Shown here: one piece after another, positions 1 through 64,000 of the stretch
How positions within the stretch are numbered: the first letter of the stretch is position 1
Layout of the letters: the number at the start of each line of letters is the position of its first letter
Source of the DNA: Escherichia coli
GTDB lineage: Bacteria > Pseudomonadota > Gammaproteobacteria > Enterobacterales > Enterobacteriaceae
Assembly: GCF_029227855.1 (NCBI RefSeq)
Contig: NZ_CP074356.1
DNA: 64,000 nt
Direction: 5' to 3' (one strand)
Made by a program: the position numbers and the translations under genes
The notes under the pieces: model-generated
What the model saw: only the letters and a program-made list of their open reading frames with translations
Databases searched by the model: none
What the model was told of the DNA's origin: nothing

Positions 1-13995: not shown

Positions 13996-14950
13996 ATCCT
14001 TTCCAGTCTAACGTGACAGGTTCGCCGTCACGAATAAAACAAAGCCCTTCGATATCGGCGGTCATTTGCCCGATACAGGTAAACGGTACGCCCAGATGTC
14101 CGAGAGCCACATCCAGCGCGCCACGGTTCAGTTCCGGCACCGTGAAACACAACTCGTAATCTTCACCGCCAGAGAGCGCCCAGCGCAGCGCCTGTTCCGG
14201 TTCAACATGGCGAGAAAGCGCATCAGAAAACGGCAGCAATGCCAGGTCAATACGTGCGCCGCAGTCGCTGGCTTTCACGATATGCCCGAGATCGGAAATC
14301 AGACCGTCAGAGAGATCGATAGCTGAATTTGCCAGATCGCGCAGTGCCTGTCCCTGTAAAATACGCGGAGATGGACGGAGATGACGTTTGATCAAGTAGT
14401 CCGCATCTTTAACATCGGCAACCTGCAAACGGTTTTGCAAAATCGCCAGCCCGGCGGCGCTATCGCCCGGTGTACCGGTCACATAGATCCAGTCACCCGG
14501 TTTCGCCCCAGCGCGCGTTAAGGCTCGTCCCATCGGAACAAAGCCGTGGATACCCAGCGTCATTGATAATGGCCCACGCGTGGTATCGCCGCCAATGAGT
14601 TGCATATCGTAATAATTGAGAAGATCAAACAAACTGTCGCTGAAGGACTCAAGCCACGCTTCGTCGACGTCCGGTAAGGTTAATGCCAGCGTCAGCCAGG
14701 CTGGATCGGCCCCCATCGCTGCCAGATCGCTTAGGTTCACCGCCAGTGCTTTATACGCCAGATCAGCAGGATCGATATCAGGGAGGAAGTGGTTGCCCGC
14801 CACCAGCGTATCAGTGCTGATCGCCAGGGTCTGTTTCTCGGGGATATTGAGAAGTGCGCAATCGTCGCCAATGCCCAGTTCGACATCAAGACGAGAACTT
14901 CTTACACGGTCAAAATAACGGGCAATCAGGGAGAACTCGCCACATGCCAT
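13973..14950 (-). CDS. thiL: thiamine-monophosphate kinase
   Basis: 325-aa ORF, AIR-synthase-related fold, nusB-thiL-pgpA context. Confidence 0.95.
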
Positions 14951-15027
14951 ACGTTATGCCTCAGCAGGTAAAAAAGAAAAGGCCGGCGATCGCGGAACGG
15001 TCTTCCGTGAATCTACCGGCCTGGATA

Positions 15028-15447
15028 TCACTTTTTGTTAGGGCGAATCACAGGTGCTGCTTTATCGAGTACGCCGTTGACGAACTTATGGCTGTCTTCT
15101 GCGCCGAACGATTTCGCCAGTTCGATCGCTTCGTTAATGGCCACTTTGTATGGCACATCGCTACGTTTAGACAGCTCATACAGCGCAATGCGCAGTACTG
15201 CTTTTTCTACCTGGCCCAGTTCTTCCAGCAGGCGGGACAGGTATGGCTTCATCAGTCCGTCGAGGTATGCGGTGTTAGTCGCCACCCCGGCCAGCAGCTC
15301 ACGGAAGTACAGGACGTCAACGTCTTTTACATCCTGTTCAGCCAGGAACTGGTATTCAACATCAGCGATGTCGTTCTGGGACAACTGCCAGGAGTAGAGC
15401 GCCTGGACGGCACACTCACGAGCGCGGCGACGAGCAGCAGGTTTCAC
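15028..15447 (-). CDS. nusB: transcription antitermination factor NusB
   Basis: 139-aa ORF recognised as NusB. Confidence 0.95.
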
Positions 15448-15466
15448 GGATTTCCCCTTACTAATT

Positions 15467-15937
15467 TCAGGCCTTGATGGCTTTCAATACATTAATCATT
15501 TCAAGCGCGGTCAGTGCAGCTTCTGCACCTTTGTTGCCAGCTTTGGTGCCAGCACGTTCGATCGCTTGTTCAATGCTTTCAGTGGTCAGAACCCCAAAAG
15601 CAACCGGAATTTCGCTGTCCTGGGCAACATGCGCCAGGCCGTTGCTTGCACCACCAGCGACATATTCAAAGTGGGCAGTGCCACCACGAATAACCGTACC
15701 CAGCGCAATCACCGCGTCGTATTTACCGGTTTTAGCCAGTGCACCCGCCGCCAGCGGCAGCTCATAGGCACCAGGCACCCAAACAACGGTAATGTTTTCA
15801 TCTTTTACCTGACCGATACGTTTCAGTGCGTCAATTGCACCTTCCAGCAGGCTGTCATTGATAAAGTTGTTGAAACGCGCGATGGTGATGGCGACGCGAG
15901 CGTCCGGGGTAGCAACGTTAGCTTCAATAATGTTCAT
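15467..15937 (-). CDS. ribH: 6,7-dimethyl-8-ribityllumazine synthase
   Basis: 156-aa product starting [23 protein letters not shown]; the track ORF is extended upstream. Confidence 0.95.
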
Positions 15938-16025
15938 TTTCTTCCTTCGGGTTCGAGTATGGCCCCGCAGGGGGGCGGATTTTAGCATAATATTTCGTGC
16001 GCTGCTTCCCTTTCGAGCCGGGAGA

Positions 16026-17129
16026 TCATGCACCCACTAAATGCAGGCAAACATCCGGGCCTACATGACGTATCTCTTTGAATTTAAATTGGGGGGCGTC
16101 AGCTAATTTCTCAAGCCCTGGCAGCGTGCATAATCCACGGGCGTCGCTGCCTAATAGTTTAGGTGCGATATAGACAATCAGCTCATCGACTAAACCCGCC
16201 TGCAGCAATGCGCCAGCGAGCGTTGGCCCCGCTTCCACCCAGATGCTGTTAATCTGCTGTTTACCCAGTTGCATCATTAGTACAACCAGATCCAGATGAC
16301 CTTTATGCTCTGGAATCAGCAAGGTACGTACCGTTTCCGGCCACTCACGAGAATCTTCCTGCGTACGCGCGAACCAGGTTTCGCCGGGCTGCTGCACAAT
16401 GCGATGTTCCGGCGTCACGCGATTTTGGCTATCAATCACAATACGTATCGGCTGACGGAGATTTTGTTGCGGATAGAGCGCCTGAGTTTGTTCATCCAGT
16501 TCAGACCAACGCACTGTTAAGGCTGGATCATCCGCCAGCACCGTGGCGCTGCTGGTTAAAATGGCATGACTTTGTGCGCGCAGTCGTTGTACGTCGCGCC
16601 GCGCCTGAGGCGAAGTGATCCACTGGCTTTCGCCGCTCGCCATCGCCGTGCGACCATCAAGCGATGCGCCAAGTTTTAATTGAATATAAGGAAAGCCGGT
16701 GCGCATCCGCTTGAGAAAGCCTTTATTCAATTGCTCGGCTTCACTCATCATCAGCCCGTGGCTGACGTCAATGCCAGCCTGTTGCAGACGATATAGCCCT
16801 CGCCCAGCTACCTGCGGGTTAGGATCTTGCATCGAGGCAACCACGCGCGCCACACCTGCGGCAATTAATGCATCACAGCAAGGCGGCGTACGGCCGTGAT
16901 GGCTGCAAGGTTCGAGTGTCACATACGCAGTCGCACCTTTGGCTTTATCTCCAGCCATACGCAACGCATGTACTTCGGCGTGTGGTTCACCAGCACGGTG
17001 ATGGTAACCTTCACCGACAATTTCGCCATCTTTGACAATGACGCACCCGACATTCGGGTTAGGATGCGTGGTAAAACGTCCTCGTTGCGCCAGCTTTAGC
17101 GCCCGCGCCATGTAATACTCGTCCTGCAC
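16026..17129 (-). CDS. ribD: bifunctional riboflavin biosynthesis deaminase/reductase
   Basis: 367-aa ORF, cytidine-deaminase zinc motif HAEV...PCxxC plus reductase domain. Confidence 0.95.
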
Positions 17130-17132
17130 GGC

Positions 17133-17618
<486 letters not shown>

Positions 17619-17732
17619 TTACCCTGAACTGACGATACAACAAAGGCGCAACGCTTTTGAGATAAAGGATCGATGCTTTCGCTGCTTTTACCCTCTACCA
17701 TTAGGCTAATTGCGACGAGAAAGGGACGACCT

Positions 17733-17862
17733 ATGAATACTAACGTTTTTCGACTGCTCCTGCTGGGAAGCCTGTTCAGCCTTAGCGCCTGTGTGCAGCA
17801 AAGCGAAGTGCGACAGATGAAACACAGCGTCAGCACGCTGAACCAGGAGATGACGCAACTCA
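17733..17862 (+). pseudogene. yajI: 5' fragment of lipoprotein gene yajI interrupted by an insertion sequence
   Basis: Signal peptide plus lipobox (MNTNVFRLLLLGSLFSLSAC) and about 43 codons match YajI, then the reading frame runs into IS-derived sequence. Confidence 0.8.
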
Positions 17863-17905
17863 TTGACATCCTCCACGCCCTGAAGGACGTGGATCCCTGC
17901 TACGT

Positions 17906-19114
17906 TCAGGCTGTCGCCTGAATCATTTCGGTGGGTTCCTGCTTCAACGGGCGGCCTGACTGCACCATCTCTCCACAGGCAAGAACGGCGTGCCCCGCCG
18001 CTAAAATGTTACGAGCGCCATTTACATCGGCGTTCGCTGTATATCCACATACCTGGCATCTGAATTGACTTTGTGACAGGCGATTTTCTTTCGCTGTATG
18101 ACCACAGCACGCGCAACGCTGACTTGTGTACGCTGGCGGAACAGCAAGCACCTGACCGCCACTCCAGAGCTGCTTGTACTCAAGCTGGCGGCGCATTTCA
18201 TACCAGCCCTGATCCAGTATCGAACGGTTTAAACCTGATTTTGCCCGGACATTGCGCCCCGGCTGGCTGACCGTACCCGCTGCTGACTTTGACATGTTAC
18301 TGACCTTCAAATCCTCAATGACTATCATTGCGTGGTTTTTGCTGACGGTCGTTGTGACTTTATGAAGGTAGTCCCTGCGGATATTTGCGATACAGGAATG
18401 CAGTCGCTGTATTTTGCGTTTCTGCTTCTGCCAGTTGTTGCTGAATTTGACCTTGCGGCTTAACTGTCGCTGAAGTCTCGCCAGCTTCTTCTGGTTTTTC
18501 TGAAAACTGTTTACAGGCTCAAAGACTGTGCCATCTGACAGCGTGGCGAGTTTAGCCACGCCAGCATCCAGCCCGACCATTGATGCTGAAGGGTGAACCG
18601 GAGTTGATACTTCACTTTCTGTCTGAATACTGATGTACCACTTACCGCAGGACTGGCAGACCGTGACATTTTTCACAACACCCGTGACCTGACGGCTATT
18701 CCGGTAGCGCATCCAGCCAAGTTTCGGCAGAAAAATACGGCTGTTTTCCTGATCGAGCTTAACGCCCTGCGGGTAGCGGAATGCATCATTCTGTCCCCGC
18801 TTTTTGAATCGGGGAAAAGCAGCCCGCTTCCGGAAGAAGTTTTTGTAAACCCGCTCAAGGTCTTTCAGTGACTGTTGCAATGGCTGTGAGGGCGAATCTT
18901 TAAGCCATTGCGTTTCAGTGGCGTTTTTCCACTCAACCAGCCAGGAAGCCATTTTCCCGTAAGGGATGTATTTATTACCGGCCTCATGATTCTCATTCTG
19001 AAGCGCCAGAGCACGATTGAAAACGAAACGACATGCGCCTGCGAAGCGCCTCATTTCACGCTCCTGTTGACCACCGGGTCTTAACTGGAATTTAAATGCC
19101 TGTAGTCGTTTCAC
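17906..19114 (-). CDS. tnpB: TnpB (IS605 OrfB-family RNA-guided endonuclease), apparently intact
   Basis: 402 aa, GTG start; RuvC-like motifs [18 protein letters not shown] and [10 protein letters not shown] plus zinc finger CACCGH...CQVCG. Confidence 0.9.
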
Positions 19115-19121
19115 AGGCCAA

Positions 19122-19600
19122 ATGATACTTTGGTCTGTGAAAAAAGAAACCGATATCCGGCGTGGAAGGCATTGTGTTTTCCTGATGCATGTTCACCTGG
19201 TCTTTGTCCCAAATACCGACGCCAGATTTTTGACCATGACGCGACAGAAAAACCACGCACTTACTTTTCAGATGTATGTGCTGATTTTGAAGCTGAACTG
19301 GTTGAAATGGATGGCGAACCAGATCACGTCCATTTGTTAATTAACTATCCTCCCAAACTGGCGATATCCAGTCTGGTAAACAGCCTCAAAGGCGTATCGG
19401 GTAGGTGACTGCGACGAGATCGACCAGATATTGCAGTCAGGTATTACTACAAAGGCGTTTTGTGGAGTCCTGGCTATTTTGCCAGTAGCTGCGGAGGTGC
19501 GCCAATATCCGTCATCCGCCAATACATTGAACAACAGCAAACACCTGGTCAGGTGGAAAACCGCGCCTTATATCCCCGCCCTGAAGGACGGGGTTTTACG
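19122..19600 (+). pseudogene. tnpA: IS605-type tnpA (Y1 HuH transposase) remnant, disrupted by a frameshift and an in-frame stop
   Basis: HuH motif and downstream conserved region (HVHLLINYPPK...SLKGVSGR, then WSPGYFASSCG) split over reading frames with a TGA at 19406-19408. Confidence 0.6.
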
Positions 19601-19614
19601 GCGCACCGGATAAA

Positions 19615-20019
19615 GAAACAGTCAAAATCACTCAGCAAAACAGGCTGAATGCAAAATCCAGCAGTGGGGTTTACCTTCTGCCTGGAGCGAAAACACCAGC
19701 AAGACTGGAAAGCCAGATCGGTACTTTACGTATGTCGCTGGTGAATATTACGCCTGATACAGATGGCACCACCCTGACGCTACGTATTCAGGGCGAGTCG
19801 AATGATCCCTTGCCCGCATTCAGCGGAACTGTTGAATATGGGCAAATTCAGGGAACAATAGACAACTTTCAGGAAATCAATGTGCAGAATCAATTGATTA
19901 ACGCCCCTGCCAGCGTCCTCGCCCCCAGCGATGTTGATATTCCGTTACAGTTAAAGGGTATTTCTGTGGATCAGTTAGGCTTTGTACGTATCCACGACAT
20001 TCAACCTGTTATGCAGTAA
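19615..20019 (+). pseudogene. yajI: 3' fragment of yajI
   Basis: In-frame translation ETVKITQQNRLNAKSSSGVYLLPGAK...IHDIQPVMQ matches the C-terminal part of YajI. Confidence 0.8.
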
Positions 20020-20316
20020 ACGTTTCGCGGGGCGTTTTGTGCGTCCCGCAACATCTTTCCCCGTCATTTTGTTACTCTGCTTACATCACCCAGATTGATA
20101 GTAAAAGTTTGCAACAAGGGTGAAAGTCAGTACAATCCCCGCCCGAATGTGTGTAAACGTGAACGCAATCGATTACGTAAATGATAGAACTGTGAAACGA
20201 AACATATTTTTGTGAGCAATGATTTTTATAATAGGCTCCTCTGTATACGAAATATTTAGAAACGCAATTTGCGCCTTTTTCACTCCCGCAAGGGATTTTC
20301 AAACAGTGGCATACAT

Positions 20317-21201
20317 ATGAAAAAAACATTACTGGCAGCCGGTGCGGTACTGGCGCTCTCTTCGTCTTTTACTGTCAACGCAGCTGAAAACGACAAACCG
20401 CAGTATCTTTCCGACTGGTGGCACCAGAGCGTTAACGTTGTCGGAAGCTATCACACCCGTTTCGGACCGCAGATCCGCAACGATACCTACCTTGAGTACG
20501 AAGCATTCGCTAAAAAAGACTGGTTCGACTTCTATGGTTATGCGGATGCGCCGGTATTCTTCGGCGGTAACTCCGATGCAAAAGGTATCTGGAACCACGG
20601 TTCTCCGCTGTTTATGGAAATCGAACCACGTTTCTCCATCGACAAGCTGACCAATACTGACCTTAGCTTTGGTCCGTTCAAAGAGTGGTACTTCGCGAAC
20701 AACTACATTTACGACATGGGTCGTAATAAAGATGGTCGCCAGAGCACCTGGTACATGGGTCTGGGTACCGATATCGATACTGGCCTGCCGATGAGCCTGT
20801 CCATGAACGTCTATGCGAAATACCAGTGGCAGAACTATGGCGCAGCGAATGAAAACGAGTGGGACGGTTACCGTTTCAAAATTAAATACTTTGTGCCGAT
20901 TACCGATCTGTGGGGCGGTCAGCTGAGCTACATCGGCTTCACCAACTTCGACTGGGGTTCCGATTTAGGGGATGACAGCGGTAATGCAATAAACGGTATT
21001 AAGACCCGTACCAATAACTCCATCGCTTCCAGCCATATTCTGGCTCTGAACTACGATCACTGGCACTACTCTGTCGTAGCTCGTTACTGGCACGACGGTG
21101 GTCAGTGGAACGACGATGCAGAACTGAACTTCGGCAACGGCAACTTCAACGTTCGCTCTACCGGCTGGGGTGGTTACCTGGTAGTAGGTTACAACTTCTA
21201 A
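20317..21201 (+). CDS. tsx: nucleoside-specific outer membrane channel Tsx
   Basis: 294-aa product starting [22 protein letters not shown] (signal peptide), C-terminal ...GYLVVGYNF; the track ORF is extended upstream. Confidence 0.95.
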
Positions 21202-21211
21202 TTGTGAGAAT

Positions 21212-21237
21212 GCCGGATTTCATATCCGGCATTTTTT
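21212..21237. terminator. hairpin GCCGGAT-TTCAT-ATCCGGC followed by TTTTTT, bidirectional terminator between convergent tsx and yajD
   Basis: Read directly from the sequence, 10 bp after the tsx stop. Confidence 0.65.
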
Positions 21238-21238
21238 A

Positions 21239-21586
21239 TCACTTCTTCTTGTTCATCATCGCTTTCAGGTCAGCGAATGGGTTGTACTTCGCTTCACCGA
21301 CATCTTTCTGCGCATCTTCCCCTGCGATAACGGTCGTACCATACTGATCTGCTTCGGTATATTTTGAATGCTCGTGATCGTGGCAATAAAGACACAATAA
21401 CTCCCAGTTACTGCCGTCTTCCGGGTTATTGGTATGGTCGTGATCAATGTGGTGAACGGTAAGTTCACGCAGGTTGGAATAAACAAACTCGCGAGAACAG
21501 CGACCGCAGACCCACGGATAGATTTTTAATGCTTTTTCGCGATAGCCGCTTTCTAAGCGCGCATAGTTTTTGGGGATGATAGCCAT
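21239..21586 (-). CDS. yajD: HNH nuclease family protein YajD
   Basis: 115-aa ORF with HNH-like Cys/His cluster (CGRC...HHIDHDH...CLYCHDHEH). Confidence 0.9.
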   Translation of the reverse strand: MAIIPKNYARLESGYREKALKIYPWVCGRCSREFVYSNLRELTVHHIDHDHTNNPEDGSNWELLCLYCHDHEHSKYTEADQYGTTVIAGEDAQKDVGEAKYNPFADLKAMMNKKK

Positions 21587-21771
21587 GAAAAGTTACCTGG
21601 ATGAAATGTAGGGTTACGCGCAGTTTCCCAAGATGCGGAGATTTTCGCAATCTCCATACATCAATAAATATCCTCCGGCATAGCCGGAGGTTTTTCAAAT
21701 GCGCCTATAAGGCTCTCTTACCAGCCGCGCCCTAACAGGCGCACACGATCTGACATTTGCATCCAACTTCG

Positions 21772-22230
21772 TTACTTACGGCCCGTAAACGGGCTGCCCG
21801 GATAGGGAATCGATAACTGCTCTCCCATTTTATCCTCTTCAAGCTGGTGCTTTATGTAATCCTGTATCTTCGCCGTGTTCTTACCCACTGTATCGACGTA
21901 GTACCCTCTGCACCAGAACTCCCTGTTCCTGTATTTGAATTTCAAATCACCAAACTGCTCGTAAAGCATCAGACTGCTTTTCCCTTTCAGATATCCCATA
22001 AACCCGGATACGCTCATTTTAGGCGGGATCTCCACAAGCATATGGATATGATCTGCACAGCATTCAGCTTCCAGAATCCGTACGCTTTTCCACTCACACA
22101 GCTTTCTCAAAATACTGCCTATTGCTCTACGCTTCTCTCTGTAGAACACCTGTCTTCGGTATTTTGGCGCAAAAACTATGTGATATTTACAGTTCCATCG
22201 GGTGTGCGCTAAGCTCTTTTCGTTCCCCAT
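21772..22230 (-). CDS. tnpA: IS200 transposase TnpA (Y1 HuH tyrosine transposase)
   Basis: Product MGNEKSLAHTRWNCKYHIVFAPKYRRQVF...HIHMLVEIPPK...RGYYVDTVG recognised as near-identical to IS200 TnpA. Confidence 0.9.
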   Translation of the reverse strand: MGNEKSLAHTRWNCKYHIVFAPKYRRQVFYREKRRAIGSILRKLCEWKSVRILEAECCADHIHMLVEIPPKMSVSGFMGYLKGKSSLMLYEQFGDLKFKYRNREFWCRGYYVDTVGKNTAKIQDYIKHQLEEDKMGEQLSIPYPGSPFTGRK

Positions 22231-22234
22231 TGGG

Positions 22235-22306
22235 ACCCCCTTTTGATTTCTTGTTTGACACTTGCAGTTGCCAGACCGCAAGGTGTTTTAACAAATCAAA
22301 AGGGGT
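22235..22306 (-). promoter_or_regulatory. IS200 5' UTR stem-loop that sequesters the tnpA ribosome-binding site
   Basis: Inverted repeat arms at 22235-22255 and 22290-22306; the arm next to the start codon contains the Shine-Dalgarno AAGGGGG. Confidence 0.55.
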
Positions 22307-22373
22307 TTTAATAACTGGCTCAAAGCTGAAAGCTTTCCGGAACCCCCTGCCTAGCTGGGGGTTTTCTGTGCAC

Positions 22374-22402
22374 AAAAAAATCCCGATCTTCTGACCGGGA
22401 TT
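22374..22402 (-). terminator. rho-independent terminator (stem TCCCGATC/GACCGGGA flanked by A7 and T4), 22 bp downstream of secF; may be the IS200 left-end terminator
   Basis: Hairpin followed by a 7-nt U-run on the minus strand. Confidence 0.6.
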
Positions 22403-22424
22403 TTCAACATCAACGGGAACTTGA

Positions 22425-23396
22425 TTACGGCAGAATTGACGGCTGATCCGCCCCTTCTTTTTCCACTTTCTGCTGCAGCATGTGTTCGCGCTTCATACCC
22501 AGTTTCAGAGCCAGCGCCGATGCCACATAGATGGAAGATGCAGTACCGATGGAAACACCGATAAGCATGGTCAGCGAGAAGCCTTCCAGTACCGGACCAC
22601 CGAAGAGGTACAGCATCAGGATAACCATCAAGGTAGTACCGGATGTGATCAAGGTACGGTGCAGCGTCTGGGTCAAGGACACGTTAAAGATTTCGTAAGG
22701 CGTACCGCGACGGATCTTGCGGAAGTTTTCGCGAATACGGTCTGATACCACGATACTGTCGTTAAGCGAGTAACCGATAACCGACATCAACGATGCCACA
22801 ATGGTCAGGTCAATCTCGATATGGAATAACGACAAAATACCCAGCGTAATGATAACGTCGTGCGCCAGCGCAATAACAACCCCTGCCGCCAGTCGCCACT
22901 CAAAGCGGAAACCTACGTACACGAGGATAGATAGCAGCGCCGCCATCAACGCCATCGCACCGGTTTGCGCAAGGTCTGCCCCCACGCTCGGACCGACGAA
23001 CTCAATACGCTTCACTGCCGCATTCTGATTGGTGGATTCGTTAATCACCTTCAGAACCTGGCTGCCCAGCACCTGACCGCCGGTTTCGCCTTCAGCAGGC
23101 GGCATACGGACCATGATGTCGTGGCTGCTACCAAAGTTTTGCAGCATCGGCTCTTCAAAACCGGCTTTTTGCAATGCATCACGCATTACGTCAATTTCAG
23201 CCGGTTTTTCGAGCGTAATTTCGATAACCGTACCACCGGTGAAATCCAGCCCCCAGTTAAAGCCGCGCACGCCCATAATAACGATAGCGGCGATTAACAG
23301 CAGACCAGAGATGCCAAAAGCCCAGTAGTCCCAGCGCATAAAGTCATAGACTTTACGGCCGTGGTTTAGTTGTTCAACAGTATATTCCTGTGCCAC
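22425..23396 (-). CDS. secF: protein translocase subunit SecF
   Basis: 323-aa product from a GTG start at 23396 (RBS GAGGAG upstream); the track ORF is extended upstream. Confidence 0.93.
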
Positions 23397-23406
23397 ATCG
23401 CACTCC

Positions 23407-36854: not shown

Positions 36855-37544
36855 TTAAAAGCGGGTTGAAAAACGATATCCTGTACCGCGCACGGTCTGC
36901 ACCATGCGGTCATGCCCACCGGGCTCCAGTGCTTTACGCAGGCGACGAATGTGGACATCGACCGTGCGGTCTTCCACATACACGTTGGTTCCCCAGACGT
37001 GGTTTAATAGCTGCTCGCGGCTGTACACGCGCTCAGGATGCGTCATAAAAAAGTGCAGCAGTTTAAATTCTGTCGGCCCCATCTCCAGCGGCTCTTCGCC
37101 CGCCATCACCCGGTGGGATGTCGGGTCGAGACTTAGCCCCTGCATCTCGATCACCTCTTCCACCGCCATTGGCGAAATACGGCGCATTACCGCTTTGATT
37201 CGCGCCACCAGCTCCTTCGGCGAAAACGGCTTGGTGATATAGTCATCCGCGCCGGTTTCAAGGCCGCGCACGCGATCTTCTTCTTCCCCTCTGGCGGTCA
37301 ACATCACCACTGGAATATCCCGGGTCATCGACTCGCGCTTGAGGTGTTTGATGAACTGGATACCGGAGCCGCCAGGTAACATCCAGTCAAGGAGAATTAA
37401 ATCCGGCCAGGGTTCATTCAGTTGATTCACAGCACTGTCATAATCTTCCGCTTCGACCGGCTGAAAGCCATTTTGTTCGAGCACGAAGCAGACCATTTCG
37501 CGAATTGGTGCTTCATCTTCTACGACCAGAATACGTCTCGCCAT
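36855..37544 (-). CDS. phoB: phosphate regulon response regulator
   Basis: 229-aa OmpR-family response regulator recognised as PhoB. Confidence 0.95.
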
Positions 37545-37597
37545 GATTTGCCCTGTTGTAATAAATAGGTTGCGATCATTAATGCGACGTCATTATG

Positions 37598-37625
37598 CGT
37601 CAGATTTATGACAGATTTATGAAAA
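37598..37625 (-). promoter_or_regulatory. Pho box (tandem PhoB-binding direct repeats) in the phoB promoter
   Basis: Minus-strand sequence TTTTCATAAATCTGTCATAAATCTGACG, 54-81 bp upstream of the phoB start, matches the CTGTCAT-type consensus. Confidence 0.7.
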
Positions 37626-37733
37626 GCTCGTCGCACATATCTTCAGGTTATTGATTTCCGTGGCGCAGAAAAAAGCAAATGGCACATCTGTTTGGGTATA
37701 ATCGCGCCCATGCTTTTTCGCCAGGGAACCGTT

Positions 37734-38936
37734 ATGCGCATCCTTCACACCTCAGACTGGCATCTCGGCCAGAACTTCTACAGTAAAAGCCGCGAAGCTG
37801 AACATCAGGCTTTTCTTGACTGGCTGCTGGAGACAGTACAAACCCATCAGGTGGATGCGATTATTGTTGCTGGTGATGTTTTCGATACCGGCTCACCGCC
37901 CAGTTACGCCCGCACGTTATACAACCGTTTTGTTGTCAATTTACAGCAAACTGGCTGTCATCTGGTGGTACTGGCAGGAAACCATGACTCGGTCGCCACG
38001 CTGAATGAATCGCGCGATATCATGGCGTTCCTCAATACGACCGTGGTCGCCAGCGCCGGACATGCGCCGCAAATCTTGCCTCGTCGCGACGGGACGCCAG
38101 GCGCAGTGCTGTGCCCTATTCCGTTTTTACGTCCGCGTGACATTATTACCAGCCAGGCGGGGCTTAACGGTATTGAAAAACAGCAGCATTTGCTGGCGGC
38201 TATTACTGATTATTATCAACAACACTATGCCGATGCCTGCAAACTGCGCGGCGATCAGCCTCTGCCCATCATCGCCACGGGACATTTAACAACTGTGGGT
38301 GCCAGTAAAAGTGATGCCGTGCGTGACATCTATATTGGCACGCTGGACGCGTTTCCGGCACAAAACTTTCCACCAGCCGACTACATCGCGCTCGGGCATA
38401 TTCACCGCGCACAGATTATTGGCGGCATGGAACATGTTCGCTATTGCGGTTCCCCCATTCCACTGAGTTTTGATGAATGCGGTAAGAGTAAATATGTCCA
38501 TCTGGTGACATTTTCAAACGGCAAATTAGAGAGCGTGGAAAACCTGAACGTACCGGTAACGCAACCCATGGCGGTGCTGAAAGGCGATCTGGCGTCGATT
38601 ACCGAACAGCTGGAACAGTGGCGCGATGTATCACAGGAGCCACCTGTCTGGCTGGATATCGAAATCACTACTGATGAGTATCTGCATGATATTCAGCGCA
38701 AAATCCAGGCATTAACCGAATCATTGCCCGTTGAAGTATTGCTGGTACGCAGGAGTCGTGAACAGCGCGAGCGTGTGTTAGCCAGCCAACAGCGTGAAAC
38801 CCTCAGCGAACTCAGCGTCGAAGAGGTGTTCAATCGCCGTCTGGCACTGGAAGAACTGGATGAATCGCAGCAGCAACGTCTGCAGTATCTTTTCACCACG
38901 ACGTTGCATACCCTCGCCGGAGAACACGAAGTATGA
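37734..38936 (+). CDS. sbcD: DNA hairpin nuclease subunit SbcD (Mre11 family)
   Basis: 400-aa product starting [12 protein letters not shown]; the track ORF is extended upstream; overlaps the sbcC start by 4 nt. Confidence 0.92.
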
Positions 38937-41900
38937 AAATTCTCAGCCTGCGCCTGAAAAACCTGAACTCATTAAAAGGCGAATGGAAGATTGATTTCAC
39001 CCGCGAGCCGTTCGCCAGCAACGGGCTGTTTGCCATTACCGGCCCAACCGGTGCGGGGAAAACCACCCTGCTGGACGCCATTTGTCTGGCGCTGTATCAC
39101 GAAACTCCGCGCCTTTCTAACGTTTCACAATCGCAAAATGATCTCATGACCCGCGATACCGCCGAATGTCTGGCGGAGGTGGAGTTTGAAGTGAAAGGTG
39201 AAGCGTATCGCGCGTTCTGGAGCCAGAATCGGGCGCGTAACCAGCCGGACGGTAATTTGCAGGTGCCACGCGTTGAGCTGGCGCGCTGTGCCGATGGCAA
39301 AATTCTCGCCGACAAAGTGAAAGATAAGCTGGAACTGACGGCGACGTTAACCGGACTGGATTACGGGCGCTTCACCCGTTCGATGCTGCTTTCGCAGGGG
39401 CAATTTGCTGCCTTCCTGAATGCCAAACCCAAAGAACGCGCGGAATTGCTCGAGGAGTTAACCGGCACTGAAATCTACGGGCAAATCTCGGCGATGGTTT
39501 TTGAGCAGCACAAATCGGCCCGCACTGAGCTGGAGAAGCTGCAAGCGCAGGCCAGCGGCGTCGCGTTGCTCACGCCGGAACAAGTGCAATCGCTGACAGC
39601 GAGTTTGCAGGTACTTACTGACGAAGAAAAACAGTTACTTACCGCGCAGCAGCAAGAACAACAATCACTAAACTGGTTAACGCGTCTGGACGAATTGCAG
39701 CAAGAAGCCAGCCGCCGTCAGCAGGCCTTGCAACAGGCGTTAGCCGAAGAAGAAAAAGCGCAACCTCAACTGGCGGCGCTCAGTCTGGCACAACCGGCAC
39801 GAAATCTTCGTCCGCACTGGGAACGCATCGCAGAACACAGCGCGGCGCTGGCGCATACTCGCCAGCAGATTGAAGAAGTAAATACTCGCTTACAGAGCAC
39901 AATGGCGCTTCGCGCGAGCATTCGCCACCACGCGGCGAAGCAGTCAGCAGAATTACAGCAGCAGCAACAAAGCCTGAATACCTGGTTACAGGAATACGAC
40001 CGCTTCCGTCAGTGGAACAACGAACTGGCGGGTTGGCGTGCGCAGTTCTCCCAACAAACCAGCGATCGCGAGCATCTGCGGCAATGGCAGCAACAGTTAA
40101 CCCATGCTGAGCAAAAACTTAATGCGCTTGCGGCGATCACGTTGACGTTAACCGCCGATGAAGTTGCTACCGCCCTGGCGCAACATGCTGAGCAACGCAC
40201 GCTGCGTCAGCGCCTGGTCGCGTTGCATGGACAGATTGTTCCCCAACAAAAACGCCTGGCGCAATTACAGGTCACTATCCAGAATGTCACGCAAGAACAG
40301 ACGCAACGTAACGCCGCACTTAACGAAATGCGCCAGCGTTATAAAGAAAAGACGCAGCAACTTGCCGATGTCAAAACCATTTGCGAGCAGGAAGCGCGTA
40401 TCAAAACGCTGGAAGCCCAGCGCGCGCAGTTACAGGCGGGTCAGCCTTGTCCACTTTGTGGTTCCACCAGCCACCCGGCGGTCGAGGCGTATCAGGCGCT
40501 GGAACCGGGCGTTAATCAGGCCCGGCTATTAACGCTGGAAAAAGAAGTGAAAAAGCTCGGCGAAGAAGGTGCGGCGCTACGTGGGCAACTGGATGCATTA
40601 ACGAAGCAGCTTCAGCGCGATGAAAACGAAGCGCAAAGCCTCCGACAAGATGAGCAAGCACTTACTCAACAATGGCAAGCCGTCACGGCCAGCCTCAATA
40701 TCACCTTGCAGCCACAGGACGATATTCAACCGTGGCTGGATGCACAAGATGAGCACGAACGCCAGCTGCGGTTACTCAGCCAACGGCATGAATTACAAGG
40801 GCAGATTGCCGCGCATAATCAGCAAATTATTCAGTATCAACAGCAAATTGAACAACGCCAGCAGCAGCTCTTAACGGCATTGGCGGGTTATGCACTGACA
40901 TTGCCACAGGAAGATGAAGAAGAGAGCTGGTTGGCGACGCGTCAGCAAGAAGCGCAGAGCTGGCAGCATCGCCAGAACGAATTAACCGCGCTGCAAAACC
41001 GTATTCAGCAACTGACGCCGATTCTGGAAACGTTGCCGCAAAGTGATGAACTCCCGCACAGCGAAGAAACTGTGGTGCTGGAAAACTGGCGGCAGGTTCA
41101 TGAACAATGTCTCGCATTACACAGCCAGCAGCAGACGTTACAGCAACAGGACGTTCTGGCGGCGCAAAGTCTGCAAAAAGCCCAGGCGCAGTTTGACACC
41201 GCGCTACAGGCCAGCGTCTTTGACGATCAGCAGGCGTTCCTTGCGGCGCTAATGGATGAACAAACACTAACGCAGCTGGAACAGCTCAAGCAGAATCTGG
41301 AAAACCAGCGCCGTCAGGCGCAAACGCTGGTCACTCAGACAGCTGAAACGCTGGCACAGCATCAGCAACACCGACCTGACGGCCTGGATCTCAGTGTGAC
41401 GGTGGAGCAGATTCAGCAAGAGTTAGCGCAAACTCAGCAAAAGTTGCGTGAAAACACCACCAGTCAGGGCGAGATTCGCCAGCAGCTGAAGCAGGATGCA
41501 GACAACCGTCAGCAACAACAAACCTTAATGCAGCAAATTGCTCAAATGACGCAGCAGGTTGAGGACTGGGGATATCTGAATTCGCTAATAGGTTCCAAAG
41601 AGGGCGATAAATTCCGCAAGTTTGCCCAGGGGCTGACGCTGGATAATTTAGTCCATCTCGCTAATCAGCAACTTACCCGGCTGCACGGGCGCTATCTGTT
41701 ACAGCGCAAAGCCAGCGAGGCGCTGGAAGTCGAGGTTGTTGATACCTGGCAGGCAGATGCGGTACGCGATACCCGTACCCTTTCCGGTGGCGAGAGTTTC
41801 CTCGTCAGTCTGGCGCTGGCGCTGGCGCTTTCGGATCTGGTCAGCCATAAAACGCGTATTGACTCGCTGTTCCTCGATGAAGGTTTTGGCACGCTGGATA

Positions 41901-42076
41901 GCGAAACGCTGGATACCGCCCTTGATGCGCTGGATGCCCTGAATGCCAGTGGCAAAACCATCGGTGTGATTAGCCACGTTGAAGCGATGAAAGAGCGTAT
42001 TCCGGTGCAGATCAAAGTGAAGAAGATCAACGGCCTGGGCTACAGCAAACTGGAAAGTGCGTTTGCAGTGAAATAA
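38933..42076 (+). CDS. sbcC: DNA hairpin nuclease ATPase subunit SbcC (Rad50 family)
   Basis: 1047-aa ORF with Walker A (GPTGAGKTT), long Q-rich coiled coil, CxxC zinc hook (CPLCGS), signature/Walker B at C-terminus. Confidence 0.95.
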
Positions 42077-42201
42077 CTATTCAGCAGGATAATGAATACA
42101 GAGGGGCGAATTATCTCTTGGCCTCGCTGGTCGTTATCCTGCAAGCTATCACTTTATTGGCTACGGTGATTAGTAGCCGTTCTGGTGGTTGTGATGGTGG
42201 T

Positions 42202-43386
42202 ATGAAAAAAGTCATTTTATCTTTGGCTCTGGGCACGTTTGGTTTGGGGATGGCCGAATTTGGCATTATGGGCGTGCTCACGGAGCTGGCGCATAACGTA
42301 GGAATTTCGATTCCTGCCGCCGGGCATATGATCTCGTATTATGCGCTGGGGGTGGTGGTCGGTGCGCCAATCATCGCCCTCTTTTCCAGCCGCTACTCAC
42401 TCAAACATATCTTGTTGTTTCTGGTGGCGTTGTGCGTCATTGGTAACGCCATGTTCACGCTCTCTTCATCTTACCTGATGCTTGCCATTGGTCGGCTGGT
42501 ATCCGGCTTTCCGCATGGCGCATTTTTTGGCGTCGGCGCGATCGTGTTATCGAAAATTATCAAACCCGGCAAAGTCACCGCCGCCGTGGCGGGGATGGTT
42601 TCGGGGATGACAGTCGCCAATTTGCTGGGCATTCCGCTGGGAACGTATTTAAGTCAGGAATTTAGCTGGCGTTACACCTTTTTATTGATCGCTGTTTTTA
42701 ATATTGCGGTGATGGCATCGGTCTATTTTTGGGTGCCGGATATTCGCGACGAGACGAAAGGAAAGCTGCGCGAACAATTTCACTTTTTACGCAGCCCGGC
42801 CCCGTGGTTAATTTTCGCCGCCACGATGTTTGGCAACGCAGGTGTCTTTGCCTGGTTCAGCTACGTAAAGCCATACATGATGTTTATTTCCGGTTTTTCG
42901 GAAACGGCGATGACCTTTATTATGATGTTAGTGGGGCTAGGGATGGTGCTGGGGAATATGCTAAGTGGCAGGGTTTCAGGACGTTATTCACCACTGCGCA
43001 TTGCGGCAGTGACTGACTTTATCATTGTACTGGCTCTGTTGATGCTCTTTTTCTTCGGCGGCATGAAAACAACGTCGCTTATTTTTGCTTTTATTTGTTG
43101 CGCGGGATTATTTGCCCTTTCAGCACCGCTACAAATATTATTACTGCAAAATGCCAAAGGCGGAGAGTTATTAGGTGCCGCAGGTGGGCAAATAGCGTTT
43201 AACCTCGGTAGCGCCGTCGGCGCATATTGCGGTGGTATGATGCTGACGCTGGGGCTGGCATATAATTACGTGGCGCTGCCTGCCGCCCTGCTTTCGTTTG
43301 CTGCGATGTCGTCATTGCTGCTGTATGGTCGCTATAAGCGCCAGCAAGCGGCGGATAGTCCGGTGCTGGCGAAACCACTGGGGTAG
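42202..43386 (+). CDS. araJ: MFS transporter AraJ
   Basis: 394-aa product starting MKKVILSLALGTFGLGMAEFG; the track ORF is extended upstream. Confidence 0.9.
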   Translation: MKKVILSLALGTFGLGMAEFGIMGVLTELAHNVGISIPAAGHMISYYALGVVVGAPIIALFSSRYSLKHILLFLVALCVIGNAMFTLSSSYLMLAIGRLVSGFPHGAFFGVGAIVLSKIIKPGKVTAAVAGMVSGMTVANLLGIPLGTYLSQEFSWRYTFLLIAVFNIAVMASVYFWVPDIRDETKGKLREQFHFLRSPAPWLIFAATMFGNAGVFAWFSYVKPYMMFISGFSETAMTFIMMLVGLGMVLGNMLSGRVSGRYSPLRIAAVTDFIIVLALLMLFFFGGMKTTSLIFAFICCAGLFALSAPLQILLLQNAKGGELLGAAGGQIAFNLGSAVGAYCGGMMLTLGLAYNYVALPAALLSFAAMSSLLLYGRYKRQQAADSPVLAKPLG

Positions 43387-43414
43387 ATTGCAGTCACGGT
43401 GCACGTTGCTTATT

Positions 43415-43503
43415 GCCGGATGCGGCGTGAACGCCTTATCGGCCTACGGTTCCGGCACATTTTGCAGGCCTGATAAGATGCGGCAAGCGTCGCATCAGGC
43501 ATG
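43415..43503. repeat. REP/BIME element (two REP-type palindromic units) between araJ and mak
   Basis: GCCGGATGCGGCGTGAACGCCTTATCGGCCTAC and GCAGGCCTGATAAGATGCGGCAAGCGTCGCATCAGGCAT match the REP consensus. Confidence 0.7.
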
Positions 43504-43525
43504 ATACGCCAATTGCCTGGTTTTT

Positions 43526-44434
43526 TTACTCTTGTGGCCATAACCATGCAGCGCCGCGTACGCCGCTCGAATCACCATGTTTCGCCTTGCGTACCGGCGT
43601 TTCACATTCTCCGCCGAAGACAAATTGTTTAATCAACTGCGGAACCGTTTGATATAAACGGTCTACATTGCTCATTCCGCCGCCCAGGACAATCACATCC
43701 GGATCGAGAATATTCACGACATGTGCCAGCGATTTTGCCAGCCGCAGCTCGTAGCGACGCAATGCCAGTTCCGCTACCGGATCGCTTTCTTCTACCAGGC
43801 GGATAATTTCACTGCCTTTCAGCGCATGTCCGCTCAAACGACGATAATCCGTCGCGAATCCCGTGCCCGAAATAAAGGTTTCAATACAACCTTGTTTACC
43901 GCAATAACAAGGGACTTCCTCGCGATAACGCAGTTCGTCTTCGTCCATCCACGGTAGCGGATTGTGTCCCCACTCACCTGCCGTGCCATTGCCGCCGATA
44001 TGCGCCCGCCCATTGAATGCCACGCCCGCGCCGCATCCCGTGCCGATAATCACGGCAAATACCGTCTGCGCTCCCGCTGCCGCACCATCTACTGCTTCTG
44101 AAACCGCCAGACAGTTGGCGTCATTTGCCAACCGTACTTCCCGCTGCAACCGCGCGCTTAAGTCTTTATCGAATGGCTGACCGTTGAGCCAGGTTGAATT
44201 GGCATTCTTCACCACACCGGTGTAGGGCGAAATCGAACCTGGAATGCCCATACCTACCGTTCCGCGCTGCCCTGTCGCCTGCTCCGCCATATCAACCAAC
44301 GTGGCGATCGTTTCAATAGTCTGCTGGTAATCATCACGCGGCGTGGGCAGACGATGGCGGTACAACTGCTCCCCTGCATCGCCCAGTGCAATCACTTCAG
44401 TTTTGGTGCCGCCTAAATCGATACCTATACGCAC
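43526..44434 (-). CDS. mak: fructokinase / manno(fructo)kinase (ROK family)
   Basis: 302-aa product from a GTG start at 44434 (RBS GGAGAG upstream), [13 protein letters not shown]...; the track ORF is extended upstream. Confidence 0.9.
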
Positions 44435-44558
44435 GGTACTCTCCTTATTTTTTTCAATATCAATAGCGTAGAGACGGACAACCGGATTGGCAATGCAAGG
44501 CCGCCGACAATTCGTTATCATGCCCGCTAAATTTAACGACAAGGCCGTGGAAATTATC

Positions 44559-45470
44559 ATGCTGTGGTTCAAAAATTTAATGGTTTACCGTCTTAGCCGC
44601 GAGATTTCGCTGCGTGCAGAAGAGATGGAAAAACAGCTAGCCTCGATGGCATTTACCCCATGCGGCAGCCAGGACATGGCGAAGATGGGCTGGGTTCCTC
44701 CGATGGGATCGCACAGCGATGCGTTAACGCACGTTGCCAATGGTCAAATTGTTATCTGCGCGCGCAAAGAAGAAAAAATCCTCCCGTCTCCGGTGATTAA
44801 ACAGGCGCTGGAAGCGAAAATCTCCAAACTGGAAGCGGAACAGGCGCGTAAGCTGAAGAAAACCGAAAAAGATTCGCTGAAAGACGAAGTGCTGCATTCT
44901 CTGCTGCCGCGTGCTTTCAGCCGTTTTAGCCAGACAATGATGTGGATCGACACGGTTAACGGTTTGATTATGGTGGACTGCGCCAGTGCCAAAAAAGCGG
45001 AAGATACGCTGGCACTGCTGCGTAAAAGCCTGGGGTCGTTACCGGTTGTACCATTGAGCATGGAAAACCCGATTGAACTGACGCTGACCGAATGGGTACG
45101 TTCCGGCAGCGCGGCACAGGGTTTCCAGCTGCTTGATGAAGCCGAGCTGAAATCGTTGCTGGAAGATGGCGGCGTGATCCGCGCGAAGAAACAAGATCTG
45201 ACCAGCGAAGAGATCACCAACCACATTGAAGCCGGAAAAGTGGTGACTAAACTGGCGCTCGACTGGCAGCAGCGCATTCAGTTTGTGATGTGCGACGATG
45301 GTTCGCTCAAGCGTCTGAAGTTCTGCGACGAGCTGCGCGATCAAAACGAAGATATCGACCGTGAAGATTTCGCCCAGCGTTTTGATGCCGATTTCATCCT
45401 GATGACTGGTGAACTGGCAGCGTTAATTCAAAACCTGATTGAAGGATTAGGTGGCGAAGCACAACGTTAA
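44559..45470 (+). CDS. rdgC: recombination-associated protein RdgC
   Basis: 303-aa product starting [16 protein letters not shown]; the track ORF is extended upstream. Confidence 0.92.
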
Positions 45471-45488
45471 TTGCTGATTTACCTTTAA

Positions 45489-45525
45489 TGCCGGATGCGA
45501 CGCCTGCCGCGTCTTATCCGGCGTG
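45489..45525. repeat. REP-type palindromic unit downstream of rdgC
   Basis: GCCGGATGCGACGCCTGCCGCGTCTTATCCGGC matches the REP consensus. Confidence 0.6.
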
Positions 45526-45627
45526 CGAAGCTACACCAGGCATATAATTATTCGCTACGGCGGGCAATAATTTTTAGCGCAGCAATATTATGCGTTTTAT
45601 GCTGTAACTTGCTCCAGGGGCGTTGTG

Positions 45628-45909
45628 TCATTGTTTTTCCTCAAGCCGGTGACGCGCTTCACTGCGAATTTTTCGCGTTGCCCCGGTTTTCACTAAATCA
45701 CGTAACAGCGAAAGATCGGGTTGTTCGACAAATAAGAGTAATGATGGATCCTCTTTTAACCACGCCGTTTTCACATCGGCAGCCAGCTGTGAATTATTAA
45801 TAGCCAGCGACCGCTCCTGAGGCTCAGTCAATGTCGTTAACAACAACACCGGGGTATGTGCGTTGTGCAATGCCGTTTGGCGCAAATGATCATTGCGACT
45901 TTGCAGCAA
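45628..45909 (-). CDS. small hypothetical protein at the position where ykiA lies in K-12
   Basis: 93-aa ORF with no recognisable motifs; coding status uncertain. Confidence 0.3.
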   Translation of the reverse strand: MLQSRNDHLRQTALHNAHTPVLLLTTLTEPQERSLAINNSQLAADVKTAWLKEDPSLLLFVEQPDLSLLRDLVKTGATRKIRSEARHRLEEKQ

Positions 45910-46116
45910 TGCACGCCACCATTCATCATCTGATTTATCTTTTATCGTCGCCAGTTCCGCAACAATATCTGGAGATCTTCGCTGATATTTATATCAACCT
46001 TGATGAATTATGAATATATCGGAAATCGAAAAAATCCCAGCAAAGGAAATATTATTATGGGTTAAAGAGAGGACATTTCAGATAAATGCCCTCCCGTTCA
46101 AGGGGAAGGCGAGGAA

Positions 46117-46401
46117 TTACAGATAGCGGCACAGATAAGAGGTGGGTTCGGCAACTTGCAGATGAAACTCGCTGTGACCGGGAACATTAAACACCGAACC
46201 GGCTTCATACACTTGCCAGTCGGTCGCGTCAGGCAGTAACACATTCAGCGCGCCACTGATTACCGTCATCTCTTCAGGCTCAGCGGTGCTGAAGGTGTAT
46301 TCACCTTCAACCATAACACCCACGCTGGCGCGACCAGTGCTGCTGCTGGAAAAGCCGATCGATTTCACTTTGCCGGAAAAGTACTCATTACTTTGAAGCA
46401 T
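46117..46401 (-). CDS. ppnP: pyrimidine/purine nucleoside phosphorylase (cupin family)
   Basis: 94-aa ORF recognised as PpnP/YaiE. Confidence 0.9.
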
Positions 46402-46472
46402 AAACTGGCCCTGTCTGGTAGTTGAACATCTACTTCACTATAGGGGCCAGAGGCGCTGGCTGTCACGCAAAA

Positions 46473-47150
46473 TTACATCAGTAATTCCGCAGCCAGCCGT
46501 GCAATCAATACGTTAGAGAGCAAAACAGGAACATCGAGCTGTTTTTGCAGTAAATCGCGATGACGCTGGTTAAATCCCAAACAATCCAGCATGATGACAT
46601 CTGCACCTTTTTCCAGTAATTCTTTTCCGGCATCAATGATTTTTTGTTCCGAATCATGAATGGGGTTACCCAATGAAAATACTGGCGGTTTCTGCAAAAT
46701 TTGCCATTTTTGCGCCTGAACGGTCAGCAACTCCTCAACCGGAACGATAACCCCCACCTGATGATCTTCAACAATAGAAGAAACCAGCGGAGGCAATATT
46801 CGCGACGGCTCAAGAAAGATCGTATTACGCGCAGTCATACTACTAATGTTTGCTGTACTCATTAATAAAATGACGTCATAACCCTGATTATCGAGCACTT
46901 CAACCACACCTTGCAGGTCACGCTCCACTTTGCGACGCGAAACATGGGCCAGCTGGTTGTCATTTAATAATGTGAGAATTGTGTCTTCGCCTGCTTCTGG
47001 CGCGTACTCCGCCATCACTTCTTCGCGGCTTAACTTCCCCAGCAGGCTATGATGGGAAATATTATCTTCGTCAATGTATTCTGTCAGGAGCGGCAAAACT
47101 TCCTGCATAGGTACAATGCCGATGGTCAGGATCGCCAACGACGCACTCAT
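46473..47150 (-). CDS. aroM: AroM family protein
   Basis: 225-aa ORF recognised as AroM, downstream of aroL-yaiA. Confidence 0.9.
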
Positions 47151-47407
47151 TGTTCTTCCACCTTACTTTTATTTCGTCGTTAATTACCGGGCAAGCGCTA
47201 AGCACCACTGCTGACACTTACCTGTGCTACAAATGACAAAAAGCGTAGCAGCAGACCTGCACGGCATAATGTAAAGATTCCAAATGATTCCAGTAATGGA
47301 TTGTTATTGTTTAATATTCTAATTATTTGAAAAACATGAATTGTGAAAAATGTGACGCAGATCCCTTGTGGCGGCACTCAGAATCCCTTCCGAGCAGTCT
47401 GATGCGG

Positions 47408-47608
<201 letters not shown>

Positions 47609-47648
47609 TTATTTCACGGGATGAACGTTAAGTATAGGCGCTCGAAAA

Positions 47649-48173
47649 TCAACAATTGATCGTCTGTGCCAGGGCACTGCGAATTTCAGAAATCACCTGG
47701 CTGGGTTCGTTTGTTGCGTCGATGATAATATGCGCAACTTCGCGATATAGCGCATCGCGTTCTTCCAGCACTTCCTGAACTTCTTCGCTCAGCGGTTTCC
47801 CCGTTAAGGTTGGCCGTAAATCTTCTTCCGGTGCAGCTTGCAGTCGGTTAACCAGGACTGATACTGGCGCACACAAATAAACCACGATCCCGTTATTTTG
47901 CATAAAGTGTCGATTAAATTCCGTCAGAATAATGCCGCCGCCCGTAGCGATAACGGTGGATGGCGCAGTTACCGCTTCCAGCGCCGCCGTTTCTCTGGCG
48001 CGGAATCCCGCCCACTCTTCCCTTTCGACGATCTCCGCGACCGTCATATTGAGCTGTGATTGCAACCACTGGTCGGTATCGACAAATCGACGGTTAAGCG
48101 AATCGGCAAGGGCCATTCCGACCGTTGTTTTACCACAGCCCCGAGGCCCGATCAGAAAAAGAGGTTGTGTCAT
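47649..48173 (-). CDS. aroL: shikimate kinase 2
   Basis: 174-aa ORF with P-loop GPRGCGKTT. Confidence 0.95.
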
Positions 48174-48336
48174 CGTGGGTTTTCCCCAATAGGTCGCAAT
48201 GCGGCGAAAGCCGGTGTCATGAGAATAGCGATCATACCATCAAACTAGTACAATTTCGATTGTAAAGAAAAAATTCCACTTAAAGTGAAAATCTCGATAC
48301 ACCCCTTACTATACCAATAAATATTCAAGAATGAAG

Positions 48337-48354
48337 TGTAAATAATAAATTACA
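48337..48354. promoter_or_regulatory. candidate TyrR box (TGTAAA-N6-TTTACA type palindrome) upstream of aroL
   Basis: TGTAAATAATAAATTACA read from the sequence; aroL is a known TyrR-regulated gene; further half-site-like sequences lie between 48250 and 48300. Confidence 0.5.
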
Positions 48355-48355
48355 T

Positions 48356-48814
48356 TTAGCCACGACTACGTTGCACTTCCAGCCACCACTTCTCCAGCTC
48401 CGCGGCAAAGGCCTGGCGGTCACGTTGTGAAAGGCTATCTGGTCCCCCGGTCTGGATCCCACTGGCGCGTAAGGTATCCATAAAATCGCGCATCGTCAGG
48501 CGCTCACGAATGGTCGCTGGCGTGTAACGTTCGCCGCGTGGATTAAGCGCCGCCGCGCCTTTCTCGATGGCTTCAGCAGCCAAAGGAATATCTGCGGTGA
48601 TCACCAAATCGCCCGCTTCACACTGCCGGACAATTTCGTTATCGGCAACGTCGAAACCTGCCGCGACGCGCAGCGTACGAATAAATCGCGATGGCGGCAC
48701 GCGTAAACTCTGGTTTGCTACCAGTACCAGCGGCATCTGCATACGTTCCGCCGCGCGATACAAAATCTCTTTAATTACATTGGGACACGCGTCGGCATCC
48801 ACCCAAATTGTCAT
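48356..48814 (-). CDS. yaiI: UPF0178 family protein YaiI
   Basis: 152-aa product starting [18 protein letters not shown]; the track ORF is extended upstream across the divergent proC start. Confidence 0.85.
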
Positions 48815-48933
48815 AAAGTCATCCTTTGTTGGGTAATCCTCTATTGTGTCGCGCTTTTGCCTTCCGGCATAGTTCTGTTTATGCTTCTGCCAGCGATTAT
48901 CAAAACAATGAATTTCACGGCAGGAGTGAGGCA

Positions 48934-49743
48934 ATGGAAAAGAAAATCGGTTTTATTGGCTGCGGCAATATGGGAAAAGCCATTCTCGGCGGTCTGATTG
49001 CCAGCGGTCAGGTGCTTCCAGGGCAAATCTGGGTATATACTCCCTCCCCGGATAAAGTCTCCGCCCTGCATGACCAGTTCGGCATCAACGCCGCAGAATC
49101 GGCGCAAGAAGTGGCGCAAATCGCCGACATCATTTTTGCCGCCGTTAAACCTGGCATCATGATTAACGTGCTTAGCGAAATCACCTCCAGCCTGAATAAA
49201 GACTCTCTGGTCGTTTCTATTGCTGCAGGTATCACACTCGACCAGCTTGCCCGCGCGCTGGGCCATGACCGGAAAATTATCCGCGCCATGCCGAACACTC
49301 CCGCGCTGGTTAATGCCGGGATGACCTCCGTAACACCAAACGCGCTGGTAACCCCAGAAGATACCGCTGATGTGCTGAATATTTTCCGCTGCTTTGGCGA
49401 AGCGGAAGTAATTGCCGAGCCGATGATCCACCCGGTGGTCGGTGTGAGCGGTTCTTCGCCAGCCTACATCTTTATGTTTATCGAAGCGATGGCCGACGCT
49501 GCCGTGCTGGGCGGGATGCCACGCGCCCAGGCGTATAAATTTGCCGCTCAGGCGGTAATGGGTTCCGCAAAAATGGTGCTGGAAACGGGAGAACATCCGG
49601 GGGCACTGAAAGATATGGTCTGCTCACCGGGAGGCACCACCATTGAGGCGGTACGCGTACTGGAAGAGAAAGGCTTCCGTGCCGCAGTGATCGAAGCGAT
49701 GACGAAGTGTATGGAAAAATCAGAAAAACTCAGTAAATCCTGA
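48934..49743 (+). CDS. proC: pyrroline-5-carboxylate reductase
   Basis: 269-aa product starting [20 protein letters not shown]; the track ORF is extended upstream. Confidence 0.95.
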
Positions 49744-49751
49744 TGACTTTT

Positions 49752-49799
49752 GCCGGACGTCAGGCCGCCACTTCGGTGCGGTTACGTCCGGCTTTCTTT
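49752..49799. terminator. hairpin GCCGGACGT...ACGTCCGGC followed by TTTCTTT between convergent proC and dgcC
   Basis: Inverted repeat read from the sequence; overlaps the dgcC stop codon. Confidence 0.55.

Positions 49800-64000: not shown

Follow-up and report, generated by a model that had tools for sequence, protein, structure and literature searches.

The biology of TnpB and its omega RNA has been established since 2021, and the element described here is already catalogued as IS609, with a protein that RefSeq names an RNA-guided endonuclease. What follows is a known mechanism in a known element and its novelty is low; its value lies in the exact coordinates of the ends, the guide and the transposon-adjacent motif (TAM) of one copy, the last of these corrected, in a fold backed by covariation and a covariance model that works for an omega-RNA family of proteobacteria outside Rfam, and in a clear prediction of a natural target, the empty yajI allele bearing TTTAT, which is directly testable in the host Escherichia coli. 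In IS608 the cleavage and guide tetranucleotides are TCAA with GAAT at the right end and TTAC with AAAG at the left end. In ISDra2 the omega-RNA scaffold is 116 nt long, with a UUUA tetraloop and a GUUCAA tail, and its bases -5 to -3 pair with an upstream loop, the resulting pseudoknot being stacked on stem 1 (Nakagawa 2023, PMC10097598; Karvelis 2021, PMC8612924). The ISDra2 sequence that was taken from the supplement is 1-2 nt off the published numbering and was used here for architecture, not for alignment. A 2026 NAR paper in which an “IS609” TnpB was purified used TTAT as the motif in its assay; that protein is 85% identical to the TnpB studied here. A literature search found no report of an IS609 or insQ transcript, nor of processing or cleavage for the element studied here.

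The window, that is the whole stretch of 64,000 nucleotides that was analysed, is set in the ribD-nrdR-yajI-tsx region of E. coli. Here the lipoprotein gene yajI, which starts at 17733 on the plus strand, is split by an IS200/IS605 element of the IS609 type, whose features are collected in Table 1. The element shares with that type the IS605-like divergent tnpA/tnpB layout and the TTAT/TTTAT motif, and it is 98% identical in DNA to the K-12 insQ copy (IS609), with identical ends. Its TnpB is 85% identical to that of the IS609 listed in ISfinder, so that it would be classed as an isoform related to the type element, and it further departs from the type in its dead tnpA and in its location in yajI. 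Identical or near-identical yajI insertions are annotated in RefSeq as an “RNA-guided endonuclease InsQ/TnpB family protein” next to a pseudogene of an “IS200/IS605-like element IS609 family transposase”, and the insertion is carried by 340 of 5,426 complete E. coli genomes.

We consider it highly probable that positions 17847-18000, read on the minus strand, are the omega-RNA (reRNA) gene of this element; by analogy with the studied systems we infer that the RNA and its TnpB would be active in this copy. A scaffold with a guide taken from the yajI flank had been proposed here in a first-pass annotation, and the mapped ends, the intact TnpB and a strand-specific covarying fold uphold it, while the proposed TAM and the length of the scaffold had to be changed.

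The ends were located by alignment with the uninterrupted yajI of K-12, in which the left flank ends at 17862 (...CAACTCA) and the right flank starts at 19610 (ATAAAGAAACAG), with one differing base in the latter flank (ATCAAG in K-12, ATAAAG in the window strain). When a 280-nt query was laid across the right end, other IS609-type copies (at the ydcO, yfaV, yfeD and ytfB-side loci and on a plasmid) matched it only up to 17863, and empty yajI genes matched it only from 17862. Six further full copies in E. coli, 1,747-1,748 bp long, have ends identical to those of the window element, and the sequence made by joining 17803-17862 to 19610-19669 is 100% identical to that of natural uninterrupted yajI genes. 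Together, the K-12 alignment, the ends of the copies and the natural joined-flank matches place the element at 17863-19609 and, judged by sequence, the insertion is precise and without target duplication. The right-end junction, which had been put at about 17863, is thus exact, and with it the guide that had been predicted as the reverse complement of the flank from 17862 down to 17847 (or to 17843 for 20 nt). The left end had been expected near 19615 but lies at 19609. The TAM that had been read there, GTTTC at 19615-19620, is ordinary flanking sequence: the junction is at 19609/19610 and the motif next to it, five bases away from the earlier position, is TTTAT. The misplacement probably arose from the difference between the K-12 allele and that of the window strain noted above.

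Table 1. Features of the IS609-type element in yajI. Positions are those of the window; bracketed negative numbers count from the right-end boundary, with -1 = 17863.
Feature	Position	Strand	Basis or remarks
Whole IS609-type IS200/IS605 element	17863..19609 (1,747 bp)	- (tnpB-sense)	K-12 empty-site comparison; copies with identical ends; joined flanks
Predicted 16-nt guide, 5'-UGAGUUGCGUCAUCUC-3'	17847..17862 (20 nt if to 17843)	-	flank right after the right-end boundary
Right-end tail, GGAUGUCAA	17863..17871	-	ends in the putative TCAA cleavage site; near-invariant in relatives
P4, right-end subterminal hairpin	17872..17893 (-31 to -10)	-	9 bp, UUCA loop
Conserved junction, GCAGGGAU (family consensus GUAGGAAU)	17894..17901	-	includes the 3' strand of P2; GAAU-like motif by the hairpin foot
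P3 hairpin	17902..17926 (-64 to -40)	-	tnpB stop UGA (17906-17908) in its 3' strand; 7/7 basal pairs compensatory
P2 (CC/GG)	CC 17930-17931 with G 17896-17897 (-69/-68 with -35/-34)	-	invariant C-G pairs
P1 (CCUGU/GCAGG), with the bulged hairpin P1b inside it	17938..17979 (-117 to -113 with -80 to -76); P1b 17949-17971 (-109 to -87)	-	covariation
P0, 5-bp hairpin in tnpB codons 372-376	17986..18000 (-138 to -124)	-	4/5 pairs compensatory, 99% paired
tnpB (insQ), intact	17906..19114 (402 aa)	-	ORF; ISDra2 alignment; NCBIfam
tnpA pseudogene (Y1 HUH transposase)	19121..19552 (432 nt)	+	compared with the intact tnpA in L008
Left-end subterminal hairpin, CCCCGUCC-UUCA-GGGCGGGG	19574..19593 (19573-19593 in the repeat comparison)	-	direct repeat of the right-end hairpin; partial covariance-model match, 13 bits
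Transposon-adjacent motif, 5'-TTTAT-3'	19610..19614	-	directly 5' of the left end

Minimum-free-energy folding of the E. coli sequence by itself gave a structure that was not significant (z = -1.5) and was partly wrong; the fold was resolved only by comparison with relatives. A protein homologue search returned only near-identical E. coli proteins, which are useless for covariation; relatives were instead collected by a search of representative proteins followed by alignment and a scan in which each species was represented by a single genome. The scan yielded 80 loci from Enterobacterales, beta- and gamma-proteobacteria and others, with TnpB proteins 59-86% identical. Conservation 3' of tnpB stops exactly at ...GGAGGAUGUCAA, with complete divergence beyond, in about 70 of these loci, and the stop holds in about 100 relatives overall. 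The fold was derived from alignments of the last 145-200 nt with RNAalifold. Folded singly, nearly all of 59 sequences were predicted to form the nested P1/P1b structure, despite differing stem sequences.

In the alignment of 37 sequences the resulting fold of seven helices is paired in 94.1% of cells, compared to 41-50% in slid controls, and 25 of its 37 pairs show compensatory changes; none of 500 shuffles reached the observed values. Furthermore, the search for omega-RNA structure with a covariance model that had been suggested at the outset gave matches: a custom model built from this alignment was found at full model length, with 96-162 bits, in at least 45 relatives outside the seed. The window, whose own sequence is in the seed, scores 149.9 bits. 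Aligned by the model, and hence in an alignment that leans towards the structure, the non-seed relatives are paired in 94.5% of cells with compensatory changes at 30 of the 37 pairs. Since G-U pairs are abundant, the fold is specific to the tnpB-sense strand. The scores of the covariance model are far beyond chance.

On the same comparative evidence the scaffold is around 138 nt long, reaching to about 18000 and overlapping the last ~31 codons of tnpB together with the right end. The span given before, 17843-17960, is too short, its scaffold of ~98 nt leaving out part of the covarying structure. The scaffold begins at tnpB codon 372, past that of D363, and its overlap with the gene is confined to the weakly conserved C terminus of the protein. 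In its P3 helix the stop codon covaries with its partner, UGA/UCA being swapped for UAG/CUA in relatives. The subterminal hairpin had been described with a stem of 5 bp; a hairpin does exist at this place, but it is the longer P4, which in the RNA of tnpB sense reads UCCACGUCC-UUCA-GGGCGUGGA and shows compensatory changes at 7/9 pairs in alignment A4 and 9/9 in A5, with 94-97% of cells paired. The E. coli copy carries one A-C mismatch in P1b. In several relatives the P4 loop holds structured insertions of 25-40 nt (L042, L043, L044, L049, L052, L063, L067, L070, L072 and L073), and in others (L031, L062, L068, L076 and L077) the P1b loop is replaced by an extended stem; the rest of the scaffold is unchanged in both groups.

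There is little primary-sequence similarity between this RNA and the omega RNA of ISDra2, and the two are alike in architecture. Each spans the 3' end of tnpB together with the right end, reaches into the gene only where it encodes the weakly conserved C terminus, and has a tail ending in UCAA. In both, the last hairpin (P4 here, corresponding to stem 4) is capped by a UUYA tetraloop and lies ~10-30 nt from the guide, and a stem 2 near -35 encloses the stem 3 hairpin. The helices parallel stems 1-4 of ISDra2 in position as well as in order: pseudoknot hairpin (a candidate in the window element), stem 2 around stem 3, stem 4, UCAA tail and guide. The window element differs in the length of its scaffold (~138 nt against 116 nt), in an extra domain, P1/P1b, which lies between the candidate pseudoknot hairpin and stem 2 and which ISDra2 does not have, in a candidate partner loop for the pseudoknot of 5 nt rather than 19 nt, in its TAM (TTTAT rather than TTGAT) and in its tnpA and tnpB, which are divergent where those of ISDra2 are co-directional and overlap.

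A scan for segments complementary to the tail led to the loop of P0. Within this loop, GGRYA in the family and GGGCA in the window, the bases GACA (most sequences) or GGCA (E. coli, 17991-17994) would form the 5' strand of a pseudoknot whose 3' strand is the UGUC at -6 to -3 of the tail (17865-17868). The two segments can pair in 97.9% of cells, compared to 4-50% in slid controls, and 5 of 500 shuffles reached the observed score. Two double changes were seen, A-U to G-C in L030 and A-U to U-A in L081; in addition, the glycine codon of the loop ends in a purine in all 59 sequences, though any base would be synonymous. Four variants with U>C at -6 of the tail are uncompensated and the tail is otherwise invariant, and because the covariation is correspondingly thin we treat this likely pseudoknot as a candidate only. 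Its partner would be a 5-nt hairpin loop within a Gly-His codon pair, where protein and RNA would constrain the same bases. RNAalifold also proposed a long-range pairing of GAU (~18026-18028) with GUC of the tail; this GAY is the invariant codon of the catalytic D363, far outside the structured block, and its conservation is explained by the protein. Other partners (the conserved GNAG downstream of P1, UGAA ahead of that helix's 3' strand and a GAU inside P1b) were rejected because their complementarity is lost across subgroups or because their bases are already used in P1b.

No Rfam 15 family reached its gathering threshold in the window or in 20 relatives, and the matches below threshold were three, all on the minus strand. 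HgcC (RF00062) matches 17850-17969, through the hairpin and the GGAGGAUGUCA tail, with 21 bits against a threshold of 50, and sot0042 (RF02656) matches 17872-18033 with 17 bits against 88; HgcC and the sotRNAs, to which sot0042 belongs, are archaeal RNAs that overlap the 3' ends of tnpB genes. RAGATH-18 (RF03064) covers the P1 stem and its flanks at 17936-17979 with 25 bits against 45. Here the likeness in sequence is close (CCUGUGGAG...UGAAGCAGGAA) and the low score is due to the shorter inner hairpin; the RAGATH-18 motif may represent a piece of the omega RNA of related TnpB elements. Since nothing matched at threshold, this is a proteobacterial omega-RNA family without a curated Rfam model, which reflects the content of the library and not the nature of the RNA.

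The end of tnpB that had been called at 17906 on the minus strand was correct. Residues 3-376 of the protein align to the structures of ISDra2 TnpB (8EXA/8H1J, E 7e-54), with D183, E267 and D363 falling on the catalytic D191, E278 and D361, and the CxxC...CxxC zinc ribbon is present (C334/C337/C353/C356). The protein scores 383.8 bits with the NCBIfam model NF040570 (guided_TnpB), well over the cut-off of 100, and does not pass the stricter IS200_TnpB exception model (305 against a cut-off of 425). As judged from its sequence, TnpB is intact and catalytically complete. The neighbouring tnpA retains the HVHLL motif and the RQYIEQQ tyrosine region, but comparison with the intact tnpA kept by L008 (432 nt, 143 aa; NZ_AP022087; strain WP4-S18-ESBL-07) reveals a 1-bp deletion near 19208, which shifts the frame, and at 19407 a T>G substitution giving a TGA stop; the tnpA of the window copy is, on this reading of the sequence, dead.

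Read in the tnpB-sense orientation, TTTAT adjoins the left end at all five independent E. coli insertion sites, and the right end at the same five sites always finishes in ...GGAGGATGTCAA; TTTAT is likewise placed in at least ten distant relatives. The guide, whose length of 16 nt was set by analogy with ISDra2, is antisense to the 5' fragment of yajI, and its sole match within the window is its own template. At this occupied site the template is preceded by GTCAA in place of TTTAT, which would protect the site from self-targeting. Among complete E. coli genomes the exact empty TTTAT allele of yajI was found in 28, the K-12-type TTGAT allele in 2,026 (or more) and the occupied allele in 340. 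The common empty allele, which is that of K-12 and O157 among others, reads TTGAT and so has the sequence of the ISDra2 TAM.

On the model of the studied systems, transcription in tnpB sense would run through the right end and the RNA would be trimmed to a guide of ~16 nt of flanking sequence. TnpB, with its D183/E267/D363 site, would then bind the omega RNA and cut double-stranded DNA at 5'-TTTAT-TGAGTTGCGTCATCTC. Such a sequence would be offered by an uninterrupted yajI allele, or by the donor joint after excision, the occupied site being spared by its GTCAA. Since tnpA is inactivated, excision is unlikely in the window copy, and since this usual trigger is missing TnpB and its RNA would encounter their target only after the arrival of an empty TTTAT allele in the cell. 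The system in this copy may therefore be idle.

This leads to the alternative that best withstands the evidence, namely that the sequence is competent and the window copy a relic, perhaps little transcribed, with no active complex of TnpB and RNA and no present function. The frameshift and premature stop in its tnpA point this way, as do the annotation of tnpA as a pseudogene, beside an intact tnpB, in five of six other E. coli copies checked and the absence of the left half of the element from the plasmid copy among them. A promoter scan of the minus strand inside the element found no consensus promoter, and hence gave no start for the RNA; this and the mismatch in P1b also speak for a relic. 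Against this, tnpB has kept its reading frame and is retained at 98-99% identity across many E. coli genomes while tnpA decays, the scaffold scores like those of relatives (150 bits), and occupied TTTAT alleles far exceed empty ones. We regard a relic as possible but less likely than not.

A bolder proposal, which we think improbable, is that IS609-type copies lacking tnpA persist as an allele-specific drive, TnpB and its fixed guide destroying empty TTTAT alleles of yajI that arrive from outside or arise by recombination. This would explain why the TTTAT allele is mostly occupied (340 against 28) and why the common empty allele is TTGAT.

Much less probable than a relic is that the conserved structure is a transposon end read by TnpA on single-stranded DNA, with no functional RNA. 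P4 is indeed the subterminal hairpin of the right end and is mirrored at the left: 17872-17893 and 19573-19593 are a 90% direct repeat, both forming hairpins in the same orientation on one strand, and there are no terminal inverted repeats. The right end finishes in TCAA, with GGAU (GAAU in the family) 5' of its hairpin, and the left end is marked by TTAT, with AAAA 5' of the left hairpin; GGAAU upstream of the hairpin and TCAA at the terminus are similar to the guide and cleavage tetranucleotides of IS608. As DNA, P4 and the GAAU/TCAA motifs would be used by TnpA too, so that part of their conservation would not be specific to the RNA. However, a TnpA of the IS200/IS605 type is known to need only the subterminal hairpin and nearby bases, and this would not account for P0, P1, P1b and P3, which covary strongly as far as 138 nt into the element, in tnpB codons or beside them, nor for an order of helices which matches that of the solved ISDra2 omega RNA.

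Equally hard to credit is a structured 3' region that acts in cis on the tnpB mRNA (on its stability, termination or translation), or in trans as a small RNA, and not as a guide: P3 sequesters the stop codon, a terminator-like hairpin lies 22 nt past the junction and RNAs overlapping the 3' ends of tnpB genes were described before their function was known, but the conserved block stops exactly at the transposon boundary with variable flank next to it, as at a guide junction, and close TnpB homologues have been shown to use such an RNA as guide.

The position of the stop codon varies among the loci with an omega-RNA gene of this family. In ~20 relatives (L020, L025, L028, L034, L038, L047 and about 14 others) the tnpB frame crosses P3 and the stop is a UAG supplied by the tetraloop of P4 (UUUAG), only 17 nt short of the end of the transposon; the remaining relatives have their stop in the P3 3' strand, where it covaries with the bases opposite. 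The terminator-like hairpin, CAGCGUGCUGACGCUG followed by UGUUUCAUCU, lies at 17825-17840 on the minus strand, 22-38 nt past the right-end junction and antisense to yajI; it could influence where a transcript that reads through the junction primarily ends, or be there by chance. In one betaproteobacterial MAG (L044) the omega-RNA model matches a second time over its full length, though more weakly (33 bits), at 5003-5172 on the plus strand. This second match lies ~1.2 kb downstream from the one linked to tnpB and may be a tnpB-less or decayed right end. Several short contigs of relatives break at the right-end boundary, and L009, L013, L040, L084 and other short draft contigs run out at the right end or a few bases inside it, which is consistent with multi-copy elements breaking assemblies. 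L013 itself (NZ_BMTT01000064.1, 2,057 bp), from an assembly of Streptomyces mutabilis, carries an IS609-like element of enterobacterial type with TTTAT at its left end and a TnpB 80-82% identical, and looks like contamination or a very recent transfer.

Follow-up and report, generated by a model that had tools for sequence, protein, structure and literature searches.

The window, i.e., the whole 64,000 nt stretch of E. coli DNA that was analysed, includes a chromosomal segment with the gene order ribD - nrdR - yajI - tsx - yajD. Here yajI lies between nrdR-ribD and tsx, the conserved position of the SadB/YajI family (PMC3953254). As described in the same paper, YajI has no assigned function and is paralogous to SadB of Salmonella; its N-terminal part is predicted to form a coiled coil and its C-terminal part a beta-sandwich (PMC3953254). 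In the window, yajI is interrupted by a copy of IS609: nt 1-130 and nt 131-540 of the gene flank the 1747 bp element, with no deletion and no target duplication, and the reading frame of the 5′ fragment continues into the right end of the element. The features of the locus are listed in Table 1.

Table 1. Features of the interrupted yajI locus, in window coordinates.
Feature	Coordinates	Strand	Remarks
nrdR-yajI intergenic region	17583..17732	+	yajI 5′ region; ribosome-binding site AAAGGGACGACCT before ATG
Native part of the chimeric frame	17733..17862	+	signal peptide M1-A19, 17733-17789; lipobox L17-C20, 17781-17792; mature residues 20-43
Predicted 16-nt omega-RNA guide (TGAGTTGCGTCATCTC)	17847..17862	-	antisense to yajI codons 39-44; reads 17862 down to 17847
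IS609 (IS200/IS605 family)	17863..19609	-	1747 bp; left end 19609, right end 17863
IS-derived tail of the chimeric frame	17863..17921	+	19 codons; reverse complement of the IS609 right end, last 59 nt
Predicted omega-RNA scaffold	17863..18040	-	tnpB 3′ end and right end; 5′ limit approximate
Right-end subterminal hairpin (CCACGTCC-TTCA-GGGCGTGG)	17873..17892	-	presumed TnpA recognition hairpin; last predicted omega-RNA stem
Palindrome TTCAGGC-nnnn-GCCTGAA	17905..17922	both	TTCAGGC-GACA-GCCTGAA; direct reading and hairpin prediction
tnpB (insQ)	17906..19114	-	402 aa, intact; Pfam HTH_OrfB_IS605, OrfB_IS605, Cas12f1-like_TNB
tnpA (Y1 HUH transposase) pseudogene	19137..19552	+	GTG start; 1-bp deletion near 19208; internal TGA 19406-19408
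Left end with hairpin (CCCCGTCC-TTCA-GGGCGGGG)	19574..19609	-	hairpin 19593 down to 19574
Target/transposon-adjacent motif TTTAT	19610..19614	-	ATAAA on the plus strand; yajI codon 45 is AAA
yajI 3′ fragment	19610..20019	+	nt 131-540, beta-sandwich domain; normal stop at 20019

The chimeric frame runs along the plus strand from an ATG at 17733 to a TGA at 17919-17921 (189 nt, 62 sense codons). Its first 130 nt are native by alignment with the yajI gene of K-12, and the similarity ends after 17862. Codon 44 (ATT, 17862-17864) spans the junction with its first base native, and because of this the product consists of 43 YajI residues and a further 19 that are new; the 62-aa product includes the peptide stretch HSVSTLNQEMTQLIDILHALK. 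The native residues comprise the signal peptide, the lipobox (LSAC) and 24 mature residues, the latter representing the start of the predicted coiled coil. Residues 1-20 (MNTNVFRLLLLGSLFSLSAC) fit a PROSITE-style lipoprotein signal/lipobox pattern, with a positively charged n-region, a hydrophobic h-region and a lipobox of the form [LVI][ASTVI][GAS]C, in which Cys20 is encoded at 17790-17792. The initial annotation had proposed that the signal peptide and lipobox are kept, and that 19 IS-derived codons follow before a stop at 17921. Alignment with K-12 bears out both points, together with the pattern match for the first and direct reading for the second. The start codon is likewise intact.

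The same annotation held that the native promoter is retained. The 150 bp nrdR-yajI intergenic region differs from that of K-12 at a single position, so that whatever promoter and ribosome-binding site yajI possesses have been kept, but a promoter scan of this region gave no match to the sigma-70 consensus. The claim therefore stands for the upstream sequence and not for a mapped promoter; the literature on yajI likewise yielded no promoter or phenotype data. Intact YajI has been detected in outer-membrane vesicles of E. coli (PMC11578119), indicating that the signals work in those strains and that the short product could well be made. Translation of a 62-aa precursor is plausible, and expression of the lipopeptide is possible.

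IS609 and its insertion site in yajI

Over 1747-1748 bp, the element shares 98.2% identity with the annotated IS609 of K-12 (32 substitutions in 1747 bp). Near-identity to IS609 along the full length, the Y1 (HUH) tnpA gene, subterminal hairpins at both ends in place of terminal inverted repeats, the lack of a target duplication and insertion 3′ of a fixed motif of 4-5 nt place it in the IS200/IS605 family. Five copies at independent sites were compared (the window, K-12, an E. coli IncF plasmid, a Klebsiella plasmid with about 78% overall identity, and a related element of an IncI2 plasmid), and their similarity stops exactly at both boundaries, the right one lying directly after ...GGAGGATGTCAA. 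A sixth site, the left end of an element in Entomohabitans, provided target-site evidence only; it was the single locus found when species-representative genomes were scanned with the left end, and target-site evidence was otherwise taken from the K-12 and plasmid copies. The right end terminates in ...CCACGTCC-TTCA-GGGCGTGG-AGGATGTCAA. Its hairpin has 8-9 pairs, and the Klebsiella copy keeps one pair that is changed on both sides as well as one that is changed on one side.

The TnpB protein matches the NCBIfam guided_TnpB model NF040570 with 383.8 bits (cut-off 100) and the structures of ISDra2 TnpB with an E value of 7e-54. It carries the residues expected of the nuclease, i.e., the RuvC triad D183/E267/D363 and the zinc-ribbon CxxC pairs C334/C337 and C353/C356. 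The tnpA sequence gives Y1_Tnp matches in two frames, is 89-96% identical to intact TnpA, and is labelled 'frameshifted; internal stop' by PGAP. By these lesions, tnpA is dead in the window copy, so IS609 cannot excise by means of its own transposase and the allele is stable.

The IS609 of K-12 (insQ/tnpB and the tnpA pseudogene yncK, between ydcL and ydcO) resembles the window copy in having the same ends, a TTTAT 5′ flank, an intact tnpB of 402 aa and a tnpA with an internal stop. Unlike the K-12 element, the window copy lies inside yajI, has an extra 1 bp deletion in tnpA, and has three private changes in TnpB (A89V, R318S and K350Q).

Lesions in tnpA differ between the copies that were compared (window 19137-19552; MS 69-1 [L005], 3023-3448; L004, 4219-4650). 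The K-12 copy shares the internal TGA; in the full-length copy of MS 69-1, HVN stands in place of the HUH motif. The tnpA frame of IS609 also lacks the stop codon of a related intact element and continues through the left end. A related element at 2198-3960 of plasmid pVE362 (IncI2; L010) has an intact tnpA of 138 aa as well as a tnpB of 402 aa, and could supply transposase in trans to IS609 copies whose own tnpA is dead.

At four of the five independent IS609 sites the left end is preceded on its 5′ side by TTTAT, and at the fifth by ATTAT; the related element of pVE362 has TTTAC. In K-12, the corresponding yajI sequence is TTGAT and codon 45 is CAA (Gln), whereas in the window it is TTTAT and codon 45 is AAA (Lys). 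A search with a 40-mer of the empty site found 1889 genomes with an intact yajI and the TTTAT (Lys45) allele, 28 of them exact, and the K-12 version of the 40-mer (TTGAT, Gln45) found 2030 genomes. Going by these sequences, IS609 most likely entered the common TTTAT allele, with no need for a later mutation of the motif; entry into a K-12-type TTGAT site followed by mutation is less likely. As the target motif is polymorphic in E. coli, only some natural yajI alleles are expected to serve as insertion sites or as TnpB targets.

Removal of 17863-19609 in silico gives a yajI gene of 540 nt with no differences from the intact yajI of strain Ecol_316, which argues that the insertion is clean, is the sole lesion in the gene and is evolutionarily recent. 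A partial deletion of yajI can be ruled out, as all 540 nt are present. In the proposed sequence of events, an element of the IS200/IS605 family with an intact tnpB and a dead tnpA would have inserted 3′ of TTTAT, at codons 44-45 of yajI.

The predicted omega-RNA and the tail of the chimeric frame

By analogy with other TnpB elements, we infer an omega-RNA and a guide at the right end of IS609, the guide being deduced from the right-end boundary and the published TnpB mechanism. The consensus fold of the predicted omega-RNA among the five copies includes five pairs that have changed on both sides and are kept, and in the copy that is 78% identical overall the predicted omega-RNA region is more conserved than the upstream tnpB coding sequence. 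The single-sequence fold of the putative omega-RNA was not better than those of shuffled sequences (z = -1.5), and no Rfam family reached its gathering score; the sub-threshold matches were minus-strand HgcC (21 bits versus 50), sot0042 and RAGATH-18. A connection with TnpB guide RNAs has been made for the HgcC and sot families, and the sub-threshold matches count as a suggestive lead rather than proof.

TnpB nucleases act on donor joints, and a TTTAT motif has been described for a related TnpB (bioRxiv 10.1101/2023.03.14.532601). The TnpB/omega-RNA systems of ISDra2 and ISGst2, which cut the empty donor joint, have the domain architecture and catalytic residues of IS609 TnpB in common, and an omega-RNA-type region at the tnpB 3′ end and right end, as predicted for IS609. 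The transposon-adjacent motif of ISGst2 TnpB2 is TTTAT, the same as at IS609 sites. A difference from these systems is the dead tnpA of the window IS609, which means that no excision product would arise from the element's own transposase. The predicted guide corresponds to the yajI flank, and TTTAT together with TGAGTTGCGTCATCTC would specify the empty yajI site, i.e., the donor joint. Cutting of this joint by TnpB would hold the element in place, as in characterised TnpB elements. A search of the literature on IS609 TnpB found only a mention of protein purification, and nothing on activity or on a motif.

On the minus strand at 17825-17840, within the yajI 5′ fragment and 22 nt beyond the right end of the element, there is a hairpin resembling a terminator (CAGCGT-GCTG-ACGCTG, then TGTTTCATCT). 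It could stop transcripts that read through from tnpB or the omega-RNA, or it may be a chance match.

The 19-codon tail is no longer than chance predicts. When the IS or the window was entered from arbitrary positions, at least 19 codons were read before a stop in 42-52% of cases, with a median of 15-20, and the other two frames at the junction stop after 6 and 1 codons. A protein family search with the tail gave no match. Read on the minus strand, the tail contains the last five codons of tnpB with its stop codon (17906-17908), the 17905-17922 hairpin and the right-end hairpin. One arm of the 17905-17922 palindrome holds the stop codon of tnpB and the other that of the chimeric frame, the TGA of the latter being the mirror image of the former. 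In the divergent copy from Klebsiella, compensatory substitutions are seen in both tail hairpins, and that of the 17905-17922 hairpin is from G-C to A-U. Among relatives of IS609, the tail stretch is conserved more strongly than the upstream tnpB coding sequence. Read in this way, the tail is a by-product whose sequence is set by the opposite strand, where the end of TnpB is encoded and the right-end hairpin and the scaffold of the predicted omega-RNA are located, and nothing suggests a selected new function for the chimeric frame. The yajI frame would simply read on into the right end of the element for 19 codons, to a TGA that sits by chance in a palindromic hairpin.

No plus-strand terminator was found between the chimeric stop codon and ~18480, and the chimeric mRNA would run antisense through the 1.2 kb of tnpB, perfectly complementary to the predicted omega-RNA. 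Taken together, and as judged from the geometry, these features count against accumulation or function of the product; a 43-residue peptide with a lipid anchor might accumulate or might not, and would be without a selected role. The same arrangement raises the alternative of an interplay between the two strands, in which read-through from the yajI promoter dampens TnpB/omega-RNA, or an abundant omega-RNA destroys the chimeric mRNA. The convergent geometry, in which complementarity is perfect over 75 nt or more (17847-17921 and further), and the long stretch free of a terminator are consistent with this, but the argument is one of geometry, and any IS605-family insertion so oriented inside a transcribed gene would provide the same. 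Such an interplay is rather unlikely, and the reading of the tail as a by-product is preferred.

Distribution of the interrupted allele

The window sequence is 100% identical to that of strain JNEC-KY178 over the 2.5 kb tested. The same junction was found in 340 of 5426 complete E. coli genomes, with agreement between the 2.5 kb query and a junction-specific 70-mer. In every carrier inspected, PGAP/RefSeq gives 17733-17861 as an incomplete pseudogene, the PGAP label of the yajI 5′ fragment being 'incomplete, missing C-terminus'. The exact 62-aa product, and one of 82 aa, are deposited on at least 1000 contigs under the names 'hypothetical protein', 'putative lipoprotein' and 'DUF3251 domain-containing protein'. 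Both the allele and its IS609 are already known, as an annotated pseudogene, a catalogued element and a deposited peptide. Among the 15 public peptide variants examined, the frame is open in all, and the single changes are scattered over the native part and the tail, one of them falling within the signal peptide; because the insertion is recent, the open frame of these variants says nothing on selection.

Between lineages, the IS609 copies at this one yajI site show 0.8-1.2% divergence (14 and 21 of 1747 positions, window versus ST2747 [L002] and MS 69-1 [L005]), while the immediate flanks (17133-17862 and 19610-21149) differ from those of the same two genomes by just 3-4 positions in 2270. 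About ten substitutions and the 1 bp deletion are private to the window copy. The greater divergence of the element than of its flanks possibly reflects gene conversion among IS609 copies, or homogenisation of the flanks by recombination. In ribD (16100-17100), the carriers ST2747 and MS 69-1 differ from the window at dozens of sites, up to several per cent, unlike the nrdR-yajI::IS609-tsx region, which is nearly identical among these carriers. This contrast indicates a recombination breakpoint between ~17061 and 17526, and the allele has possibly spread by homologous recombination.

The number of carriers, and the considerable differences between their ribD flanks, which hint at diverse backgrounds, could also be explained by an adaptive knockout or regulatory insertion, with the loss of YajI or an IS-altered expression of the neighbouring tsx gene being advantageous in certain lineages and the open frame being irrelevant. 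The orientation of tnpA, which points toward the yajI 3′ fragment and tsx, would be compatible with the regulatory version; however, a promoter scan found no outward promoter at the left end, and yajI has no known phenotype. A dead tnpA lets any insertion persist by descent alone, and the observed frequency fits the clonal expansion of a few sequenced clinical lineages. An advantage of this kind is quite unlikely, and a pseudogene allele with an incidental open frame remains the preferred reading.

Loss of YajI and the standing of the chimeric product

The chimeric peptide matches DUF3251 (PF11622) only over profile positions 1-26 of 161, and scores 60.3 bits against the YajI equivalog model NF008575, compared with a cut-off of 158 and a score of 317.6 bits for the reconstructed intact protein. 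[quoted passage not shown] The yajI 3′ fragment has its first in-frame start at M85 (19732) and no signal peptide. Loss of YajI function is well supported, because these domains are mostly or wholly missing from the chimeric product and the 3′ fragment is without an early start or signal peptide. The initial annotation was correct in concluding that the mature YajI domain is lost, and its proposal of a loss-of-function allele agrees with the missing domain.

The yajI 3′ fragment contains a 95-aa frame from Met85 (19732-20019), downstream of the tnpA pseudogene and in the same orientation; any product of this frame would be cytoplasmic.

The chimera shares with the SadB/YajI lipoproteins the nrdR-yajI-tsx locus, the signal peptide, the lipobox and the first 24 mature residues, but differs from the family in the missing domains and in falling below the family cut-off. 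A parallel is found in the IS-interrupted pseudogenes that are common in E. coli and Shigella, which show the same in-frame fusion to a few IS codons, then a stop, and carry the same pseudo label. Compared with these, yajI::IS609 stands out only by having kept an entire lipoprotein export signal.

An alternative is a neomorphic mini-lipoprotein, also put forward in the initial annotation. After translation, the precursor would acquire its lipid at Cys20, signal peptidase II would cleave it, and with Val at +2 it would be directed to the outer membrane, giving a helical peptide of 43 residues with a function of its own, e.g., as a short coiled-coil lipoprotein resembling Lpp. E. coli makes stable lipoproteins similar in size to the chimeric product. 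Like the chimera, Lpp and YqhH begin with a lipoprotein signal and continue into a helical segment of heptad-like character and comparable size, and the N-terminal part of the chimera gives weak matches to both. These are far below threshold (16-19 bits versus cut-offs of 108-120), and the chimera, which has no C-terminal Lys for linkage to peptidoglycan, is not a member of either family. The intact expression signals and lipobox, the expression of native YajI in other strains (PMC11578119) and the frame that is open in all variants examined would be in keeping with a functional peptide. Against this, the tail has the length expected by chance and a sequence that follows entirely from the conserved IS right end of the opposite strand, and the recent insertion, with zero further changes in yajI, makes conservation uninformative. 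Only about three heptads are left of a coiled coil that is described as weakly trimerising (PMC3953254), and the mRNA would be without a terminator and complementary throughout to the transcripts of tnpB and the omega-RNA. Beyond the open frame nothing supports the neomorphic claim, and a chimeric lipoprotein with its own function is highly improbable.

Two far-reaching outcomes, a 43-residue outer-membrane lipopeptide with an envelope gain-of-function, or yajI read-through acting as a host-controlled antisense brake on the IS609 omega-RNA/TnpB, are together very unlikely. The locus is very probably a yajI::IS609 pseudogene allele, in which the 62-codon frame is an incidental read-through into the end of the element.

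Apart from correct annotation, the finding of a chimeric frame is of little consequence. The carriers, about 6% of complete E. coli genomes, are natural nulls for yajI and could be of use in the search for a YajI phenotype. The locus also provides a tidy natural case of an IS609 TnpB with a predicted guide that matches a polymorphic host site, the TTTAT form being present in ~1900 intact genomes and the TTGAT form in ~2000.

Follow-up and report, generated by a model that had tools for sequence, protein, structure and literature searches.

The elements IS605, IS606 and IS608 of Helicobacter pylori encode a Y1 HUH transposase, TnpA, together with TnpB, and carry subterminal hairpins instead of terminal inverted repeats. 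They insert 3' of a fixed tetranucleotide without target duplication; the right end (RE) of IS608 terminates in TCAA and its target is TTAC, and in IS605 the tnpA and tnpB genes are divergent. TldR-type derivatives of TnpB have lost the RuvC triad (preprint PMC10705468). The TnpB protein of ISDra2 is an established RNA-guided nuclease (Karvelis 2021, PMC8612924). According to the preprint of Meers et al. (PMC10055086) most tnpB genes have no working tnpA nearby, and tnpA is found near only ca. 25% of tnpB genes. [quoted passage not shown]

The locus described here lies in a window, the whole stretch of 64,000 nucleotides of E. coli DNA that was analysed, which corresponds to the cyo-yajR-thiI-dxs-ribD-nrdR-yajI-tsx-yajD-secDF-phoBR-sbcCD-phoA-ehaB region. 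Alignment with the uninterrupted yajI gene of strain AHB4 (L002) showed that yajI is split by an insert of 1,747 bp, positions 17863-19609. The empty site in AHB4 reads ...GACGCAACTCA|ATAAAGAAAC..., whereas the window has the left junction ...GACGCAACTCA|TTGACATCC..., with the yajI flank matching AHB4 up to 17862, and the right junction ...GGCGCACCGG|ATAAAGAAAC..., with a match from 19610 onward. An initial sequence-only reading had delimited the insert as 17863-19614; the left end was correct, but the true right junction, 19609/19610, is 5 bp nearer, because the bases ATAAA that had been assigned to the element are target sequence common to other copies. A target-site duplication was sought in the empty-site alignment and no duplicated bases were found, a check that the same reading had proposed. 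The 5' fragment of yajI (17733..17862, plus strand; 43 codons including the signal peptide, and 1 nt) and the 3' fragment (19610..20019, plus strand) measure 130 nt and 410 nt, together the 540 nt of the intact gene. The gene is destroyed by the IS609 insertion. The insert has the yajI halves, nrdR and tsx as neighbours.

Over the yajI/IS609 segment the window is 100% identical to strain JNEC-KY178 (NZ_AP045174.1). In this RefSeq record PGAP labels the yajI fragments as 'DUF3251 domain-containing protein, missing C-terminus' (5') and 'SadB/YajI family lipoprotein, missing N-terminus' (3'), tnpB as 'RNA-guided endonuclease InsQ/TnpB family protein' and tnpA as 'frameshifted; internal stop'. Among 5,426 complete E. 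coli genomes the insertion in yajI is present in 340 (ca. 6%) and the remainder carry the short allele; no intact yajI allele naturally holding the 1.75-kb segment was found in this set, so that the segment is not native to the gene. By itself the yajI::IS609 allele is ordinary, being an annotated insertion that knocks out an orphan SadB-family lipoprotein gene in a small fraction of genomes.

On the basis of genome comparison and PGAP labels, the insert is IS609, an element of the IS200/IS605 family with the divergent tnpA/tnpB layout of the IS605 type, which bears out and specifies the family assignment of the earlier reading. The element (17863..19609) is oriented such that its top strand, which is also the sense strand of tnpB, is the minus strand of the window. 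Identity over the full length is 98-99% with IS609 copies at seven other chromosomal loci; the locations include ydcO (the insQ copy of K-12), yeaQ, a tetR gene by ytfB, yedK, yfeD-gltX and yidI. The copy at the tetR gene by ytfB occurs, among others, in O157:H7. Intact copies elsewhere carry the PGAP label 'IS609 family transposase'. Homology with the other copies stops exactly at 17863 and 19609, and a search for junctions not coinciding with the ends of other IS609 copies gave none.

Both ends of the element have the features expected for this family and neither carries a terminal inverted repeat. RE (17863..17905, minus strand) contains an imperfect hairpin at 17872-17893, with a 9-bp stem in the DNA fold that covaries in relatives, and terminates with 5'-TCAA-3' at 17866..17863. 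The left end (LE, 19553..19609, minus strand) was located by DNA folding, by motif search and by its hairpin at 19573-19594, which repeats the RE hairpin in direct orientation with 90% identity. Within the 64-kb window the hairpin motif is confined to these two ends. Directly 5' of LE lies 5'-TTAT-3' (19610..19613, minus strand; ATAA on the plus strand), the target or transposon-adjacent motif (TAM). It is present in the empty site and is part of yajI, not of IS609. All 19 copies compared, at eight loci with otherwise unrelated flanking sequence, have the same tetranucleotide next to LE. For the plus strand of the window a GC skew of -0.028 ± 0.0065 was measured, a single observation, which places the top (minus) strand of the element on the lagging-strand template; this placement is consistent with the single-strand, replication-coupled insertion known for the IS200/IS605 family.

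With ends, hairpins and the TTAT target complete, it could be thought that the element is an autonomous copy that is currently mobile. The state of tnpA makes this exceedingly improbable. The tnpA pseudogene, which encoded a Y1 HUH transposase, is located at 19122..19552 on the plus strand, as defined by alignment with the intact copies L003 and L005, and starts 7 nt from the start of tnpB on the opposite strand. It is spanned by two short plus-strand ORFs, which match the IS200/IS605 transposase model NF033573 with E-values of 5e-22 and 3e-5. The divergent remnant with a frameshift and a stop that had been recognized earlier was confirmed by comparison with L003: one A is missing between 19208 and 19209, in codon 30, and at 19406-19408 TTA is replaced by TGA, which introduces a stop at codon 96 (L96*). 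At the 3' end the pseudogene has CAG (19550-19552) where intact copies have the stop codon TAG. Intact IS609 TnpA is a protein of 143 amino acids with the HUH motif at H69-V-H71 and the catalytic tyrosine at position 135. The frameshift is upstream of H69-V-H71 and the premature stop is upstream of Tyr135, and no single reading frame contains the N-terminal part together with both the HUH motif and the tyrosine; the window copy is therefore non-autonomous, unable to excise or move by itself. Rescue would need both programmed frameshifting and stop read-through, and the PGAP annotation has the same lesions. An autonomous insertion sequence was rejected on these grounds.

In contrast to tnpA, the tnpB gene (insQ; 17906..19114, minus strand, ORF 19114..17906) is intact and encodes a protein of 402 amino acids with a GTG start. 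The protein matches the NCBIfam model NF040570 'RNA-guided endonuclease TnpB' with an E-value of 1e-114 and 383.8 bits (cut-off 100), and its residues 3-376 match the ISDra2 TnpB structures 8bf8/8exa (E=7e-54). The earlier statement that the RuvC motifs and the zinc finger are preserved holds on alignment with ISDra2: the triad D183/E267/D363 corresponds to D191/E278/D361 of ISDra2, and both CxxC pairs of the zinc finger (C334-x-x-C337 and C353-x-x-C356) are kept. Relative to the consensus of eight IS609 copies the TnpB of the window has several non-synonymous differences, including A89V, S153C, R318S and K350Q; of all its changes A89V is the only one private to the window copy in this comparison. 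Literature searches for experiments on IS609 TnpB/InsQ or its omega-RNA yielded none. To judge from these similarities, IS609 TnpB together with its predicted omega-RNA most likely forms an RNA-guided nuclease.

TnpB also matches Cas12f/Cas12u models in PADLOC. These matches reflect homology only; neither the 1.75-kb insert nor its immediate surroundings were found to contain a CRISPR repeat array, tnpB is enclosed by transposon ends, and a type V CRISPR effector of the Cas12f type was rejected. The strength of the same matches, and the persistence of tnpB at fixed sites in the majority of E. coli, usually beside a dead tnpA, would also suit a domesticated TnpB that serves the host, for example as a TldR-like RNA-guided repressor or as a defence nuclease. 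We consider this very improbable. The RuvC triad is intact, unlike in TldR-type derivatives, complete LE and RE still flank tnpB, the guide is dictated by the flank and differs at every locus, and the gene is accompanied neither by a CRISPR array nor by a conserved partner gene; besides, the insertion at yajI occurs in only a minor part of the genomes. In view of the intact catalytic triad, the two intact ends and neighbouring genes that differ from locus to locus, a TldR-like domestication was rejected. Hence, of the proposal that such a nuclease may persist as selfish or domesticated, the selfish part is reasonable and has modest support; domestication is unsupported, since the catalytic residues of TnpB are kept, the transposon ends are intact and the flank determines the guide, as it would in an ordinary selfish element.

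The predicted omega-RNA scaffold occupies 17863..18013 on the minus strand, overlapping the last ca. 35 codons of tnpB and RE, with 18013 as a provisional 5' limit. At gathering thresholds Rfam contained no omega-RNA family matching the window, the sole match being STnc490. This STnc490 match belongs to a neighbouring IS200C. A relaxed Rfam search gave HgcC (21.3 bits), RAGATH-18 (25.4 bits) and sot0042 (17 bits) on the minus strand at 17850-18033, all below their gathering scores; these three are RNAs associated with the 3' ends of tnpB genes. Folded as a single RNA sequence, the 3' region of tnpB did no better than shuffled sequences (z=-1.5), and for this reason covariation in relatives was used instead.

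For the covariation analysis, 46 loci resembling IS609, with 63-98% protein identity, were collected from contigs of prophages and viruses, and the last ca. 150 nt up to the conserved GGAGGATGTCAA were aligned. Homology among these relatives ends abruptly after GTCAA (GTCAC in some) and the flanks diverge completely beyond it; in this alignment the stop is an independent mark of the transposon boundary. The consensus structure, derived from 17 relatives, has 7 helices with 45 pairs in total. Compensatory double changes were seen in 7 of these pairs, and of 500 column shuffles only 2 gave as many. The covariation score was 0.121 versus 0.093 for shuffles, none of 500 reaching the observed value, and 0.025-0.053 for controls with slid partners; sliding the partners by 1-3 columns reduced pairing from 98% to ca. 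40%. The comparison favours a conserved, omega-RNA-like structure at the 3' end of tnpB. It is qualified by the close relationship of the sequences and by the fact that helix 7, the last one, is also recognized by TnpA as a hairpin in DNA, so that the part of the covariation located in the RE hairpin does not by itself prove an RNA.

Given the known architecture of TnpB omega-RNAs (PMC8612924, PMC10055086) and the mapped RE boundary, we infer a guide of ca. 16 nt, 5'-TGAGTTGCGTCATCTC-3', which corresponds to the yajI flank just outside RE (17847..17862, minus strand). On the tnpB strand the empty yajI site reads 5'-TTAT|TGAGTTGCGTC-3', and in the uninterrupted gene the predicted guide sequence sits directly 3' of TTAT, which would act as the TAM of IS609 TnpB. 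The combination of TTAT and the guide sequence in empty yajI is the donor joint that would be expected as the target of TnpB under the model of Meers et al. (PMC10055086).

These observations can be combined in a mechanism, in which single-stranded IS609 DNA would have been inserted into the lagging-strand template at yajI, 3' of TTAT, destroying the gene without a target duplication. An omega-RNA would be transcribed from the 3' end of tnpB and RE and run into the yajI flank, and TnpB with this RNA would form an RNA-guided nuclease, provided that both are expressed, that the RNA is processed and that the complex is active. Its target would be the uninterrupted yajI allele, with TTAT as TAM followed by the guide sequence, and repair of the cut allele from the IS-bearing copy would retain the element at its site. 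An uninterrupted allele may arise through excision by a TnpA acting in trans or may arrive by recombination; with tnpA dead, retention lacks a substrate unless one of these occurs. Very probably, then, the insert is a non-autonomous IS609 copy of which the TnpB-omega-RNA complex would cut uninterrupted yajI and thereby retain the element, with the nuclease activity and its role in retention as the conjectural parts.

The distribution of IS609 among E. coli genomes provides a further view of tnpA and tnpB. An IS609 copy with a coverage of 80% or more is present in 4,858 of the 5,426 complete genomes (ca. 90%), with a median of 2 and a maximum of 9 places per genome and ca. 11,000 places in total. 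Among 19 copies compared, TnpB is full length in 15, shortened to 398 amino acids in one and to 385 in another, and frameshifted in two, whereas native TnpA of 143 amino acids is encoded by just two copies and a read-through form of 166 amino acids by two more. The dead transposase and conserved nuclease noted at yajI thus represent a common arrangement. This supports a pattern, as judged from these alleles, in which TnpB outlives TnpA and which is already known for the IS200/IS605 family; the configuration is accordingly not new, as it concerns a named E. coli element and an arrangement described in the literature as the norm.

Distinct variants were counted against a consensus, at first for eight copies representing an even spread of the matches. 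In these, tnpB had 31 synonymous and 29 non-synonymous variants (ratio ca. 0.27) and tnpA had 6 synonymous and 19 non-synonymous variants including nonsense (ratio ca. 0.94). With 19 copies the counts were 35 and 51 for tnpB (ratio ca. 0.42; synonymous excess p=1e-4) and 8 and 27 for tnpA (ratio ca. 1.0); the direct contrast of tnpB with tnpA in the 19 copies gave a Fisher p of 0.09, which is not significant alone. From these counts tnpB looks constrained, albeit only moderately, and tnpA looks neutral.

The tnpA lesions of the window copy are themselves widespread. The L96* allele is present in 3,370 copies in 2,726 genomes, as against 4,464 copies with a sense codon, and so is not private to the window; it is also the stop in tnpA of the K-12 IS609. 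For the 1-bp deletion, 328 places were counted in 240 genomes, IAI39, CE10 and SMS-3-5 among them; both yajI and yfeD-gltX have copies with it. In JNEC-KY178 the yfeD-gltX site was inspected for IS609 and is empty. The same strain has a second place matching IS609 besides yajI, at another location than yfeD-gltX. IS609 copies at the same locus differ by ca. 1.6% and are mosaics of variants from other loci; the divergence implies that the insertions are old, with a long residence time, and the mosaicism means that there has been either gene conversion between copies or movement of dead copies in trans. The copies with the 1-bp deletion were considered as a clade, which was rejected: they too are mosaic, with ca. 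28 differences, as divergent as any pair. Because they do not form a clade, they give no clean estimate of selection on tnpB after the death of tnpA.

These data bear on the possibility that the window copy is an inert fossil, in which transposase and nuclease are both functionless, tnpB has merely escaped a disabling mutation so far and the constraint on it dates from the mobile period of the family. Its tnpA is dead, two of the 19 copies have a frameshifted tnpB and two more are shortened at the C-terminus, the TnpB of the window has itself acquired several substitutions, the addition of copies with the dead tnpA allele gave 22 non-synonymous and only 4 synonymous tnpB variants, and the K-12 element never moved in mutation-accumulation lines (PMC5009759). 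Against this, full-length tnpB far outnumbers native tnpA in spite of the long residence at single loci, the synonymous excess in tnpB has no counterpart in tnpA, and every catalytic and zinc-binding residue of TnpB is kept. On balance, we regard a fossil as possible but rather unlikely, and retain the reading of a non-autonomous copy with a nuclease that would act on uninterrupted yajI.

A more far-reaching variant is that tnpB is selected at fixed sites largely without TnpA, by a drive that cuts uninterrupted alleles brought in through homologous recombination. We put this forward tentatively and consider it improbable, even more so than the fossil. If it were true, copies with a dead tnpA would persist as long as their lineages, and the occurrence of the doubly dead tnpA at both yajI and yfeD-gltX would be due to trans-mobilisation or to nuclease-stimulated gene conversion. 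E. coli genomes have about two copies of IS609 each, at a few old, fixed sites, with tnpA usually dead and tnpB usually intact. The species is therefore well suited as a natural system in which to examine whether TnpB nucleases have activity and are under selection without a transposase, and the predicted TAM and guide make the question directly testable.

Among known systems, the closest is the IS609 of K-12 (insQ/ydcM and a tnpA pseudogene by ydcO), which is 98% identical over its full 1,748 bp, has the same ends and TTAT target and shares L96* with the window copy. The two differ in location, the K-12 copy being situated between ydcO and ydcL and the present one in yajI, and in the extra 1-bp deletion in tnpA of the window copy. 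Similar to IS605, IS606 and IS608 of H. pylori, the window element has hairpins, lacks a target duplication and uses a tetranucleotide target; it has the RE terminus TCAA in common with IS608 and the divergent tnpA and tnpB genes in common with IS605. Unlike IS608 it adjoins TTAT instead of TTAC, it cannot be aligned with the H. pylori elements as DNA, and its tnpA is a pseudogene.

The TnpB of ISDra2 from Deinococcus radiodurans (PDB 8exa, 8bf8, 8h1j) is a distant homologue that can be aligned with IS609 TnpB end to end, with the D/E/D triad and the zinc finger common to both. As in ISDra2, the 3' end of tnpB has a putative structured, RNA-like region that abuts the flank; the TAM is TTGAT for ISDra2, whereas TTAT is predicted for IS609. 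The IS1341-type elements, which carry tnpB only, and the retention model of Meers et al. likewise combine a tnpB and an omega-RNA that look functional with the lack of an active tnpA in cis, and as in that model (PMC10055086) the predicted guide of the window copy matches the donor joint that would be recreated by precise excision. Whereas tnpA is absent from the IS1341-type elements, in the IS609 copy described here it can still be recognized as a pseudogene that decayed recently.

The doubly inactivated tnpA allele of the IS609 element, carrying both a 1-bp deletion and the L96* stop, is common to two chromosomal loci in different strains, yajI and yfeD-gltX. The alleles were compared between copies of IS609 at yfeD-gltX (L019-L021) and those at yajI, namely window positions 19122-19552 and the copies L017, L018 and L022; some yajI copies have the L96* allele and others the sense allele. 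The occurrence of the same dead allele at two loci, together with the presence of both alleles at one of these, implies that gene conversion took place among IS609 copies or that dead copies were mobilised in trans. The genome of strain JNEC-KY178 (NZ_AP045174.1) harbors one further IS609-matching place besides yajI; its yfeD-gltX region (1487332-1489190) was inspected for a second copy and the site was found to be empty. In the window, CAG replaces the native tnpA stop codon TAG (19550-19552), as it does in many other IS609 copies, and in CAG copies without an earlier lesion (L008, L012) this gives a read-through ORF of 166 amino acids which extends through the left end (LE) into the flank. 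The divergent starts of tnpB (GTG) and tnpA (ATG) are both spanned by a 14-nt inverted repeat (19109-19142; arms TTTCACAGGCCAAA and TTTGGTCTGTGAAA, spacing 6 nt), a possible operator or stem with a regulatory role.

At the other end of the element, the truncated yajI continues into the right end (RE) (17673-17921, plus strand), producing a 62-amino acid ORF with a signal peptide, whose ATG lies at 17733. RNA initiated at the yajI promoter would be antisense to both the guide and the scaffold of the predicted omega-RNA. In the IS609-like relatives L033, L056 and L057 from IMG/VR contigs, the last ca. 60 nt before GTCAA differ: the hairpin of the RE is longer and of another kind, and the helix before it is rearranged. 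These relatives retain the scaffold further upstream as well as the GGAGGATGTCAA end. Further IS609 relatives possess a terminal GTCAC in place of GTCAA.

Another IS200/IS605-family element, IS200C, is located 2.2 kb away between yajD and secF (21772-22363, minus strand). It encodes an intact tnpA (21772-22230) and contains a full-score Rfam match to STnc490 (22240-22363, 141 bits). In strain IAI39, a ParD/ParE toxin-antitoxin pair occupies this position. Between acpH and malZ, an interval that is not known to carry a gene in K-12, the window encodes a hypothetical protein of 485 amino acids (28711-30168, minus strand), for which searches against NCBIfam and PADLOC gave no match. Adjoining yajO is a gene for a pentapeptide-repeat protein (11731-13303, plus strand), frameshifted according to the annotation of the identical RefSeq record; the gene gives weak matches to PipB2/Qnr-type repeats.

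Follow-up and report, generated by a model that had tools for sequence, protein, structure and literature searches.

Two hairpins near the ends of an insertion in the Escherichia coli gene yajI are very probably the left-end and right-end subterminal imperfect palindromes of IS609, used on the minus strand. Both lie in a 64,000-nucleotide stretch of contig NZ_CP074356.1, referred to here as the window, to which all positions refer. The element that holds them is IS609, a member of the IS200/IS605 family of the IS605 type with divergent tnpA and tnpB genes. The same two genes are also divergent in IS605 and are co-directional in IS608. IS609 in the K-12 annotation, the subterminal hairpins of the family, ωRNAs and a right-end hairpin with a UUCA loop are all already known, and as a discovery the presence of IS609 hairpins in yajI matters little. 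The contribution of the present check is corrective, in that sequence evidence is used to assign the active strand and precise boundaries of the element, along with its target or TAM (YTTAT) and its guide tetranucleotides. A literature search on the mechanism of IS609 and InsQ yielded only mentions at the level of annotation and one report in which no transposition was seen. With a predicted TAM, guide and set of ωRNA boundaries, the TnpB protein of E. coli itself (InsQ) becomes directly testable.

Identity and boundaries of the element

The element was delimited by comparison with the empty yajI site of K-12, the ends of the K-12 IS609 copy and uninterrupted yajI alleles, which place the junctions at 17862/17863 and 19609/19610. 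Occupied and empty sites at both yajI and ydcL/ydcO join exactly with no base gained or lost, and there is thus no target duplication. The ends, CCGGTG... and ...GTCAA, form no terminal inverted repeats. Along with these two properties, a tnpA of the Y1 HUH type, palindromes in the same orientation and specific insertion 3' of a target identify a member of the IS200/IS605 family. The tnpA of the yajI copy in ST2747 is named 'IS609 family transposase' by PGAP. The coordinates of all features are collected in Table 1.

The annotated IS609 of K-12 (mobile element 1503161-1504908) is 1748 bp long compared with 1747 bp here, and the two copies show 33 differences over 1748 aligned positions. In K-12, yncK corresponds to the tnpA pseudogene and insQ to tnpB. 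The ends of the two copies are identical (CCGGTGCG...GGATGTCAA), and they have in common the target TTTAT, a TGA in tnpA and a TnpB of 402 amino acids. They differ in location (yajI in the window, ydcL/ydcO in K-12), in the left-end stem, which is perfect in the window and has an A·C mismatch in K-12, and in an additional 1-bp deletion in tnpA that is found in the window copy and not in K-12. Of 5426 complete E. coli genomes, 5015 match IS609 and 340 have the yajI::IS609 junction; the element occupies ~11,000 places in these genomes altogether.

Table 1. Features of the IS609 copy in yajI, with window positions
Feature	Positions	Strand	Description and basis
IS609 insertion	17863-19609	minus (probable active, or top, strand)	1747 bp, in yajI
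Target and predicted TAM	19610-19614	minus	5'-TTTAT, adjoining the left end; last four bases TTAT = C_L
Left-end leader	19594-19609	minus	CCGGTGCGCCGTAAAA, 16 nt; last 4 nt AAAA (19594-19597) = predicted left guide G_L
Left-end imperfect palindrome IP_L, tnpA side	19574-19593	minus	CCCCGTCC-TTCA-GGGCGGGG; folding, covariation, model R1
Right-end imperfect palindrome IP_R, tnpB side	17873-17892	minus	CCACGTCC-TTCA-GGGCGTGG; doubles as the final stem-loop in the ωRNA-like structure
Predicted right guide G_R	17893-17896	minus	GGAT (GAAT in most relatives), directly 5' of the IP_R foot; by analogy
Right-end linker	17863-17872	minus	AGGATGTCAA, 10 nt; last 4 nt TCAA = right cleavage site C_R; almost invariant in 38 distinct relatives
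tnpB (insQ)	17906-19114	minus	Intact ORF, 402 aa, RNA-guided endonuclease; NCBIfam guided_TnpB 383.8 bits
tnpA pseudogene	19122-19609	plus	Y1 HUH transposase; native stop lost, premature TGA at 19406-19408 and deletion of 1 bp near 19209
Predicted ωRNA scaffold	17863-18032	minus	Covers the 3' end of tnpB plus the right end; consensus fold, sub-threshold Rfam matches
Predicted ωRNA guide	17847-17862	minus	TGAGTTGCGTCATCTC, 16 nt, yajI sequence beyond the right end; position rule (PMC10055086)

Structure, probable active strand and predicted cleavage sites of the ends

Read on the plus strand, the hairpins are CCACGCCCTGAAGGACGTGG at 17873-17892 and CCCCGCCCTGAAGGACGGGG at 19574-19593, each 20 nt long. 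The initial annotation had placed them 10-20 bp inside the junctions, and they are found there, at distances of 10 and 16 nt, respectively. A 14-mer common to both, CGCCCTGAAGGACG, occurs in the 64 kb only at the two hairpin sites when up to 2 mismatches are allowed (0.26 occurrences expected). Searches with this 14-mer and with covariance model R1 revealed no further ends of the IS609 type and no PATE-like solo hairpins in the window. The hairpins had been described as 5-bp stems carrying an identical 10-nt loop; the sharing of sequence stands, and the structure is replaced by a stem of 8 bp that carries the 4-nt loop TTCA, as indicated by folding and covariation. One stem position that is T·G on the minus strand reads as a C·A mismatch on the plus strand.

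The chief support for these structures comes from relatives rather than from single-sequence DNA folding, which gave modest z-scores for the hairpins labeled left (-3.0/-2.9) and right (-1.4 to -1.95). Among relatives, which are not phylogenetically independent and in which the covarying region is partly coding, 95.6% of the stem cells pair on the tnpB side and 92.6% on the tnpA side (the latter across 22 distinct relatives), with compensatory changes, compared with ~45-60% in slid controls. For IP_R, the compensatory changes affect 5 of the 8 pairs. Both hairpins are matched in the same orientation by one covariance model, in agreement with the original proposal that they are subterminal hairpins of an IS200/IS605 element.

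The active strand is probably the minus strand of the window, which is the sense strand of tnpB. Covariance model R1 gives 66.4 bits (right end) and 24.3 bits (left end) on the minus strand, compared with 10.7 and 11.3 bits on the plus strand. Right-end stems read on the tnpB-sense strand contain 26 G·T and 4 A·C oppositions. The sequence 5'-YTTAT precedes the tnpA-side end at all four independent E. coli insertions (TTTAT in three and CTTAT in one), whereas the other flank varies. The hairpins had originally been assigned to the plus strand, and this assignment is reversed by the YTTAT target, an IS608-like geometry, the excess of G·T and the covariance scores. The plus strand was rejected as the active strand because its 5' flanks (CTCA, GATA, TGTG and TTTG) are unconserved, its spacing is reversed relative to IS608, A·C mismatches take the place of G·T pairs and its model scores are low.

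The target and the predicted left guide vary together in relatives, in which the target is TTAT or TTAC. As extracted, TTAT occurs with the guide AAAA 17 times and TTAC with AAAG 8 times, the exceptions being an ATAT guide (4 times) and TTAC with AAAA (once). Across 22 distinct left ends, the pair formed by the last base of the target with the guide is T-A in 13, C-G in 5 and another combination in 4. Five of the 22 break the rule, comprising four copies from Buttiauxella with the guide ATAT and the one TTAC/AAAA case. Uninterrupted yajI alleles with exactly TTTAT also exist, and the K-12 allele reads TTGAT.

The right guide is assigned by analogy. C-3 and T-4 of TCAA would be paired with the first two bases of GGAT, which correspond to G-35 and A-34 in IS608, and at the level of sequence the right end offers C-3:G and T-4·G. 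The window copy thereby requires a T·G pair, in contrast to the T·A available in most relatives, whose guide is GAAT. In IS608 the full right guide is GAAT.

The mechanistic paradigm for such ends is IS608 of Helicobacter pylori, in which subterminal imperfect palindromes lie on one strand and 4-nt guides lie 5' of each foot (PMC3201880). IS609 shares with IS608 a right cleavage site TCAA that is 10 nt 3' of the hairpin foot, the bases A and G directly 3' of IP_R and A and T directly 3' of IP_L, a cleavage site whose third base, an A, is left unpaired, and insertion with no duplication (PMC3201880). The target TTAT with guide AAAA in IS609 and TTAC with AAAG in IS608 follow the same pairing logic (PMC3201880). 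The two elements differ in hairpin sequence, in left spacing (16 nt in IS609 and 19 in IS608) and in right guide (GGAT in IS609 and GA.. in IS608) (PMC3201880).

IS609 is inserted 3' of 5'-TTTAT in yajI without duplication. By homology with IS608, a dimeric Y1 HUH TnpA would bind the two hairpins as single-stranded DNA and would locate its cleavage sites through base pairing with the four nucleotides just 5' of each hairpin foot, and not through the protein. On the left, TTAT, cut at its 3' end and located 16 nt upstream of the hairpin, would pair with AAAA. On the right, TCAA, likewise cut at its 3' end and located 10 nt downstream of the hairpin, would pair with GGAT.

TnpB and the predicted ωRNA

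The intact TnpB matches the ISDra2 TnpB structures 8BF8, 8EXA and 8H1J at an E-value of 7e-54. When it is aligned with 8BF8, D, E and D fall at the RuvC positions (GLDAG, IEDL and NADVN), and both CxxC pairs of the zinc-finger cysteines are present. The catalytic residues are numbered D191, E278 and D361. Activity of the protein and expression of an ωRNA would be expected by homology.

A second constraint is likely to act on the tnpB-side hairpin, which also forms the final stem-loop in a covarying ωRNA-like structure and would then serve two purposes. A consensus fold, likewise from non-independent relatives and a partly coding region, comprises 47 pairs, 24 of them with compensatory changes, and 95.1% of its cells are paired, compared with 38-47% in slid controls. 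IP_R is helix 8 of this fold. Folding of the window sequence by itself as RNA gave z = -1.48. The right-end hairpin would form the 3'-terminal stem-loop of a structured RNA of ~170 nt, which begins within the 3' end of the intact tnpB and runs as far as the boundary of the element. Such an RNA would be the expected guide RNA of TnpB (the ωRNA), with the adjacent yajI sequence as its guide and the same TTTAT as its TAM. Both the TAM and the guide listed in Table 1 are predictions from position rules. Since the hairpin is also the terminal stem-loop of this structure, TnpA need not explain its conservation.

A search against Rfam yielded minus-strand matches to HgcC (RF00062; 21.3 bits vs a gathering threshold of 50), sot0042 (RF02656; 17 vs 88) and RAGATH-18 (RF03064; 25.4 vs 44.9), none of which reaches the gathering threshold. 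In the HgcC match, the terminal hairpin and the GGAGGAxGUCA tail of the family align to 17863-17893 on the minus strand. RE-like hairpins with a UUCA tetraloop are found at the 3' ends of transcripts that overlap tnpB, termed sotRNAs (PMC4615843). The right-end hairpin of IS609 is of the same UUCA-loop type as the sotRNA and HgcC hairpins, with scores far below the gathering thresholds, and it accordingly does not belong to the curated Rfam families. As in the TnpB-ωRNA system of ISDra2 from Deinococcus radiodurans and in ISGst elements, a predicted structured RNA overlaps the 3' end of tnpB and finishes at the right end, and the TAM is expected to equal the target of the transposase (PMC10055086). 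Unlike those elements, IS609 would have TTTAT or YTTAT as its TAM, and its tnpA is divergent and, in the window copy, dead.

The inactive tnpA and alternative accounts of the hairpins

The window copy of IS609 cannot move itself. The initial annotation had called its tnpA dead, and the TGA and the 1-bp deletion are both seen (Table 1). In addition, the native stop, which is TAG in relatives, is CAG here, and the frame reads through IP_L into yajI. Once repaired, the gene matches NCBIfam transpos_IS200 at 146 bits, where the cut-off is 55, and carries the HUH motif DHVHLL and the tyrosine motif RQYIEQQ. No IS609 transpositions were recorded in K-12 mutation-accumulation lines.

Intact hairpins beside a dead tnpA had originally been read as a sign that the element could still be mobilized in trans. 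Two yajI copies of IS609 from different lineages differ at 15 of 1748 positions (0.86%), a divergence at which ~0.3 changes are expected per 40 nt of hairpin. Identity of the hairpins is therefore expected from the low overall divergence, hairpin conservation is uninformative about selection within E. coli, and conserved ends with a dead tnpA are by themselves no argument for trans-mobilization in this genome.

The native stop of tnpA is lost in every E. coli copy of IS609 examined, while TnpB and the ωRNA-like structure are intact in most. The same TGA, at codon 97, is found at three loci (yajI, ydcL/ydcO and ytfB/yjfZ), and both alleles of this codon occur at one locus across strains. An interim idea, that the shared TGA predates the yajI insertion and hence implies trans-mobilization, was withdrawn, given that the yajI copy in TUM14771 has Leu at this codon; with the codon polymorphic, gene conversion or recombination is equally possible. 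It is conceivable, if improbable, that recombination triggered by TnpB and the ωRNA, together with gene conversion between copies, has taken over from TnpA transposition in the inheritance and homogenization of E. coli IS609. Under this reading, the right-end hairpin would be retained mainly for its role in the RNA and the left-end hairpin simply through recency.

A rival account, which we consider decidedly unlikely, holds that the hairpins work on the plus strand and are preserved by ongoing mobilization of the tnpA-dead copy by a related TnpA in the same genome. The cis elements for such movement look complete, comprising the target, both guides, two perfect stems and TCAA, and IS605 elements lacking tnpA are thought to be mobilized in trans (PMC10055086). 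Other E. coli strains do have uninterrupted IS609 tnpA frames, and frames that encode Leu at codon 97 occur at 4480 places in 2531 genomes, so trans-mobilization is possible in principle in other strains; it is unsupported in this genome. Every strand test described above favors the minus strand. The proposed search for additional copies and a cognate tnpA was applied to a chromosome matching the window at 100% identity over 4781 nt. Only one other copy of IS609 is present, carrying the same TGA, and no IS609 transposase gene without the stop was found on that chromosome, where the ydcL/ydcO site is empty. Some chromosomes with yajI::IS609 carry no second copy of the element. Empty yajI alleles with TTTAT exist; the two that were examined, in THO-008 and Ecol_316, are ~2% divergent from the window in the left flank and were rejected as recent precise excisions. 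The hairpin identity expected from the low divergence and the absence of IS609 movement in K-12 also count against this account.

The only intact Y1 transposase nearby is the tnpA of IS200C (21775-22230), 2.2 kb away, and it might appear to be a source of activity in trans. IS200C (~21.66-22.38 kb), of the IS200 group, belongs to the same family, encodes a Y1 HUH transposase as its only gene and has hairpins at both ends. These hairpins, CCCCCAGCTAGGCAGGGGG and CCTCCGGCTATGCCGGAGG, are unrelated to those of IS609 and give no match to model R1, and the two TnpA proteins are 28% identical. Mobilization of IS609 by the IS200C transposase is accordingly judged unlikely.

It is highly improbable that the hairpins owe their retention mainly to a role as RNA or transcription signals, with the right end as part of the ωRNA and the left end as an intrinsic terminator of tnpA, despite the position of the right-end hairpin within a strongly covarying RNA-like structure, an intact TnpB beside a dead tnpA and the TTTTAC that follows the left-end hairpin on the plus strand. 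A scan for terminators, defined by a G+C-rich stem followed by 5 or more T within 8 nt, returned 10 terminator-like sites, and the plus-strand tnpA-side hairpin, with only four T in its tail TTTTACGG, is not among them; as the tnpA frame of E. coli IS609 also reads through this hairpin, a terminator role was rejected. The left-end hairpin, although situated outside the ωRNA, shares its inner stem and loop with the hairpin at the right end. Both hairpins score higher on the minus strand, which at the left end is antisense to tnpA. The covariation of target and guide at the left end is explained only by the TnpA mechanism.

The IS609 copy in yajI and its end hairpins

The hairpins lie in the E. 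coli neighborhood ribD-nrdR-yajI-tsx. Of 5426 complete E. coli genomes, 5015 have matches to the 1781 nt around them, the median being two matching places. Annotation at these matches names an 'RNA-guided endonuclease InsQ/TnpB family protein' together with a pseudogene, 'IS200/IS605 (IS609) family transposase', and in K-12 MG1655 positions 1503161-1504908 are annotated as 'insertion sequence:IS609', containing insQ and the tnpA pseudogene yncK. The hairpins are an already known kind of feature: IS609, IS608-type ends and ωRNAs (TnpB guide RNAs) are all on record. The boundaries of the copy in yajI were set by comparison with the empty yajI of K-12, with the ends of its annotated IS609 and with reconstructed unoccupied sites, and by the same comparisons target bases are neither duplicated nor lost; the depths of the hairpins inside the junctions follow from these boundaries. 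When the unoccupied site is reconstructed over 80 nt with ATAAAG as in the window (TTTAT on the opposite strand), at least 12 genomes have an intact yajI that matches it at 100% identity. The site is uninterrupted in 5080 genomes, and the yajI::IS609 junction is found in 340.

Window coordinates of the IS609 copy, its components and the neighboring IS200 element
Feature	Position	Strand	Description
IS609 element in yajI	17863-19609		1747 bp
tnpB-side hairpin (IP_R), CCACGCCCTGAAGGACGTGG	17873-17892		10 nt inside left junction
tnpB	17906-19114	minus	intact 402-aa ORF
tnpA	from 19122	plus	dead: TGA 19406-19408 and 1-bp deletion near 19209
tnpA-side hairpin (IP_L), CCCCGCCCTGAAGGACGGGG	19574-19593		16 nt inside right junction
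IS200C-type IS200 element	~21660-22380		between yajD and secF
IS200C tnpA	21775-22230	minus	intact, 152 aa, 2.2 kb from IS609

The initial annotation located both hairpins exactly and correctly named them IS200/IS605 end hairpins. Their common 14-mer CGCCCTGAAGGACG, the region's top direct-repeat family, occurs at these two places only in the 64 kb with up to two mismatches tolerated (0.26 expected); the hairpin observation is real and not due to chance. Relatives were collected by scanning a single genome of each species, which gave 80 related loci, many of them aligning through both ends. In these relatives the right end forms a stem of 8 bp closed by a tetraloop, TTCA or TTTA; in 38 distinct sequences 95.6% of cells pair, with compensatory changes in five of the eight pairs, versus 44-64% in slid controls. 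At the left end 92.6% of stem cells pair, and this stem is the more conserved of the two. The shared sequence originally described as a 5-bp stem with an identical 10-nt loop stands, and the description of its structure was incomplete: the 'loop' is three more base pairs and a tetraloop.

Active strand, target and comparison with IS608

The functional strand had initially been taken to be the plus strand, and the conserved target, the excess of G·T over A·C and the model scores all favor the minus strand instead. In E. coli, each of four independent insertions (in yajI, at ydcL/ydcO, at ytfB/yjfZ and beside an SRAP-domain protein gene) has 5'-TTTAT or CTTAT directly before the tnpA-proximal end (CCGGTGCG...) on the tnpB-sense strand, and the flank beyond the tnpB-proximal end (...GGATGTCAA) is variable. 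Members of the IS200/IS605 family insert 3' of a specific tetranucleotide, which is directly adjacent to the left end when read on the active 'top' strand (PMC3201880). Given this rule and the conserved pentanucleotide, the tnpA-proximal end is assigned from sequence as the left end (LE), the tnpB-proximal end as the right end (RE) and the window's minus strand as the top strand. The strand asymmetry of the stems agrees with the target evidence: right-end stems hold 26 G·T versus 4 A·C (91% versus 81% paired on the two strands) and left-end stems 19 versus 10. A covariance model of the right end scores 66.4 bits at the right end and 24.3 bits at the left-end hairpin on the minus strand, versus 10.7 and 11.3 bits for the same two hairpins on the plus strand, and has no further matches in the 64-kb window.

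Read on the minus strand, the layout of IS609 is a close mirror of IS608. The right cleavage site TCAA is located 10 nt 3' of the hairpin foot, with site and distance identical in IS608; for the left cleavage site the distance, 5' of the foot, is 16 nt in IS609 and 19 nt in IS608. The right hairpin is followed on its 3' side by A and G, equivalent to A-10 and G-9, which make base triplets in IS608; the left hairpin is followed by A and T, equivalent to A+42 and T+43 of IS608. Pairing in IS608 joins the fourth base of the cleavage site to the fourth of the guide. In IS608, T-4 pairs with the second guide base and the next base with the first, the third base, A, being unpaired (PMC3201880). Under the IS608 scheme, TTAT at LE fits with AAAA, and TCAA at RE fits with GGAT if one T·G is tolerated.

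Target and guide covary in the relatives: in the rows as extracted, TTAT is accompanied by AAAA in 17, TTAC by AAAG in eight and TTAT by AAAG in none. Three more rows obey the rule after correction of 1-2-nt boundary offsets; it is broken by a single TTAC/AAAA row and by four copies from Buttiauxella, which have ATAT. In 22 distinct sequences the last target and last guide bases are T-A in 13, C-G in five and other in four. The Buttiauxella copies (L022, L023, L025 and L027, loci in one B. warmboldiae genome) have target TTAC, and ATAT, which replaces AAAG 5' of the left hairpin, makes the flank an extended palindrome, GCCTTATAT-hairpin-ATATAAGGC. Enterobacterial-type IS609-like elements were also seen on very short contigs of two actinobacterial assemblies, Streptomyces mutabilis (L026; 2057-bp contig, 83% TnpA identity) and Herbiconiux daphne (L084; 672-bp contig, 79%), and probably represent contamination rather than horizontal transfer.

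A predicted ωRNA with the tnpB-side hairpin as its last stem-loop

The tnpB product matches NCBIfam guided_TnpB (383.8 bits) and ISDra2 TnpB structures (E 7e-54), aligns D, E and D with the RuvC catalytic positions and keeps both CxxC pairs. On the minus strand, the element's final ~170 nt overlap the tnpB 3' end and have a consensus of 47 pairs in eight helices (32 relatives), in which 95.1% of cells pair and 24 pairs are compensatory, with slid controls at 38-47%. Helix 8 is the tnpB-side hairpin, and the structure stops at the element boundary. A long-range helix is predicted between the near-invariant linker GGAUGU and upstream AACAUUU, with one-sided supporting changes only. The window's own fold of the region has z = -1.48.

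Gomes-Filho et al. described transcripts over tnpB 3' ends with an 'RE-like' UUCA tetraloop, also found in HgcC and in one PATE-derived RNA (PMC4615843). TnpB guide RNAs are known to extend over both the 3' end of tnpB and the right end, the target-adjacent motif (TAM) being the transposase target (PMC10055086). On the strength of the covarying consensus, these transcripts and the known guide-RNA position, the tnpB-side hairpin would have a dual role, as IP_R for TnpA in DNA and as the last stem-loop of the predicted IS609 ωRNA. Its guide is predicted to be TGAGTTGCGTCATCTC (17862 to 17847), with TTTAT as the predicted TAM.

An Rfam scan run with an E-value threshold gave sub-threshold hits only, all on the minus strand, and the gathering score for membership was not reached by HgcC (21.3 bits versus 50; its terminal hairpin and tail align at 17863-17893), sot0042 (17 versus 88) or RAGATH-18 (25.4 versus 44.9). 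The RAGATH-18 (RF03064) match at 17936-17979 coincides with helices 4 and 5 (CCUGUGGAG...GAAGCAGGAA) of the consensus, so that the family may represent a piece of TnpB ωRNAs. In the ydcL-side copy on a metagenome scaffold (L011), the right-end hairpin is mutated (CCTCGTCATTCAGGGCGTGG), the right flank is unlike K-12 and TnpB has 382 aa; this copy may be rearranged or chimeric.

Inactivation of tnpA and the proposed mobilization in trans

In all E. coli IS609 copies examined, the codon at window positions 19549-19551 is CAG and PGAP flags a 'missing C-terminus'; in relatives this codon is the TAG stop of tnpA. The frame (19552-19609) therefore crosses the left-end hairpin (peptide ALYPRPEGRGFTA) into the element's flank, giving read-through products of 168 to 254 aa. 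TGA replaces Leu97 in copies at yajI, ydcL/ydcO and ytfB/yjfZ (L003, L093, L095, L005, L007 and L011 compared), and Leu97 alleles occur at the same loci in other strains, with Leu (TTA) at 4480 places in 2531 genomes and TGA at 3373 places in 2726. The common TGA and the presence of both alleles at each locus suggest gene conversion between copies. An origin of the stop before the yajI insertion was considered and withdrawn, since gene conversion or recombination between strains explains the distribution at least as well. In strain TUM14771 (L095, yajI::IS609), tnpA has Leu at codon 97 and no stop or frameshift, and HUH reads HVN (DHVNLL), an alternative route to probable inactivation. A 14-nt inverted repeat at 19109-19142 (TTTCACAGGCCAAA/TTTGGTCTGTGAAA, 93% complementary, 6-nt spacer) covers the divergent starts of tnpB (GTG, 19114) and tnpA (ATG, 19122), 7 nt apart, and could be an operator or translational control element.

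The initial annotation read intact hairpins beside a dead tnpA as a sign that a related TnpA elsewhere in the genome could still mobilize the element in trans. Both observations hold, and the cis elements look complete from their sequence, but over 1748 positions the window's yajI copy and that of strain ST2747 show only 15 differences, so hairpin conservation carries no weight as evidence. Mobilization in trans within this genome is unsupported. On chromosome NZ_AP045174.1, which matches the window without a difference in the 4781 nt compared, IS609 is present at exactly two places; the proposed check for further copies and an intact tnpA yields a second copy, at ytfB/yjfZ with intact TnpB and both hairpins, whose tnpA has the same TGA. 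Its ydcL/ydcO site is empty (gctttttat|tatcggtttctg). The ST2747 and O169:H41-strain chromosomes have yajI as their sole copy, and K-12 mutation-accumulation lines record zero IS609 movement. The empty TTTAT yajI alleles examined as possible excision traces are not recent excisions, as their left flank is ~2% divergent from the window. A helper IS609 TnpA could exist in other strains, as Leu97 frames are common and uninterrupted read-through TnpA proteins are recorded.

The TnpA (Y1 transposase) of the neighboring IS200C element is 28% identical to IS609 TnpA; the hairpins at its ends, CCCCCAGCTAGGCAGGGGG and CCTCCGGCTATGCCGGAGG, bear no relation to the IS609 ones, and the IS609 hairpin model finds no match on them. 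Strains THO-008 and Ecol_316 are without this element, with yajD and secF 128 nt apart, and ~137 nt present in both (their locus positions 7667-7803) are missing from the window at ~21234, between tsx and yajD.

Follow-up and report, generated by a model that had tools for sequence, protein, structure and literature searches.

The window analysed here is a stretch of 64,000 nucleotides of Escherichia coli DNA, and within its yajI gene lies a 1747-bp copy of IS609, a member of the IS605 group of the IS200/IS605 family (17863-19609, minus strand). The minus strand of the window is the top strand of IS609, read from LE to RE. The sequence of E. coli JNEC-KY178 is 100% identical to the window, copies of the element occur in nearly all E. 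coli genomes, and a homologous 1748-bp stretch of K-12, annotated there as IS609 (mobile_genetic_element), aligns with the window copy from end to end. The exact ends of IS609 and the absence of a target-site duplication come from comparison with the empty K-12 yajI site, in which the two flanks of the element are joined exactly. TTAT lies directly 5' of LE in all six copies that were compared, indicating a short conserved target. The element is without terminal inverted repeats and has instead subterminal imperfect hairpins at both ends, read from the sequence at 19574-19593 (LE, CCCCGCCCTGAAGGACGGGG) and 17873-17892 (RE, CCACGCCCTGAAGGACGTGG), which have the stem-loop CC..CCCTGAAGG..GG in common.

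Two divergent genes make up the coding content. On the minus strand, tnpB (insQ; 17906-19114) is an intact open reading frame of 402 aa that starts with GTG at 19112-19114 (CAC on the plus strand), and its product carries three Pfam domains above the curated cut-offs: PF12323 (N-terminal HTH, residues 1-48), PF01385 (OrfB_IS605, residues 162-277) and PF07282 (zinc-ribbon, TNB, residues 304-370). On the plus strand, tnpA (19137-19553) is the pseudogene of a Y1 transposase. It corresponds to the intact O157 gene, whose product matches Y1_Tnp (PF01797) with E = 1.8e-41, plus a frameshift and a nonsense mutation: one base is deleted after 19208, a TGA stands at 19406-19408, and the stop at 19550 is lost. 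PGAP, working on the identical JNEC-KY178 sequence, likewise calls tnpA frameshifted with an internal stop, and starts the two genes at 19114 and 19122. Because tnpA is dead, the element in the window is tnpB-only and non-autonomous. The Y1_Tnp and TnpB domains, the hairpins, the lack of a target duplication and the near-identity to IS609 all bear out the earlier assignment of this gene pair to an IS200/IS605-family element.

The K-12 copy of IS609 (insQ/ydcM and the yncK pseudogene) resembles the window copy closely, with ~98-99% identity, the same divergent gene order, a 22-bp spacer, GTG starts for both genes and a decayed tnpA. The two copies differ in where they are inserted (yajI in the window, ydcL-ydcO in K-12), in their tnpA lesions and at one base of the spacer, G in the window versus A in K-12 at position -4 of the tnpB start.

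The preliminary description had placed the two start codons only about 7 bp apart. Its coordinates are correct, as 7 bp (AGGCCAA, 19115-19121) separate the tnpB GTG from an in-frame tnpA ATG at 19122-19124; however, the gap so measured hinges on an ATG that is unlikely to be the tnpA start, and the conserved spacer is 21-23 bp long. This ATG opens the tnpA frame and adds five non-conserved codons (MILWS) before the GTG at 19137-19139. We compared the junction with those of gamma- and beta-proteobacterial relatives, using 69 unique junctions for counts of spacers and starts and 74 unique junctions from 80 loci for statistics on -10 hexamers; these relatives share ancestry, and the motif counts are non-independent observations. 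The codon at the position of 19137 is ATG in 66 of the 69 junctions, and in 66 of the 69 the divergent tnpB start lies 21-23 bp from this conserved tnpA start; the closeness of the starts is not due to chance. An ATG at the position of 19122 is confined to a few lineages in the same set. The real or ancestral start of tnpA is probably GTG 19137 and not ATG 19122.

The spacer between the two GTG codons (19115-19136, 22 bp) reads AGGCCAA-ATGATACT-TTGGTCT. Its centre (ATGATACT, 19122-19129) is the local version of a conserved pseudo-symmetric motif, A-n-TATA-n-T, that gives a -10 hexamer on both strands, and -10-like hexamers are found 6-8 nt from the start codon on either strand. The tnpB hexamer, TATCAT, occupies 19122-19127 on the minus strand and lies 7 nt before the GTG. 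Among the 74 junctions the tnpB-side hexamers are TATAAT (34), TATCAT (11), TATGAT (8) and TATACT (7), and in 66 junctions a hexamer whose second base is A and whose sixth is T stands 6-7 nt from the tnpB start. The predicted tnpA hexamer is GATACT (19124-19129, plus strand), 7 nt upstream of GTG 19137. Most relatives have TATACT or TATAGT at this place (31 and 10 of the 74 junctions, followed by CATACT in 8 and others), and in 71 a hexamer with the same two bases stands 6-8 nt from the tnpA start. The heptamer TTGGTCT (19130-19136, plus strand), directly 5' of the tnpA start, is almost invariant, with 93-97% conservation at six of its seven positions, whereas the 6-7 nt that adjoin the tnpB start vary freely in the 74 junctions.

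No Shine-Dalgarno-like sequence is present upstream of either tnpB or the conserved tnpA start. Outside the Escherichia clade both start codons are ATG, and most relatives combine a consensus TATAAT with ATG for tnpB, whereas the E. coli lineage has an attenuated version (TATCAT, GTG). An intact relative on pPEC422_6 has ATG at both starts and TATAAT. One clade (L079) has a 42-bp spacer with a complete tnpA promoter, TTGTCA-17 nt-TATAAT-7 nt-ATG. A simple sigma-70 scan called no promoter in the spacer at its thresholds, and an Rfam search gave no match at the junction and sub-threshold matches only at the 3' end of tnpB.

Two independent 5'-triphosphate-specific maps of transcription start sites (TSSs) cover the K-12 copy (Romero et al. 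2014; Kim et al. 2012). The relevant entries are FWD_(II)-1501681 in Table S2 of Romero et al. (2014), and ydcM in Tables S1 and S4 of Kim et al. (2012), which assign it 14 reads and a 5'UTR length of 0 and count it among the leaderless mRNAs. Position 1501681 of U00096.2 is position 1503657 of NC_000913.3, exactly where the insQ (tnpB) GTG begins; an offset of +1976 between the two versions was verified on both sides (racR, dicA) and by the 51-mer itself. Forward coordinates are 1-based, as the first entry of the table, 148 (thrLp), is flagged as matching RegulonDB. In both datasets, then, the 5'-triphosphate end coincides with the G of the GTG, and the tnpB mRNA of the K-12 homologue is leaderless. 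The signal is weak: 14 reads in the one dataset and, in the other, an assignment to class II, meaning no clear step-up in global RNA-seq. The 50 nt upstream of the tnpB GTG differ by a single base between the window and K-12, and we infer that the window copy also makes a leaderless tnpB mRNA, starting at the G of the GTG (19114, minus strand).

A second ydcM/insQ TSS, 1501325 (+), has 28 reads (Kim et al. 2012). The 51-nt string upstream of it is found in the window with 0 mismatches (19469-19519, minus strand), which places its homologue at 19469 on that strand; the site lies within tnpA, antisense to it and 356 nt upstream of the tnpB GTG. This stronger TSS may supply most of the tnpB and omegaRNA transcripts. 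For the tnpA direction, neither K-12 dataset reports a TSS near the spacer; the sole one assigned to yncK, 482 nt upstream and inside insQ, is supported by 2 reads (Kim et al. 2012). The supplements of the Cappable-seq work and of Warman 2026 gave no TSS for this locus, and literature searches on IS609, insQ/ydcM and leaderless genes with IS605 found nothing on expression of the element.

We propose, as the probable reading of these data, that a compact bidirectional sigma-70 core promoter of pseudo-symmetric sequence occupies the gap between tnpB and tnpA in IS609. The ATGATACT core would serve RNA polymerase both ways, with TATCAT (minus strand) used for tnpB and GATACT (plus strand) for tnpA, and a distance of 7 nt between each hexamer and its start codon would make transcription begin at the codon's first base or right beside it. 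Both transcripts would then be leaderless and without a Shine-Dalgarno sequence, and -35 or upstream contacts, if any, would fall within the opening codons of the opposite gene. For tnpA, we predict from sequence conservation that transcription, now or ancestrally, is leaderless from 19137, which gives a predicted separation of 23 bp between the two TSSs (19114 and 19137). The ATG at 19122 would have arisen incidentally, through a T-to-G change in the shared -10 core, and would not be a functional start. The preliminary description had concluded that there is no intergenic promoter space. This is not supported, as the 22-bp spacer has -10 elements in both directions and the K-12 TSS lies at the GTG itself; what remains of it is that a conventional promoter with a leader and a ribosome-binding site has no room here, and that -35 or upstream parts would fall in the opposite gene.

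Leaderless translation of IS609 is expected to be weak, because the Escherichia copies have GTG at both starts and depart from consensus in both hexamers. GUG is far less efficient than AUG in leaderless translation in E. coli (PMC9031893), so a leaderless IS609 RNA may yield little TnpB. Both IS609 genes begin with GUG, whereas the 5'-terminal codon in the relatives would be AUG in 65-66 of 69 junctions.

A near-perfect palindrome of 34 bp (19109-19142; 14 + 6 + 14, 93% complementarity) lies across the same junction and spans both start codons plus the second codon (AAA) of each gene. As RNA it is predicted to fold into a hairpin of -15.5 kcal/mol on the minus strand (z = -4.2) and -19.1 kcal/mol on the plus strand (z = -6.1); distant relatives have it in a weaker form or not at all. 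The sigma-70 scan also flagged this hairpin as terminator-like, but it lacks a following T-run and we do not interpret it as a terminator. A smaller 6-bp hairpin (19098-19118), with a single compensatory change in the plasmid variant discussed below, is lost in distant relatives and superseded by the larger palindrome.

The preliminary description took the arrangement of the two genes to imply mutual transcriptional interference or antisense control, and a reading along these lines holds that the promoters lie wholly inside the opposite genes and that overlapping antisense mRNAs regulate the element by interference or pairing. Antisense transcription is partly supported by the K-12 TSS inside tnpA, at the equivalent of 19469, where the reads outnumber those of the leaderless TSS and the upstream sequence is shared with the window; this transcript would cross the tnpA start, and in long transcripts running through the junction, folding of the 34-bp palindrome would bury both start codons. 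The extended -10 of the 19469 promoter (TGGCAAAAT), however, is confined to the Escherichia clade and lost in most relatives, so this promoter is not part of the conserved logic of the family, and its counterpart for the tnpA direction, the 2-read yncK site inside insQ, is barely above noise. Neither is mutual antisense a necessary outcome of the gene arrangement, as core TSSs 23 bp apart would give divergent transcripts that do not overlap. With a TSS exactly on the tnpB GTG and a conserved -10 within the spacer, we consider this reading, with both promoters outside the spacer, unlikely.

It is somewhat less likely still that ATG 19122 is the genuine tnpA start of IS609, which would leave a true 7-bp gap and a leadered tnpA mRNA transcribed from inside tnpB. 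PGAP and the RefSeq TnpA of IS609 (WP_000604943.1, 143 aa, MILWSV...) both use this ATG, but PGAP itself picks the equivalent of 19137 in an 89%-identical plasmid variant that has ATT at the position of 19122. ATG is a better start codon than the GTG at 19137, an AGG 4 nt upstream (19115-19117) is a weak Shine-Dalgarno-like element, and the same ATGATA is found in Xenorhabdus and Buttiauxella relatives; most relatives, however, have ATT, ATC, AGT or similar there and no in-frame start upstream of the conserved ATG. The five extra residues are outside the Y1_Tnp domain, whose match begins at residue 18 of the long TnpA, and the ATG reads, on the opposite strand, as part of the tnpB -10 hexamer, which explains its presence without a coding role. 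The likely IS609 tnpA start is revised to GTG 19137, and the RefSeq protein appears to have five spurious N-terminal residues.

The last alternative, also raised in the preliminary description, starts tnpB at an internal Met 20 codons downstream (Met-21) and so opens an intergenic region of ~67 bp to conventional promoters; this ATG is a stronger start than GTG and is conserved in relatives (MRRFAG motif), but the reading is effectively refuted by a match of TnpB residues 1-48 to positions 1-47 of the 47 in the HTH_OrfB_IS605 profile, by alignment of residues 3-376 to the ISDra2 TnpB structures 8bf8/8exa from residue 3 to residue 3 (E = 7e-54), by residues 1-20 (M[KQ]RLQAFK[FY]xLxP) that are conserved as protein across the relatives while their DNA varies, with ATG at codon 1 in 65 of 69 junctions, and by the published K-12 TSS at the GTG itself. 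The tnpB start at GTG 19114 is confirmed.

If the compact bidirectional promoter is correct, it explains how a divergent IS605-type element can be expressed with almost no intergenic DNA, and it links two overlooked supplementary-table entries for a leaderless ydcM/insQ TSS to the concept of bidirectional promoters. For users of TnpB it would identify the native promoter, and the attenuation seen in E. coli would be relevant to IS609 being nearly inert in this species. A wider hypothesis, which we consider doubtful at present, is that a large gamma- and beta-proteobacterial clade of IS605-group elements makes two leaderless mRNAs, for the transposase and the RNA-guided nuclease, from one symmetric promoter of ~22 bp, such that the orientation in which polymerase binds the single shared -10 core sets the TnpA:TnpB ratio, while the almost invariant TTGGYCT beside the tnpA start, as a discriminator or a binding site, biases the choice. 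Were this true, it would be a previously undescribed minimal regulatory module that links transposition to TnpB homing.

Among known systems, ISDra2 of Deinococcus radiodurans shares with IS609 a Y1 transposase, subterminal hairpins and a TnpB that is homologous over its full length from the N-terminus. The genes of ISDra2 are in tandem on one strand, whereas those of IS609 are divergent, and the 5' flank of its LE is TTGAT rather than TTAT. Control by RNA structure and antisense RNA has precedents in other insertion sequences: in IS200 a stem-loop in the 5'UTR of tnpA hides the ribosome-binding site and the antisense RNA art200 acts on the gene, RNA-OUT is the corresponding antisense RNA of IS10, and IS10 and IS50 are protected against read-through by fold-back structures. 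Similarly, the hairpin of the Escherichia clade would bury both starts in read-through transcripts, and an antisense TSS lies inside tnpA; the IS609 hairpin and antisense promoter are not conserved across the family, and any regulatory role for them would be putative.

Other mobile-element genes of E. coli are leaderless in the same way as tnpB. The regulators lambda cI, Tn1721 tetR, racR, dicA and ymfK have a TSS that coincides with the start codon and likewise have no Shine-Dalgarno sequence (PMC4681348). Efficient leaderless initiation in E. coli requires a 5'-terminal AUG, which the relatives of IS609 have, whereas IS609 itself begins with GUG.

A close parallel to the proposed promoter is provided by the bidirectional promoters of Warman, Grainger and colleagues, which share a symmetric -10 region (PMC12825309 and its reference 16). 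We found no mention of the IS609 locus in PMC12825309 or its supplements. The separation of 23 bp predicted here is one of the three common TSS spacings given there for E. coli promoters of this kind (10, 18 and 23 bp). Those promoters are divergent TSS pairs, whereas in the IS609 spacer a TSS has been observed in one direction only, that of tnpB in K-12; IS609 differs also in that both products would be leaderless and that the start codons adjoin the promoter. The proposed IS609 promoter is like them in having a core readable on either strand and a position between divergent, functionally linked genes. A compact promoter with leaderless mRNAs is a good case of known principles and not a new mechanism.

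In our judgement, the spacer between tnpB and tnpA of IS609 is probably the bidirectional core promoter itself. IS609 is an element of the IS605 group of the IS200/IS605 family, and the copy considered here occupies 17863-19609 (1747 bp, with ends set against the uninterrupted yajI of K-12). It aligns to the K-12 stretch annotated 'insertion sequence:IS609', which carries insQ (tnpB, also ydcM) and the yncK (tnpA) pseudogene, and essentially all complete E. coli genomes hold similar sequence. The insertion point in yajI lies between ...GCAACTCA and AT(C/A)AAGAAAC..., with no target duplication when the ends are compared with uninterrupted K-12 yajI; this lipoprotein gene is split into two parts at 17733-17862 and 19610-20019. 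Family-typical imperfect hairpins are subterminal at both ends (17873-17892 and 19574-19593), and each of the six IS609 copies examined has TTAT before its left end. The sequence at this position is TTGAT at the empty K-12 yajI site and TTTAT at the occupied site, a difference reflecting either a recipient allele one base apart or a flank mutation after insertion. Sub-threshold Rfam matches to HgcC, sot0042 and RAGATH-18 at 17850-18033 (minus strand) extend over the tnpB 3' end and the element's right end, the expected place of an omegaRNA.

The tnpB gene is a 402-aa ORF at 17906-19114 on the minus strand, and its GTG start (CAC at 19112-19114 on the plus strand) is the furthest upstream that the ORF permits. 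The suggestion that translation instead begins at a Met 20 codons downstream can be rejected, as it would remove 20 residues of a conserved domain. All three expected Pfam domains are present, and the N-terminal one, HTH_OrfB_IS605, matches residues 1-48 over profile positions 1-47 of 47. The protein is full length: residues 3-376 align to the solved ISDra2 TnpB, whose residue 3 pairs with residue 3 here at the start of the alignment. The 80 related loci gave 69 unique junctions, in which the N-terminal protein sequence M[KQ]RLQAFK[FY]xLxP is kept while its DNA varies; 65 of them have ATG as the opening tnpB codon, so that alignment of TnpB N-termini supports the position of GTG 19114.

The start of tnpA is a different matter. 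The preliminary description placed it at ATG 19122, about 7 bp from the tnpB start. Taken literally this is correct (plus strand 19109-19142 is TTTCACAGGCCAAATGATACTTTGGTCTGTGAAA, and the 7 bp are AGGCCAA), and the NCBI pipeline annotates the same two starts in the identical sequence of E. coli JNEC-KY178. However, the short plus-strand ORF that begins with the ATG at 19122-19124 encodes a product starting MILWSVKKETDIRRGRH, and homology to relatives begins at GTG 19137, where 66 of the 69 unique junctions have ATG. In most relatives the 19122 triplet is ATT, ATC, AGT or similar, and the first in-frame start is the conserved tnpA ATG itself. In the 89% identical copy on plasmid pPEC422_6, 19122 is ATT and both 19137 and the tnpB start are ATG; PGAP begins its tnpA at the 19137 equivalent. 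The ATG at 19122 lies within the tnpB -10 hexamer as read on the opposite strand, and arises where a T of the common ATTATACT form has become G. The gap was therefore mis-measured, and the biologically meaningful spacer is 22 bp (19115-19136), in line with 21-23 bp in 66/69 unique junctions.

Relative to the intact O157 copy, whose TnpA is a Y1 transposase (Pfam), tnpA is a pseudogene (19137-19553, plus strand) with three lesions: one base is missing after 19208, a T replaced by G produces a TGA at 19406-19408, and the usual stop codon at 19550 has been lost (TAG to CAG). With tnpB intact and tnpA dead, the element is a tnpB-only, non-autonomous IS609 copy.

Aligned on the tnpA start, relatives conserve a block A-n-TATA-n-T, then TTGG(T/C)CT, then ATG. 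Over 74 unique junctions, the block provides a plus-strand -10 hexamer (TATACT 31, TATAGT 10, CATACT 8, GATACT 5, TATAAT 5, and others) 6-8 nt from the tnpA start in 71 and, offset by 2 bp, a minus-strand hexamer (TATAAT 34, TATCAT 11, TATGAT 8, TATACT 7) 6-7 nt from the tnpB start in 66. Here tnpB has TATCAT (reverse complement of 19122-19127), TTGGCCT and GTG; tnpA has GATACT (19124-19129), TTGGTCT and GTG. No Shine-Dalgarno-like sequence precedes either start in the junction alignment. Because hexamers so placed put the expected transcription start site (TSS) on or beside the first base of the codon, the mRNAs would be leaderless. A divergent clade (L079, L081 and L083) has a 42-bp spacer, which in the L079 locus (L079 2051-2092) holds a complete TTGTCA-17 nt-TATAAT-7 nt-ATG promoter for tnpA; judged by its sequence, it supports the same leaderless reading. 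The TnpB N-terminus in this clade differs (MIRTFQYRI). Across the 74 junctions, which span gamma- and beta-proteobacteria, the heptamer directly 5' of tnpA (TTGGTCT, 19130-19136, plus strand) keeps the same base in 93-97% of cases at six of seven positions. It is better conserved than adjacent coding positions, unlike the unconstrained 6-7 nt adjoining the tnpB start, and is possibly a discriminator or a regulator-binding site. Two related loci come from Gram-positive assemblies, a 2-kb contig of Streptomyces mutabilis JCM 4400 (L024) and Alicyclobacillus tolerans (L045), yet are of proteobacterial type (TnpA 75-85% identical to IS609); the former looks like contamination, and the latter could reflect horizontal transfer.

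Two published 5'-triphosphate-selective TSS maps cover the K-12 copy. Using TEX-enriched 5' RACE sequencing, Kim et al. 2012 (PMC3415461) report a plus-strand TSS for ydcM (b1432) at 1501681, backed by 14 reads and leaving no 5'UTR (length 0), and include the gene in their leaderless-mRNA Table S4. Table S2 of Romero et al. 2014 (PMC4681348; BW25113, reference U00096.2) lists 'FWD_(II)-1501681', class II denoting a TAP-enriched 5' end without an obvious step-up in global RNA-seq. The string upstream of the Kim TSS is ...CAGACCAAAGTATCATTTGACCTG; with the U00096.2 to NC_000913.3 offset of +1976, checked with racR and dicA on either side of the locus, the last base of this 51-mer falls on NC_000913.3 1503657, which is the G of the GTG of insQ. 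The Romero forward coordinates are 1-based, their first entry (148, flagged as a RegulonDB match) being thrLp. The window 51-mer has a single difference from that of K-12, G for A at -4, and we infer the same leaderless tnpB TSS for this copy. Neither map has a tnpA-direction TSS at the spacer; one at 19137 is predicted from the sequence. Start-site mapping in K-12 thus places tnpB initiation at its GTG, and the earlier view that no intergenic promoter space exists is not supported, since the spacer holds -10 hexamers and the K-12 tnpB TSS is the first base of the GTG.

The proposal that promoters lie within the opposite genes and act antisense has partial support. Kim et al. 2012 (PMC3415461) list a second ydcM TSS, with 28 reads, at 1501325, which falls within tnpA 356 nt further upstream; the 51 nt given upstream of it recur without a difference at 19469-19519 (minus strand), placing the homologous start at 19469 (minus strand). 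The first ~110 codons of tnpA are thus probably covered by an antisense transcript, and there is indeed no conventional intergenic region; what does not stand is the exclusion of the spacer, which appears to carry a core promoter. The extended -10 of the 19469 promoter, TGGCAAAAT, depends on the codons that are peculiar to Escherichia for the conserved YFA motif; most relatives have lost it and it occurs in the Escherichia clade alone, so by sequence it is not the family's conserved design. A yncK-assigned TSS inside insQ (2 reads; PMC3415461) is too weak for interpretation.

In the Escherichia clade, the junction also forms a 34-bp palindrome (14 + 6 + 14; arms 19109-19122 and 19129-19142, 93% complementarity) that includes the start codon and the second codon (AAA) of each gene. 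Its predicted RNA hairpins are significantly stabler than shuffles (-15.5 kcal/mol, z = -4.2, minus strand; -19.1 kcal/mol, z = -6.1, plus strand); the hairpin is strong in this clade only, is less stable in the plasmid variant, and is lacking from one beta-proteobacterial relative. In junction-crossing transcripts, long-leader tnpB RNA included, the start codon would be buried in the stem, whereas a leaderless RNA would be without the 5' arm. We speculate that the palindrome may be a lineage-specific means of limiting translation to transcripts from the element's own core promoter. Fold-back structures in IS10, IS50 and IS200 restrict translation of read-through transcripts likewise.

Leaderless mRNAs are rare in E. 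coli but enriched among mobile-element regulators (PMC4681348), and leaderless initiation in this species is best with 5'-AUG and much less efficient with GUG (PMC9031893). Most relatives combine ATG/ATG starts with consensus TATAAT, whereas in the Escherichia IS609 lineage both starts are GTG and the hexamers are TATCAT and GATACT. We infer that this lineage is in an attenuated state, consistent with the decayed tnpA in K-12, the window copy and other strains. The leaderless tnpB TSS was already in published supplementary tables, and we found no discussion of it in the literature; what is modestly new is the conservation of the arrangement over a wide clade, together with the invariant heptamer. 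In the bacterial bidirectional promoters described by Warman, Grainger and colleagues (PMC12825309), both strands use one pseudo-symmetric -10 region, with divergent TSSs most frequently 18 bp apart and spacings of 10 and 23 bp also common; the IS609 TSSs at 19114 (observed in the K-12 equivalent) and 19137 (predicted) would be 23 bp apart. IS609 is a known element, and the proposed arrangement draws on established principles: a symmetric -10 region that serves both directions, and leaderless mRNAs.

Follow-up and report, generated by a model that had tools for sequence, protein, structure and literature searches.

An IS200C element in the secF-yajD gap

The minus strand of the window (the whole 64-kb stretch of E. 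coli DNA analyzed here) almost certainly carries an intact, full-length IS200C at positions 21665-22374, in the gap between secF and yajD. This is a tnpA-only element of the IS200 group in the IS200/IS605 family. IS200C is the E. coli variant of IS200, and the secF-yajD copy is an ordinary one that is already catalogued in public genomes. No observation made here speaks against this identity. No second IS200C copy was found when the 64-kb window was searched. The features of the element and its flank are as follows, with the evidence for each in parentheses.

21665-22374, minus strand: IS200C insertion sequence, 710 bp (empty-site alignment, full-length other copies, flanks of ten copies)
22364-22374, minus strand: left-end tip, TGTGCACAGAA (read from the sequence)
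22341-22363, minus strand: left-end subterminal hairpin, IS nt 12-34 (Rfam match, fold, repeat search, PMC4513863)
22237-22305, minus strand: predicted stem-loop that hides the Shine-Dalgarno (SD) sequence, IS nt 70-138 (RNA fold, repeat search, Rfam; nt 69-138 in PMC4513863)
22235-22242, minus strand: SD sequence, AAGGGGGU (the AUG at 22230 follows after 4 nt; SD also quoted in PMC4513863)
22222-22311, plus strand: putative art200 antisense-RNA region (positioned from the description in PMC4513863)
21772-22230, minus strand: tnpA, 152-aa Y1/HUH transposase (Pfam, NCBIfam, PDB alignment, RefSeq WP_000526135.1)
21700-21743, minus strand: a further inverted repeat, in the 3' region of tnpA (arms at 21700-21712 and 21731-21743)
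21672-21690, minus strand: right-end subterminal hairpin, CCTCCGGCTATGCCGGAGG, then ATATTTA (repeat search, fold z = -4.7, other copies)
22375-22404, minus strand: host secF intrinsic terminator, in the flank and outside the IS (hairpin 22377-22404 including A/T extensions; its T-tract is the insertion point)

The tnpA ORF (21772-22230, minus strand) encodes 152 aa plus a stop codon, and the protein begins MGNEKSLAHTRWNCKYH. Over its full length, TnpA matches the Pfam family Y1_Tnp (PF01797) with an E-value of 3.8e-38 (130.7 bits), and it scores 147.7 bits against the NCBIfam IS200 equivalog transpos_IS200 (NF033573), whose cutoff is 55. The ORF and both scores bear out the 152-aa IS200 TnpA gene that a preliminary description of the sequence had placed at these positions. 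The protein is homologous to the solved IS200-family structures 2ec2, 2f4f, 2a6m, 2vjv, and 2xm3, which represent Sulfolobus, IS608 of H. pylori, and ISDra2 of D. radiodurans (E-values of 4e-23 to 1e-14). Residues H61-I-H63, Y125, and Q129 were assigned by alignment, with DHIH and Y..xQ lining up in 2ec2/2f4f. This is the only family-matching ORF (152 aa) of the 710-bp element, which thus carries tnpA without tnpB. A RefSeq locus 100% identical over 1.3 kb labels the gene "IS200/IS605-like element IS200C family transposase" (WP_000526135.1), and this protein is also found at unrelated sites in other genomes. The name IS200C reflects an identity of 98-100% over positions 1-709 to the elements that RefSeq labels IS200C.

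TnpA also presented a weak match to the NCBIfam model REP_Tyr_transpos (E-value of 8.5e-08), as would be seen if the gene were a domesticated REP-associated tyrosine transposase (RAYT). We rejected this identity, which has virtually no chance of being correct, based on the family scores and on presence/absence polymorphism: TnpA reaches 32.2 bits with NF047646 against a cutoff of 80 (147.7 versus 55 for the IS200 equivalog), and the gene is part of a discrete 710-bp block that is present or absent as a unit and occurs at many sites in many copies.

The flanking ORFs encode YajD, which has an HNH domain, and SecF, and the gene order at the 100%-identical RefSeq locus is tsx, yajD, tnpA, secF, secD, yajC, tgt. 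The secF hairpin and seven Ts are kept upstream of the IS, and 78 bp upstream of yajD are kept downstream of it. We infer that the insertion disrupts no gene and leaves the 78 bp before yajD untouched, and read-through from secF would meet the left-end terminator of the IS. The clean intergenic insertion anticipated in the preliminary description is therefore confirmed, with yajD, secF, and the secF terminator hairpin all intact.

Two other insertions were observed in this region. At 17906-19408 of the window, an IS605-type element interrupts yajI: it comprises a 402-aa TnpB/InsQ ORF (17906-19114, minus strand) and, beside it, a decayed tnpA ORF (19130-19408) that is frameshifted with an internal stop according to RefSeq, and the remaining yajI fragment spans approximately 19609-20019. 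In O157:H7 F8952 and STEC1575, the secF-yajD spacer contains a ParD/ParE-RelE toxin-antitoxin pair in place of IS200C. The presence of this pair in some STEC indicates that the short secF-yajD spacer accepts different insertions.

Boundaries of the element

To set the ends of the element, we compared it with empty sites, three in all, and with ten other copies. The spacing between yajD and secF is 838 bp in the window and 128 bp in the empty site, which corresponds to 710 inserted bp and agrees with the earlier estimate of about 0.84 kb containing roughly 0.7 kb of IS. On the secF-sense strand, the empty site of strain DH1 reads ...CGGGATTTTTTTTGATGTATGGAG..., and the window reads ...CGGGATTTTTTT / GTGCACAGAAAACCCCC ... 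GGAGGATATTTA / TTGATGTATGGAG..., where slashes mark the junctions. Other IS200C copies match positions 1-709 of the element end to end with 98-100% identity, which defines a 709-bp core at 21665-22373, and the unrelated flanks of ten other copies start exactly at the limits of this core. The length of 710 bp is the sum of the 709-bp core and one ambiguous T, and the limits 21664-22373 are equally possible. With nt 1 set at 22374, the left-end hairpin spans nt 12-34 and the SD stem-loop spans nt 70-138. We report the IS as 21665-22374 because the empty sites, the other copies, and the published IS200 landmarks agree.

The insertion point lies in the secF intrinsic terminator, within its T8 tract; all three empty sites examined (DH1 and two more) have this tract, and the junctions are T7 / 709-bp core / TT. 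A clear target duplication is absent from this site, where the T8 homopolymer became T7 / core / TT. With a homopolymer as the target, these junctions are compatible with a 1-bp duplication, and the insertion would be duplication-free if one T belongs to the IS; the published numbering of IS200 implies that one T does. Most same-site genomes present TTT after the right end (152 versus 151 nt in the junction query), and TT is found in the window (21663-21664), JNEC-KY178, and GMF054. The homopolymer length thus varies among sister genomes and empty sites, and the single-base ambiguity of the T stays.

These boundaries differ from the interval 21690-22405 of the preliminary description, both ends of which lie approximately 25-31 bp too far right. 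Based on the empty-site comparison, that interval drops the right-end hairpin (21672-21690) and takes in the secF terminator hairpin (22377-22404). The hairpin at 22377-22404 is assigned to the host secF terminator because it is present in the empty sites, and the hairpin at 21672-21690 (CCTCCGGCATAGCCGGAGG) is assigned to the right end of the IS because it is in every IS copy and missing from the empty sites. The correction matters for annotation, since the excluded hairpin is the right end of the IS and the included one is the surviving terminator of secF. The comparison with the empty secF-yajD site, which had been proposed as a check, defined the ends and recovered a 710-bp block, which has subterminal hairpins at both ends.

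Subterminal hairpins

Subterminal hairpins occupy both ends of the element on the same strand (22341-22363 and 21672-21690), and the repeat search reported no terminal inverted repeats between the two IS ends. The right-end hairpin was seen in every other IS200C copy compared and is missing from the empty sites. Inspection of the sequence shows that the two hairpins (AACCCCCAGCTAGGCAGGGGGTT at the left end, AACCTCCGGCTATGCCGGAGGAT at the right end) have 17 of 23 bases in common and that their pairs differ in a compensatory manner, as anticipated for hairpins bound by a single protein. By analogy with the family, the left-end hairpin would be a hairpin bound by TnpA. In published IS200, it acts as a bidirectional terminator against outside transcription (PMC4513863). 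The right-end hairpin looks terminator-like for tnpA, which would end there, followed by ATATTTATT.

The last bases of the left-end tip, immediately 5' of the hairpin foot, are A-rich, complementary to a T-run, and by analogy with IS608 constitute a candidate guide to the target. The end of this tip (...AGAA) is conserved as ...GAA across IS200-group subtypes. The left-end stem itself contains one A.A mismatch (22348 / 22356; GGCAGGGGG), whereas most copies present an A-T pair. This mismatch was found in the window copy, in all same-site copies examined, and in the mcbR-pqqU copy (one of the ten other E. coli copies). The remaining E. coli copies and all 121 matches listed from other taxa present the perfect stem GGCTGGGGG.

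Leader and predicted control of tnpA

The leader of tnpA contains inverted-repeat arms at 22237-22252 and 22290-22305 that are 94% complementary in the repeat search, very close to the arms 22235-22255 and 22290-22306 first noticed in the sequence. In the predicted minimum free energy fold of the RNA, the lower stem pairs 22237-22249 with 22293-22305 and takes up AAGGGG of the SD sequence AAGGGGGU, which accounts for six of its eight bases. For the first 160 nt of the IS, the fold energy is -55.4 kcal/mol (z = -3.2). Moreover, the Rfam family STnc490 (RF01405) matches 22240-22363 on the minus strand over its full length (1-124) with 141.3 bits against a gathering score of 56, and the leader of the window copy is almost identical to its consensus. 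The predicted fold and the STnc490 match (141 bits) therefore agree with the earlier proposal that the arms pair across the SD.

It has been shown experimentally in Salmonella IS200 that the structure at nt 69-138 blocks the binding of the 30S subunit (Ellis et al. 2015, PMC4513863). In this element, repression is also exerted independently by the antisense RNA art200 and by Hfq, and the published landmarks are nt 12-34 for the left hairpin and nt 69-138 for the SD stem-loop (PMC4513863). The leader of the window copy probably has the same regulatory functions, judging from its identity to Salmonella IS200. By extension from that element, several layers would hold the expression of tnpA very low: incoming transcription would end at the left-end hairpin (nt 12-34), the tnpA promoter near nt 40 would be weak, the stem-loop at nt 70-138 would hide the SD sequence AAGGGGGU from 30S subunits, and the antisense RNA art200 and Hfq would add to the repression.

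The plus strand of the art200 region folds with z = -5.1, and the complementary region is fully conserved. By eye, a possible but weak plus-strand promoter lies upstream of this region, with TTTACA (22187-22192) and TAAGCT (22210-22215) separated by a 17-nt spacer. A consensus promoter scan of 21500-22500 detected no sigma-70-like site at threshold for either tnpA or art200, which is consistent with IS200 promoters having been published as "weak or unrecognisable".

The Rfam model STnc490 matches the tnpA-sense strand, from the left-end hairpin through the SD stem (22240-22363). STnc490/art200 has been described as a 90-nt antisense transcript (Ellis et al., PMC4513863); in its present form, the Rfam model seems to correspond to the leader region and not to art200. 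Other candidate RNAs were rejected as generic resemblances to terminator hairpins: Ysr202 at 21632-21695 (28 bits against a gathering score of 315), and SorX and AaHKsRNA41 at approximately 21174-21238, both far under the Rfam threshold.

Orientation and model of transposition

Around the element, the plus strand has a negative GC skew, as it does in six of seven overlapping 16-kb segments; the sole positive value, a marginal one, is that of the first segment (1-16000, +0.003). This makes the minus strand the G-rich strand and, consequently, the tnpA-sense top strand the lagging-strand template. Elements of the IS200/IS605 family are biased toward the lagging-strand template, which is favored by their single-strand "peel and paste" transposition (PMC5027513), and the orientation of the window copy agrees with this family model. 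Following the paradigm of IS608 and ISDra2, TnpA, once made, would bind both hairpins on the single-stranded top (tnpA-sense) strand and excise this strand as a circle, which would then be pasted next to a short T-rich target, on its 3' side, in the lagging-strand template.

Distribution in E. coli and state of the copy

Copies covering at least 80% of the element were found in 2063 of 5426 complete E. coli genomes (38%), with up to 35 matches per genome. IS200C is thus not rare in E. coli, and the earlier view that IS200 occurs in only some E. coli lineages understates how widespread it is. The secF-yajD insertion itself is found in about 98-99 of the 5426 genomes (~2%), one of which is labelled O102:H6, a type that may point to ST405. 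Among the 60 listed genomes with this insertion, nearly all have 12-35 matches per chromosome, mostly 17-30, whereas the median among all genomes with any IS200C match is 1. The insertion can thus serve, as the preliminary description anticipated, as a marker of a particular background, i.e., of a lineage that is high-copy in nearly all listed genomes. The single secF-yajD copy matters little otherwise and is useful mainly as such a marker. The low-copy genome GMF054 (3 matches genome-wide) also has the secF-yajD insertion, which may represent an independent insertion into the same secF terminator.

We considered it improbable that the window copy is a dead relic, a complete-looking but immobile copy (e.g., owing to the A.A mismatch) that persists as a neutral lineage marker. 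IS200 has been described as mostly dormant (PMC4513863), and the approximately 98 genomes that share the insertion suggest an old vertical inheritance. Nearly all listed carriers have 12-35 matches each, however, and such numbers speak for the family having been active recently in this lineage. The ORF is also intact, its protein is identical to the one found at many different sites, and both ends of the element are complete. As for the mismatch in the left-end stem, which is shared by the window copy and one of the ten other E. coli copies, IS608-type hairpins tolerate imperfections.

Placement of IS200-group elements after terminators

The position of the window copy after the secF terminator is part of a broader pattern. 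At the nine distinct E. coli IS200C sites, all nine left ends follow a GC-rich hairpin and a T-run, and the right end is then followed by TT. The base before the left end was a T in 10 of 10 E. coli flanks. We scanned species-representative genomes for the 23-nt left-end hairpin and found at least 120 loci in other taxa, including Y. pestis (IS1541), Vibrio, Brenneria, Dickeya, Edwardsiella, Pluralibacter, and several gut MAGs. Flank statistics were computed on the 116 unique non-tandem flanks among the matches listed. The base before the left end was a T in 114 of these 116 flanks and usually belonged to a T-run. A hairpin with at least four Ts in the last 8 nt was found in 100 of the 116 listed flanks versus 109 of 3000 random positions from the same loci. 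Finally, in 83% of the listed cases the hairpin's G:C foot lay 6-9 nt from the IS core, and this distance matches the right end of the element itself, which consists of the hairpin foot and ATATTTA(T).

Some copies of IS1541 in Y. pestis are arranged in tandem. The second copy starts 1-2 nt past the right end of the first (hairpin + ATATTTA), with the two left-end matches 710 bp apart, as if this right end were itself a target. The identical 23-nt left-end hairpin was also found in MAGs assigned to Oxalobacter, Mailhella/Desulfovibrio, Bacillota, Peptococcaceae, Elusimicrobia, and Saccharibacteria. These matches frequently lie at the ends of contigs, and their 11-nt left-end tips vary from group to group. 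Such a spread may reflect wide horizontal transfer or binning artefacts.

It is possible, and we put this forward tentatively, that the transposases of the IS200 group actively choose a terminator-shaped single-stranded DNA target, with a GC-rich hairpin and a T-run ending 6-9 nt further on. Such a target may mimic the right end of the element and, in addition, pair with the A-rich nucleotides found at the left-end hairpin's foot. By analogy with the guide/target rule of IS608, pairing of these A-rich bases with the T-run could explain the requirement for a T. We know of no demonstration of targeting by right-end mimicry. If true, the position of the window copy at the secF terminator would be mechanistically determined, beyond mere tolerance.

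Purifying selection alone is a similarly tentative explanation of this placement: any T-rich site would be hit, only harmless insertions would survive, and the shape of the terminator would not be recognized. Intergenic spots after terminators are among the least harmful places of a genome, and a simple T-rich target could explain the T-ending flanks (114 of the 116 listed). T-richness, however, does not account for the hairpins, which were present at 92% of the 116 listed left flanks but at only 22.5% of equally T-rich random positions from the same loci; these control positions include coding DNA, which leaves room for selection. The tight distance of 6-9 nt between the hairpin foot and the IS in 83% of the listed cases also argues against selection only. 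The same is true of the tandem IS1541 copies inserted 1-2 nt after the right-end hairpin of another copy, where selection on host genes is irrelevant.

Terminator-like sequences have been reported as strongly over-represented just upstream of IS200/IS605 elements, and this enrichment was read as a way to limit transposase expression (2025-26 preprint, 10.1101/2025.07.22.666184). The post-terminator pattern is therefore not new and has been at least partly described. In the literature that we found, this preprint is the only work that addresses terminator-like sequences upstream of IS200/IS605, and a search of full-text literature on the target choice of IS200/IS1541 returned no experimental target-site study. 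The pattern bears on how safe landing sites are chosen by the smallest autonomous IS and on why IS200-group elements so rarely disrupt genes.

Comparison with known elements

IS200 of Salmonella enterica, reportedly the subject of work by Lam and Roth and by Beuzon and Casadesus, shares with the window copy a single 152-aa tnpA, a left hairpin at nt 12-34, an SD stem-loop at approximately nt 69-138, and the SD sequence AAGGGGGU. Established through Rfam and the published landmarks, this likeness has its limits: the window copy is 710 rather than 707 bp long, represents the E. coli variant IS200C, and has one A.A mismatch. The other E. coli copies of IS200C present a 709-bp core that is 98-100% identical and an identical TnpA (WP_000526135.1), and their flanks show the same pattern, a hairpin and T-run leading into the left end and TT beyond the right end, such that only the site differs.

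Outside of E. coli, IS1541 of Yersinia pestis/pseudotuberculosis has the same 23-nt left-end hairpin as IS200C, the same right-end hairpin followed by ATATTTA, and the same placement after terminators. In contrast to IS200C, its left-end tip is TGTGCCCAGAA instead of TGTGCACAGAA, and some of its copies are in tandem. IS1541 was found in dozens of copies in the one Y. pestis assembly sampled, and an average of 39.8 copies per genome has been reported for Yersinia (PMC4513863).

The more distant IS608 (H. pylori) and ISDra2 (D. radiodurans) encode a homologous Y1/HUH TnpA (E-values of 4e-19 and 2e-16 with solved structures). Like IS200C, they possess subterminal hairpins in place of inverted repeats, insert 3' of a short specific sequence, and have a top strand that is the lagging-strand template. 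The lack of target duplication is a trait of IS608 and ISDra2, and IS200C presents no clear duplication at its homopolymer target. IS608 and ISDra2 also carry tnpB and target TTAC or TTGAT, whereas IS200C carries tnpA alone and appears to target a T-run that follows a hairpin.

Follow-up and report, generated by a model that had tools for sequence, protein, structure and literature searches.

IS200 is known to carry a left-end terminator of its own, which occupies nts 12–34 of the element and, according to PMC4513863 and PMC5435999, halts approximately 85% of incoming transcripts. In IS608 and ISDra2, insertion takes place 3' of a fixed tetra- or pentanucleotide, which is read by a guide sequence lying beside the left-end hairpin. 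In addition, a general association between IS200 and terminators is already known, as a recent preprint has reported terminator-like sequences to be statistically enriched just upstream of IS200/IS605 elements. In a 64,000-nt stretch of Escherichia coli DNA (contig NZ_CP074356.1; hereafter, the window), a strong hairpin lies between the end of secF and an IS200C element, and an earlier note had left undecided whether it is the native sec terminator or the left-end terminator of the IS. While this ambiguity was genuine from the sequence alone, comparison with IS-free genomes refutes the second option. The hairpin, at 22374–22404 on the minus strand, is almost certainly the Rho-independent terminator of the host yajC-secD-secF transcript, and IS200C inserted later just 3' of its T-tract, neither supplying nor displacing it. 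Host ownership of such a hairpin is an ordinary finding.

All relevant genes around the secF-IS200-yajD junction are encoded on the minus strand. They begin with yajC (25282–25644), secD (23407–25254), and secF (22425–23396), the last gene of yajC-secD-secF, whose coding sequence of 323 amino acids plus stop is present in the list of open reading frames and is annotated, at 972 nt, in the identical strain H1 and in MG1655. After the secF hairpin comes IS200C with its single gene tnpA (21772–22230, minus), an open reading frame for a Y1 (HUH) transposase of 152 amino acids that is annotated as an IS200C family transposase, with PF01797 (Y1_Tnp) on record for the identical protein, and then yajD (21239–21586, minus), encoding an HNH nuclease, as supported by the reading frame, annotation, and alignment. 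The insertion adds 711 bp between the secF terminator and yajD, and the IS now separates the two, leaving yajD with its native 76-nt upstream region; promoter scans detected none near yajD, in the window or at the IS-free locus. The interval between tsx and yajD (21202–21238) contains one simple terminator hairpin (ATGCCGGATTTCATATCCGGCATTTTTT), and that of MG1655 contains REP elements, at which tsx 3' ends have been mapped (430960, 431033, and 431091). Rfam matches to SorX and AaHKsRNA41 at 21174–21238 fall under the gathering scores and cover only the tsx terminator hairpin, and were thus rejected as chance.

On the minus (secF) strand, the hairpin reads GAAAAUCCCGGUC-AGAA-GAUCGGGAUUUUUUU and begins 20 nt past the secF stop codon (22425–22427). 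As RNA, it is AAAAUCCCGGUC-AGAA-GAUCGGGAUUUU with further U's, seven in all, which occupy 22380–22374 immediately 3' of the stem. The plus strand of the same stretch comprises A7 (22374–22380), TCCCGATC-TTCT-GACCGGGA (22381–22400), and T4 (22401–22404), and the A7 and T4 flanks described previously are borne out, with the start placed correctly but the end, at 22402, 2 nt short. Likewise, the reported spacing of 22 bp from the secF stop holds when measured to 22402, but is 20 nt to the T4/A4 edge, and the roughly 170 bp assigned to the gap before tnpA proves to be 144 nt, given the ATG at 22230 that yields the 152-amino-acid product as annotated in other genomes.

The RNA of the secF strand folds into a 13-bp stem, A:U pairs among them, capped by a 4-nt loop and followed by U7, at a minimum free energy of −18.3 kcal/mol. 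It is more stable than its composition predicts, both as RNA (z = −2.9, 2 of 200 shuffled sequences being as stable) and as DNA (−10.3 kcal/mol, z = −5.3). The layout is that of an intrinsic terminator, a stable G+C-rich stem-loop with a U-run immediately 3' on the secF sense strand, and the symmetry between A4 and the U-tract makes it look hairpin-like on both strands. A consensus terminator scan of the window did not flag it on the minus strand, because its rule counts the A/U pairs into the stem, which leaves too few T's before GTGCAC; the identical scan does flag it at the IS-free locus. An identity as a REP or other repeat was rejected, since the hairpin occurs once in the window and, as a median, once per E. 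coli genome.

When positions 21500–22520 of the window were aligned to the IS-free locus of MG1655, a clean insertion of 710 nt emerged, together with an identical hairpin directly after secF (sequence AAAAAAAATCCCGATCTTCTGACCGGGATTTT). The earlier note had proposed such an alignment as the check, with a hairpin at the same position in IS-free E. coli meaning that it is native, and this is what was observed. The stem-loop is identical in MG1655, BL21, U12A, and ApSLC23, among which the T-run alone differs, being T7 in BL21 and T8 in the other three. Using a 120-nt probe across the empty site, hairpin included, the uninterrupted secF-hairpin site was found in 4,898 of 5,426 complete E. coli genomes, versus only 99 that have the IS junction there. 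IS200C copies at 11 other loci lack the secF stem, and the sequence that they have in common ends at GTGCAC, beyond which different hairpins and flanks follow. As a candidate for the left-end terminator of IS200, the secF hairpin is thus not inside the element, not in every copy, and without a match to the conserved left-end repeat. Because the same hairpin stands at the same position in IS-free genomes, it is native to the host and not supplied by the IS.

Transcript ends in K-12 agree with this assignment. The primary secF 3' terminus has been placed on the plus strand at 430523–430533, with its peak at 430527 (TRS dataset, PMC10687069 supplement), in an entry that describes this very hairpin (…GAAAAUCCCGGUCAGAAGAUCGGGAUUUUUUUU, U8, ΔG −18.3; secF 429505–430476). 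When positions are counted from the stop codon of secF, 430527 falls on position 22374 of the window, which is the last T before the IS and the host/IS junction; RNA 3' ends of the identical K-12 orthologue accordingly fall in the U-tract. The curated Term-seq list of Adams et al. (PMC7815308) contains no plus-strand 3' end after secF, but as this list applies a threshold and the end is mapped in the TRS dataset, its absence there does not weigh against the terminator. The same study calls a Rho-termination region at 430502 on the minus strand, which is antisense to secF; it lies at the hairpin foot (approximately 22400 of the window, plus strand), where coverage falls from 639 to 11 in untreated cells versus 657 to 281 with bicyclomycin (PMC7815308). 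An antisense transcript thus ends in the hairpin region as well. In K-12, an abundant transcript antisense to yajD ends Rho-dependently at the foot of the secF hairpin; where the IS is present, such a transcript would first reach the right-end hairpin of the IS with its T5 (21672–21695).

Given these antisense data, it is conceivable, if rather doubtful, that the secF hairpin additionally serves as a bidirectional stop for antisense transcripts from the tsx/yajD side, an extra role that would not be exclusive of its function for secF. The A-run on one side and the T-run on the other, a plus-strand RNA fold of −16.0 kcal/mol, the minus-strand Rho region at its foot (PMC7815308), and the terminator-like form of the right-end hairpin of the IS on the plus strand all point in this direction, but just four T's follow the stem in the antisense direction and the strong effect of bicyclomycin shows that Rho, not the hairpin alone, ends the antisense transcript. 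It is very unlikely that the hairpin acts mainly as a 3' stem that blocks exonucleases, with true termination further downstream, for example by Rho, and the mapped end a processing product. Although 3'-end mapping alone does not separate termination from trimming, and stable 3' hairpins often mark processed ends, a 13-bp stem followed by U7–U8 is the canonical layout of an intrinsic terminator, the fraction value for the secF terminus in the 3'-end table is 0.98–1.0 (PMC10687069), and the Rho-termination table of Adams et al. contains no plus-strand Rho region after secF (PMC7815308). An intrinsic terminator of the sec operon hence remains the preferred reading.

The boundaries of the IS were established from the alignment to the IS-free locus, from other copies, and from occupied versus empty sites. 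IS200C spans 21663–22373 on the minus strand (711 bp), and its ends are ambiguous by up to 2 nt, given TT at both junctions; other copies match the window from 21662/3 to 22378–97. It encodes one Y1 HUH transposase of approximately 150 amino acids, has subterminal hairpins at both ends, and has neither terminal inverted repeats nor a target duplication, which places it in the IS200/IS605 family. Clean insertions are seen at both secF-yajD and yccU-hspQ when occupied and empty sites are compared. The length of 711 nt is given by the occupied yccU-hspQ site (L011) and an empty one (L135), whereas occupied minus empty at secF-yajD, against MG1655, is 710 nt. This difference calls for a T7 allele in the ancestor, and such alleles exist (BL21); therefore, the ancestor of the lineage probably had T7.

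IS200C has its own left-end terminator, which is separate from the secF hairpin. This inverted repeat and bidirectional terminator, AACCCCCAGC-TAG-GCAGGGGGTT, with an A·A mismatch in this copy, lies at 22341–22363 on the minus strand and constitutes positions 1–23 of a full-length match to STnc490 (Rfam RF01405; 22240–22363, minus; 141.3 bits, gathering score 56, E = 6.5e-30). The match ends at 22363, 10 nt short of the secF hairpin; its first helix is the left-end hairpin and its second is the stem that hides the ribosome-binding site, and the published map of IS200 nts 12–34 fits 22341–22363. The mismatch arises from a T>A change at position 22348 (IS nt 26, minus) in the right arm of the left-end hairpin, which is unique among 137 left-end hairpins and is the sole difference from four other IS200C copies (L004, L006, L007, and L011). 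With a predicted RNA ΔG of −13.6 versus −18.7 kcal/mol, the change may weaken the terminator of the IS and, with it, the hairpin that the transposase binds.

At the other end, the second hairpin with T5, which had been placed at 21672–21695 beside the estimated IS boundary, is confirmed by other copies and folds as the subterminal right-end hairpin of IS200, CCTCCGGC-ATA-GCCGGAGG (21672–21690, both strands, with T5 on the plus strand to 21695). The right tip ATATTTATT comes next on the minus strand, with the hairpin lying inside the IS, 8 nt from this tip. The hairpin is found in all other IS200C copies as well as in the tandem junctions of Yersinia pestis IS1541. It scans as terminator-like on both strands, with folds of −15.5 and −18.8 kcal/mol as RNA and −10.0 kcal/mol as DNA.

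Against this background, the reading that the secF hairpin is itself the IS200 left-end terminator, brought by the element and now controlling the 3'-end formation of secDF, as had been entertained on the ground that it sits where such a terminator would be expected, retains next to no probability: it does adjoin the left end of the IS, on the side upstream of tnpA where a protective terminator is expected, and the initial one or two T's of its tract are ambiguous between host and IS, but the same hairpin occupies this position in IS-free genomes, is missing from every other IS200C copy, is distinct from the real left-end terminator at 22341–22363, and receives the K-12 mRNA 3' end without any IS.

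At the junction, polymerase would release the sec transcript in the U-tract, at about 22374–22380 of the window. IS200C inserted by single-strand transposition, with no target duplication, immediately 3' of the T-tract and oriented like secF. The arrangement places two stop signals in series, with the native terminator first and the left-end hairpin of the IS (22341–22363) 10 nt downstream, the latter providing a second barrier that would shield tnpA from read-through past the secF terminator. In the junction RNA with its IS flank, both hairpins fold independently. The insertion leaves the seven U's of the terminator intact and alters the sequence after them, which is U7-GUGCAC here versus U7 or U8-GAUG in IS-free strains. 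Termination of secDF in the IS-bearing strain would be unchanged from that in K-12. The idea that the insertion replaced or displaced the native terminator, handing the secDF 3' end to the IS, is not upheld, as the IS landed just 3' of an intact T-tract. Thus, it appears that the essential sec operon retains its own mapped terminator and that the IS adds a barrier without taking over 3'-end formation. For annotation, the IS boundary belongs at or beside 22373, not past the hairpin.

A different arrangement is found in the O157 strain Al Ain (L014:440–1145), in which a ParD/RelE toxin-antitoxin cassette takes the place of the spacer between secF and yajD, along with the native hairpin that it contains. 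There, secF is followed by a different terminator, ACCGUGGCG-UAUUUG-CGCUGCGGU plus U9, and the scenario imagined in the earlier note, in which a mobile insert supplies the terminator of the sec operon, may therefore occur in the O157 lineage.

The tight adjacency of hairpin and IS is not a coincidence, because IS200-group elements, as inferred from their junctions, insert at the ends of host terminator T-tracts. In E. coli, each of the 12 independent IS200C sites has a hairpin with a T-run directly against the left end; the hairpin is usually the terminator of a co-directional gene that ends 36–64 nt upstream, and in one case it is the terminator of the small RNA dsrA. In the latter, from strain Z0117EC0032 (L003:1315–1400), IS200C directly follows the terminator of what we take, from its sequence, to be the DsrA gene (…CCCGACCCCCTCAGGGTCGGGATTTTT, then GTGCAC), and the Hfq-binding context of the DsrA U-tail is altered by the element. 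A scan with the 24-nt left-end hairpin, one genome per species, returned 120 loci from Y. pestis, Vibrio, Brenneria, Mailhella/Desulfovibrio, Bacillota, Oxalobacter, and other metagenome-assembled genomes (MAGs). This 24-nt hairpin, AACCCCCAGCTAGGCTGGGGGTTC, is identical across Enterobacterales, Vibrio, Desulfovibrionaceae, Bacillota, Oxalobacter, and MAGs of Saccharibacteria and Elusimicrobia; the 10–11 nt outside it vary by lineage, and many matches lie at contig ends.

The association was quantified on 130 distinct left-end flanks of the IS200 group from many species (L002–L134 plus the window). A perfect-stem hairpin with a T-rich tail that touches the IS is present in 101 of them, versus 0.85% of random positions and 10% of T-rich positions. 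For the 40 nt leading up to the IS, the median folding energy is −18 kcal/mol, versus −6.2 kcal/mol at random positions, and a fold of −10 kcal/mol or lower is reached by 96% of the flanks and by 18% of random positions. The six bases that precede the element are T-T-T-N-T-T, the same as the right tip of the element itself, TTTATT, and constitute a specific short target at the left end, as is characteristic of IS200/IS605 members. The elements also point the same way as the upstream gene.

As single-stranded DNA, the secF terminator and the right end of the IS share the layout GAAAA-hairpin-T-rich tail, at −10.3 and −10.0 kcal/mol, respectively, and terminators are possibly targeted because they mimic the right end. 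In Y. pestis NCTC5923 (L079, L080, L082, and L126), there are head-to-tail pairs of IS1541 whose first copy runs, at its right tip (…GGAGGATATTTAT/T), straight into the left end of the second; these pairs are consistent with the right end itself serving as a target. It is proposed, tentatively and with confidence somewhat short of even, that the IS200 group (IS200C, IS1541, and relatives in Vibrio, Desulfovibrionaceae, Bacillota, and others) recognizes host terminators as a single-stranded hairpin plus TTTNTT that mimics the right end, GAAAAA-hairpin-ATATTTATT, and inserts precisely where the T-tract ends, in the orientation of the terminated gene. IS200C would then have picked the secF site because the group targets a hairpin followed by TTTNTT.

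If this holds true, target choice in the IS200 group would be structure-specific, not just a short-sequence match as in IS608, which would also account for the quietness of IS200, always behind a host terminator, and for its low harm to hosts. A search of the accessible literature for a precise junction rule and right-end mimicry in IS200/IS1541 found neither, although IS specialists may know of them. In practice, a terminator-like hairpin beside an IS200-type element should be presumed to be host-owned, and it also marks the end of the upstream transcript. Moreover, a junction of hairpin and TTTNTT offers a testable target model for a transposon that is hard to study, as it almost never moves in the laboratory.

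Among known systems, the closest to the secF hairpin of the window is the secF terminator of K-12 (430527), with which it shares the stem-loop, the distance from the secF stop, a U-rich tail, and an upstream A-tract that lends it a bidirectional appearance. The two differ in the tail, which is U7 in the window, as in BL21, and U8 in K-12, and in what follows, GUGCAC here and GAUGUAUGG in K-12. The left-end terminator of Salmonella IS200 (nts 12–34; Beuzon et al. 1999, as relayed in PMC4513863 and PMC5435999) resembles the secF hairpin in being G+C-rich, able to stop transcription in both directions, and located upstream of tnpA. However, this terminator, AACCCCCAGC-TAG-GCTGGGGGTT at 22341–22363, is inside the element, whereas the secF hairpin is unrelated in sequence, outside the element, and exists without the IS.

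With regard to target choice, IS200C is similar to IS608 and ISDra2 in that no target is duplicated and in that its left end abuts a short conserved motif (TTTNTT) resembling its own right tip, TTTATT. In addition, A-rich stretches (AGAAAA and GAAAAA) 5' of both end hairpins of IS200C are predicted to be able to pair with T-rich sites, as in IS608 and ISDra2. Unlike in these elements, the motif in the IS200 group nearly always follows a stable host hairpin, the IS200 side of the comparison being known from sequence data. Relatives of IS110/IS1111, and ISPpu9/10 in REP, also insert beside an extragenic hairpin, a low-cost site that shields the element from outside transcription, but their enzymes and chemistry differ. 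Group IIC introns, which insert at terminator stem-loops, provide a further parallel, again with enzymes and chemistry different from those of IS200.
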